64,000 bases of DNA from Parasitella parasitica NRRL 2501 (lineage: Eukaryota > Fungi > Mucoromycota), in assembly GCA_025201805.1 (NCBI GenBank), contig MU619293.1, forward strand, positions 7,613-71,612, read 5' to 3'. Within the stretch, counting starts at the first letter, position 1, and every line of letters begins with the position of its first letter. Positions 1-64,000 of this stretch are shown here, piece after piece. Both the position numbers and the translations under genes were made by a program. The notes below the pieces were generated by a model. It saw only the letters and a list, made by a program, of their open reading frames with translations. It made no database searches and was not told where the DNA came from.

Positions 1-131
1 AAATCTGAATTATTAATGCAAAAAAAAAAGCTATAAAAATGAAGCGAATTCAACACAAAAAAGGTCAAAAATAATTGTATTTCAAATACTTGAATATGAA
101 CTCTAACACATAATCGTCAAATAATTCTAAT

Positions 132-1648
132 ATGCACTCTGTGCGTGTGCAAACTGAACTAGAGATGAGACAATCGATTGAAAGAACAAACCAGGCAAAG
201 CTAGATGCTCTCCCTGAAAACACAAAGAAAGCTTATGAGCCCAAAATCAAGGAATTTCGTAACTGGTGTGATGTAAAATTTGCGCATGAGCCCCAAGAGA
301 TGCGATACATTGTCACCGGAGAAAAGGCTCACTTTTTTCTGGATAATGCTGTAAGCTATGAAAAAAAAAAAAAAAGAAAATGTATATAACAACGATTTGT
401 CTTTTAGGTTGTCGGTAGATTGAGTCGTAGCAAAAGAAGAAGAGTTAATGAAGGTGAAGAATCTCCGGCTCGCTTGATAAAGTTTTCTTTATTGGATCAG
501 TACGGTGCTGCACTTGTACATTTGTGGGGACGTCAAGTTATGATGAAAATTAATTCAAACCCTCATCCTAGACAAACATTTTCCGGCTTGCTTCAAAGAA
601 TTAAAAGGGAAGAAGAAGAAACTAAAAAAATGAATTATGAAGATAGAGGTGTAGGTACTATTATGGATGGCTATACAGTACAACAACAGATCAAATAGCT
701 AGCATCACTGCTTACTATTTTAATCAAAAAACAATCAAAGATTTGCGCAATTCGCTCTCATTCTTGTTGTCTCATTTTTGTCTTTTACGTGGTGAATCTG
801 CTAGAAAAGCAGAGCTACCTGACTTACAAGTAGTCAATATCGAAGGTGAAGGTTCAGGTCGTTGCCCTGCAATGGTACTTGTTATGCGTCAAGAAAAAAC
901 AAATAAATTTGGTAGACTGGATATTGGAGCATGTTTACGCAACGCAAAAGTAGAGATCTGCCCATTTATGATGCTTGGAGTGTATCTTTTTGCACGATTT
1001 CATATTGAAGGTGAACCGTTTCCAAATTTTGAACAATCAAAAAACTGGTTTAATATCAAGGCTCTGAAACATACTCAGGATCCAACAGTAGAATGGACTT
1101 ATCATAGCCATCTGAGCGCTATTGATAAGGCTTTTAAGGCATGTAGGATTACTTCGTCAAAAAAGACACATGTGAATCGTGGTGCTGCTGCCAGAATGGC
1201 AGATTTACAAGGTGTCGAAGAATCTGACATTAGGCGCATGGGTCGATGGAACAACTCTTCAATGAATGGTGCGTATCTTACAGGACTACCGCGTGATATT
1301 ATGAGAAGCTCAGCTGGGTTTCCCCAAAGGGGGACGTTTCATCTTCCTCGTAATGCAACAACACCTTCTGAGGATTTACAGTCAAAGGTTTTTCCAGAAG
1401 CAAGTAGGTGGTTAAGTAAAATACATGAAGGACGTGCAGAGCAAACAGTTTCTGCTGAAGGATTTCTTAATCTGCTATTGGAATAACGAATCACATTTCT
1501 TCAAGATTCGGTATTTATGCAAAAAATCATACCAGATCATCCAGTATGGAAGCATGAGCTTTTCTACGACCCAGAATACATTCAATTCAAAAGGTGCTGC
1601 TTTAATATTGAATTGTGCAAAAGTTTTGATTCTAATACTTTTTTGTAG
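132..1648 (+). mobile_element. Crypton (CryptonF-type) tyrosine-recombinase DNA transposon gene, pseudogenised; 3' part lost in the N-gap
   Basis: Spliced ORF pieces (intron ~351-407) carry tyrosine-recombinase/Ndc10-II motifs LLRGESAR, KKTHVNRG (HxxR), RRMGRW and MNGAYL (catalytic Y), followed by the Crypton-typical LRITFLQDS...HPVWKHELF segment. There is a frameshift near 690 and an in-frame TAA at 1484-1486. Confidence 0.85.
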
Positions 1649-2562
1649 NNNNNNNNNNNNNNNNNNNNNNNNNNNNNNNNNNNNNNNNNNNNNNNNNNNN
1701 NNNNNNNNNNNNNNNNNNNNNNNNNNNNNNNNNNNNNNNNNNNNNNNNNNNNNNNNNNNNNNNNNNNNNNNNNNNNNNNNNNNNNNNNNNNNNNNNNNNN
1801 NNNNNNNNNNNNNNNNNNNNNNNNNNNNNNNNNNNNNNNNNNNNNNNNNNNNNNNNNNNNNNNNNNNNNNNNNNNNNNNNNNNNNNNNNNNNNNNNNNNN
1901 NNNNNNNNNNNNNNNNNNNNNNNNNNNNNNNNNNNNNNNNNNNNNNNNNNNNNNNNNNNNNNNNNNNNNNNNNNNNNNNNNNNNNNNNNNNNNNNNNNNN
2001 NNNNNNNNNNNNNNNNNNNNNNNNNNNNNNNNNNNNNNNNNNNNNNNNNNNNNNNNNNNNNNNNNNNNNNNNNNNNNNNNNNNNNNNNNNNNNNNNNNNN
2101 NNNNNNNNNNNNNNNNNNNNNNNNNNNNNNNNNNNNNNNNNNNNNNNNNNNNNNNNNNNNNNNNNNNNNNNNNNNNNNNNNNNNNNNNNNNNNNNNNNNN
2201 NNNNNNNNNNNNNNNNNNNNNNNNNNNNNNNNNNNNNNNNNNNNNNNNNNNNNNNNNNNNNNNNNNNNNNNNNNNNNNNNNNNNNNNNNNNNNNNNNNNN
2301 NNNNNNNNNNNNNNNNNNNNNNNNNNNNNNNNNNNNNNNNNNNNNNNNNNNNNNNNNNNNNNNNNNNNNNNNNNNNNNNNNNNNNNNNNNNNNNNNNNNN
2401 NNNNNNNNNNNNNNNNNNNNNNNNNNNNNNNNNNNNNNNNNNNNNNNNNNNNNNNNNNNNNNNNNTAATAAACGAGATACTTCTTTTATTGTTCGGATAC
2501 AGTTAAAAGCTGTGAATTATTACAAGTCTCTTTTTATTGTATTGAAATATTTGAAATATATA

Positions 2563-3224
2563 TCATCCAATTGATACTGTTCCAGCACATTTTTGAAATT
2601 GAGGAGACAGTCATCAAGAGTACGATGCACTAAAGGTTGATTGTTCATTTTGTGTCCCTTCCATTGGATTAATGGCAGGTTGGGAGGAACAACCAAGGTG
2701 TTGCCAGTATCACTAGCCTTGTTGTTACAAACGGAAGCAAAATCCTTGAACAAGAGATCATAATTTGCTTGACCCTCTTTCAACAGCTTCCTAAGAGTCT
2801 TACTTTTCTCTTGGAGAGCATCGTTGAGAGGATGCTGCATTGCCAATTTCGCAGCTCTGCACAGCTTAGACTGGAGCTTGGCTATCTCCTGCAAGAGCTC
2901 CTCTTGGTGCTTCTTGCTCAAGGGTTCGAAATGATCATCATCGTTGAGATCTACTTCGCTACTATCAGTCATGATACTATCGCGATCGGAAAGAGCGTCT
3001 TCGCTCAATTCCCGGTCTATTTCAGCTAATTCCTCACGCAGAGCGCTTACATCGCTCGATGCAATTTTATTAACCGTTGTCTGTCTTGGAGACAGAGCTA
3101 CTTGGGCATCAGCCACAGATCCCGTAGAGTTGGAACTCTGGCGAGATCCAACAGGACGACTTGCCATTTCAGCATAAGTGGCCTTGCTGTTGATTTCGTT
3201 GTTGTTGATGTTGTTTGAAGACAT
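2563..3224 (-). mobile_element. LTR retrotransposon gag, copy B, truncated
   Basis: Near-identical to gag copy A (4572 downward). Identity stops abruptly at ~2565, after ...EQYQLD. Confidence 0.75.
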
Positions 3225-3283
3225 TGTTATTGATTATTTGTTAAAATATTAAGAGTGTAAAAGTTTTAGGTGATTTAAAAAAG

Positions 3284-3494
3284 TGTTATGTCAAAAGTCT
3301 GATAAAATAAATCTGCCAAAGAATTACACTTTTATTCATAATACAACTCTCGATGTATTATATACACATTCATTACACTAGGGTTCTACTGTCTAGCTGC
3401 ATAATGTAAATCATGACTACCCATGATTTACTGTAAGACCCTGGGACTGATCTGAGATCCTGATGTGAGACCTTGCCATGTTATTGATATAACA
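3284..3494 (-). repeat. 211-bp LTR (copy B)
   Basis: Termini TGTTAT...ATAACA, with TATA and AATAAA on the minus strand. I count only 2 substitutions against 4632-4842. Confidence 0.85.
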
Positions 3495-4572
3495 ACCATC
3501 ATGCGAAATCTTCTGCTTCTTTAGATAGTCCGGCTTCTTACCAGCAGCCTCTGGACAAAAACGAATCATATAGCCAGCCTTGTTACAGCCAAAATACTTT
3601 CTTTGCGCCAAATCAGGACATTTAGCGCGAATATGACCACTACGTCTACAGAAATGGCAAACAGGAGGCGCACCCTTGTAATCCGCTGAGNNNNNNNNNN
3701 TCCAAGTTCCTGCAGTTGTCCAACTTGAGCTTTTTCAGGCTTGAGATAGCATCTCGCTTTTGTTGCTCGGCCGAAATATTATATTTGGCCTTCAACTTCT
3801 CAGTGAAGTTGTCCCAATTCAAATGAGGTTCGTCTTGTACAAGTTGACAAGTCCAACAACCAGCCATGCCCGTAGACATCTGGGGCTTAATCAAGCGGTA
3901 CCAGTGTGCATTCAAATCCAATTGATACTGTTCCAGCACATTTTTGAAGTTGAGGAGACAGTCATCAAGAGTACGATGCACTAAAGGTTGATTGTTCATT
4001 TTGTGTCCCTTCCATTGGATTAATGGCAGGTTGGGAGGAACAACAAAGGTGTTGCCAGTATCACTAGCCTTGTTGTTGCAAACGGAAGCAAAATCCTTGA
4101 ACAAGAGATCATAATTTGCTTGACCCTCTTTCAACAACTTCCTAAGAGTCTTACTTTTCTCTTGGAGAGCATCGTTGAGAGGATGCTGCATTGCCAATTT
4201 CGCAGCTCTACACAGCTTAGACTGGAGCTTGGCTATCTCCTGCAAGAGCTCCTCTTGGTGCTTCTTGCTCAAGGGTTCGAAATGATCATCATCGTTGAGA
4301 TCTACTTCGCTACTATCAGTCATGATAGTATCGCGATCGGAAAGAGCGTCTTCGCTCAATTCCCGGTCTATTTCAGCTAATTCCTCACGCAGAGCGTTTA
4401 CATCGCTTGATGCAATTTTATTAACCGTTGCCTGTCTTGGAGACAGAGCAACTTGGGCATTAGCCACAGATCCCGTAGAGTTGGAACTCTGGCGAGATCC
4501 AACAGGACGACTTGCCATTTCAGCATAAGTGGCCTTGTTGTTGATTTCGTTGTTGTTGATGTTTGAAGACAT
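3495..4572 (-). mobile_element. LTR retrotransposon gag, copy A, with degenerate zinc knuckles, interrupted by LTR copy B
   Basis: 308-aa ORF with a gag-like W..F...LK..Y segment. It continues past a small gap into GHIRAKCP and GCNKAGYMIRFCP (CCHC-like knuckles), then runs straight into the LTR at 3494. Confidence 0.75.
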
Positions 4573-4631
4573 TGTTATTGATTATTTGTTAAAATGTTAA
4601 GAGTGTAAAAGTTTTAGGTGATTTAAAAAAG

Positions 4632-4842
4632 TGTTATGTCAAAAGTCTGATAAAATAAATCTGCCAAAGAATTACACCTTTATTCATAATACATCTCTCG
4701 ATGTATTATATACACATTCATTACACTAGGGTTCTACTGTCTAGCTGCATAATGTAAATCATGACTACCCATGATTTACTGTAAGACCCTGGGACTGATC
4801 TGAGATCCTGATGTGAGACCTTGCCATGTTATTGATATAACA
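4632..4842 (-). repeat. 211-bp 5' LTR (copy A)
   Basis: Termini TGTTAT...ATAACA; direct repeat of 3284-3494; lies upstream of the gag ATG at 4572. Confidence 0.85.
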
Positions 4843-5068
4843 ATCTAGTCTTGTTCACTTCAGAAAGGCGTAGCGAGACTCAAAGTACCAATCCTATAAA
4901 GGATAACAAGATGAATACTTCTGGTACATTCATCTTGGTATCAATTGGTACCTTGACATTAATAATCGTTAGTTACTACGCAAAGTAAATTAGTATAAAT
5001 AGTAGTAGTCTTAGCAATCAATAAAACAATATTCTTTATTTTATAAATACAATATCTCAGACATTACA
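4843..5068 (+). repeat. Partial LTR of a second family, 5' part removed or displaced by the insertion on its left
   Basis: Contains TATAAATA and AATAAA and ends in ...GACATTACA. Has a 10-bp inverted repeat at 4907-4916/4928-4937 and abuts integrase sequence. Confidence 0.55.
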
Positions 5069-5670
5069 CTTTGATAATGCGATAATAGATGGCTTATTGT
5101 CGTTAGTCTCGGTATATCATCAATACACCGCTCCTTATAGACCCTCAATGAATGGAAGAAATGAGCAGATGAATGGTAATTTGACTAAAGCATTAAAGAA
5201 ACTAGCAATGTCAAATACTTCAGATTGGGGTCAACACTTGAATGCTGTATTGTATGCATATCGAACTAAGGTACATTCAACCCTCAAAGTATCACCTTAT
5301 GAGTATTTATACGGCATGTCACCACCATCATCGATTAGACAAGATCCCATACAGCAACTAGGTCGTGCCTTAGGAATGGAACGATTAACCCAATTGCAAG
5401 ATAGAAACATCCAAGTAGAAGATTATAATGCCATCATGGAGTACCCCGTTAAGCCAATAGTGCGAAGAAAGTTCTTTCCTCCGGGTACCAACGTCGTGAG
5501 AGTTAGGCATAATAAGTTTTCAAAATGGATTCAAATTTCAAACCAGAAGTATTCACGGTCGTAGCATCCTTTAATAACGGTACATGTCAATTACAAGATA
5601 AAGCCGGACGACTTCTCAAGAGACGTGTGAATTTGGCTTCACTAAGAAAAATCAATGTGCGTAGCAATTG
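5069..5670 (+). mobile_element. Ty3/Gypsy integrase C-terminal fragment, frameshifted
   Basis: HQYTAPYRPSMNGRNEQMN (rve core E motif), W..HL.AVLYAYRT.VHST...SPY; frameshift near 5525. Confidence 0.85.
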
Positions 5671-5686
5671 ATCAGTGCCAGGTGAA

Positions 5687-5961
5687 TGTTTTGAGGAAGC
5701 GCAAATCCTCTAATAATACGAAGCTCATAATTGAGATCATGATCTACTATATAAATACATTTAAAAACACCTCCTCACTCTACACACATTTTTCTCTTAA
5801 CTTTATATTATATTTTAACAACTTCACCAACAACTATTTGGTAATCTTAATATTAAGCTATTATAATTAACAAACAATAAAGTTGGTTCTTTTATTTAAC
5901 TAGAAAAACATAGTCTATTTTATACGTCAAAAGTATCACCTCAAATTAAATCTATACAACA
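5687..5961 (+). repeat. Probable 3' LTR of the integrase-bearing element
   Basis: TGTT...AACA termini, TATATAAATA and AATAAA, directly after the integrase. The polypurine tract is weak. Confidence 0.55.
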
Positions 5962-5994
5962 TTTGATTTCGATTCCGCAATACTTGCTCAGGTG

Positions 5995-6325
5995 CACTTT
6001 AACTGGTCCAAATGCCTTTCAGACTTGTGCTTCGGTTAAACTTCCTTGATCTGATTAAGGCTTCATTCAGCTTGTCTCCATTACACATAATTTGGCTCAA
6101 ACTTGTTTAGCTACACTTACACTTTGGTTAAACTGGCCCAGTTCCATTTTACATGGTCGAAATGTCATTTAATCAAATATTGTTGTTAAACTGGTCTAAG
6201 CAACTTATTTTTGGCGCAAATGCCGTTTAAGCTAGCTCATGTTTAAGTTAAACTGGCTTCAGTACACTTACTGTAATATGGTTCAATTGTGTCAAGTAGA
6301 TAGACAATTACAGTTAAACTTACCC
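5995..6325. repeat. Degenerate array of GTTAAACT(GG) motifs, ~60-bp spacing
   Basis: GTTAAACT at ~6035, 6127, 6185, 6247 and 6313, with recurring TGG.CAAATG-like and TACACTTAC motifs between them. Confidence 0.5.
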
Positions 6326-6774
6326 AAGTCGGCCTAATTTCACTAAAGTCGGTCATTTGTATATGTGTATCTTTGTAGAAAGGCCGTTGTTGATTCTTTT
6401 TACGTTTTCGCCTTATTTGATACGTAATTTATTTCCACTGGGGTAACGCATAATCTACAAAAGTAGTAAACTTCTTGACCCAAATGATAATAGTAATGAA
6501 AAAAAAAAAAAAACTTTTGCTCGCCAATATACCTTTTTCTTGCCACAACTTACTTATACGCAACTTTAAGAGAGACATCTCACCGAGTTTGGTCGTACAA
6601 GTATGTGTTTTAATACTCTTTACGAAGAGCATAATTGATTACGTTGGCACAATCGATTATATTTTTTATTGTGTAATTGCATGGTATATTGTATAATTAA
6701 TTGTATTTCTGTATAATGTTGTGCTATTTTGGTAATATCCATTAATGATCTGTTGAAAATTGCCATGGAATTAT

Positions 6775-8076
6775 TCAACGAAATAAGATCAAATTCATTT
6801 CACTGTCAAACTTGGCTATATTTCTGAATCGAGAGCATACTTCATTCAAACAGTTTCGGACCTTGATAAAGTCATGTCGGCTTGTCTAGGAATAAAACTT
6901 AGCGTCGTGAAACAGATTTTTGCACGAATGCTAATGTAATATACCTCTCTGATTTTATTGATGGATAATATCTCTGGAATAAAGATCGAATAAACTCCAA
7001 TTTTCTCAACTGTTTCAACAACTCTTCCGCAGTATTCAGAATATTCAGTAAAGTCCATGTTTCGAAATAACCCAGTACTTTTAATCGTTGCTAAAAATCA
7101 AACAGAAAATCATCAAGCAATTGTTGAAACTTTATATATTTGGCCTACCCATTAAATCGTTGTAATACTCTCTCTTGTTCTTCAAAGCTCTTTTAGTAAG
7201 CGGTACACGTTTGTCGGTGCGTATCAGATTGCCAAATCTATAAGCAACAAGGTTTTCCTGACATTGTCCACGAATGCTGTTGGGAGAAAAGCGCTGGAGA
7301 ATATGGAATGAAAACGTGCTTGTAGATGAGTTGCTTTTGGTCGGAATAGCGTAGCTAATGGTAAAACTCTCATTTACGATCCTCATTCTTGCATACAGCG
7401 TCTGCTTGCTTTGTTCTACGTTGTCCAAAAGACGATCCAGCTCTAATAAAAAAAAAATATATATATATAAGAATTCGTTGAATAACAAGCCAAATCAATA
7501 TAAAAACCATCAAATGCTCTTCTTGGTAGAATGCTTTGGCCAGACGGCGCATGCGGTTTGCTTCTTTTACGCAATGTAGGAGCGTCATTATGTAATGTTG
7601 GAAAAGTTGTTTCCGTAGCCATCCCAAGAGCAGGCTTTTCTTCTTGTTGCTTGACAGGATTCAACTGAACAGGTATTTCATATTGCTCGGTTTTTTTATC
7701 ATCTTGTACTAGAGAAGCAGCTTCGTCGGTAACTGTAACTGCAGGCTGAGGTTCCTGGTTATTCATGCTGTAAATTGTTACATTGCTTTGATCAGGATCA
7801 CCGTAATCACAATTTTGGATAGAGTTTCTGAACGTGTCGTTAAATATTGAACGCAAGGTATCTACAAAAGTGGTTAAAAGAGGCATGTGTGGTCTCAGAG
7901 AAAAACTCACTTCCATTTACGTGTTGACAATTTTCCAACATGTCAATAATAGTATTTTTTTCTTTACTGTCATTCCAGATTCTTGGACTTTTCTTCAATT
8001 GACACAACTGATACTGAGCGTATATGTGGAATAGCTCGTTATCAATCGGAGGATCCGCCCGCTGTTGTTTATCCAT
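6775..8076 (-). CDS. Multi-exon hypothetical protein
   Basis: ORF pieces join in phase across GT-AG introns: ...RRAFD|ELDRLL...YNDLM|ATIKSTG...NKIRE|TSRHDF...LILFR*. No family recognised. Confidence 0.55.
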
Positions 8077-8408
8077 AGTGTAGGTTATGCGAAAGATGAA
8101 GAAAAAAAAATCCGCGCGATTTATCTTTGCAGTCTTCTTTTTGAGGTTCGGTATTGGCTTTGTTACTGTCCAAACCTGTCACTTGGTTCCAACCCCAATG
8201 TTTTACCATTGGACTCTACGGTACCCATAGCAACTAGTTTATATCGAATCAGACTCTGCTTGTTCTACAAGTAGATAAAGCAATGTTCTTCCTTACTTTT
8301 AATTGGTATAATCTTTTTTTATAAATTTCAATAAAATAAACTAAATATCGTGTGTGCTTTGTCTATACAACAACGATAAGATGGCTATTTACATAACATT
8401 TGAATATT

Positions 8409-10463
8409 TTAACCCATTAATTCTGAAAACATAAGCTCGCGATATTCTTTCATCTTTTTTTTCAATACTCGCTTTAAAACCGTACGAAAATTGCCGATTG
8501 TTTCATCCAAGTCCCAGCTCTCATCATTTTTTTGATTTTTCTACATGAATGTATGTATGCATGTATGAGAAATAGAGGTATGCCCGAAATAAGCCAACTT
8601 ACATATAAAACCTTCATCATGGTATTAGGGTATTGATATAAGCTTTTCATATAATGTAAGCAAAACACACCACAGTCTGTAAAATTATCTTGGCCAGGAC
8701 ATGGGCTCATGACGATCTCAGGAGCCAGGAATTCAGATTCTTCGATATTTAGCTTGGTAACAGCTTCTTTTTTAAGATACTGCAAAATGCATTTCGCAGT
8801 ACTTTGCTTGTTTAATCCAAGGGGGTCCAATGCCATGATGTAGGGTCTAGTGAACAAGAATGTAGTATATTAGACAGCCTGATATGTAAAAAAAAAAAAA
8901 AAAAAAAACTCACTTGTTTGGATTCAATGTAGTTCCGGCTGGAATGGGCCTCTTTCTTGGGAGTTTTGCAGCTGTTTCTTGATCCAATTCAAGAAAATCT
9001 TCATGATACTCCAAGCCTTTAGAACCCTGTATACAATAGCCTGGATTTACAACCAGCAATAAAAACCAATGGTTATCTTGAGCCACAGGTATAATGACGT
9101 ACTTTTTCTCGAAAATGTCTGTAGATAAAGTCCAACGCTGAACAGTGTCGTAATGAATACTGCTGTGAGGATCTGATAACTTTGTGAAAAAGAAAGAGCT
9201 AAAGGTGTAAATGGAAGCCTCAGGATATTCGTCAGCCCATATTTTGGGGAAAATGTCAATCAAAGTATCATTCAAATAGGTTTCGTCTTCCAACCGCTCG
9301 AAATCTCTTTCGTATACTGCGATCGATTTCTTTTTGTCGAATGGGTAGCTCAAAATATGTTCATCTGAACCGGTGGGCTCAATTACATAGTCGTCAATTG
9401 GATCTGGAGGCAGTACTCTTTTGGCTACCTGTCGTACAGACCGCTTAGGAGATAATTGAGACGTTTCTGTGGGTGGTGTCTGCTTTTTGACTTTATCTTT
9501 ACTAGGAAGCTTATTTTCTGTCTTTGGTGGCTCCTTTGTCCTGGGTATCGGTCTTTTTGGTATTTTAAGCTTTTCTTCTTTAAAATCATCTTCTTCCGGA
9601 TAGAACGATGACTGTCCGATTGTATACTTGTCTCCAAATATGTGTTGCTTTTCATTGACTTGGTTAGTTTTAACTCTCGAGTGAAGCATTAATGGAGTCT
9701 CCAAATTGTAGTCATGATCTTGTTTGGCGAGGCCGGCCGAATTCTCTAGTGACGATTTGAATTGCATAATTTGCTGTATTGTAGTTGAGGAAAATGAACT
9801 CGATTTGTAAGGTTTGCTGGGGGTAACATTTAAAGGTGAATTGGCAGTTTTTCGTCGAGGAGGCCGAGGTGGTTGTAAGAGATGCTGCTCTGAAAATTCG
9901 TCAGGGTCGTATTGAATCAATCTTCTTTTTCGTGGCTTCTCTTCAGGGTTTACTTGTTGCTCAGCGAAATGTCCCTCAGGATCAGATTCGATCTCAATAA
10001 CATCATCCTTTCTCCGGGATTGCACGATCCTTGAGCTTGAGCGAGTCGGTAGTGGTTTATCCAGCTTCTATGCATACGTACACTGCTTTTAGTTATCATG
10101 ATGATATGCTACATTACTATATACCTCTAATCTTCGACTTTGACTCTTGGTATGCATGCTGCCTACGCCTTGATTAATATACTATTCCTGTTATCAACGC
10201 TTGAAGTTTACCTATGACCTTTTGCTTCTGAGGGGCCTTATTCATGGCGCCCACTTCCTATTTGAAGCGTATCAGTAATTACTCGTTTCCCACATTTTCT
10301 GACAGCCTACAGCGTAGCAGTTGTTGCTAGGAACTTGGATTGGGTTCCCTTTTACAGATGCTCGTCTAGAGTTCCTTGAGGTTCCAACATTCGGTGTGTC
10401 TGTTTCTCGATGTAAGCGTCTCTGAAAATCAAATCGTTTCAGTATTTTTCGCACTATAAACAT
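8409..10463 (-). CDS. Ulp2/SENP6-7-like SUMO protease (peptidase C48)
   Basis: YLNDTLIDIF, FSSFFFTKL, HWFLLLV (His), LDPL (Asp) and QDNFTDCGVF (Gln/Cys). The start exon is uncertain. Confidence 0.85.
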
Positions 10464-10596
10464 GTTCAAACTAGTCAAGCTACTTTTTGGTCTTGTTCAG
10501 ATCTTCGCATGTGAATAATTGCAATCAAAAAAGTGAAAACACCACATGCCACATTTGTGTAAAGGTTTTTATTCAGTAAAATTTAACGCGTCACTG

Positions 10597-13500
10597 TTAG
10601 ATTATGAACTTGGGCATTGATAGACTGCGAAGGGGTTGGGTCTCATGCAGCTCCAAGGCGTATAGCAGGCAAGATTTGGCTTGATCATAGTCACCGTGTT
10701 CTCTGTTGATCTGAGCATACAGATACCAAGCTTCAGCTGAATCCCACCCAAGGCCCAGTGTTATCTGCTCCAATAGCCCTTGGGCCAGATCAGATCCCAA
10801 AATGCCTGCTTTGGCTACCTGGCTGGGCACATGCTCTGGATCCAAAATCAACGCCTTTTCAAATGAGTCTTTTGCAACCTGTTTCATTTCACGGATGGCT
10901 TTCTTATCGTCCTGAGTGAGAGTCTGCTTTCGACTAATCGTGGCACCGACTTGCATGCTCAACTGGCCCAAGTGCCACCACACATTCGGGTCGCCTAAAC
11001 CTATCTGTTCGGCCTCGCTCAGTGCCTTGTTTGCTTCTTCCAAAAAGTTGGCATTCATCAATGTTTTTGTAGACATGAGCCACAAGGTAACTAATAGGCT
11101 GTGCCAGCGGGCTATTTTGCGCAATTCGAATGCTTGGTGATGCTGATGAAAAGAGCTGACCGTCAAACCTTTATTATCATGGCCGGATACGACAGAGGAT
11201 GATCTGCTACTGACGCTGTTACTACGAAGGCTTCCTATGGAATAAGATGGTGTGAACATCGACGCCAATGATACAGCACCTTGCCTTGACTCGTTTGTAA
11301 AAAAGGATCGCTTGCTCCCTGTATACTTTGCTGGATTCGCCGCAGCAGTGCCAATGCGCCGTGCCAACCCGAGGTCAATGAGTTGCAAACTGCGTCTCTT
11401 TAACTCGGCTGCCTCGTCTTGCTGTTGCGGATGTTGTACTACTGATTTGAAGGCGGGCCGGTGTTGCTTTTTCTGATGGCGTGAGTAGAATGGCTGTCTT
11501 GAAGCAGTTGAATCGTCAGATGAATTATCTGTTATGGACTCTGCGCGATGTGTAAGGGTTAAATACTTTACGCTGCCTTTGGATGCAACAGACAAAGATT
11601 TCGGACAGCCAGTAGCCTTGACAGTTGCAATACTGTCACCATCAGTTTTTGAGGTTACAAAAGTACGTCTAAATAGAGAAGCATTCGATTTTCTTCTCGG
11701 ACGACTGGCAGCCGAAAAGGCGCCAGTGTCGCTGCTTGCTAATGTCGTTTCAAAGAAACCCAATTGCTGTGTTAGTTGAGAATACAGGGAAAACAGCTCC
11801 TGATATTGGTGTAACACACTCTCAGGGCCTTTCCTAGCCTCCAGAATCGTCAACTGAGACATACGCATCGAGATCAATGACTCTGCTCTCTCAAAGACAT
11901 CACTTGCATTCGCCTCTTTTTTGGTCCACGAGTATGCCGGTAACGTACCAAGATACCAAGTGGGTTGCTGTTTTTCGGCTGCTTGGAGACCCAGTTCTAG
12001 CGTCTGAAAAGCCAACGACAGATTATCCGTCCTCTTGCACGAATACAACAAGGACAACAAATGCCACGAAGAAGAGTGGCAGGCATTAAGCTCAATAGAA
12101 CGTCGAATAGAACTAATGGCAGCATGAGTATCTCGCATCAATGCCTGCTGCAAACCTAGAGCGTAAAAGCTTTTCCAACACGCGCGATTGTGATCAATAG
12201 CATTTTGTAAACTGCTCAAGGCCGCTTGATGATGGGAAGCTCTATCCGTAGGATCTTTGCTTTGCGATGCTAATAAACCGTACGCGCATCCGCGTGCACG
12301 ACATATTTCTGACCAGTATGTCGTGTGCTTTGCTTGTAATAATAGATCGACGCCCAAGTCAGATAGGTAGGCTGCAGCTTCACCGTTTTGTTCCTCATGG
12401 CCATACAAGTAGATGCCAGAAAGAAGCACCTGGATGACTGAATCAACATTTTCATCTTGCATTTCTGTCAAGTGATTCAAGATATTTATTGCCGTGCTAG
12501 TAGTTGATAGGAGGGGTAGTTTAATGGTATTTTGAGAGGCGTGATTAGCATCGGGCGCAGCAACAACAAGTACAATATCTAGAGCGAAAGAAGGAGCCCC
12601 AACAAGATCAAGGTAAGCACGTAAAGCGTATTTTGACTCTTCAAGGCTCCCTAACCTCAACAATGTAAAAAAGATATATCTACTAATTGTAGGGTTGTTG
12701 AAAGTAGCTGCTTTGACTTGATAGAGATACTAAAGTATGCGTCAATTGTATAAAGTAGGGTATTTAGCAATGGATGCTTACTTTGAGTACGCTTTTGATA
12801 TGGTTTATGTCTCCCCAACCGATCGCATCATGTGCATTCATCATCATATGCGAGAGAGACAGTCCATATTGACATTGAACTTTAGTTGACAAATGCGAGG
12901 ATATAACCGTGAACAGATGCCTGAAAAGAGTCATCAGCGCTGCCAATTCATTGTATGCGGCGGCATGTTTCGATAATCTGTCAAAGCTTGAGCAAACACA
13001 AAATACTCAAGGCATATAAGGTATCGTACCTGGTATCTGTCACTGCAATAAAACTTTTATCTTGATATGTTTTCACGAGATATTCTACATAATGTTTGAA
13101 AATGACCCATCTTCTAAACATGCGCCAGTGGGGACTCCAATGAGAAGATACCAATTGTACATACGAACGCAGCATTGTTAGTGTTGCCTGGACAGAGTGG
13201 CTATTTATTTAAACATTTAAATATATAAAGGTTTGTTTCTCATATATATTCCCTTATTTATTTATTTTTTCTTATACCTTAGACGTAGCCTTAGTAAACA
13301 TCCATGATACAGGCATTCTTCGACCCAAAAAGACAGCATAATACCTCTTTCTTGGGGTTGTAACTTAGCTGCTTTCCAAGCAGCATCATAGGCTTCGATG
13401 GCAGCTTCAAAATCCTTTTGTTTCTCTAAACAAATACCCTTGATGGTTCTTGCTTGGATTAGCAATACTAGACCGTACCCTACCTTTACATCCTCAATAC

Positions 13501-14031
13501 GTAAAGCCAGATTTCGGAATGCAGCCAATGCCAGATAGTATTGGCCTGATTCAAAGTAGATCCTGGCCAATAAAATTTTGGAAAACTGTGGTATCATGGT
13601 CAACTATTGCGACATTAGGCAGATAAAATACCTGCCTGTACTTGCCAGTTGTCTGTCTTGCCCAAACCTACAAGTCCATTCTGATCAATATCGAGGAAAT
13701 TCAGCCGAGAAATTAAATGTTTGGCTTTTTTGAGATCAATTGCAGGTAATGATAGAGTATCATGCTGAGGGGAATCATGCTGGTGTACAATGTCCCAACC
13801 CCTTTTTTCAACACCTGTCGTTGATTTTAGCAGTTGAATCAAGTCAGCCTCGGTGCAAATGGTAGTATCCAGCACTAATTTACATTTAGCAGCAACTCGA
13901 ATTCTTTTGTCTGTTTGTATACCTTTATCCTGGGGGTTCATCTTTTTGGATAATTCGATTGCAGTAGACCATTGACCTCTACATCGAGCCAAATCAATTT
14001 CCTTTAATAATTGATTCGCTTTCTGATCCAT
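10597..14031 (-). CDS. TPR protein of the YPP1/TTC7 family (PI4-kinase scaffold)
   Basis: N-terminal EIDLARCRGQW, several TPR-like helices and C-terminal GWDSAEAWYLYA...ALELHETQPLRS; multi-exon. Confidence 0.75.
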
Positions 14032-14199
14032 CGAGAAACAAATAAAGAAACGTTAAATGTTTAATGCACTCACAATTTATAGGAATCTCGAGCTACATTT
14101 CGTAATATTACACGTGAAATGTTAGTCAAGCTAATTCGGCCAAAATAGGATTTCTGTGAATTTTTTTGGAGATTTTTATTACTATAAATGCCGCATAGA

Positions 14200-15023
<824 letters not shown>

Positions 15024-15985
15024 TTAATTTTCACACAGCAGCACTGCTCCCCAATCAGACACGCCCTTAAGAAAAGACACGGGTTGCCTGCTTGCCTACC
15101 TGCGGTAGAACGATTCACTTTCGGGCCAGCCAATCAACATTTTTCACTTGTGTAATACTTCAGCTTTTTGGAATTAGTGAGCAGCATGAGATCAACATCT
15201 TCAGTGTTGGATACACGAGAACTTTGTATACAAAGTGTTTTTTTTAACGTGTGCAAGCTTTTGGATCTGATGGCATAGTATACATGTAAGGTGACTAGAT
15301 GTACCTTGTTTGTTTACAAACATTTTTATTGTGTAATTGTGCATGTATCTCAAGGTGGGCATTTCTTTTCTCTTGAGATGTAATGGAATAGAAATAAAGT
15401 TTGTGAAAACAGTTGGTTTTTACGCTTGATCTTATATCTGAAAAGCCTTGTTAATGTGCTTGGGAAGCTGTTGATTTTATTGTTCGACCAATCGTTCATA
15501 TGATCTGCTCTGTCAAGCAGTTTAATCCATCATTGATATTTGCATCTTCCTGTCCTTTTGAGCTGAGGTTCACAGCATGTTCAAATGTGTTATCACAACT
15601 CATTTGAGGTATTATTCTGTCCGTTTCTATTTCATCATGTAGATTTTTGTCTACTCAAAACAGCACAATAACTTTTTCTTTTTTTTTTTTGGCTTAAAAT
15701 ATATCTTTACAAGTCAAATCTGTACCAGATACTATAGGTAAATCCGACTAAAATTATTAAAAATGTCCCTCTTACTTGAAATTCTTTTGTTTTCTTCTTC
15801 AAATTGGGATTATTGATTGAGCCGTGAACGCAAAGAGTAATTGGTCATAGTAAAGAGGAGGCGAGTGCAATTGAGAGAATTAAACTCATATTGTAAAAAG
15901 AGAAAAAACTGGCCAAAAGCTGTCAAGCCAAAAAAAAAAAAAAAAAAAAAAAGCTATTCAATTCTTTTAATCACTTCTGCAAACA

Positions 15986-16848
15986 ATGTCTGATAGGTAG
16001 GATGCAATTAGAAATTCAAAACGATTTACCAACCACATCCCTCGATACTAGTAACAAAGCCGTTCCTGCACCTATATATGTATCTGAAACTCTTTTAAAA
16101 AAGAGAAAGGCCAACGAGAAGGGGGCTGCCATCAAGGCCAAGCAAAGACTTGAATTAAGAAAAGTATGAGTTGCGATTCACATAGTTTGATCTGATATTA
16201 ACCCAGGTTACATAGGAAAAAAAGAAGCTCAGAAAGACTCAATTCATGCGTGCTGACGAATACATTCGTAATCGTCGTATGATTGATAAACAGGGTAAAC
16301 GTCTTCGTTCTATATCTTCTGGTAAAAGAAAGGGTTCAAATAAGAAGGGTGATGGAAAGCTGTTATTCGTTGCTCGCATCAAAACTGAAAACAGGATTCA
16401 TCCTCAAATCAAAAAAGCTCTTGCTAAACTTCGTTTGCTAAAAATGAATGCTGGTGTGTTTGCTGTCTGCGATGATGAGACAGTCAAGGATCTTCAAAAG
16501 ATTGAGCCATATGTTACTTATGGTGTTCCTAGTTTAAAAACTGTTCGTGATCTCATTATGAAGCGTGGTGCCACTATGAGCAAAGGTGTCCGCACCCCTC
16601 TCTCTGATAATACCATAATTGAAGAAGCTCTCGGTGATTTCGGTGTCATTTGTTTGGAGGATATTATTCATGAAATTGTTCAGCACGGCGATAATTTCAA
16701 TATGGTATCAAAGTTCTTGACTCCCTTCGATTTGAATGATCCTGCCAGAGGCTGGCGTCAAAAGAAGTTGAAGGAAATAGTTGAAAGAGAGAACGACGAA
16801 GAGAATACCGAAGATGACATTAACAAATTGGTTGAGGCTATGAATTAG
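15986..16848 (+). CDS. RLP7: Ribosome biogenesis protein RLP7-like (uL30/L7 family)
   Basis: VSETLLKKRK, IEPYVTYG.P, LSDNTIIEEALG..GVICLEDIIHEI, EDDINKLVEAMN; two short 5' exons. The sequence is more divergent than a canonical RPL7. Confidence 0.8.
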
Positions 16849-17666
16849 ATTTTGGACTTTTGTATATTTTTCGCTATCATTGCACTGCTTTTTTATTTTT
16901 ATTTTCCACAACCACCAGCACTCTTCAAACTATTATCTGATTATCCTTGTCATTATTAAATTTTATAAATTGCATTATCCTTAGAAAATGCTAATAGTCT
17001 TTGAAACTGATGTGATATCCACATTTGCATTTATATACAGTGCAACCTGTAAATTTTGTCCATTTTGAAAAAACAAATGGCGTTTATTGGAATATGAACA
17101 TCCATTGGAAAAAAATAAATGGTGTTTCCTCAAAATTAAATGTCGATTTCGACAAAAATAATTGTCATATTTAAAAGCACATATTGTCGTTACCAGAACC
17201 TATAATGCATCCTCCATAAATATTTTTTGTCTTGTTTTTTTTCTACACATTTGTTTCTTTTTTAAACTAGTTTTCCGAAGACACCATATATAAATAACTA
17301 TTCCCTTCAGAAAAGTACAGATGAAGAAAATTCGGAAGGACACTTCTACTTCTTGCTCTAAAGAGGAGTCTTTAAAGAACAGAGACGGTAAAGATACATG
17401 TTAATTTCTGATCAAAACGTTACTAATTTAAGCTATGATGGTAGACACATGAAAAAATTATAACCGACAATTCAGATGATGATTTTCAGCCATCAGTAAG
17501 CTTTAGAAAAAGAAGTATGTATAAGCACATTATATTCATAAGTGTTGAAGATTCAAAGCATTTTTAAACACCCATTACATAGGTAAACAAAGCAAGAAAG
17601 AGGGCCAAAGACGAAATTGGTAGCACAAGCAAGATCAGCTTTCGCAACACCAATGCTCAAGGTCCA

Positions 17667-20073
17667 ATGATAGGTGAATCAAGCAAGACTACACAACCAG
17701 ATAGTTTCATGAATGTACCCAATGTTACTACTTCCAAATCTGACTCTACTGCTACCAAACCTGGTTCTACAACGAAAAACTTTGACGATAAAACAAGAAA
17801 AAAGGTGATGACAGTGAAAACAACTATCAAAAATATATGGAAACCGAATATTTGCAGCCATTGCATAATCTAGTGAATACTACTCATACAGTCATCACTC
17901 ACACATTTGCTTTTTCAAAATACATGTTCTTGAAAGAACTGGCCACAAACAGCAATTTCAACTTGAATGAATTTGTGCGAAAAGAATTCTTTGTGGAAGT
18001 GTTCTTGTCTCTGATTGCCCAAAATACTACCCGCAGGTCTGCTAAGCTTAAAGACACGACTGCGGAGTACAGGAAGTTCATGGCAAAATATCAACAATCT
18101 TACTTGGAAAACGCGAATTATACTCCAATCAAACTGGTGAATGCTCAACAAATAGCACTATATGAGTGCACCAAGACCCAAACTGCCTATCTTAACAACA
18201 TAAAGACCCATTTTGGAAATAGATTGCGAACTCTACTAAATAAGCTCTGTGAAAAAAAAGAAAGAGCGGAAACCATCCGTAAAGAAATGGCGTCCAATGC
18301 GTTTAGTGAAGAAGCTATTAAAGAAGCGATACGACAAAAGGCTTACAATCCCTGTGACCAAGTTATACAAGCTGTAGCTAAAAAAGGTATGCCCAACGTT
18401 GATATTTTGAATGAATCATCAAAACCAAAAGTACAAACTTTCTTGTCGGCATACCCAGAAAATTACAAGTTTAAAATGGGCTCAATCTTCTACGATGTAA
18501 AGGCTAATCCAGAAAACCACTTCAAAGCCTTCGTTAAACTTGCTGAATTGTTTGAAGCGGTGCAGCTAAAGCAATTTTTCTGTTTCCCATTAAGAACGAC
18601 GTTTATTCCTTGCTACATGACGTTAGACAACAAGATTATCCACCACCATATTATTCAAAGCAAGAAACCTTTGATGCCAAGAAGTCAACTCGAGAACTAG
18701 GGATCTATAGTCAATCTTAAAACCAAGGCTTTTAAAAATCAAGGATCCTTAAGCTTCAAAGGTACTCTTGAAACTGATGGAGTTGGTGCCAGTATCATTA
18801 AACAGAACTGCGATACCTCCCGAAAAGGGCCGCCAGTCAAGAGTGATAAGAATGTAGCCGGTGATGAAACGAGATATATTGAAGATTTAACACAAGAAGA
18901 ATTGAAGGAACTAATGGAAAATGTGTGCTCATGGATCCAGGAAGAAGAGACTTGCTATACTGCATGAAAGAAACAAGCAAAACGAGCGACAAACAAACCC
19001 TAGTGTATTCTAACGCAACTCGAAGTAAATTATCAAGACATTTCAAAATGTTGCTGAAGAAAACCAAGCCAGAAGTTATCAAAGCTGCTGAAGCCACGCT
19101 ATCGGAAACCAAATCTTCTTCTGTAAACGTAGACAACTATGTGGAATACATTAAAACAAGAGGAAACCATAAAAACTGAAAAGATGTATTACCCGGATAA
19201 ATGCTTTTTGTTGAACGTTAATGATAAGGGTGACCTGTACTTTGGGAAACTATTCGTTGCAAGAATTCGCGGTTATTATCCTCAGACTTAGAATACTTCT
19301 GGCAATCATACACGTTTCCAAATTTATGCGTCTTACATACATATAATGCTTCAGCAGCCACATATATTAGAACGTTTAAGCGATGCCGCTAAAACCGCAA
19401 TTGTCAATCTTGCGTCGGAAATGCTGAGAAATTATCGAAACGACTTGAAACAACGTGTACATGATGTTTTACAAAGTTTACAGTTATTGCCATTCAGAAA
19501 ACTCAAGTTTTCAAGCAAATTATACTACGACAAAAATGATGCGCAGTTGGTAAACAAGTTGAAAACGAAGTTTGGATCGAATTCAGTTCTGGTAATTGGA
19601 AATTGGTCTGCACCAAACGTCAAATACCATGAACCAATTAGAAACGCTGGATTGATCAAGATGCTGCAAAAGAACGGTTTTAAAGTTAATCTCATTGGCG
19701 AATACAAAACATCTTCTCTCTGCCCAGGCTGTGGTGGCAAGCTCGATCAAAAGTTTAAAACAATCCGAAACCCTAGACCATATCAACGCCACAAAATGCC
19801 CATTGTAAAGTGTCATGGCCTAACAAGGTAAAATATATATATATATATATATATGCTCACGTAACATTGAATTATGAAGACTAACCTTCTTCAAGATGTC
19901 GAAGCAGTGTGTGTTCCAGCAATGAAAACCGACTATGGAATCGAGATCTTGCAGCTGTATTAAACTTCAGAAAGATTTTAATCTCCTTGAGGGAGACAGG
20001 CAGACGACCGACAATTTTCTCAAGACAACAAAGACAAAAACTTTCCACCAAGGTTAACGCCCTGGTTATTTAA
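17667..20073 (+). pseudogene. Fanzor1 (TnpB/Cas12-like RNA-guided endonuclease), disrupted
   Basis: ETDGVGASI; RuvC-I MDPGRRDLLY (D 18934); VLVIGNWS; RuvC-II GEYKTSSLCPGC (E 19700); HGLTR|CRSSVC across intron 19828-19895; RuvC-III LWNRDLAAVLNF (D 19945); GRRPTIFSR. Frameshifts at ~17845, ~18910 and ~19165; TAG at 18698 and 19289. Further upstream exons are likely. Confidence 0.92.
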
Positions 20074-20230
20074 TGCAGGCACGTACTTTTGAATCCAAAA
20101 CGACAATAATAGATGAGCTAACAGATATTTATTCTTAGGTTAGTGACATTTGTCTATTGCCAAACGACATTCATTTTTTTACTAACAACATTTATTTTTT
20201 TAAAACTGACAAAATTAATCAGTACAACTG
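19990..20230 (+). ncRNA. Candidate Fanzor omegaRNA scaffold region (boundaries unknown)
   Basis: Position expected from Fanzor/TnpB biology (ORF 3' end to element end). Small stems at 20047-53/20060-66 and 20087-91/20096-100. Confidence 0.4.
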
Positions 20231-21316
20231 TAGTGTTAATTTTAACCTCTTATTCTGCTGAATCCTAGCTGTAAGGGCAATGTTGCCCAAAGTTCATGCC
20301 GACAATTGATTGATAAACTTGGCGTGGGCTAGCTGTTGTAGGATAGCTCAAAAACTGTTTCAATTCGTTATTCTAAACATTCTTTCACTTGATATACCCT
20401 TATTAGAAATCATGATTTTTTTTTTCCAAATAGTGATTAAAAGCTTTGAATTAGTTGGAAAGGGTTAAAACAGTGTACGATACAACGCATTTTATACTGC
20501 TTCGTAGTGATAACCCTGTGTCATAGGAAAAATAAATACAATGTAGTGTTTGGGGTTCCACATTTCGTAAGTTGTCCTGTACGAATTTATTGTTAATATC
20601 CTGCTCAAAGATATCGTAATAAAGAACATTTCCCACATTTTTCCACAATCGTCTCATTTAATTTGACCTTTGTTAATTGAATGTAGCAAAAGGAAAAGGC
20701 AGAAATTGAATTTGCATTAATAGTAGCAGCAAATATTAGATTTTGACGCACGGAGGATGCAAATTGCTTCTTCAGCAGAATAAAAGGTTTGGTCTAATTC
20801 CGAATATTATTCGAGTTCACCAGATACTGGCAAGCATAAAGATTCATTGCATCAGCAAACCCTCATGCAGTATTATCATTTTCTCATCGCCCATTTTATT
20901 ATTGCGAATGCATGGTAGTAACTTCGTGATCCGATACGCCCTTCCATACGGTTCTATAGCTCTTTTTACATTGTCAATTTAAAGTTCTGAAGAATGCTCT
21001 TTAAAAAGTTCACAGGCCAATGTAGTATCTTCAGGGCTAAGATTCTTAAATAGCCCGCGCGAAATTTTGCTACCTACACATAAAACTCACTACATCAAAT
21101 CATGGCAGATCGATGATCAGCGTACCAGCTGCAAATCCCTGCTTCTTTGGAAAAACGATGGAAGAGGCCAATTGAGCTGGTGAATCCTGAAATCCCATAT
21201 GGCTTTGAGAGATATGGTCAGGTGTAACATTACTGCAACAAAGGAATTTGTTTCATAGCAACATTACTCCTTGATTCCTTTTTTTTTTTTTTTCCATTCA
21301 CTTTTTATCAACTGAA

Positions 21317-23063
21317 ATGAGTTTTATTACTGTAAAAGGCTCGCGATTTTATCAATATAATCAGCCTTACTTTATTAAAGGAGCAAACTATTGGCAAGGT
21401 ATAAACTTGGCAGCAGAGTCAACTTACGGTGGTGATAGAGATCGATTGAATTTCGAATTGGATCAATTACAAAATATGGGAGTGAATAATTTACGAATTA
21501 TGGCTTCATCTGAAGGACCAGATGATCAGCCTTATCGAATGAGGCCAAGTTTGCAGCCATATTTAGGTGAATACAATGAGAACATCTTCCAAGGTCTGGA
21601 TTACCTTTTGGATGCACTTTCCAAAAGAAAAATGACGGCCGTTAGCAAGTATTTAAGAAGAATCAGTCAAGTTTATTTTTAAATTAATATACATGCTTGT
21701 TCTATACATAGTGACCCTGAGTAATTTTTGGCATTGGAGTGGAGGGTATTTTTATCACACAAAATCTCCTTGATTTTCATAAGCTAAATAAATTAATAGA
21801 TTTGCACAATACATCGCATGGATTACACAGAAAGAAATTCCTTATCCCGTAACACGAGATAAATGGGATGAGTTCACAGAGTTTACATGCAAATTTTACT
21901 CGGATAACTCTACTATCAAAGACCAAGTAAATCGTCATTTCAAGAATCATATTAGAACAGTGCAAACAAGAAAAAACACTGTCAATGGCAAGATATACAA
22001 TCACGATGAAACCATTATGAGTTTGTGTTTGCAATGGCAAAATGTGTTTTGCATGAATTTACTAAAACACGTTATTATTAGGTTGGCAGATTGCAAACGA
22101 GCCTCAGTTTGCACCCAAAAAGTGGTTTGATGAAATTGCAGGTTTCATCAAACAGGGGTCTCCACATCAGCTTGTATCTGCTGGGATCGAAGCTAAAGTA
22201 GATCAGACTGATTTCTTAAATGCACATTCAACAGAATTCATCGACTACTGCACTTGTCATTGTTGGGTAGAAAAGTAAGTGTGGTGATATTTTTCCCTTT
22301 TTTGACTCATACGTTTTGATAACTACATACTCCATGTGTCAACTCCCTGATATAGAGTCTCCCTTTCTTTTTGACTCCTTTTGCACGCAAACAGACACAC
22401 AAAACTAGAACTGTAGCTTCCATTAGTCTTTCTTAATCTTGATTTTTATTCCATTTTCATGGGTTATACATCACTCCTTGTTTTGCATTGATAATACACC
22501 CCCCCCCAGCAACATCTCGGAAATTATTAACTTTTTGTACATTCTGCTCATTGTTTATAGTTGGGGAAAATATGATCCAAGTGATCCAGATCCAAACAAT
22601 TTCAAATCAGCACAAGCATATTTGCAAGAATTTATAACTAGTCGATCTCAATGGGCCTTTGATATTCAAAAACCTATAGTCTTGGAAGAATTTGGCATGG
22701 CAAGAGATGCATGGCGAAGTCCTTCCGACAATGCGTATAAATATGATCCGTCGACACCAACAAGCCACAAGGATCAATTTTATGAGGGGCTGTATCGACA
22801 AATTGAGCATTTATCATCCCAATCCCGTCACGGAGGGTCTAATTTTTGGGCTTATGGAGGTATAGGTCGCTCAACGGATGAACCTAATTCTTTTGGAATG
22901 ATATGGTTAGGTGGTATGTGCGTGTTTGTGTTTTTGTTTGCATGAATTATTGTGTAATGACTTGTATTCAGATCCACCGCATGAACCGAAAGGCTGGTAT
23001 AGTGTCTATGATGTAGACTCTACAGTGTCTGTCATCAAAGGCCACTGCTCTAGAATGTCATAA
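21317..23063 (+). CDS. GH5 (subfamily 7-like) beta-mannosidase/mannanase
   Basis: GANYW, LRIMASSEG, WQIANEP (acid/base), HCW, VLEEFG (nucleophile), NFWAYGG, GDPPHEPKGWYSV; no signal peptide. Confidence 0.9.
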
Positions 23064-23575
23064 TATAAAGCAATAGATTTGCTAGGCCATATTTCGCAAC
23101 TGATGGAGACAACAACAACATTAAAAGCAGTAATTGAAAGGAATAGGGGTGTTGGATTGGGCAGGAGAAAATAATAAAGAAATACAGGAGAAATGAAATC
23201 TGAACATGTGTAAAATAGTGTGAATAAATTGCGAACCGATCAGACTGCCGTCTACACACGGCTCTTCTCCTTGTCTTCTTTCAATTAGTATCGCTGTAGC
23301 GCCTTCCACTCAGAATTAAGAAGGAGATAAACCTCTTGTGTTTATGTACGAGGGCATTCCTATTGTAAAATCCGAATCTCAACAACCCTTTAATAATTTG
23401 AGACAAAAAATGCTCCTGACGATCGAATAATATATTATATAATGCCCCTCTTTCGACATGTAAAATGTAGATTTTTTCCCCTTATTTTTTTTTTTTTTTT
23501 TTTGTATTTAAATAACTGCCTTTATCTTCTCAATCCTTTTTTCATTTCCTATCCTTATATACATATTTCTACAAC

Positions 23576-24712
23576 ATGTCTTGTCCAATTCAACTTTACA
23601 ATCATAACACCGTACCAAAACCACAAATGAACATCTCAATTCACCCATTGGCCAACAACAGCAGTGCGAATTTACCTGTAACTCCACCTGCTACACCAAA
23701 GCAAGAATTAACCGTTTCCGCAAGACTATTAATGCATCACACGCTGAATGCAGATTTCACCCAAAAATATGTTTTAGGCCAAGAACTTGGAAGCGGCGGT
23801 TTTGGGTTTGTCGTATCTGCTTATGAAAAGAAAACTGGTATCGAGCGTGCTGTCAAGTTCATCATTCGTAAAAAAGTCCCATCAAGTGCTTGGGTAACTG
23901 ATCCTGAAATGGGACCCATTCCAATGGAAATTTATACGCTTAAACATGTCAGACATCCCAATATTATTCATTACTGTGATTCATACCAAGACGATACATT
24001 CTTTTATCTTGTCATGGAATTGCATGGCACTCAATGGGCTCCACCTGCTGCCAATACTCCACCAATCAACAACTCATACTCTATGCATTCACCTGCTTTA
24101 TCGCAAAACTCAACATCTACTATTGACGAAGACGAGGAAGAGCAAGATTTGGAGGTCGCTGCTAGACAGTTTGTCCGTCGTACTTCATGTGATTTGTTCG
24201 AATGCATTGAGCAGCATAAATATTTTGAAGAATCTCTTGCCAAGACCATTTTCAGACAAATTGCTGATTGTGTTGCTTATCTTGATTGCGTTGGCATCTG
24301 TCACCGTGACATTAAAGATGAAAATATTGTCATTGATCAAGATTATAAGGTCAAGTTGATTGATTTTGGCTCATCTGTTATTTTACCTCGCCATTCTGCT
24401 ACTTCAAAGAGAAAATTATTCACGCGATTCTATGGCACTGTGTCATTTGCTTCACCTGAAATCCTTACCTCTCAGCCTTACCGAGCCGAACCTGCCGAAG
24501 TATGGTCACTAGGTGTATTGTTGTTTACTCTGTTATTCGGCGAAATCCCCTTCCCCGATTCTAAATCGGCTGTAGAAGGTCGTATCATGAAGCCCAAGAT
24601 CCCTGTTTCTAGTCAATGCAAGCATTTGATTTATTCCTTGCTGGAGAAAAATCCCGAACATAGACCAACTATTCATCAAGTTTTAACACATCCTTGGTTA
24701 TGCGAAAATTAA
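23576..24712 (+). CDS. Ser/Thr protein kinase, PASK/PIM-like (CAMK group)
   Basis: GSGGFG, AVKFI, HRDIKDENIV, DFG, GTVSFASPE; intronless. Confidence 0.9.
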   Translation: MSCPIQLYNHNTVPKPQMNISIHPLANNSSANLPVTPPATPKQELTVSARLLMHHTLNADFTQKYVLGQELGSGGFGFVVSAYEKKTGIERAVKFIIRKKVPSSAWVTDPEMGPIPMEIYTLKHVRHPNIIHYCDSYQDDTFFYLVMELHGTQWAPPAANTPPINNSYSMHSPALSQNSTSTIDEDEEEQDLEVAARQFVRRTSCDLFECIEQHKYFEESLAKTIFRQIADCVAYLDCVGICHRDIKDENIVIDQDYKVKLIDFGSSVILPRHSATSKRKLFTRFYGTVSFASPEILTSQPYRAEPAEVWSLGVLLFTLLFGEIPFPDSKSAVEGRIMKPKIPVSSQCKHLIYSLLEKNPEHRPTIHQVLTHPWLCEN

Positions 24713-24999
24713 GTTACCATCCGACACATTAATCTACAACAACAAAATCACTACAAAAAAATTAATTATGAACCTATACATATAATCCTCTTCATTATTG
24801 CATTTTTTACATTTCATAACATCACAACCACTTCTTTTTTATTCCTTCTGCATGCTTTTTTTTTATCATTATTATTTTATACAAACATTAATTTTTATAC
24901 AAGTTTCCTATCTACAACTATACCACACTCACCAAAAAAAGTATAATTCCATACTCTACTCTGTATTTGCTCCGTTCATCCACATCCTCGGTTTATGTT

Positions 25000-25064
<65 letters not shown>

Positions 25065-25349
25065 TTATTATTTACTCCATTTCATTTGGCATGCCAAGAA
25101 TGCATTAATCATCTTTCTCGTTAATAAAAAAAAAATAATAATAATATAAAAATTAGAAAAACATCTGTTAACAATGCTTGATGTGAACTTAATTTCAGCT
25201 TTTTTGTCGGATTAGGTCCAGTGTTAAATGGCCTGTTCCTGTACTTGAATTTGACACATTGTTACAGTTTTGTAGACGGATTAGAACAGAAAAAAACTAA
25301 ATTTATGTATAGACTTTTATGACCCTAAAAATTTTAAAATTTGCGTTAG

Positions 25350-26335
25350 GAATACCCGTGTTTGCTGCTTCTTATGGGGATGGTGAAATTTCTCACAAAG
25401 AATACTTTAAATACATCGGTTCAAAGAGACATGAAAAAAGGAAACTAGCAAAAGCGCCTGCTTAAGATATGGACACTGTTCCTAAAAATATTTCAAAACT
25501 GTTGACACTTTTACATACTTGATCTATGTTGCATATGTTTTGCTGCATCTTCCGAAATCTTTGGAGTTTAATTGACACTGCACGGCCAAAAGTAGATTCT
25601 ATCTACATCAAAGTTCGCAGAGGGCTAGACAAGATATGGTTAATATTTTGGTAAATGGTGGTAGAAAGTACAACAGATCAATACGAAACAACACAAAGAA
25701 AATAGGAAGGTCAAAAAAAACAACGCAGAAAGAAGCATATACAGAGAAGAGTTGACAATCGTAGCGATACACAGGAAGCCCAAACAAGCTCGATATAAGT
25801 TCAAGCAATATTAATAGTAATTAATATATTATATTTCGATACTTTCTCGGTAGAGCCATTAAATGTTGGAAGCTAGACCCATTCAAATACGACAATGACA
25901 CACTACCCATTATTTGTTTTGGTAATGGTGTGTTCAACAAAAAGATACTGCAAAGGTCAAAGACAAGGCAGAAATCTGGCCATCTTTTGTTGTCATATGT
26001 GGATGAATTTCACACGTTGTGGGTAATAGTGTTTCAGTCTAATTTTGTTTCTTGATTACACAGTACATCTAACGCTTTGCAATTCCTGCAACGAAATGTG
26101 CCTTGCTGAAGCCATCATTGGCTTGAACAGTGTTCTGACTTGCTAAAAGTGTGGAACATGTGGCAACGTAATGCAACTACTTCATAAACATTAATAAAAT
26201 TTCATCTAGTATTATATATGGCTTTGATCGCCCGGCGTGTTTTTTCGTCATCAGTAACAACAGTTATCCTTACATCATTGTATCAAACACGGCGACTCGT
26301 CGTCGCAGAGAGTTTAGATTTTTACAGGTAAAATC
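25350..26335 (+). pseudogene. Highly decayed Fanzor1 relic (second subfamily)
   Basis: Collinear motifs: VFAASYG (25358), RARQDMVNILVNGGRKY (25621), LPIICFGNGVF (25903), VDEFHT (25999), CNSC (26078), C*KC (26141), WQRN (26161; catalytic D to N), GFDRPACF (26220). Confidence 0.75.
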
Positions 26336-27068
26336 AAATTTTCTCATCTAAACTGATTTTCTTTTCATCTGGATTTTTAAAGTGTGAAAACCGTATATGC
26401 ACCCTAATTTCATGTTTTTAATCATGTATTGAATTACAGTGATCCCATCTTCCAAGGTATCTTGGTGAATGATTGAACGCCCTTGACCATTAGACATATT
26501 TTCGAGCAGCTGAATTATTTTGCAGATGTTCAAGTGCACAAGACTTTGATTACGGAAGTCAGGCTTCTAATGGGAAATACACCTAGCTAAAATATGTAAC
26601 ATATTCACGATCTATATGCTAAAATTCTTCCCTGCAAAAAACTTGTTGAATAAGAATGTCATCAATAATGGACGGACAACACGGGATTCCAAAAATAATC
26701 TTAATATGTGTGGAACATTAGCTAAAATGAAATATTTTATTTTGGGAATTAGCAAAGAAAAAGGTATTATCTTACAAAAAATAAAGAAAACAGAGAAATG
26801 CAGGAAGAAGAAAAAGGGGATTGTCATTAAAAGGGGGCTGTTTTGAAATATTCTTACAATCAAGAATATATAATATACATGGCAAAAAGAAAAGAGAATG
26901 CAATTAGAGGTAATAATAAAAAAAAAAAGAAAAGAAAAGAAAAGAGACAAACGACATATGGATATAATAGCATGATAGAAAAGTTCTTTTACGTCTTGAT
27001 GCTTGTAAAGTGGTGTATGTAAGTAGTGTATAGTGCGCGTGCTAAGAAAAGGGGAGTTGCTTCCTCTA

Positions 27069-27387
27069 TCAAGTGCAAATTTCTTGCACATTATACAAGC
27101 GAGATGTTGAATTGCTGGATGTGGTCTCAACAATGGTTTCCTCTTCTACAGTTGCCCTTTCTGCCATCATACGTTCCATATCTCTTTTCCATTGTGATTT
27201 CATAGTGAGCAATTCTAACATATCTTTGTATGTTAATTTAGCTACTTCTTGAGCTGTTCGATCTATCAATTTCAGTTAGCTTACTTGTCTGCTGTTGAGC
27301 TGATTATCTGTTTAACATACCATAATCTTCATTAGCAAATGTGGAGACAAATTCGACATCACAAGAGAATTGCACTTTTTTGTTCAT
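27069..27387 (-). CDS. ~86-aa protein resembling a Bni4/neurabin-type PP1-binding module
   Basis: Two exons give MNKKVQFSCDVEFVSTFANEDY|DRTAQEVAKLTYKDMLELL...; contains an RVxF motif (KVQF) and YDR...LT. Confidence 0.65.
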
Positions 27388-29263
27388 GTTGGATAGATTG
27401 AATCGAGTTAATTGACCTGATTGAGTTGATGAAATATTGTCGGTTTTAGTCGCAAATTTGAAAAGCAAAGGGAGAAAGACAAAGAATCAAAATCTTCTTC
27501 CTTTTATATCTCCCAAATACTTGTCTTGTTTCCGCGGTACCATAAATGGTCTTCTCTAAATTTGGAAAACCTCGTTTTTTTTCTTCGTCTGTGAGTGTGC
27601 ACGCTTACCTTGTTTTACGCCTAACCCGCCATTCTTTTTTTAGCGACCCCTCCCTCCCTCCCCCCCCTTTTTTTTTTTTTTTTTTAACTACTCGTTGCTA
27701 TTGCATTATCTGTGAGAAAATAACAAAATTGTCCCTTGAGAGACAACCTCATCAATTTGGTACACAAATTGTAATAATTTATAAATCCTCGGTCATATTA
27801 GAAAGCACAAATGCACAATCCATGTAAAACCGGTAAAAACAAGAGTGATATTTTTGTATCATCACGGGTTTTGGATTTTTGTTGGCTCAGTTCCATGGAA
27901 CCTTATTCAGTAGTACACAAAAACGAGAAATTGCATTGTCCCATAAGAAAAAATGTTTATCTGGTCATATTTTCCACAATTAAATTTAGACACATTAGTG
28001 ACATTGAGAATATGCAATTCATACGATTTATTATAATGTAAATTTATTGTGTACAACAATATAAAATTGAAAGTATTGGGTTTCTTCAATAAACGTCAAT
28101 GTTTTATTTCAACGTGGGTTTCGGTAGTCTGATATATATATATTATTATTAGCGTTATAGTTGCTCCGTGCGTCAACCGTACAGGATGTTGGCACCTCAT
28201 TTTTTCATCCGATTAATGACAAATGTCTTATCATACTACATGGCATCTCACCTTTTTGTTCGACTCGTTAATCATAAAATTGACACCAATACATGGCCAG
28301 ACACAATTCGAAAGAGGTCGAAGAATATGTACATATTTTTTCGAAATTCAAAGTTTGAATCGCGTATAAAACGAATCTTTCTTTAATGCATTATGAGTAT
28401 TATCGAGGATAACCTTGATACATCCTTGTCGATGACGAGTATACGCGTATTTTCAGTATAGTCTAACCACTTGAAAAATTGCCAAGCTACTTTAGACCGA
28501 TCTATTTCTCAGCAGAATGTAAGCTTAAGGATCCACCAGAATTCCCTTCCAGGCCTACCTTATAATTTATGCTGCAACAACAGCAAACGCCACAACTATT
28601 ATGTTTCTGCGGATGTTGCTTCGCAAATCAAGCACTCTTTTTTCTCAGCCTACAGTCGTGGCTGGCAAAAATTTGAGTACTGAGATTTTATTCTTAATCT
28701 ACTAAACATTACATTCGCATCATCATCACACTTGATTATTTGTTTATTTACATCTTTTCTTACAATGCTTGCACATGCATCTGATTCAAACCAATCATTT
28801 AATGAAATGATACCCTTAATTTGTTTACTTTTTCATTCGTAATAAAATTCGGTTGCTAACTTTGTGTAGACTTCAAATCCTTTATTGGACATTATTGCTA
28901 TGGGAACCACAAAAGAGATACTATTGACACGATATTTTTTTTATCCATGAAATGGCTCTTGATGAAGTCAAGCTCCTAAACTTCTTTTAGCACCAATTTG
29001 CATGTGAAATTGACGTATACATACTTTTGGCTTCTCCATCCAACTGCTAACACGGATTTCTGCAGAAAACCAAAAAAGAGGATGGCTAGCAGACCCCAAA
29101 AACTGCCAAAGCAACTTACCAGCTAAACAAAAATCGTGGAACAGTGGCATTTCCAAAAGCTTTCTCGAACAAAGCCGCATGTGTGTGTAGGGGGGGGGGA
29201 TATTTATGTTTATTGTACAGATAATGGTTTTTTTTTCTAATGAAAAAATCTATTGAATCCTAT

Positions 29264-29827
29264 CTAAAACCAAGAGGAGACCCAAGAAGAAAAAGAACTT
29301 GATGATAATTCTTCATATGCAGAAGAAGCAACAATTGTTGACTCTTCCAGCTTATCATCCTCAGTCGATGTAACAGCCAGCTCCTTATTCTTTTCCTCTT
29401 CTTCCTCATCGTCATCGATTTCATCGCCATATACATCAGGGTGAAGGCGGAAGCAATCCTGCATACCCTTGAACTTTTCCACACAATCCAAGCCCTTTGG
29501 TTCTGCTTCGGAATAGACAAAGCAGCTGAAGGCAGCTTTGAATTCTTCGCCACACGGACCCTGTGCCATGCCTCCCAAACCTGTCAATATACGCATACAC
29601 AATTGAGTACGTTTTGCTCAATTGGTTGCTTTACATTACTTACAAGGACAATCCCAATTGATCTCACCGGTTTCTGGGTTGAAGGCAGACGAAGCATCTT
29701 GATTGTCTTGTCCTTTTTCTTCTACGTCATTGCTGGTTGCGACCGAGGCGTTGGAAGCCGCAGCTTGTTCAATTTCGTCTTGATCAACAAACTTAATTGT
29801 GTCCTTTCCGTCAGTGACAATAGACAT
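29264..29827 (-). CDS. MIA40: Mitochondrial intermembrane space import oxidoreductase Mia40/CHCHD4
   Basis: [15 protein letters not shown]|[10 protein letters not shown]9-C...C-X9-C; one intron. Confidence 0.95.
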
Positions 29828-30122
29828 GTGTGCAGACTATTAAAGTAAGAATTAGAGTTGGAAGAGAGAGAAAAGGACAGGAAACTGTGAAGGGAACCCT
29901 GTCATTTTTTTATAGTTCCGCATTGTTGATTATCAAGCCAAGACGACGGCTTTTGGGTTCTGCTTGGACACGTTGCGATAATCTCCACCACTGTAGTGAT
30001 AATAGTAGTCTTTTATTTTTTTTTTTATTTATCCCTTGTCAGTACAGATCAAGGCAAAAGGGTCTTGTTTAATTAAATATGAAAGTGTATATATACATTG
30101 CAATTATTGAGACGCGATGATT

Positions 30123-30917
30123 TCAAGGCCACTTGAGAATCGCTGTTCTGATAGCATCGTCCCAATTATTACACAGTTCCTTTTGAGAGGGCTTTTCGCA
30201 CAACTGTCGAACGTCGTCAGCAACCCAGATATCCAAAGTGCGAATAGTAGCACTGACAAGCTTAGCGATATATGACTCGACCTGGCTATCCTCGCTTAGT
30301 TTACCAACGCCATTATTGCTGAGTGTGTCGTAGATGGATTTGCGAGTGTCTCTGACTAGGCTCTTGACAAGAGCGCCGTTATCAAAGGAAGCATACTCTG
30401 TCATTTGGCGACGCATGCGGCCGATACAACGCTGCTTGACATCCTCCAAAAAGTAACAGATGGAAGGAGGGTTGCCGCAGCGATAGTCCATTTTGCGGCA
30501 TTCATCCATAGTCCAACTTTCTCCAGGAGGAGGCATCTTTCTAGTGAGTCTTCTAGGGTTGTTACAGTCGCCCTTATAGGGGAGCTCTTCGTTAAACATG
30601 ACCTGATAAAAGCCCTCGGCAAGTCTAGACTGAGAGGTAGCCAAAGCGACAAACGCATTCAAGCTGGTCTCGATAGACTCTTCAATATCGTCCAAAAGCT
30701 CGGCCTTTTCCAGCTGGTTTGTAATGGCGGTGGGGATAGTAACTTTTTTGAGAGTCTTGGTCAGCTGTGAATGTAAATCGCTGATGGAGTCTTTGATAAC
30801 AGGAACGTAGAAGCTGGCAAAATCCCTTGACAGACCTCTGCGGCAGTCCATCTCACAGGCAAAAACAAAAGACACTGCGGCTGCCAACAGCAGAGGGACA
30901 CTTTTTAGAAAGAGCAT
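30123..30917 (-). CDS. Secreted cysteine-rich hypothetical protein
   Basis: Signal-peptide-like N-terminus (MLFLKSVPLLLAAAVSFVFA-C), paired cysteines, intact 264-aa ORF. Confidence 0.8.
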   Translation of the reverse strand: MLFLKSVPLLLAAAVSFVFACEMDCRRGLSRDFASFYVPVIKDSISDLHSQLTKTLKKVTIPTAITNQLEKAELLDDIEESIETSLNAFVALATSQSRLAEGFYQVMFNEELPYKGDCNNPRRLTRKMPPPGESWTMDECRKMDYRCGNPPSICYFLEDVKQRCIGRMRRQMTEYASFDNGALVKSLVRDTRKSIYDTLSNNGVGKLSEDSQVESYIAKLVSATIRTLDIWVADDVRQLCEKPSQKELCNNWDDAIRTAILKWP

Positions 30918-31144
30918 GTTTGTGTGTATATGAGCGAAAAAGAAGCGTGTCTAAAAGCTATCCCTCACAGCCTCGTTTTATATACTGTCGGCAATATATA
31001 GGACGGGGGGGGTGAGGGGAAGAGGGTTGCACAAGATGAGGCTGCAATTTTTTGTAATTGGATTTTATTTATATTTATTTGCCAAAAAAGCCCTAGTATT
31101 CAATGTTCTATATAAAAGGTTTATTTTAGTCAATCAAGCCTTTT

Positions 31145-33185
31145 TCAGCAGTATAGAGAGTGAGTTGCACCTACGTTTTCATTGCAGTGTCTGGCTACAT
31201 TCTCAAACACTTTTAGCAGCTTTCTTCTTGCACCGATGGTGTTTACACCTGCGTCAATCATGTCTTGATCAGACATCCGAATCACTTGTTGCCAGTCCAA
31301 GCCGACAAACGCATGGCCATATTTATGTAGTCTCAAACTTCGAAGCCAATTCTGAACGTCTATATTGAGTCTGCTGTGTTAGTTTATTTATAGCTATTCT
31401 CGTTCGTCAGCCGCGCTCACCTTTCATCAACTCAAAATCAACTGCCTCAGCTGCCATTTTGTCTTTTAGCGCTCTTGCGGCCGATGACCTTTTGCGTCGT
31501 CTTGCTAGCCCTGTCAAAGGCTTCTCATCCTTATTAGCCGCATCATCGCTTTGGTCATCATCCGTGCTATTATCCTCTCCAGGCGGAGCTAGATAAACTC
31601 CGAATTGTTGGACCTTTGAAAGCGCAATCTGATTAGGTATGGAAGGTGGAGGAGGAGGAGGAGCAATGATAGTAGGAACAGCGGTAGCAGTTGTAGTAGT
31701 TGTAGTAGATGTAGCAGTTGTAGCAGCAGTAGCAAGAGGGGCGTCAGTAGTGGCAGTAGTGGCAGTAGCGGCAGCAGCAGCAGTAGGGGGCAGTGAGGGA
31801 ACCCACTGCGTAATGGGCAATGTGGGTTTTTTATGGCTTGGCAGCGATAATTCTTGTCGCAGCCTGGCCTGGGCTTGTTCCAATGCAGACAAACTGGAAG
31901 TAATTGTAGCGGTCAACTTGGAATTATACTCTTGATCCTCTTCTTGGATGGCCCAAGGTAGCATGTCATCCTTTTTCTTTGTGCCTACAGTGGATCCAGG
32001 TGCAGATGTCAGCTTTTTCTTTGTGCTCAGTGAGCCAAAGGACCAGCTCTCGTCGTTCTTTGAGGTTGATTTGGCCGTGTTGATGGGAAAGGGCCAATCT
32101 GTACTAGAAAAGAGTGATTTGGATCCAAGATCTGTTGTTGAACACGACGTACGAAGTCTAGGCGGAGAGGAGAACAAGCCCCCTGTACCACCATTTGCAT
32201 TGCTAGTGATTCCAGAGGACGATGATACTGTGGAACATGTAGATGTGGTGGTAGTGGATGACGATGACGACGACGCTGTGCCATTCAATGCTTGAAGCTG
32301 TGCTCTAGCAGCTAACGCCTTTTCGTACAAGGGGCCAGGATGACTTAGTCCCAGTGGTCGAGATACGAATAAATCTCGATTGCGTCTTCGAAGATCGTCA
32401 GGCTCACTGATGGCTGAAGAGGGAACAAAAGGGCGTCGTCTTGACGATGGGGGCAGTCTGGTTCTATCAAACTCTGACGCTGCCTCATGGTTGCCGTTGA
32501 ATGGCAGATGTATTTGATGTTGTACTAAAGAAATTACTGCTTAATTATTTTGTCTATAAACATTTTACTCCTTAAAAAATTACTAGTGTTGTTGCAAGCA
32601 GTGGCAGCAGTGGTATTTTCCTGTCCAGCAGGGTATGTTTCGCCTCCATTGGCAATCTTCTCCAGCACTGTGATAAGAAATCGAATCTGAATTTGAGAAG
32701 CGTTCTGAACTACTGTGTACAGCGCTGCTGTTCTCTCGGCATCGGATCTACATCGAAACCATTGGTTTATGTGCTGCAATTCGTCTTTGAAACCTTGATC
32801 TAGGCTGGCTGCTGCTACCTCCTCCAGCATCTGTTCGAAGCGCTGGATATTCTCAAACCATTGATCGATTGCCTCGGCTAATTAATTTCTGTATTAATAC
32901 TATTCTAGTGTGCTATTTTTTACACATACCCTCTGGCGACGAGTTGATCTTTTTCATAGTAGGCTGTGTTTGCAGTATATCAGAGGCTGGTCTGCATTTG
33001 TACTGCGGTACTGGTGCTGCTTGGTATGAATTCACTGGCCCTGTAACAGACGAAATGTGTCGGCGCTGGCTAGGAACGCTTATAAGATCTGAGGCTGTCA
33101 GTGAGCGGTATGATGTGTTTGGTCTCTGAAATGCACCAAGTAAATTCTCTTCCATTACTCTATGAACGTCATGAGCTGTTGTCAT
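31145..33185 (-). CDS. VTS1: Vts1/Smaug SAM-domain RNA-binding protein
   Basis: INQWFRCRSDAERTAALY...QIRFLITVL, and C-terminal SAM domain WLRSLRLHKY...GARRKLLKVF. Confidence 0.85.
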
Positions 33186-33215
33186 TATAAATTATGTATT
33201 TTGGAGAGGGAAAGT

Positions 33216-33290
<75 letters not shown>

Positions 33291-35095
33291 GCATTATATC
33301 AGGATTACCCACATACAAGGGAGATCTTCAGGCTGCCAGCAGTTTATTTAAAGTAGGGATCTCCTAAATTAAGGTAGTAAGGCCACAATTTTTCTCATCA
33401 CATACTGTACACAAAAAACCACTTTCAAGGTGAACACATTTTCAGGGGGGGAGGACAAATTTAAAGGAGAAAGTTGAAAGCAGGCTTTCAAGGTAATACA
33501 GTCTTTTTGGCAGTTTTATATTACCTGATTGTACAAAAAGTCAATTTCAGAAGAGGGGTTGGCAGACGTGTCAGTTCTTTGCTAGAGAAAACAAAAACAA
33601 AAAAAAAGGGTCTTCACAGCAGCCTTGTATACAACGCTACTGAAAACTTCAATCCCAAGGCATCTCTATGTTCTCTTTTTCGTTTCTCCTTAGTTTTACT
33701 TTCAAGAGCAGACCCAGGAAAAAAAAAATACCTCATATAGGTTTAAGCTCAAGGGAATGTCTTTTTAGTGTTGAATACGAACTGAGGCGATTTTGCAATG
33801 GCACTTCAGTCGTACAACAAGTAGATTATGGAATATCTTTGATGAAAACGATTCGAGACCCAGTACAGGATGCATAGATAATAAATGGAGATGCTGTTAA
33901 TTGATGTGGTAGCACTTGATTTCAGCGCGAGTCAAGGTGGCGATATGAGGTCTCAATTCTACGCCCGTTCAAATCCTGAAATATCGTGTTGAAACCGCAA
34001 GGTCCATTGTATTGGACCAGGAAAACACCAGTAGTAGTAGATGCGCTTCGTAAACACGGTAACCAGGACAACACCTGTTGGTAGAGACGCTTTCACTGCT
34101 ATTATTTCCATTTGCGTTTCTTCAGATTCAGTAGCTTGGCAACAAGAGGATTTCTTGATGAAATAAGCTGCAGATTTTATAATCAGGCAAGTGTTGGGGA
34201 TCCAAAGGTTCAAAGTTATCAAGAAGGCGAACACGATGGTGAAAAAGATTCTCTTTGATAGTGGTGAACATGCGACACTGTTCATCCATCGATACAGAAT
34301 ATGCACTTGTAAAAGGCAAAGGCTTCAGTCAAATGCCAAAGCGGGCAAGGCAAAAAAATGCAGAAATGCTTGGTTTACGTCCATTTTTCTTAGTGGCTGG
34401 TGGGCGACAGTAAAAGTAAAGAAACTAAAAAGCAAGCTTGTTGCACGATACGCTGATCAGCCAACAGGGCGCACTCTGAAAGGAAATTACTGATTCTCGG
34501 ATCAATAAGGATTTATTTGCATCTACGGTATAAGATAAGACTAACAAGTAAAGTTTTGGTGGGGGTTAACACAATTAGCCGTGGATTGGGAAGGCCTTCT
34601 AATAAGAGACAAAGTTCTCAATAAAGCTTTCCAAAGCTACTAGATATATGATATCATTAAAAAAAAAAAAAAGATATACTCGGAGCCTCCAATGCGACAA
34701 ATGGGCTATAGGATATACTGAGCCTGGGGCTACACAATCATGTGAAGATGCCAAGCATATACTGAGAGCAGCGACAAATGCTGCCTTGATAAAATGCCGT
34801 ATCAGAGACTTTTTTTTTTTNNNNNNNNNNNNNNNNNNNNNNNNNNNNNNNNNNNNNNNNNNNNNCACGAGCAATAGAGCATGGTCTCGAGATACAATCA
34901 AGCTGGTCTCAAGTTTAACGAATGCCTTTCCACATCATGTTTGTTTACTGATAGTCAATTTGTGTGAGCCTAAAAACGTCCATTACATCATCGTTGGCTA
35001 TAACTGGTCAGCTTGAAGTATGTATTTATTAAAACTTTTTTTTTTCTCGTAATCCCACTCTCTCTCTTTTTCTTCTTGTCTAACTTTGAAAAATT

Positions 35096-35957
35096 ATGAC
35101 AATGTCTGCCGTAGAGAACAAAGTTGAAAAAAAGTTATCTGAAGCAGATGCCAAATTAGCAAAGAATAGACAAGGTCATTTCTCTATGGTTCGGTAAGTG
35201 CTCAATTTCGTTTTGGAAAGCGTCCATCAGCTAACGCGCACGATTGCTATGCAACAGCAACTTTTATTTAGCTGATGTGATTACCTTGATGAATGGTGTA
35301 TGTGGCGTTCTATCTGTTTTGAGCTCCATGGGCTATTTAGCCTCGAACAACATTCAAGATTTACACACTGCCATGTATCTAATGCCTTTGGGAATGCTGT
35401 TTGATTTTATGGATGGTAGGGTTGCACGCTGGAGAAATAACTCGTCCTTGCTTGGCCAGGAGCTTGATAGCTTGGCTGATTTGGTAAGCTGATTCAATCA
35501 TTATGGAGAAGTGATAAAGCTGATATTCTGCGTAGATTTCATTTGGATTGGCTCCCGCTGCTTTGGCATATGCTGGTAAGTGTAAAGAGTTGATAGAGGC
35601 TTCTTGACGACAAACTAAACGATACTAGTTGGTATGCGTACTTGCTTGGACAAAATTGCATTGACTTATTTTGTGTGCTGTGGCATCGCTCGTCTTGCTC
35701 GATACAATGCCACTGTCGCCCTGGCTCCAAAGGATGCCACTGGTAAAGTAAATCATTTCGAGGGAACCCCGATTCCCACTTCCTTAGCTCTAGTGGCTTT
35801 GATTGCCTATTTGGTTGCAAACAATATGTATTTGGATACATTGCCTCTACAGATGATCAAGATTACAAGCAACTTGGAACTCCATCTTCTTGTTCTCTTG
35901 TACGTTTTCAGTGGCACTTTAATGATCTCAAAGACTCTCCGTATCCCAAAGCCGTAA
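35096..35957 (+). CDS. CHO1: CDP-diacylglycerol-serine O-phosphatidyltransferase
   Basis: DFMDGRVAR...[10 protein letters not shown] (CDP-alcohol phosphotransferase motif), [22 protein letters not shown]. Confidence 0.95.
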
Positions 35958-36499
35958 TTTTCTTTCAACTATTTATTTTATTTATGGTATTCGTGATTGT
36001 ACATATACCCTCCCTTCTTCTCGTTTATATTAAATGGCGAGTTTATCCTGAAATAAACTCACTGAATCGTTATATTATACATCTCTTTGAGCCCCAGTTG
36101 TTGTATATAAGTGCATGAACAGTCAACCATAGGATATTCAGTGCGAAAAAAGAAATCCTAGAGTATGTGCCAGCTGGTCAGTGGATCACAAGAATGTACG
36201 AGTATTGATAATATAATGCAATGCTTGCGCTTGATCTTGCCAAAAAAAAACGGGTTGATAGTTGCTTACTAGTAGCAACTTCAAACATTTACAATGATGT
36301 CTCAACATGGTTGGTCTGAATAATGTACCATATATGACTCAAAGATACGAAAAACCTTTTTTTTTNNNNNNNNNNNNNNNNNNNNNNNNNNNNNNNNNNN
36401 NNNNNNNNNNNNNNNNNNNNTGTACTGTAAATTCCTATACGAATTGTCGAAGAAACTATCAAGTCATCGTTTTTGGAAAGACTTACTGTCGTTAGTATA

Positions 36500-39226
36500 C
36501 AGTCTGCTTATGGTTTACGAAAAAAAAAAAGTTCAAATAAATGATAAAGGTCATGGCGATTGTGATAATATATATTAGGGTTTCTGATAACAAACCTTTT
36601 ATTTTTGATAAAAGCTGAGAAGTTTCTGAAAGAGAAGAGAAATGTCTCCCTAAGAATATTTCAACTAGGATTTCTAGATTTAAAATGCCCAAGGATAGGG
36701 GACATTTCATAATTGATAAATTATTTCAGATATTTCCGTTAGGTATTTAGACGAGTCTATAGGACTGTATAGGTATTTAAACTAAAAAATGATTAAAACA
36801 CATATCCACAAAACCATGAAAGTATCAAACTGCATATACTAATAAGGCATTAATTTGTACGTATCCGTCAAATTATGCATTTACACAATGGCAGTTTATC
36901 CCTGAATCAAAGTTTAAACCAACCATTACATTCTGTTTTCTCTTTTAATTATATATCTTTTCAAAAATCTTAGCATATCCAAGTAAATGACAATCTCTAT
37001 TTTTATAACTTTGCATTATCATTGTATGTTCTCTGTTAAATCAGCATATCCAATAGCAAGGAAAGAATATACAGTCGGGACTCTTATAAAGGACGGATTG
37101 ATGTACAAAAATGTGTTTGATATAGCAAGTTGTCCCCTATCTAGAATTGATACTCTACAGTACAGTGCCTGGAACTTGGAATCTACCAGAAGCTTATATG
37201 AAGCTTAGCTTTTGTTAGTAAAAGCACCCTCAACCTCAATTTTTACCTCTATTCTACTTTTTATTCTACATTTTTAGCATTAAAATCACAAAAAAAAGGA
37301 ACGCTTGAACTGGCACTAAGTATTATTATAGGCAACAATCGTGGTAGGGCCTCTCTGTTACTAACAATTAGCAGCTTTTGTGAATTATTCACAAATAACA
37401 AGGGGTTATTACAGCAAAACATTGTATTCATTAATTATTCTCTTCTTGTTTTATCATATTACTATGAAGAAAGGTATACTTGTGGTATCAAAATACTTAC
37501 TTTATAGAGCTGTGTCATGTACTAGAATTGATATTGACCTGATATCATTCCCAGATAAATATTTTTTACAGCTTAAAAGTAAAAACTTTAGCTTTATATG
37601 CCATTTCTTGATTGATTTTGAAAATCAAAAATGCTCTAAAAACGCCAGGAATAGTATCCATTGAGAAAAGACTATATTATATATGATTTTGGTGAAATTT
37701 GAGCGTGATTTTTTTTCGATACAAAATGACGGATTTTTTCAATTTTTTCCTTGTATATCCACACATCCAAAATCATCGAAAGTGCATTATCCTCGGTTTT
37801 GACCCCAAAAATGCAACTTTTTATTATGGCATATATTGGAGAAAAATGATCGTAAAAGACCATTCCTTGATCTGAAAGACTAAAAATGCGCTCTGATTAG
37901 GCCAAATATTGACTTTTACTTCTTAATCTGCTTTTTAGATTTTCTCGACAAAATTTCTTCTATAAGCATAGGGGGATCATGAAATGATACCAGTGTGTAG
38001 AGCGCCCAAAAATATAGTTATTATCATAGACTGACAGCCGTGGTATGCATAGTATCACAGGATGATATCTTGCCTCAAAGGAGTAATTTTGGTTTCGAAA
38101 TGTCCAAATGGAGTTTTTAAAAGAATTTTTTCTTCCTGATTTTGGATGCGTTTAATCTCCGCTATTAATGAAAATGGTATAATTTTGAGGAAAGCATTAG
38201 CTTTGAGAGGCTATAGCTTACCCAATTCAATTGATATACAATTGCAAACTAGATTATTTAATTGGCGTACTCTTTGGCTTTCTAATGGTAGTAATTGCAT
38301 GTCTATACCTGGCCTGACGATCTCATGCTCCGATTTTGAAAAATACTTTGCCGAAAAAAGTCAGTAAAGTCGCTACCTTCACCTGATTTCAACTTGAAAA
38401 GTGCTCTTAGCTATGCAAATATGTAATCTAATGATGTCTTATAGTCTAATGCATAACTTTGAATTACTCGTTTTTGTGTTTGAACTCACTAAACACTCTT
38501 TTCTTACATTAACGCACTGAAGTTCGCGTAGACCGAAAAAAAAAAAATCGGGCGCCTAAAATCTACGCTAGCTTTACAAAACTTTTGAACCATTCCAATA
38601 TTATGGAAAAGATGGTACAGGTTTGGCTAGCTGTTCTACTGTGCAACTGGATATAGAGATCCTAGCTTGGTGCTTTTCTGACAAGAACTTCTACGCTAGA
38701 AGACGCCAGATCAATTGAAGGTATAAGAAAATGCCAGAAAAAAGGAAACAACCTGCCACCAGGATAACACACCCATTCATAAAAAATTATCTGTATAGAA
38801 ATTTATGAAATCTCAAAGGCATAAATTTGTTTATCTTGAACCTTGCTCTTCGCAACTGAATCCAGTCAAAGGTTTTTGAACCAAAGTCAACAAACACACT
38901 TACACCCAGAATCACAGATATTTGTCAATAGACAACCGCAAACTTTCTGAAAGGCTACCTTAAACTTTAAGAGGTTAAAGGTATGATGTAGATAGCTTAT
39001 TTCACAACACATTCTCTTTGTATTTTCACTATGAATGAAACAAAGCAATTACTTTTTTTCTCTAAAGACGGAAACCCCCACTTCAAATTTTTTTGAGGAG
39101 ACACTTCACTTCTTTCAAAAACTTCTTGGCTTTTATCAGAAACCCTAATATATATTATCACAATTACCATGACCTTTATCATTTACTTGAAATCTTTTTT
39201 TTTTTTCAGGAACTACAAATTGACAG
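36500..39226. mobile_element. Non-coding element with ~170-bp terminal inverted repeats and TA flanks (Tc1/mariner-like, non-autonomous)
   Basis: 36500-36670 is the inverted copy of ~39070-39226, with shared core AAATGATAAAGGTCATGG..ATTGTGATAATATATATTAGGGTTTCTGATAA. The ends read TA|CAGTC and TA|CTGTC. Confidence 0.75.
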
Positions 39227-39722
39227 TACAATTTTCTTCGTGTCACACATGATTGCATCTAATTTCTTGCAATTGATAGCTTTACTGCAAAAAAAGCAGA
39301 CGTCCTGTTGAGATTCCTTGGTATCGAATTTACTGACATAGAGATGGACTTGCATCCCAAGCCCAGTATAAAGATACCGGTACCAAACAGCACAAGGCGA
39401 AGCCATTCAAAACTATCTTTTGGAAAAGACTGGCCAGCAAATTGTTCTTACTTTGACCAACTAGAAATCGACCTCTTGCATCCATAGATAAAGAGTAAAA
39501 AGGCACAGCATTAAATGGGAATTGAAAGTGCCATTATTCCATATACCGTAACGATAAATAATGCAGCTTTATTTCATTTACAATGGTGATAAAATATATG
39601 TACTAATTCGATGCTGTGCTTATGTTTGTGTTTATATGCAAATGATTCCTTTCCGTGAAAAATAAAGTGGATAACAATAATGGGGTTGTATGGTTATGTA
39701 TATGAGAATAAGAGACAACCGT

Positions 39723-41888
39723 TTAAAGAGGAACGCCATGAACTCTCACACGATAAAGATCTGTGTGATCCGAGTTGCCCCAGTTTGACTTGATCTTGAA
39801 GAGCACAGCACGGTAACTCTCTGTAGGATTGCTGTTCACAGTAAATGTCTGCACAGGCTTGGCGCTATTGTTAATGTCGTAATACACTCGGCCAAGAGAA
39901 ACCAATTCTTCCTTATGTCCATAATTACCATAGTCCCTAATTCCGTAGATTTCAATGTCTTTTGGCGCGCTATCAATATGCTGTAACAGTATGTTCTTGG
40001 AGGGGTGTTCAATGGTAACGCTTTGTATCATAATAGGCTCACTCAACAAAACGCCCAATCTACCGGAATGGCCAGCCATAGACCAACATTCACCGACATG
40101 TGTTTCAGGGCGAATAGCCAACTCTGGAGGGTGTGCGATTACAGCCAACCCAGCAGCTTTGCGAAGCCTTTGAATCCAGGGAGACACTGACTCGTAAGTT
40201 GGGCTAGTCTTTGAAAAGATAATGTGACCTCCTCGAGACGCCAAAGCAAAATCTGCAGAATCCAGCATATCCTGGTGGTACTTTTCCACAGCAGAAGCGA
40301 CAAGTTGGCTTAAAGAGAGCGTTTCTGTCGGATCGCCTTTCTTCCCCTTTAATCGCTTCACCAAGTCATTTGTGATTAAAGACAGAAAAGCATCTTTACT
40401 GACAATGGCGCCGTTCTTTTCTTGCCTTTGGAAGAAATGGTCCATCTGCCCCTCGAGATACCTGTCGATAGCAGCCTTGTTTTGCTTGAGGAACTGATCC
40501 CAAGAGTCGGCATTGTGTAGATGTTCGTAGAAGCTTGCGGGTAGCTCGAATCTATTGTCTTTGTCTGTGGGAATCAGTATGCTATCAGGCAGCTGTCGGT
40601 GCTGCTTGGCCGAAAACAGTTTGCGTAAACTACTGTCCAACTTGTCATGCAATGCGTTGATCTGTGTCTGTTGATTATTGATAGCCGTCCACAACTTGGA
40701 ATATTCATTGTTGGCATCTGCACCGAGTTTGGCGTATTTATTATCTACTCCTTTGGTAAATTCTGCAAACTGACTGTGGAATTTGTCGAGTCTCGAGGCC
40801 AATAATTGGTATTCATTGTTGATTAATTTCAAGTGCTGTCGATCCAGACCATTCATGCTGGCTGGAGTGGACACGGATGGCATGCTGGATTGTATGTTTG
40901 ACCTGATCGTTGCAGCCCAAGCAGGAATAGCGGATCGCCCTGGATAATGATATTTGGTTGCCAGAATCATCAAGACAACAAGTAAGGACGCCGTGCACCA
41001 ATGTGTGAATCTCCGTCTTATGTCCGTGCCTGGAATTCGCTTTTTTCTGTTATTGGTGGGCATTCGAGACCACAGATAAAAGAGCGGGTCAACGACCACC
41101 GTTGACACAATCATTGTAATGAAAGTGATGGTGCGAATGATGGGCTCTTTGATGATCCAGAATACCATGAAAAGGATAAACACGACCGGCTTTAGTATTA
41201 GATAAAAGTTGTGGTGCTCGCCATCTTGCAAGGCTACCGAGTCTGCAATGGCTTTCTCCATTGATTTGTCACCCTCTTGAAAATCAAACACTGTAGAAGC
41301 AGACCACAAGAATGAATTGTGTTTGCGTTTGGGTGAAGTGGGCACATTCTGTACTGATGAAAGATTTGATATTTGAGAGACTAGCTGGCGTTGTCTTTTT
41401 TCCTCCAGCGGGTTTCGCACAAGCAATTCAACCTCTTTAAACACTCCAAAGTCGTCATCATCGTCATCATCATCGCCGCCGCCGTCGTCCTCGTCGTCAT
41501 TATCATCGTCTTTGTAGTCTGGGAGATTGGTGTGTTTTCTGCTGTAATAGTTGTCAAGGCTAGGTGTGTTGTTGAAAGCGCTTGGATTTCGCGAAAGTTC
41601 TATCATTAACATACAAGCATCAAGACGCTGTTTCCGTAGCGAGGATTCAGTCTTACCTCGTAATTCAGGGTCATTTTTTATCGCTTCATGGTCAATCTTA
41701 TTGATATCGAGATAATCCGCCTCTTCTTCAGAGCTTCTGTTTAATTGGCTGTAGCCACTGCTTCGTGAAGCCGAAAAGGCTGTTGCTATATTCACCGAGG
41801 TCCCAAGACTCTCTGTATGCTGTGGAAGCCTGTCTCGTGGACTTGGCACGGGTGAAAATGAATGTGTTGAGCGATACGGTGAAGACAT
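39723..41888 (-). CDS. SUN-domain nuclear envelope protein (Sad1/UNC-84)
   Basis: TM segments, coiled coil, ADFALASRGG, GECWSM, VTIEH, SAPKD, SNWG...LYRVRVHG. Confidence 0.92.
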   Translation of the reverse strand: MSSPYRSTHSFSPVPSPRDRLPQHTESLGTSVNIATAFSASRSSGYSQLNRSSEEEADYLDINKIDHEAIKNDPELRGKTESSLRKQRLDACMLMIELSRNPSAFNNTPSLDNYYSRKHTNLPDYKDDDNDDEDDGGGDDDDDDDDFGVFKEVELLVRNPLEEKRQRQLVSQISNLSSVQNVPTSPKRKHNSFLWSASTVFDFQEGDKSMEKAIADSVALQDGEHHNFYLILKPVVFILFMVFWIIKEPIIRTITFITMIVSTVVVDPLFYLWSRMPTNNRKKRIPGTDIRRRFTHWCTASLLVVLMILATKYHYPGRSAIPAWAATIRSNIQSSMPSVSTPASMNGLDRQHLKLINNEYQLLASRLDKFHSQFAEFTKGVDNKYAKLGADANNEYSKLWTAINNQQTQINALHDKLDSSLRKLFSAKQHRQLPDSILIPTDKDNRFELPASFYEHLHNADSWDQFLKQNKAAIDRYLEGQMDHFFQRQEKNGAIVSKDAFLSLITNDLVKRLKGKKGDPTETLSLSQLVASAVEKYHQDMLDSADFALASRGGHIIFSKTSPTYESVSPWIQRLRKAAGLAVIAHPPELAIRPETHVGECWSMAGHSGRLGVLLSEPIMIQSVTIEHPSKNILLQHIDSAPKDIEIYGIRDYGNYGHKEELVSLGRVYYDINNSAKPVQTFTVNSNPTESYRAVLFKIKSNWGNSDHTDLYRVRVHGVPL

Positions 41889-42159
41889 TGCCAAGTGTAG
41901 TAAAGAGATAAAAAGGGGGGAGGGGAGGAGGGACACGACAGTTACGCTCACACATCTGTCCGCTTGCAGCCAAAAGGAGAGAGTGACTTGGCAGTCTGAG
42001 CATGGGATGACACAGTGCACAAGAACAATACACTCGCCTTCAACAACTCTGAATAGGTTTCACAGCGAATTTTTATTGAAAAAAAAAAAAAATAGAGACA
42101 ATTAGAAAAATAAATTATTAATAGTATTAGAAAATTGAGTAGGTTTAAGCTATGCTTGT

Positions 42160-44680
42160 TTACAAAGCAACAGTTTCTTCCTTTTGAGTGTGCTGCAGAT
42201 GCTGGTTTTCAACAGGAGCATACATGGCGTCGCCTTGCAAGTGTTCCTTGGCAATCTTGATTTCATCATCGTCGTCCAGATGATCCGCAATCTTGGAGTG
42301 GTGGCTAGATGTATCAAATCCACCAGCACCAGTACCAGCACCAGCACCTTCAGTCTCATAATCTCCATTAACGGATTGCCAATTATCGACGCTAACTCCA
42401 TCATTGATCTCCTCGTCAGCGACAGTATGATTGGCCAATTGGGGCTGAGGAGGCTGTGGCTCTTGCTGTTGTTGAGAAACAAAGCCGGATTCGTCGACAT
42501 CAGCAGCAGACGGTGGAAATACCTGATTGTTGATGTCGGTAGAAGTGGGCGTTACAGGTGTGATGGGATCATCTGTTGCACTTCTTGATTGGTCTTGTCC
42601 CAAGGTCTTTTCAAAGTCTGGATGCTGATTCACATCAAGAGCCCCAGCAGCCGTGGCTCCGGCAGCGGAACCAGTAACTACGGCAGCTGCAGGATGAGGC
42701 AACTGTTCATTACGCAAAGAGTTGGCAGCAACGGGTGTTTGGCTTCCGTCGTCATCTGTGTGATGCTCATCGATGGTAGGATGATGGTCTCCAAGAACTG
42801 GGTCTTGCTCTTCTTCCAAAACGGGATCGAGGTCGTCTTGACGAGTACCAGAAGGCCCAGAAGCATTGTATGAAGAAGGAGTAGCGTTTGCGGGTCTTTT
42901 GTCTTTCTCCAGAGTGGGAGGAGGCTGTTCGATCAAGGGCAGTGTACTAGCAGGCAAAGGAGGCAAATCTCTGTTCTGCTGCACAGATGAGAACCCGTTT
43001 TGTGCCGTGTCAAAGAGCGGAACAATTCTGAACTGGTCAGCAATACGAAGCAGTGCCTCAAACCACTCTTGGGCATCTTTGGAGTTTCTAGCACGGAATG
43101 TATAGCGAGTGCCTAAACCCATTGATGAACGCTTGTCTTTTCCACGAAGCTCAAAAGAGCCCTCCTGATCACGCTCAATAGAGCAATGGGGCACAAAGAC
43201 GGTGTAGTTTGGACGCAAAGGGTTTGTCTGAAAATGTTTGGGGGTTTTATAACCGTGCAAAAAACCAGCTATTTTTTTTTTTTAAATATATATATAATCA
43301 TAGATAGTTAGTATACGTGTATGTTAGTATGGGGGCTAAAACCGACCTGGCGTGAGCAAGTAGACACCCTCAGTCCATCCTTTCATGACGCCTGTCTTTA
43401 TTTGAAGAGGCCCAATCTTGATGGCACGCACAAATTTGCTATCTTGGTTGGGATATTCCACCATGTTCTCGGTCTTGTAAGCAGAGTTCTCCAGGATCAA
43501 ATTGTACTGATTGCGACGGACAAACTCATTCCACTCCAAAGTGGGTCTGATACCGTTGAAGGTCTCAACCACTTTACCAATAAATTCCTTGTGCTCTATT
43601 TTATTTTTTAGCCTGAATTCTTGCAGCTTCTGAAGGACATAGCGAGTATTTTCGACGATCTTTTGCTCAAAGATACCGGTTTCCTTTTGCAGGTTAAGAA
43701 TGTTGTCATGGAGACGGTTTTCGTGATCGCATAATTCGCGAACTGCATGAATGATGCCCAGATTGATCAAAAAGGGATCCGTGTTCTCGTTTGCGGTCTG
43801 AGGAGAGCGGTTACAGCACTCGATAACTTTATCCAATCGACTGATGAGCTTGTCCACTTGCATACGGCTTTCAAAGATCTCGGTGCTCTTGAGCGCCTTG
43901 TCCTTTTGAATGGCCACAATCATGGTCTTGGTGTCATTCTTGATGGCACGAAGAGCAGGAAGGACGGCCTTTTCGAGATAGCCAGCCGACTCGTGATGTA
44001 GCATGCCGTGCTGCATTGTGTAGTCGCGAAGAGACGCCCAAACATCCTGAATACCGCCAGTGCCCATTTCGAGAAACTGGCCATTGGATTTCTCAAATGG
44101 CAAGACAACTTCTCTGGAAGCAAGCACAAGACCCTTTGAAGTTTTGAGCTCTACAGCAACAATCTTTTTAAACAGGCCAACCTATACAATAAGACGGATT
44201 AATGATTTTGTGCATAAAACACACCATGCTGTTTTTACTTGCCAGGTTTTTAATGGCCAATCTCCATGACTCCAATCGACTGGTTAAAAGTATGACCGGA
44301 TCTATGCCATTGTCCATGCGATAGATCTGTTTGGAGGATCTGGACTCGCGAGGATGACGGATGGCCATACGCTTTGGAGCAGCCGAAAACATGGGAGGAG
44401 GCTCACTTGAAGAGTCAATTTGCAGCTTGGATTGGCGATCAGTCCACGGTACACCTTGCTTGGCGACGCTCAATCTTCTGTTGATGCCAGGATCAGATGA
44501 AGGCACTAGCTGTTGCTGATTTTGGCCATTTTCATCAGAATTTCTCCAGTCTATAGAAGGCAATGATTTCTGGCCAGGCATCATGAGCTCGTTGCTATTG
44601 GTTACTTGAACTTCAGGCATTGCAATGCCCTTTGGCAAATGAGGTAATACATTTGCTTGTTGTTGTTTACGATTTGGCAT
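42160..44680 (-). CDS. Slm1/Slm2-like BAR + PH domain protein
   Basis: SRLESWRLAIKNL helical region, EWNEF, and PH domain YLLTPAGFLHGY...YTFRA...WFEAL. Confidence 0.75.
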
Positions 44681-45021
44681 TATTACTAGATTAAACAAAC
44701 AAAAGAGAAGAGACAAACAAACAAACAAACAAATCAAATCAAAAACTTTATACTTTTTTTTTTTTTTTTTTTTTCTCGACATGTTTGACTTTATGCAGTG
44801 ATGTAAAGCTATAGTTTGAGACATTCATTGCTTATTTGTCCACACGGAAAATTCAGCTTGAAACCCATCATTTAGGATAAAATTCAAAAAAAGTCGTCAG
44901 TGCAGACAACAAACGATGCGAAAAAAAAAAAAAAAAGAAACTACTGTATATAAAAGGCAAGGTGAAGGGAGGTCAAGCTGTGCTGTATTCCACCATTGTT
45001 GCTTCCTTTTATATTAAAACA

Positions 45022-45963
45022 ATGACTATTGGCTTTGATCAAGACCTTCCGTCTGATGTATACGAGTACAATGAGATCCGCAAAAACATGGACTGGGAAA
45101 AGTCTGGCGTAGCTTCACTTTTGAAACCTCCTCCAGTGTCCCAACACCTGCCCTCGTTTGACGCTAAAGGAAATCCCTGCTTTAAGCCTTATCGTGGCTC
45201 TGGAAAACTGCAAGGCAAGTATGCCTTAATCACTGGAGCTGACAGCGGCATTGGCAGATCAATTGCTACCTTGTATGCTTTGGAAGGTGTTGCTGGTATT
45301 ACAATTGTCTATCGCGATGAACAAGAAGACGCTGATGCCATGTATACCAAGACAACCATAGAGGCTCAATCTGATTGCAAGATCAACTTGATTGCTCAAG
45401 ATGTCGGCTATGAACACACATGCAAGGAAATCTTGAATTCCCATCTTGACGCGTTTGGCAAACTGGACATACTTGTCAACAACGCTGCTGAGCAGCACAA
45501 GGTTACGCGTGTCGAGGATCTTGATTGCGACACTGTCGAAAGGACCTTCCGCACCAATGTATTTGGTCCTATTTTCATGACAAAATTGGCCGCCAAGTAT
45601 CTCGTTGCTGGTGGTGTCGTCATTAACACTGCCTCCATCGCTGCCTATCGTGGTATGGATGTCCTTGTCGACTACTCTGCTACCAAGGGCGCTGTCGTCT
45701 CTTTCACCCGTGCGCTTTCCCAACAATTGGCCCCTCGCCGCATTCGTGTCAATGCAGTTGCTCCAGGCCCTGTTTGGACTCCACTGATCCCAAATACGTT
45801 TACTCGTGAGGAGATCCAAAACTTTGGCTCTTTCCCTCCCTTCAAGAGACCTGCTCAACCTTGTGAGATTGCGGCTTCCTTTGTATTCTTGGCCTCGGAT
45901 GATTCTTCTTTCATGACAGGTCAAGTCGTCCATCCTAATGGTGGTACTGTAGTCAACACTTGA
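45022..45963 (+). CDS. Short-chain dehydrogenase/reductase (glucose/ribitol dehydrogenase-like)
   Basis: TGADSGIG, LVNNAA, YSATK, VAPGPVWTP. Confidence 0.92.
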   Translation: MTIGFDQDLPSDVYEYNEIRKNMDWEKSGVASLLKPPPVSQHLPSFDAKGNPCFKPYRGSGKLQGKYALITGADSGIGRSIATLYALEGVAGITIVYRDEQEDADAMYTKTTIEAQSDCKINLIAQDVGYEHTCKEILNSHLDAFGKLDILVNNAAEQHKVTRVEDLDCDTVERTFRTNVFGPIFMTKLAAKYLVAGGVVINTASIAAYRGMDVLVDYSATKGAVVSFTRALSQQLAPRRIRVNAVAPGPVWTPLIPNTFTREEIQNFGSFPPFKRPAQPCEIAASFVFLASDDSSFMTGQVVHPNGGTVVNT

Positions 45964-46225
45964 GCAAATTTCTTTTGTTAAAATAAAAGACTTTCAGTCA
46001 TAAACGTATCTGTTAAAATGTCTAGCTGTTCAAGCTGCTCTTACATGGCAGAATACAATGCCTTACATGTATATATATATATATATATATATTATGACCC
46101 TCTTTGCACGTTGTTGAAAATCTCAGGTAGTGAATACTATATTTGCTGTATATTATTACGTAAAAGAAAACAAAACAAAACAAAAAACTTTGCATTAACG
46201 TAAACCATGTAAAGAGTGGCTTTAT

Positions 46226-49200
46226 TTACGCAAATCCAGATTCTTTCAATCTTCTCGCAATAGTATCTTCGTCTTTTTCTCTACACAATAAAACAAAACT
46301 GCGAGTCAGAAACATATTCACATCTGCATCAATGTGCCATTTGTTACCTTGGCTCTGCTATTAAACTAATTTTGTACAACTCTTCCTCTTCTCTGCTCGA
46401 ATGCAAATGTGTCTTGATAAATTCTTGAATATCGGGGACTGCAGCCAGCATGTAATGCGTCGACTGATGTTGCTGAAGGTCGCGGATAACTTCGGCAGTC
46501 TTCATACGCTTTGCAAAGTTGATCAGATTCTTTGATTTTTTGAGGAAGTTTGCGTTGCCGTCTTCAATAAAGGTCAAATCTTGCAAGTAGATACCCAGAA
46601 AAGGGATGCAGGGCGGGTTGACGTTGTGGATCATGTTTCTGTACTCACTAAAGTTTTTATTTGAACCCATCAATTTTCTAATGCTTTGCAGCACTTGCAT
46701 GTGGCGAGCACTGAGCAGGGCCCAGGTACGCTTCAGTCTACCGATGGAGCCATTGTCGAATGCAGATAAAATAGCCATGCAGGTGTTGTAATTGTGCAGT
46801 TGTCGGCACTTTTCTGCGACGTAAATCCAGTGTCTTACTACATACGCTCTTTTCTTGGGGTCTCCGTTATTGCTGAGGATTGAATCTGTCACCCAGGCAG
46901 TTATCTGATTTGAGTGCTCAATCGATGCTCGGACATTTGCAGCAATGTGCTTTTGGTCTGTATCAGGTTTTCCCCAGTTTTTGTCCAGACATTCAACGGG
47001 TTTAATCTTATTATACAGTCTAAAGTCCATAATGGTCATCTGTCTTGCTAGCTCGAGTGGATCCAAGTCCAAGATTTTCATACGCTTCATGTTCTTTGGC
47101 AAAATCGGCACAGGCATGTCTTCTGCACGCACGCTCAGCTTCATCTTACGGATCTGACTAGAGTCCTCTGCAAGCATACGCTTCTTGATCAACTTCATCA
47201 GTTGTTCTGCGCCGAATTTCATCGACTCTACAATGACATGCTCAGTGAAATGGATGATTTCCGGTAGAAATGGTCGATCTTCTTCCTCATTAAAGTATGT
47301 TTCCAGCCAGGATTTGATAACATTAAAGACTCTCAAGCGCACCAGCTTGAGTTTCTTTTCTTTCCATATCTCTAGATCCTTTGGCGTCAATTCCTCAGGT
47401 GCAGGCAGTTGGTATCTGTTAAACAGCTCATCAAAAAGCTCTTGCGTGGTACAAAAGGACCTATACGTCAACAAAAACGTCGAGTTGAAAGCAGAATCTA
47501 CATGGATATCAGTAAAGTCTTATTACTACTACTACTACTACTACTATTACACTGTCCCCCCCCAAACACCCCAGCTAACGTAGAACTTACCCAATTGATC
47601 ATGTTGTGTTAAATGTTGTACCAGACAATGTAAGGTTCCGCCCTTAACACTTCCATCCAAGGTAAACATCATTTCGTTAGGATCAATGTTAGGTATCAAA
47701 AACCATGGCGTTTCTACACCCCCCTTGGTGACGATAGTAGAGAAATTTCCAGTACCTGTTGGTGAGAGAGGGCTTGTAGCAGTGCTTACGGTCATATTGC
47801 TCATTGTGGGTGACGTTACTAGTGTATCTCTGCAGCGAACTGCTCCTGTGGGATCTTCGCCAAAGAATGTAGCAGACTTTGCATCTTTATTTTGCTGTCC
47901 TGCCTGGTCGGATGTCATATCACTATGGCAACTACCGCCATCACTAAGCGTGTCCTCTGTTGCTTCAGTTGGCGCGTTTGATCCCATATCCAATTGGCGA
48001 ATGCTATTGGCCAGCTCTTTTGCTGACTGTCCGTCATCTTCAACCGAAAACAAACTGGCTGTAGCTGTGGTTGCTGGAGAAGCATGGCTATTTAGTTTTT
48101 GGGAAGGAGTGGGTGTGTCGCCCTCTTCGCCAAGTTGCTGCTGCTGCTGCTGCTGCTGCTGTTTGGCCATCTCGACAACATCACCGATGCCTGCCTCGAT
48201 AGCATTAAAGCACTCCTCAAGGCGCTGGCGAGCGATTTGCACCTGCTCTTGGTTCAGTTCAGAGCTTGTGATTGATTGAGATACTATAAACAAGGAGCCC
48301 ATAGCAGAGTAAATTGGTTGCTTGCACTTTACTAGTTCAGGCGCAACTTGACTCATCTCCTCTACCGTGTTTAAGAAATCGCTAATTGTATTGCTGAGAT
48401 TGCGGAATTGAGCGACCATCAAAGGAGCGTTAGAGTTTAGTACTTCTAACGTAACTTGAAGATCCTGCTGGCGAAACGTCTCGCTGACGCTTTCGCTAAA
48501 GGAACTCATGGCGCCTCGCACATTGTCAGCCAAGACAAGCGTCGCTGTTACCATGTCTGACCTACCGATCATGGAGTTTAAGGGGTTCGCTTTCCAAGGC
48601 TCGTCCGCAAGTGTGGGTTTTACATCTTTCAACTGGATCTCCATTTCTTGCGCGCAAGTCATAAAGTTGCGGACAGCAATCAATACTTCGTCCGCATCAG
48701 ATTCCAACTTGGTCAATGATTCAGGTGTCGGCCAGGCGCTAGACGCAACTTTGGTAGATAAAACTAGCTTTGCAAGCGCTGCCAGTAAAGTGCGGTGCAG
48801 GTTGCGTAAATTCTTATGCTGATTGAGGTGAATTGATGTTTCCTTGTCCAGGCATTGGGTCACGTACAGCATCATTCGGATACCTTGCACAACAATGGTC
48901 GAGTCTTGGAAAAAGTTCTTGTTGTAGCCCTGCCTGACAGAATCTTTGAGCTTGTGGATTGCATGAGCAATGATGTACGACAAATTCTGCCATGTCACTG
49001 GCTCCTGGGTGGCAATCTCATCACCGTCGCTGTTCAAACTGCACGGCCTCTCGTCTGCTGTTGGCTGAGGATGATAGGCCTCCTCCTCCTCCTCCTTCTC
49101 CTCCTTCTCCTCCTCCTCCTTCTCCTCCTCCTTCTCTTTTTGATCCATTGCGGGGAAAGGTGACTCAGGCACCGAGGACATCTACAAACAGCTTGTGCAT

Positions 49201-50349
49201 CAGTAATGCGGTACACGCGCATATCCTTTTATGGGCAGTTTGTCTTACCAAGACACCAGTGTCAGGATCGATGTTTTCCAAGGCCCAAGTGGCTTCCTCA
49301 GTCTTGACGTTGTAATAATAATACCTGCCTTTAGGGGTTACATTGCGCACCCAATTTGGAGGCAACTGCATGAATTAGGAGTAAGTATATGTTTCTCAAC
49401 AGTGATACCAGTCATACCCTGTCATCATCTCGAAATTCCTCTTCCAATTCCTCTTTTAGTAATGATGGAATACCAGATGCTGCACAATGATTGTATGGGT
49501 GATCCTCAATGACTGCACGATTGGCTGCACGAACAGGACGTACAGGAGGGCGCTGAATTTGCTCTTGCATTTCGTTTATGGAGGGAGATGAGGGGGAAGA
49601 AGGGGAGGGAGAGGAGAGGTCATCAATATGGCCATTCGTGGAAGCAAGTGCCTGCTTTACTTTTTCTTCCATGCCCATCTCAGGAGGAATAGAATATCTC
49701 ATCTCTTGTGTGCGTGTATTGTAATAGTACTGTTCTGATCCGTCCTCCGTTGTCTGCAATATCCAGCCAGACGTGTCCTGGGTTTGCTGTGCCGGAGCAA
49801 TTTCTCCTGCTGGCATCACCATTTCTGAAGCATGTAGACTCAAACGTAGACGATGTCGCATTTCCTGGTCCAACAAGCGTTGGCGCTGATAATCAGCTGG
49901 TTGTTGGTGATGATGGAATTGTTGTTGTTGCTGTAGTACTAGTTGCTGTAGTTGTTGTTTTTGTTGTTGTTGTCTGAAACGCCATCGTTCCTGTAGTTCC
50001 CACAGCTGCATGTTATTTTACAAGTTAGACCAAGATTTCATGAATTTGCATATTTCAACTATTACTTCGTTTTCGTCAGGTATATGAGACTCTTCTTCTG
50101 GACTCAGTACCTCGACATAGTTGCTAGGAAACCATCCTCTTTTTCCATTTGACCTACGTTACAGTTGAGACACAATTTAAGGTTTTATTTCCAACTATTA
50201 CAAACATACCATCCATCCCACCAACCCGACTCGAGTTGAGCCAAGACATCAATAATGACATATGGTTGAAATGATAATGAGGCCGGATCATTAGATTCGT
50301 ACGGATATAGCGCTCTCACTCGACAAATTATTTCTCTCTTGTCGCTCAT
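46226..50349 (-). CDS. Cdc25-like Ras GEF with SH3 and WW domains
   Basis: SH3 (RALYPY...GWWDG...GWFPSNYV), two WW domains, REM (LLTYRSF) and CDC25 domain (PPCIPFLGIYLQDLTFIEDGN). Confidence 0.92.
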
Positions 50350-50384
50350 TTGTACATGTAATTTGGGTGCAAAGATGAAAAAAG

Positions 50385-50387
<3 letters not shown>

Positions 50388-50424
<37 letters not shown>
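50388..50424. repeat. (GA)n microsatellite
   Basis: Pure AG run upstream of the RasGEF start codon. Confidence 0.9.
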
Positions 50425-50428
<4 letters not shown>

Positions 50429-50817
50429 AGGGAAAAAGAAGGGGGGGGGGGAGGACAAAACTAGTTGCGTGGTACAAAAATCAAAAAGGATATCAATGAG
50501 AACAATAAAGGTGTTGTCTATGAAAAATGCTTAAAGATTTCAACAAAATGAGGTATAGATGCGAATAATGAGCTCTTTTTTTTTTCTTTCTTTAATATAG
50601 TTTCCAGGTATCTCGTCTATCAAACAAGCTTTTCTTTTGACCATGTGTCTGGACGCAAAGAGAAGGCAGTGATAGAGTTACAAAAAGTGACACCATATTC
50701 CTTATGTGTCCGAGTTGGGGTAACTGTGCATGTAGTCGAGCTTTTTGTATCAAGGAGACAATAGCAAATATTCAAGGAGGCTACAGAAACGTAATATGTA
50801 AAATCCTTTTATTAGAT

Positions 50818-53800
50818 TTATACGGTGAATTCTTCTAGTAATGCTGTCCGAGAGGCGTTGTTTCTTCTCGCGGCTAATCGACTTCTTGAAGATGAAGGCG
50901 AATCACTCAGTGCATCATTATCAGACTGGATGGATTTCAACAGATCTTCAGCTAATATAACCACCGATTCACTTTTTTGCATTCGCTTTTCCCGAGAAGT
51001 GTTGGATCTTTCATTGTTTCTAGTTCGTTTTACGTTGGTATCGATTTCTCCTGCACGTAATTTGTCGAGCAGATTATCCATGATGTCTTCATCCAGTCCA
51101 GCTTGATTTCCTACAACACAGCCGTTAACACACTCTTTTGTTTAAATACATGGCACAAAAACCTACCATCGCTTGTGTCCACACCTCGAAGTTTTTGGGC
51201 TTTGATTTTCTCCCTGCGCGCTTCCTCTACACGCCTGGCTTTCTCCATATTTTCCAGCTTTTTCCTAGCAGAAACATTGTCTGCCATTGCACGTTCCCAA
51301 CTCGATGTGAATGTCTTGAAGATGCCAAAGAATTCATCAGGCTTCATTTGATCTGGGTTTTCGCCATAGTATGCTACAACATCTCTATAGGCTACGTCCA
51401 TTGATGTGTATCTCACTTCCAGTTCCTCAAACTTTTCAATAGCTTCGTTTCGGAAACTTCGCATGATCTGGCAGTAGTTGTCTATTTCGCCGGATTCATC
51501 ATCCTCTTGGTCTTCCTCTGGATAATGGTTGTCTAGTTCCTCAATCAGTTTTTGTAGCCCCACGCGAATTTCGTTGTAATCTTTCACCATATCTTGCAAT
51601 GTAACTATGCAATGTCCCCAAGAAGAAGATGGATGAGTATTTCAAGTATAAAAAAAAAAAAAAAAAGAGAGGCACAGGCTGCTATCACTTACCTCTACAT
51701 GCGCTTCCACTTTCGTGGAGATCATCCAAGAATCCATGAAGACGAGGAAATTTGGATTCGACCGAGTCAACCAAGAAGTGAAGCAAAGTTGTATTGCCTT
51801 CTGTTCCTTTTGTATCGACCAGTTTGTTGATACTGGCAATGCGGATGCCAAAAGCGCCCCCTTGGAAGGTAGTGCCATTCATGAAATTACCCATGACCAG
51901 GATAAATTTGAGCAATTCCTTGAATGATTTCGAGTCTCTGGCAGCAATGGACGCCTCTAAAACAGCACTCATATTCTACATAAATCCACCTTAGGACAAG
52001 AACATCTGTATGCACTGCCATTTACTTACTCGAGACAGCTGCTGGTGCTTTTCTGCAAATGTAGCACGGAACAGCATATTTTCCACTCTTTCCTTGTATC
52101 GTTCAATCTTGAGCATTTCCACGCAGAAAGTATCCGGCTTTGATAGCAGCTCCAAATCTTCATCTGATGCCTTGTTTACAAATACAGAGAGCTTGCCTTG
52201 TTCGTCCGGTGTAGGAATGTTTGCCTGTAGGTTGACCAGCAAGTTTTCGGTGATAATGGAATCGTCTACCGACAAAAATGCTTGACGCACTTGCACAAAC
52301 GACAAATGCTTCAGCTTGGAAAGCAAAGCAATATTGATATTATATGCCTTTTTGGGGTCTAAAATGCGAATTTCTTCTTTCTTTTCCTTGAGCATCCTCT
52401 TTTTGCGTTCAATGACTTTCTGCGCAAACAATTGTTCGATCGACTGGAAAATGCCCATTGTGTCCAGCTCATCTTCTAATGCCAGTTCATCAATGTCATT
52501 TGCTCCCCACACAGTTTTACCAACAAAATTTGCTTGGATCTTGGTCCACTGTAAAGCTCGAGTCTTGACATTAGGTTGATGGCGAAGTACCTTGCGAGAT
52601 GGCGCCATAGGCACGAGAGGTGCAGCAGGTCCTCCTGGTCCTGGCGGAGGAGGAGGAGGAGGGGGAGGAAGACCTCCAGATAATGCTGGTCCGGGAGGGG
52701 GTGGGGGCGGAGGTGGAAGAGTGGCAGCATCTGTTGTGTCCAATGGGTGTTTTGAGACAGAAATGTTTGCTGATCCAGGCTGTGGAGGAGGTGGAGGAGG
52801 AGGAGGTGGAGGAGGAGGAATAGCATTTGTGCCCGATGGATGGGCTTGTGGTGGAGGAGGTGGAGGAGGAGGAGGAGGTGGTGGTGGTGGTGGAGAAGAA
52901 GAAGATATGCTAATATTGTCATTGCTATGAGAATCTACCGTCATTGAGACTGGAGAAGGCGCTAAAATGTCGCCAGTAGCTGGTGCTGGGGGTGCTGGGG
53001 GTGCTGGGGGTGCTTGTGGTGGCGGAGGTGGCGGAGGAATTTCAGTCTTTGATACTTCTGCCAACGGTAAACTCAATGCTGTTTCCGTGGGCTTCTCTTT
53101 TACAGCTGGAAGTGATGTAGCAGACACTAATCCACCGGCATCAGGTGGTAATGTTGCATTCTTGTTATTATGTTGCCTCAATTTATGCTCCAATTCGGCA
53201 GCCAATGCACTGATTGGCTTATCGTCGTGATATTCTTCTCTATCAGCATCTTGCTCCTTCAAGAGTTGGTTCAGTTGATCCCTGTATTCAATGTTCATCT
53301 TGACACCATCCTGGTTTTTGTCGTCTACAAGACTGGTCGCAGCTGCTTCAGATAGCCAAGTCTTTCTTTCACCTCCGACAGGCACACGTCTGGTTGTTCC
53401 TATTAACGGAGTGGTGCCTGGGATGACAAAACCAGCTGGTCCACCCCCAAGCTGACCCTGCAACGATGACTTGAATGTATTTGACAAACCTTCTGCCCGT
53501 GGAATGCTTTCCTATTTGAATACATTTTGCTTAGGCCTTTGCTATTTTCGTTTTTACTAGCTTCAAATTACCCCTTCTTCCTCTCCTGGCTTTCCTTCTA
53601 GTATAGATTGTGCTTTCAATCGGTCATATGCTCTGGTTACCTCTTCCCTGCCCAGCACAAAATGTCCGTTTTGAGAATCTTGCACAATGCCATCCTTTTT
53701 GTTTGCATCTGCAGCAGTCATGTAAATGTCTTTCAGTTGCTGATCCAATGCGGTAACGTTCATTTCATACTCTTGTTGAGTGTCCTTTAATTTACGCTGC

Positions 53801-55767
53801 AAAGTAGCAATTGTATGACGAGACATGCGCAATAGATCCTCCAGTGAGTTTGTTTTGTCACGTAAAACGCCTATCAACCCCTCGCTCTTGAGATTGACTT
53901 GCGTCTCAAGCTCCTGCTTCTCTTTGATTGCCTTTTCATACATTCGCTTTGTCTCTTTAACCTCTTGTAGCGTTGCATTCAGCTGATCTTGCTCTGCAAA
54001 CTTGTCAATCAACATGGACACTGACCATCCCATTCCCCCGCCAGAGAGACCTTCTTGATTCAACCCCTTTCTATCCATAACAACCTGAGTTATCAGTTTG
54101 TCTAAAATTTGAAAATAGCGAACTTGTATCTCGCCTTGTGCTTGAATCATCAGCATGTGCTGCAAAGCGCTCAGGAAAAAGTTGTAGCTACGTGTGCCCT
54201 CTACCCGCCCCAAAATACGCTCAAAACAGGCTCGAGGATCATTCATGTTGGTCAAAATGGTCTCGTTGTAGATTTCCATGATCTCATCCACGTCATTCTC
54301 GCTCATTTGCTTGTAAATGTTGATATGTCTCCTCAACTGCTCGTTGTTAAAGTCCAGCATTTTCTGTGTGATTGAATCTAGCCCACTAGCGTTCATTTGG
54401 TTGCGTAGATGGACTCGTATCTCCACATCCTCAATGACCGTAACCAACGAGTTGATTAGCATCATGTTTGACAAGGCAAAGTCTGCAAGGTGATTATCAG
54501 GAGCACCGCTTCCCGCCAATCGCTTGACATCGTCACTTGCACCCACTAAACTTCCCATTCTTCCTCTGCCATCTAACGTTGCATCTAGCAGCTTCAGCCA
54601 GGCATCAAACCTGCCAAACTCGCCCAGATGCTCGCTTAGCTTATCCAGGCCCTTGAGCACAATTTCTTGTCCTTTTGGTAAATCCACATGGCACACAAAA
54701 GCCAAGATTTCGCACACTAATTTTCTCGTTTGAATGGGAGGTGACACCAGTGATAGAACAATATGATAGATGCATTGAGGATGTGAAATGACTTCGCGAG
54801 CACCCCACTAGTGTATGTGTGTGTCAGTGAAAACTACAGCTAGGCGCACAGCACATTCCACTACTTACTCGGTTGTTGATGAGCGATTTAAAGCACTTTA
54901 GGATTTCGACTTCCATCTGGAGGTCCGCTTCTGTTCTATTACATGCCGCTGCAATTAGAATATGGCCTTGTTTGCTGCAATGACAGCACTTACTTTTGAT
55001 CCCTCTGGCTTAGCGTACCAATAACGTCGGTAATGATTTGGAGACCCTTTGATTCAATAAACTGTCTAACCCACCCCAGTGGCATGGTTCGTAAACTCAC
55101 TGCTAAATGCGCTACTAAACGAGGAGTGACACCGCTCATATCTGGCTCCAAAAACTTGTCAATGTAGTAATCAGGGGAATTTTTGTCTGGCAAAGCATTC
55201 TCTTTGCTTGGCGCATTGTTGGTGATGTGTGTCGATGATGAAGAGGAGGGCGTTGGTGCCGTTAAATCAGCCTGTTTATCTTGCGACACCATCAGCCATT
55301 TTTTTTCTGTTGGGAAACTCAACATGACCGACCTTGCAGAGGGCTCATGGATGCCTCGACGTGTCTTGGGTGAAGAGGAGGGTGGGGGGGGGGGTTTATG
55401 GGTTAGCTTTGCGTCTTTCTTTGTATCGCCCAATGTGTATATACCAGCATCTTTTCAAACAAGTCTTGCACCTGGGCATCAGTGAATCCGCCGTAATCAA
55501 TTGAGCTTTTACGAGAGTCCACTATTGAGAGAGGGTAGATGAGTGAGGGTTTTTCAAGGGAAGACTGTAAATATGCATACGCTTGTTTGCGACACTGAAA
55601 CTACCGCGGCCTTCTGTTGATACGGATGATGATCTAGACGAATAACCCCATTGCGCTGTTGGCGGAAATGAGCTGCTCTCAGTGCCAGTGGGAGAGAGCC
55701 TGGACAAATTCGGCGCCAGGCTTGAATCAACCTCTTTACGCTTATTCTTTTTTGAAATGCTAAACAT
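50818..55767 (-). CDS. Diaphanous-related formin (SepA/Bni1-like)
   Basis: GBD/FH3 (VSLRTMPLGWVRQF), poly-Pro FH1, FH2 (GNFMNG...GAFGI, TTLLHFL) and DAD (MDNLLDKLR). Confidence 0.95.
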
Positions 55768-55769
55768 TT

Positions 55770-55832
<63 letters not shown>

Positions 55833-57364
55833 ACAATGAAAAGAAGGGAATAAATTACCAAGGGTTAAAAATGTTCATCTAACTAAAATGATGCTTTGAT
55901 AATAACAGAGGTCTGTCCTCCTTCAAAAAGAGAAAATGCTGTGTAACTTGTGATAAGTTTGTGCTCCACATTTTTATAAACACCCAACAGACCCTGTCAA
56001 AATGTTTCGTTTTTGAAGAAACTCGCTTTTGCATTACAGACATGCAAGCGTTATTAGCTTTTCAACCTTGAAGCCATGTGGCAGGAAAAAGTGCCAAATA
56101 CGACAACATCACATCTGAGTATGCAAGGCAGGCTAAATTTTACATAATAATGAAAGCTTGTCATATTACTTGGGCTTATAGGACGATTTAAGAGTCGCAG
56201 CAAAAGTAACTATCCAGAAAAGGACATGATTTCTGCTATTTGGCTATATTGTAAGGTTACGTGTATCATGAATCAGCCAGTACGAGCAAAAAAAAAAACC
56301 TCTTGCGTGTGCCCCTAATTGCTTAACCGTAGTACCTTTGTTGCTCCTATTTCTTCCTAATAAAAAACAGAAGCTACGCGCAGATCACTACCACGAACCT
56401 TGTAAATAGAGTCTTTGACTTGACGAGACGTCTGGAATATTAATCAGGTGAAAAAAAAAAAAAAAAACACCTGATTCAAGTGAAATGGAGGGCTTGTTTA
56501 CTCTATACGATCATCGAGCATCGAGCTGAGGGAGGTGAGATGAGGAGAAAGGCTTTAGGGATGTGGTCTGGGAGATACGGCAGATCGTATCTATCCCAAC
56601 GTCATGCCATGTTTAGTTTCAATAATGTACTCGATGTCTCCCTCTTTTATATAAGGCTTATACGTATTACGTTTGCTTCAATAACAACCTTTGACGGACA
56701 GTGAACTTTTGTAGCATTGAGCAATTCGGGTATACAAGAGAATACAAGTTGCATGGACCTTACATTGAAGTGTGTAATTTACTACCATTGGATATTGAAG
56801 AAGCTCTTTTTTGAAGACATGGTTGTATGCTGGGCCGACTCTTGTAATTATTCCATTGGTTGTTGTTGCGACAATGTATGACATAATTTGGATGTATGCA
56901 AAGACTACCGTATCCATGAGCATGTCGCGATTTCATTCCATAACAAGAGAGAATAATGCTAATGTTTCCTCCCCTTAAAATTTGTAGCCACCATGTGCAG
57001 AGGCAACCAGCAGTTGTTTTGAATGCATGGCCGGTCAGTAGACAGATAAATTGTGCTGAGCCTCTAATGCTCTGAGAGCTTTCGACTGAATGTTTGGTTG
57101 TTATGGCCAAGTTTGTTGCTCAAAAAAAGGTAAACAATGGTAATTCAAGTAGTGCTGGTTCCTTGATATTTTGTCGATTATGTAGAAAATTCTTTTTGCT
57201 GTATTTGCTGAAACAAGCAGACAAAATCAGTGAAACCAGACGCCACAAAAACCATCGCTTGTTTTAGTGGCGATATTAAGTCGAACTTTGCTGTGTGTGT
57301 AGGCATAATATGTGCAGGTTGTTGGTCCAGTGTGATATTTTTCTGACCTCCCCCTCCCTTTCTC

Positions 57365-57478
<114 letters not shown>

Positions 57479-57488
57479 TGAATGCTAC

Positions 57489-59115
57489 ATGGATGAATCT
57501 GTTTCCTATCACTTTGCAACTGTCAAGCAAAGACGAGAAAATAGACACGAAATGTAAATCAAGAGAAAAATTTTAGTTGTTTTGTAACCTAAATGACAAA
57601 TTGTATAGTGATTATCAGCTCACTCTGAGACAGCAACCCAAACAGTCTCGAATGTGTGGTGTTGGAGAGAAAGGTAATTGTTGACGACACTACAAAATCT
57701 AGCACTAACTCGATGTATGCAATTTAGCTGACAGAAGACCCATCGACCCTCCTCGTAATGTAAAACTCTAACGCAGTAAATATGTGATACTAATGCTTTT
57801 TTCGGTAGCAATCGTTCAATTGAAAGTAATTGATGCCAAGCTGTCATTAGCAGAGAAAAAGTATGACCATTGCACTTTCTCTTGAACGTTCATTGACACT
57901 TTTCCACCGTAGCGCTTACCTGCAGAATCCGTATTATTTCATGTACGCTTCTCTGATGGCAGCAGATTTGGATGAGGAATTGCATTTACTGAGAGATGGA
58001 AAAACGAGAAGCACGACAGGATCAGTTGTTTCTTCGCTGTATCATCTCAAGGATATCGACAATACGGATGCAGGGTTTTTTGTGTTTCCAGATTTGTCAG
58101 TGCGAATGGAAGGGAGCTACAGATTGAAATTAAGCTTGTTTGAAATCATTGGCAAAGAAGTCTTCCATTGCAGATCCATTATATCAAACAAGTTTTTTGT
58201 GTATTCTGCAAAAAAGTAAGTGCGGCTCATGTGTACGGTAAAAAGTAGAATTGACCTTGTTTTACTAGGTTTCCTGGCATGGAGGAATCTACGTTTTTAT
58301 CAAGGTCATTTGCAGATCAAGGGTTAAAGATTCGCATTAGGAAAGAGTTGCGGCAGAGGAGGAAGTTGAGTAAAATCAGTGATACAGAGGATAGAGACAC
58401 TAGCTCAATCACACCATCACCCACAACAACCACAAGCACTAAAAAAGCAAAAACCTATAACAAAACAACTGATAATTCACCGTCAACGTCGTCATCTAAT
58501 TCCAACTTGACCACATCGACGACGTCTGTTACCACTCCTACGCTCTCGGCAGCAACCGTCAGCCCTGCCAATCCGCTGAATTCTCACCATTACAGGGTTG
58601 ATTTGCCACCTAACCCTACCAGGTATATCTCTTATAGCTCAAAGCAACCAGAGACGTGGGACTCTTTGCCACAATCATCGCAGCCATTAAATAGCAGTGT
58701 TAGTTGTGGCAGTAACAGCTACTATGCACAAGGGAACAGTTATCCAAATCTACATCAACCAGACGGGCAGCAGCCGTACTTTGCCCACACAGATCCATAT
58801 CATTCTCACCCACAATCATCTTTAAAGTACTCATCACCACTGCAATCCCCTCTACCCCCTTCTTCGACGACACACTACGACACATCTCCAGTGTCAACAG
58901 CGTACGACAATAAATCATTACGGAATCCTCCCTTATTTTACTATTCCTCCAATTACTCACATTTCTCTTTACCGCCGCCACCACCGCCACCACCACCACC
59001 ACCACCGCCAGAAGCAGCAGCAGCTTCTGAGACGCAGCAGCAGCAGCAAAACTATCCACAGCAGACGCCATCTCCTTTGTTACATGCCTCACAACATTTG
59101 CCACCAGCACCTTAG
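57489..59115 (+). CDS. Velvet-domain transcription factor (VosA/VelC-like)
   Basis: Spliced YQLTLRQQPKQSRMCGVGEK|ADRRPIDPP|PIVQL, FFVFPDLSVRMEGSYRLKLSLF, FPGMEESTFLSRSFADQG. Confidence 0.92.
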
Positions 59116-59292
59116 CAACAATTTTATGCAATTGAACAATTTTAAGCAGTCAATCGCAAAAATAACGGTTATTTTAAAAATTCTCTATTTTTTTTTTCTT
59201 TTTTTTTTTTTTNNNNNNNNNNNNNNNNNNNNNNNNNNNNNNNNNNNNNNNNTTTTCCATCAACATATTCATAATACTTTTGGTTTTTTAAT

Positions 59293-61523
59293 ATGAAGAA
59301 AAAGTTTCCCTATCATGTAAATTAAATTAATCAGTAATAAAATCGATTTCCCTTCTTTTTAATAATCCCGCAGTTGTTAGGATTGCATTGGAATAAAGAG
59401 CATACGACCAACAGCGAAAACATTTACTGCTACTGTGGCAAGGGGATTAAAGAGTAAAGCAAAGGATAGCGGTAAAATAAACATTTCGAAAAACTCACGA
59501 TTTTTGAAAAAGTAGAAGCCAGCCAATGTTGCAATGCGATAAATGCAAGCAATGGTTTCATCGCAACTGTGTTAAATGCCTGGCAAAGCCTCTATTGTTT
59601 GGAGATACATTTGGCATTTTCCACTGCTCTGTCTGCAATCAATCGGTAGAAACTTTTAAACGAAAGCCATCGAGTTGGGTTACGATTGTTCATCTGGTTC
59701 TTTACCATCTGATTCAAAACACTCTGCTGGACAATGCGAAAAAGCCCAAAAGAGACAGACGAGATCATCTTTACTTTAGATGGAAGGAGGACGTTTGCGC
59801 GTTCATTGACGATTACTGGGACTATCTTTGTCCTGACAAGCAGCAAACTTCAGCTTGGCACAATACAGTAGCAAGCGTGCTGTCAACCCATGGCAGCATA
59901 TTCCTTTCAGGCTTTGAAAAGTTTAAACAGAGCGGTAACCTACCTGTCAAAATTGCCTAGTTACGTCTTGACAACTAACAGTGATCCCCCCCCCCCTCAC
60001 TAATAGCTTGGTGGACATTGCAGAAAATAGAGCCTCCTGCTGCATCGAATGCTAACGACAATCGCACAAAACCAACTTTAAAAAGGCCATTGAAGAGATC
60101 ATCACACAGGCTACAAGAAAAGAAACTGCCTGCAAAAAGTAGAAAAAAGGTAAAATTGACAGCAGTCGACCCTGATCTTGAGAATGACTTGATGGGCTTG
60201 AGCTCATTGTCTGAATTATCGTCTACTGAAGAAATTTTATCAGACACTGAGGTTGTCAGCATAAAAGATGAGCCAAACCAAGAAACATTCATACAAAAAC
60301 CTGCACCCATGTCAGTTCCAACTTTAGAGTCTTTAGCAACAGAAATAACTGTTAAATCGGAACCTTCAACGCCTGTACGGAAAACCTCGTTCGACCTAAA
60401 TACACCGCCAACATCCACATCCACATCCACATCCACTCCCACTTCCACAATTACACCGCCATCGAAAAATATACTACCATCTACTCTTACCACAAATAGC
60501 TCCAGCACATCTAATCCAGCCCTTGCACCACAGGATGAATGGCTTTTATTGCAGCGATTGGAGCATTCATCAAAGCCCTTGTCGCCAGCTGCATGTCGAT
60601 ACAAGCGCAAGCTGGGCATGCGTCGTCTGAAACGCAATTTGGGCATCAAATTGTTTGATATGGATGCCCATCTTGTCAATTTACTGCGTACGCCAAACCA
60701 CGCGCTAGAGCCTATATCAAAGGATACCACAATACAACCTGCTTCTAACCATCAACACGTAGAGCAGCAGCAGGACAACCAGCTTTTGTTGGACAAAATT
60801 ACGTGGACACCATACACTTGCTCGTTTGCCTCTCGGTTGTATGGGTCAATTAGGCAGAGAAATACTATGACCCGCGATGAGCCCTGGCTCTCCTCTTGGA
60901 ATGGGCGTAAATTGCGGCCGTTTATACGCCGTGATTTCCAGAGCAAGCCTAAACGTATGCTGTTGATGAGCCAAATTAAAGCATGTCAAGGAAAGACGCC
61001 CAAGAATCTTGGCGCAGAGCCGTCTGGCATTGTTGTCAGCGATAGCATCGATTATGTCTATTTTCAAAAGGAGCATTTACAGCAAGTCAACTTGCTACTA
61101 AGCCGATCCTTTTGGGAAGGTGTTGATGTATCTGAATCACTGCTGTTTCCAGAATTTAGCATTGTAGCTTTGTACAAACGAAGGGTGATTGGATGTGCAT
61201 TCATGACGCCAGAAGCATACATCACATACTTTGCGGTGGAGCCTGGGTGGACTAATGCCAGTATTGGCCAGTTCATGCTGTATCACTTGTTTCAAACTGC
61301 CATTTCCAAAGATATCACGCTCCATGTATCAGCAAACAACAATGCCATGGCAAGTAATCTTTATAAACAACGTGTGAATTGCTTGAACTCATTTCCTTTA
61401 CAGATCTTATACCAGAAATTTGGCTTTAAACCAGAGGAGTTCATCGTTAATTTCTACGACAAATACTTGCCAACTGATAGTGTTTTTAGCAAGAATGCAT
61501 TCTTTTTAAGGTTGAGAAGATAG
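59293..61523 (+). CDS. PHD-like + winged-helix + GNAT acetyltransferase, KAT14/CSRP2BP (ATAC2)-like
   Basis: YCYCG...MLQCDKCKQWFH..C, WVTIVHLVLYHL, LRPFIRRD, FWEGVDVSESL.FPEFS, FMLYHL, TLHVSANNNAM|ILYQKFGFK. Confidence 0.85.
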
Positions 61524-62494
61524 CCAAGCTGCTAATCAGCATTTCAGCATTTGAATAAATCATTTTCTATACATTGGCCTGATTGGCAACCAGAAATGTG
61601 CCATCTTATTCGATTTTCTTTTGGCTGTAGCTTTTGACTTGTATCCGTCGAGAAATTCGTCTGTTTTGCTTCTTTAGACACCATCACAATCAAAGTAGCA
61701 GTGCTTTTGCCAATAGAATGCCCTTTTTCATTTGCGAGCGAAATACCCGTTATTTACGGCCTTTTTTTTTTCTTTTTTCTTTTTTTTCATCATAGTATTC
61801 TCTACAAGTATATCCCACTAAAAATATGTGCAACATTTGCATCAGGAGAAGACTTGATCCGTGTGCAGGTCTATGCTGCCAGTTCGCTTTTTTACTTGTT
61901 TTGGTTGATTTGAGGCGAAACTTCATCATAATTAAACGTGCATTTTAGGCAACACTTGCATTTCTCCCCGGGGATGATGAAGATTCAACACTCGTTTTTA
62001 AGGAGATCATCGTCAGCCGTGATTTTATTTGCTGAATACCTGAGTAGAGATGTGGATCTTATGCGGAATGAACCCTAATTGTATTGACACTTTAGGCCAA
62101 TCAAAATCTAGTAGTGTAGTGTATATTTGACAGTTCCCCCTCTGGCATGATGACAAAAAGAATGAATGTTGACCGATAGAAGCCTATATAATTTTTAATA
62201 TCATGAAATTACCTATGAAGCGTAGCTCTCAAGTCAAGCATTCATATGGGCACAGTACTTGAATGAGTGCTAGCATTGCCGAGCAGACGAGAACGTAAAT
62301 CATTTGTACTCCTTTGTCCATCAGTAGAAAAAGAATAAGCTATCCTAAATGCGTACATGGAATTTCGCAATCAAGCCTATGTAATTGTTCAATGATAAGC
62401 AATAAAAAAATGCATAAATACGTGGGTACGTGCACTCGACATTTCTCTCTCTTTCCCATCAAACCATCTCGACAAACCTGTATCTCCAATAACG

Positions 62495-63900
62495 ATGAAT
62501 AATACAGCGGTTTTTGACGACTCGGTGCCAAGAGGATTTGAAAAAAAGATTCCAGCTTTAACAGCATTCTCTATCATGTTTGTCACTGTTGGATTTTCAT
62601 GCTTTGTATGGCAAGTTATGGCATCAGGCTACATGTTTTATAAAGCCAGAAAGCCAGTTGTTGGCATTGTCCTTTTTCAAGCATTGGTTGGAGTAGCTGT
62701 AACATTCGTAACTCTGTTATCCTCGTTAACAACAGTTGATTGCACCTTTGTAAGCTTGAATCAAACAAGAATCGAAGAAATCATTAAACATTTCATTTCT
62801 GTAGCTTCTTTTGTTCTCTGTGGTTGGCGTTAATGTAGCTGATATATGTTTGCAGTTTGTGTTGCTTTGGAAGGCTTTTCTTGGGAATAATCGATCCAAA
62901 ATTATCCTGTGTGTTGGATCTATACCACTTTTACTTATTGCAGCCTTTATTATTATCAACATGACGTTTGGCAGATCACTCACAGAGCATGGCATTGGCA
63001 TTTGCAACTTTGAATATCGTAAGCTTTTTTNNNNNNNNNNNNNNNNNNNNNNNNNNNNNNNNNNNNNNNNNNNNNNNNNNNNNNNNNNNNNNNNNNNNNN
63101 NNNNNNNNNNNNNNNNNNNNNNNNNNNNNNNNNNNNNNNNNNNNNNNNNNNNNNNNNNNNNNNNNNNNNNNNNNNNNNNNNNNNNNNNNNNNNNNNNNNN
63201 NNNNNNNNNNNNNNNNNNNNNNNNNNNNNNNNNNNNNNNNNNNNNNNNNNNNNNNNNNNNNNNNNNNNNNNNNNNNNNNNNNNNNNNNNNNNNNNNNNNN
63301 NNNNNNNNNNTTTTTCAACAGATAAATCGCTTTTACTTACTTAATCATTGTTTGCTTGTTAGCTTTGGCGTATGCTTGTCCAATATTATAACTGGCATAT
63401 TGTTGGCAAAAAATGTGTTTGGTGGCAGCACGCCCATTCTGTATACAATTGACTGTAAGTTGCACCTTCTTTTTTGTATCGAATTATACTAAATTCTCTA
63501 CGTAATAGGGTACCTTGCTTCGTATCTTATCATTAAGCAGCTCAGCGATCGCCACAATAATGCTGCTCTGAAGAAAAAGAAGGAAGATGAAGAAGAAGAC
63601 GATGATGACAATAATTCTAGCATAGTATCCAAATCTTATCAAGAGGGCGAAGAAGAGCACGTATCTGCTCAAGATACGAGTGTACATCATGCCAAAGAGC
63701 GAGACACATACTATCAATCAGCTGACAGCACACTGTACGTCTCAAGTCAAGTTACTGCCACCCATCCTTCTATGCTTGATGGTGACGAAGGAAAATTGCA
63801 TTCTTTGCCACTTTCGTCCCCACAATATGAAAAGTAATAGCAGGTACATTTTCATTATTCCAAAGTGCTCGACTGTGCGCAACTTACATTATAACTTTAA
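62495..63900 (+). CDS. Multi-pass membrane protein of unknown function (interrupted by a gap; end approximate)
   Basis: Several hydrophobic segments across GT-AG exons, followed by an acidic cytosolic tail. Confidence 0.6.
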
Positions 63901-64000
63901 TCCGGCTATTATCGTACTCTCTCTACTGTTATTATCAAATAAAGCTTTTTAATTTGCATCTCAATACTTTGACACGTTTAAAGTTATCAGATTTCGTTTC

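What the first reader, a model, noticed from the sequence alone, without database searches (positions are those of the whole stretch)
17038..20230. Fanzor1 RNA-guided nuclease as sole cargo of a TA-flanked mariner-like TIR element
Seen: four fragmented ORFs and a hidden last exon assemble into a long protein with RuvC D(18934)-E(19700)-D(19945) and a CPGC...CxxxxC zinc finger. It is bracketed by imperfect ~80-bp TIRs starting CAGT and by TA dinucleotides, with no transposase inside. Known: Fanzors are eukaryotic TnpB descendants that are captured by diverse transposons, including in Mucorales, and cut DNA using an omegaRNA. Inference: this is a complete non-autonomous OMEGA element with both ends defined. 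This copy is dead (3 frameshifts, 2 stops), but its active site is unmutated, so a consensus could be reconstructed.
Basis: partly seen in the sequence, partly recalled or inferred. Interest (0 to 1): 0.88.

Follow-up and report, generated by a model that had tools for sequence, protein, structure and literature searches.

The report
Dead Fanzor1 gene in Tc1-like transposon
This is a broken copy of a known kind of fungal jumping gene that carries a Fanzor1 RNA-guided DNA cutter. It is ordinary as a kind, but its guide-RNA scaffold lies about 150 bases inside the element's end, so it is unclear how such elements aim at their own insertion sites.

Summary
Window 17038-20230 is a 3,193-bp element whose ends are fixed by at least 14 sibling left ends and 7 right ends in the same genome. 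Homology starts at CAGTGC (17038), stops at CAACTG (20230), and is flanked by TA.

Its only gene is a Fanzor1 pseudogene. It is colinear with residues 5-845 of the 849-aa Parasitella parasitica PpFz1 (PDB 9cf0) at about 54% identity, including the cyclophilin-binding FRI insertion. The RuvC codons D18934, E19700 and D19945 are intact.

No sibling is intact. An autonomous Tc1-type (DD34E) element with related TIRs is present in at least 5 near-identical copies and is the likely source of transposase. This is inferred.

A homologue of the published PpFz1 omegaRNA scaffold lies at 20045-20079, 151 nt inside the right end. PpFz1's own locus has the same layout. The left flank reads TATA in 13 of 14 copies, which fits PpFz1's ATN TAM. 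Intron-like signals could splice the scaffold next to the flank, but no RNA evidence was obtained here.

Verdict: a new member of a known kind.

The parts
17034..17037 (+). Left flank TATA. 17036-17037 is the TA target-site duplication. 17034-17035 is an extra conserved TA, so the flank reads as an ATA TAM-like motif.
   Evidence: TATA|CAGTGC is present in 13 of 14 sibling left ends. The right flank has TA followed by TA in 0 of 7 copies, and the autonomous family has it in 0 of 5. Fisher p = 7e-5. The published PpFz1 TAM is ATN.
17038..17170 (+). Left terminal inverted repeat. It starts CAGTGCAACCTG and carries AAATGGCG-type repeats at element positions 38 and 80.
17321..20073 (+). Fanzor1 pseudogene. 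The putative ATG is at 17321 and the N-terminal exons are uncertain. There are introns at 17515-17582 and 19828-19895. The stop codon is at 20071-20073.
   Evidence: The intron calls rest on GT..AG signals, branch-point motifs and restoration of the reading frame against PpFz1.
17591..17592 (+). Site of an 11-nt deletion (frameshift), shared with several siblings.
   Evidence: Siblings C62, C161 and C9 carry the extra 11-13 nt. Loose ends agree.
17845..17846 (+). Private 1-nt deletion (frameshift from frame 0 to frame 2).
   Evidence: 10 of 11 aligned siblings have one extra A here (C9 has three extra bases). Contigs of run X5 carry the extra A, and one X10 contig does too.
18698..18700 (+). 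Private nonsense codon TAG. Most aligned siblings read TGG (C101, C201, C10, C50).
18906..18907 (+). Private 1-nt deletion (frameshift from frame 2 to frame 1), just upstream of RuvC motif I.
18934..18936 (+). RuvC-I aspartate, in the motif MDPGRRD.
19162..19163 (+). Private 38-nt deletion (frameshift from frame 1 to frame 2).
   Evidence: Siblings C101 and C201 and contigs of runs X5 and X7 carry the 38 nt.
19160..19400 (+). FRI (Fanzor RuvC insertion) domain homologue. It includes the YPQP cyclophilin-binding loop, which here reads YPQT followed by a stop.
   Evidence: The FRI domain is described in PMC11423790.
19289..19291 (+). Private nonsense codon TAG. Siblings read AAG.
19700..19702 (+). 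RuvC-II glutamate, in the motif IGEYKTS. The zinc-ribbon CPGC follows at 19721.
   Evidence: Pfam PF07282 gives E 0.0044, below its cut-off.
19945..19947 (+). RuvC-III aspartate, in the motif WNRD.
20045..20079 (+). Homologue of the omegaRNA scaffold. SL1 pairs 20047-20053 with 20060-20066, and the conserved TTATTTAATGCAGG follows. The scaffold overlaps the stop codon.
   Evidence: It matches the published 71-nt PpFz1 omegaRNA. In the alignment, 96% of SL1 cells are paired and 3 pairs show compensatory changes.
20079..20222 (+). Intron-like tract. The donor lies right after GCAG: GCACGT in this copy and in sibling C101, GTACGT in most other siblings. One possible intron uses branch GCTAAC at 20117 and an acceptor AG at 20137-20138. 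An alternative uses branch TACTAAC at 20180 and acceptor CAG at 20220-20222. This is hypothetical.
   Evidence: Read directly from the sequence. No spliced joint was seen in the contigs of run X7.
20100..20230 (-). Right terminal inverted repeat, ending CAACTG.
20231..20232 (+). Right TA target-site duplication.

Best explanation
Window 17038-20230 is one decayed copy of a non-autonomous transposon of the Tc1/mariner superfamily in Parasitella parasitica. It has TA duplications, CAGTG termini and long TIRs with internal repeats. Its only cargo is a Fanzor1 gene of the Mucorales PpFz1 clade plus the conserved omegaRNA scaffold.

Shown: the protein homology, the intact catalytic codons, the exact ends, the TA flanks, the multiple copies at unrelated loci, and the lesions.

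Inferred:
1. The family was moved in trans by a Tc1-type DD34E transposase, like the 1,876-bp autonomous element that shares its TIR layout.
2. When intact, the protein acted like PpFz1, as an omegaRNA-guided RuvC nuclease with an ATN-type TAM.
3. The conserved TATA next to the left end is the TAM of a TnpB-style system that cuts the empty site to retain or spread the element.

This copy is non-functional.
For: Homology to the solved PpFz1 spans the whole protein, including the FRI domain.

The D, E and D codons are intact.

Sibling homology starts and stops exactly at 17038 and 20230, with TA on both sides.

Two internal deletions are each shared by several copies: element positions 996-1306 and 1806-2618. 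This shows that already-deleted copies were amplified in trans.

The autonomous element encodes a 473-aa DDE_3 plus HTH protein. It is present in at least 5 copies at about 100% identity, one of them nested in the C10 Fanzor copy. Its TIR is 78% identical to the Fanzor left end over 50 nt and has the same repeat positions, 38 and 80.

The scaffold is homologous to the published PpFz1 omegaRNA, and its SL1 covaries.

The left flank is TATA in 13 of 14 copies. The two PpFz1-family loci also have TATA there.

Fanzor1 in TA-flanked elements without a transposase is documented (PMC3627910).
Against: The Fanzor family is old: copies differ by 2.5-8.5% from their consensus. The autonomous element's copies are about 100% identical, so present-day cross-mobilisation is not shown. 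TIR identity between the two is only about 70-78%.

No empty site was found in other strains.

The scaffold ends 151 nt inside the right end, so a guide taken from the flank is not explained by the unspliced sequence.

The 24 nt after the scaffold match nothing else in the genome.
Confidence: 0.85

Rival explanations
1. The guide is made by splicing. A spliceosomal intron starts directly after the scaffold's GCAG (20079) and ends at the CAG 8 nt inside the right end (20222). It removes the TIR, so the mature RNA reads scaffold, then TACAACUG, then UA, then flank. GCAG and CUGU could then pair as a 4-bp second stem, and the flank would serve as the guide. Together with the TATA TAM, this would restore TnpB-style targeting of the empty site.
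For: Siblings have a consensus donor, GTACGT. PpFz1 has GTAAGC and L075 has GTGAGC at the same point.

TACTAAC at 20180 and CAG at 20220 are present in this copy. Five of eight copies have TACTAAC.

The layout with 150-160 nt between scaffold and right end recurs at the PpFz1 locus L073, its paralogue L074 and L071.

A short-TIR relative, L070, has only 39 nt between scaffold and end and no need for an intron.

The left-flank TAM implies a guide that reads the flank.

Other agents' notes on this genome report spliced tails in other Fanzor families. Those notes are unchecked leads, not support.
Against: No spliced joint for this family was listed in the contigs of RNA-like run X7. Contigs can hide such joints.

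The acceptor-like CAG also occurs in the reverse complement of the left TIR, so it may simply be a TIR feature.

The donor is weak in L071 (GTATTA) and L033 (GTCCAT).

The PpFz1 RNA recovered from yeast was unspliced and still active.
Confidence: 0.25
2. The guide is fixed and internal. The omegaRNA is the unspliced roughly 70-nt species, as published for PpFz1, and its guide is the element's own sequence after 20079. The nuclease would then aim at one fixed sequence, or at nothing, and not at insertion-site flanks. The left TATA would have another cause, such as an extra TA carried at the left end or a target preference.
For: The published PpFz1 omegaRNA maps entirely inside its element, 130-162 nt from the right end.

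The post-scaffold tract is conserved among siblings.
Against: No second genomic match to the 24 nt after the scaffold was found with up to 3 mismatches.

The post-scaffold tract is the part of the tail most prone to deletion among siblings.

This model does not explain a conserved TAM-like motif at the left flank in two families with unrelated TIR sequences.
Confidence: 0.35
3. The extra TA belongs to the element. The real left end would be 17036, the TSD would be 17034-17035, and the TATA would say nothing about a TAM.
For: Sequence alone cannot separate a conserved flank from a 2-nt longer left end.
Against: The repeat positions are the same (38 and 80) in the left TIR, the right TIR and the autonomous TIR when counted from CAGT. 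The same TATA|CAG occurs in the PpFz1 family. Spu-1 elements show an analogous conserved dinucleotide that forms the CATA TAM (PMC10432273).
Confidence: 0.1

Closest known systems
PpFz1 element of Parasitella parasitica (LN731931; PDB 9cf0-9cf3; Xu et al. 2024, PMC11423790)
   Same: Same species. The proteins are colinear at about 54% identity and both have the FRI insertion. The omegaRNA SL1 and the AATGCAGG motif are shared. Both elements are TA-flanked with long TIRs and a TATA left flank. In both, the scaffold lies about 150-160 nt inside the right end.
   Different: The TIR sequences differ (CAGTGCAACC here, CAGAATTTTAGTC in PpFz1). The element is 3.2 kb here and 4.2 kb there. This copy and all its siblings are broken, while PpFz1 is active in vitro.
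Spu-1 / SpuFz1 elements of Spizellomyces punctatus (Saito et al. 2023, PMC10432273)
   Same: A Fanzor1 flanked by inverted repeats, with no transposase inside. A conserved dinucleotide upstream of the left repeat forms the TAM. The omegaRNA lies at the 3' end of the gene. The protein piece 19292-19828 hits SpuFz1 at E 3e-13.
   Different: In Spu-1 the scaffold spans a 30-nt repeat and the guide is the flank. Here about 150 nt of TIR separate the scaffold from the flank.
Fanzor1-only Tc1/mariner elements such as PUl-4 (Bao and Jurka 2013, PMC3627910)
   Same: They encode only Fanzor1, carry mariner-family TIRs and have TA duplications.
   Different: They come from another host and another family. 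No omegaRNA or TAM information is given for them.
IS200/IS605 TnpB-omegaRNA systems
   Same: A RuvC nuclease with the omegaRNA overlapping the 3' end of the gene, and a TAM next to the left end. This comparison rests on established knowledge, not on a test here.
   Different: Those elements are moved by a TnpA single-strand transposase, have no TIRs and no TA duplication, and have no introns.

Membership tests
Fanzor1 (eukaryotic TnpB-like RNA-guided nuclease) | Sequence homology to experimentally validated Fanzor1 proteins | tested here: met
   Pieces hit PpFz1 with E values from 8e-101 to 8e-6 and cover residues 5-845 of 849. SpuFz1 is hit at 3e-13.
Fanzor1 (eukaryotic TnpB-like RNA-guided nuclease) | RuvC D-E-D catalytic residues | tested here: met
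   Codons at 18934, 19700 and 19945 sit in the motifs DPG, EYKTS and NRD, aligned to PpFz1.
Fanzor1 (eukaryotic TnpB-like RNA-guided nuclease) | Zinc-ribbon / TNB domain between RuvC-II and RuvC-III | tested here: inconclusive
   CPGC at 19721 and KCHG at 19808 align to PpFz1. Pfam PF07282 scores only 17.6 bits against a cut-off of 26.3.
Fanzor1 (eukaryotic TnpB-like RNA-guided nuclease) | omegaRNA scaffold at the 3' end of the gene | tested here: met
   20045-20079 is homologous to the published PpFz1 omegaRNA. The 7-bp SL1 is 96% paired, with 3 covarying pairs among 4 loci.
Fanzor1 (eukaryotic TnpB-like RNA-guided nuclease) | Open reading frame able to give an active protein | tested here: not met
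   Four frameshifting deletions and two nonsense codons. It is a pseudogene member of the family.
Fanzor1 (eukaryotic TnpB-like RNA-guided nuclease) | RNA-guided DNA cleavage | not testable with these tools
   This needs biochemistry.
Tc1/mariner superfamily, non-autonomous element | TA target-site duplication | tested here: met
   TA lies on both sides in this copy and in siblings with unrelated flanks.
Tc1/mariner superfamily, non-autonomous element | Terminal inverted repeats with Tc1-type CAGT termini | tested here: met
   The ends read CAGTGC and, in reverse complement, CAGTTG. The TIRs are 74% identical over 50 nt.
Tc1/mariner superfamily, non-autonomous element | TIRs shared with an autonomous element that encodes a DDE transposase | tested here: inconclusive
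   The 1,876-bp DD34E element has a related TIR, not an identical one: 78% over 50 nt, with the same repeat spacing.
Tc1/mariner superfamily, non-autonomous element | Empty site or excision footprint in a related genome | tested here: inconclusive
   No contig bridged 17037 to 20231 in runs X10 or X11. Run X5 has the occupied right junction.

The most novel reading that the evidence does not exclude
In long-TIR Fanzor1 elements of Mucorales, which include this family and the structurally solved PpFz1, the omegaRNA scaffold lies about 150 nt inside the right end. A spliceosomal intron would remove the TIR, so that the scaffold is joined to the flanking host DNA that serves as the guide. The conserved TATA at the left flank would be the matching TAM. 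The guide RNA would then be assembled by the host's splicing machinery.
Probability: 0.25. Interest if true: 0.8.

Novelty: new member of a known kind. Interest (0 to 1): 0.4.

Why it matters
As a kind, this is expected. Fanzor1 genes in TA-flanked Tc1/mariner shells have been known since 2013, and this genome belongs to the species that gave PpFz1.

Three things are useful here:
1. The family has exactly defined ends and a candidate partner transposase.
2. A TAM-like TATA is conserved next to the left end in two families of this species.
3. The published PpFz1 omegaRNA, like this family's scaffold, lies well inside a long TIR.

Together these make one question concrete and testable: how do eukaryotic Fanzors in long-TIR transposons obtain a guide that reads the insertion site?

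Tried and rejected
Pfam on the pieces gave only a sub-threshold PF07282 hit. The local Pfam copy lacks PF26935, which is precomputed on the homologues.

No intact sibling was found. All same-family copies carry deletions or stops.

I searched for a second genomic target of the 24 nt after the scaffold. Only the element's own copies matched.

C58 has a pair of TIR-like matches. This turned out to be a 988-bp perfect inverted repeat at a contig end with no clear transposase, and I did not pursue it.

The reads tools offered only Logan contigs. No empty site and no spliced tail were seen, and the window's private lesions could not be confirmed or refuted. At those positions the contigs of runs X5 and X7 show the sibling, unbroken states at about three times single-copy depth.

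There is no RIP-like bias among own-genome siblings: 155 G>A or C>T changes against 165 A>G or T>C.

I looked for RNA-derived contigs of relatives through protein look-ups. L075 and L076 are genomic and keep their intron.

My first guess of 65-70% identity to PpFz1 was wrong. The measured value is about 54%.

All searches were done piece by piece, by reference, and I built no consensus of the family.
Full report
**What is there**

Three-frame translation of 17200-20230 gives a chain of open pieces on the + strand. Each piece was searched separately by reference. All hit the solved Parasitella parasitica Fanzor 1 (PDB 9cf0), in colinear order:
- 17792-18697: E 8e-101
- 18701-18964: E 8e-16
- 18883-19176: E 8e-25
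- 19133-19288: E 8e-6
- 19292-19828: E 2e-50
- 19885-20070: E 8e-11

Against the 849-aa PpFz1 protein (P0152), the pieces cover residues 5-845, with 412 of 770 aligned residues identical, about 54%. The coverage includes the roughly 100-aa RuvC insertion (FRI) that binds cyclophilin in PpFz1 (PMC11423790). Siblings keep its YPQP loop. This copy reads YPQT followed by a stop.

CPGC starts at 19721. A 68-nt intron at 19828-19895 separates the zinc-ribbon exon from the NRD exon. It has a GTAAAA donor, an ACTAAC branch point and a CAAG acceptor.

**Lesions**

I compared this copy with siblings in the same genome and with contigs of other runs. This copy has:
- an 11-nt deletion near 17591, shared with several siblings
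- a private 1-nt deletion at 17845
- a private TGG-to-TAG change at 18698
- a private 1-nt deletion at 18906
- a private 38-nt deletion at 19162/3
- a private AAG-to-TAG change at 19289

That makes four frameshifts and two nonsense codons. Only contigs were on offer, so the lesions were not verified in raw reads.

**Ends**

The genome has 32.8 Mb in 450 contigs. Protein names and a matching contig length (399,066) identify it as an annotated Parasitella parasitica assembly.

It holds more than a dozen copies at 84-98% identity. Fourteen left ends start at CAGTGCAACCTG, and seven right ends stop at CAACTG. TA lies on both sides and the flanks are unrelated.

Every sibling is deleted or broken. 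Two deletions are each shared by several copies (element positions 996-1306 and 1806-2618). So already-defective copies were amplified, which means the transposase was supplied in trans.

**Partner transposase (inferred)**

The C10 sibling is interrupted by a 1,876-bp element with 177-bp perfect TIRs. This element occurs in at least 5 copies at about 100% identity. It encodes a 473-aa protein with DDE_3 and HTH domains and DD34E spacing, read from the translation.

Its TIR is 78% identical to the Fanzor element's left end over 50 nt. Both carry AAATGGCG-type repeats at positions 38 and 80, as does the right end.

So the Fanzor element belongs to a Tc1-like clade. The autonomous copies are young and the Fanzor family is old, so current cross-mobilisation is not shown.

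**omegaRNA**

Table S3 of PMC11423790 gives a 71-nt PpFz1 omegaRNA. Its first 39 nt are clearly homologous to window 20041-20079. This stretch contains a 7-bp SL1 and the motif TTATTTAATGCAGG, and it overlaps the stop codon at 20071.

Across this locus, PpFz1, its paralogue and a relative from another assembly, 96% of SL1 cells pair and three pairs show compensatory changes.

The scaffold ends 151 nt inside the right end. I fetched the PpFz1 locus itself (L073) and a paralogue (L074). Aligning them shows that PpFz1 sits in a 4.2-kb TA-flanked element with about 115-bp TIRs. Its published omegaRNA lies 130-162 nt inside that element's right end. L071 has the same layout. A short-TIR relative, L070, has only 39 nt between scaffold and end.

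**Left-flank motif**

The four bases before the left end are TATA in 13 of 14 copies. The corresponding positions after the right TA are never TA (0 of 7). The autonomous family shows no such motif (0 of 5). Fisher p is 7e-5, and the binomial p against the window's TA frequency is 3e-15.

Both PpFz1-family loci also read TATA|CAG. PpFz1's measured TAM is ATN. Spu-1 elements have an analogous conserved CA that completes the CATA TAM.

I read the TATA as a TAM kept next to the left end. This implies a guide that reads the right flank.

**The open problem**

A flank-reading guide does not fit a scaffold 151 nt from the flank. Three observations bear on this:
- Directly after GCAG, siblings have a consensus splice donor, GTACGT. 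This copy has GCACGT, PpFz1 has GTAAGC and L075 has GTGAGC.
- Downstream lie GCTAAC with an acceptor AG at 20137-20138, and TACTAAC with CAG at 20220-20222.
- Using the far acceptor would leave GCAG, then TACAACUG, then UA, then flank. GCAG and CUGU could pair as a 4-bp stem. Four base pairs is the SL2 size reported for PpFz1.

This is a hypothesis. The contigs of RNA-like run X7 listed no such joint, and the acceptor-like CAG is also a symmetric TIR feature.

After I had formed this idea, the scan's notebook showed that other agents report spliced Fanzor tails for other families in this genome. I treat those notes as leads only.

The rival reading is that the guide is internal and fixed, as in the yeast-derived PpFz1 RNA. 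It has no second genomic target here and does not explain the TATA.

**Verdict**

The finding is real and correctly interpreted, and it is a known kind. Fanzor1-only TA-flanked Tc1/mariner elements were described in 2013 (PMC3627910), and the closest relative is structurally solved. The copy is dead.

The added value is the defined ends, the candidate partner transposase, the left-flank TAM, and the evidence that the PpFz1-type scaffold is buried inside a long TIR.

Noticed in passing
L036:1868-3743 (G000 C34). Also C65, C16 and C35, and nested in C10 (L035): A 1,876-bp Tc1-like (DD34E) transposon with 177-bp perfect TIRs and a 473-aa transposase. It is present in at least 5 copies at about 100% identity, so it was probably active recently. 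One copy is inserted into a Fanzor element.
   Followed up: partly
L033 (G000 C16:42000-48500), gene at about 2400-4440: A second Fanzor1 family, 38-56% identical at protein level, with long open frames of 523-594 aa and no FRI insertion. It may be intact. Its ends were not defined.
   Followed up: partly
L073:1729-5904 (LN731931, P. parasitica CBS strain): The published PpFz1 gene sits in a 4.2-kb TA-flanked element with about 115-bp TIRs. The published 71-nt omegaRNA, including its 'native guide', maps 130-162 nt inside the right end.
   Followed up: yes
window 18390-19828: The public annotation has a 295-aa 'hypothetical protein BD408DRAFT_418170' (P0212). This model stitches pseudogene pieces together and skips the stop codons and the frameshifts. 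It is not annotated as a Fanzor.
   Followed up: partly
window 17712-18032, run X10 contigs: Sibling-like contigs in another run with the same species label differ from the window almost only by G>A and C>T changes (72 of 76). The bias looks like deamination or RIP. It is not seen among own-genome siblings.
   Followed up: partly
window 18925-18978, run X11: The loose ends of an X11 contig translate to AELKQTLGKC and RADKKEIMIF, which are identical to PpFz1. X11 and X10 flanks are only about 87-92% identical to this genome despite sharing its species label, so the strains are strongly diverged.
   Followed up: no
window 16246-16848 and 16164-16215: The upstream gene resembles a ribosomal protein. 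It is very highly represented in run X7, and a 52-nt GT..AG intron is spliced out there. This shows that X7 is RNA.
   Followed up: no
L031:386-1373 and 7102-8089 (G000 C58 end). Also DDE_3 pairs on C46, C128, C25, C66, C38, C29, C30 and C14: A 988-bp perfect inverted repeat lies at a contig end. Many Tc1-type transposase genes occur as inverted pairs 1-8 kb apart. These may be composite elements or assembly artefacts.
   Followed up: no
L035 (G000 C10), about 600 bases inside the nested element: A run of N, either withheld sequence or a gap. I did not probe it.
   Followed up: no
window 19832-19857: A (TA)n microsatellite inside the Fanzor intron. Its length varies among siblings.
   Followed up: no
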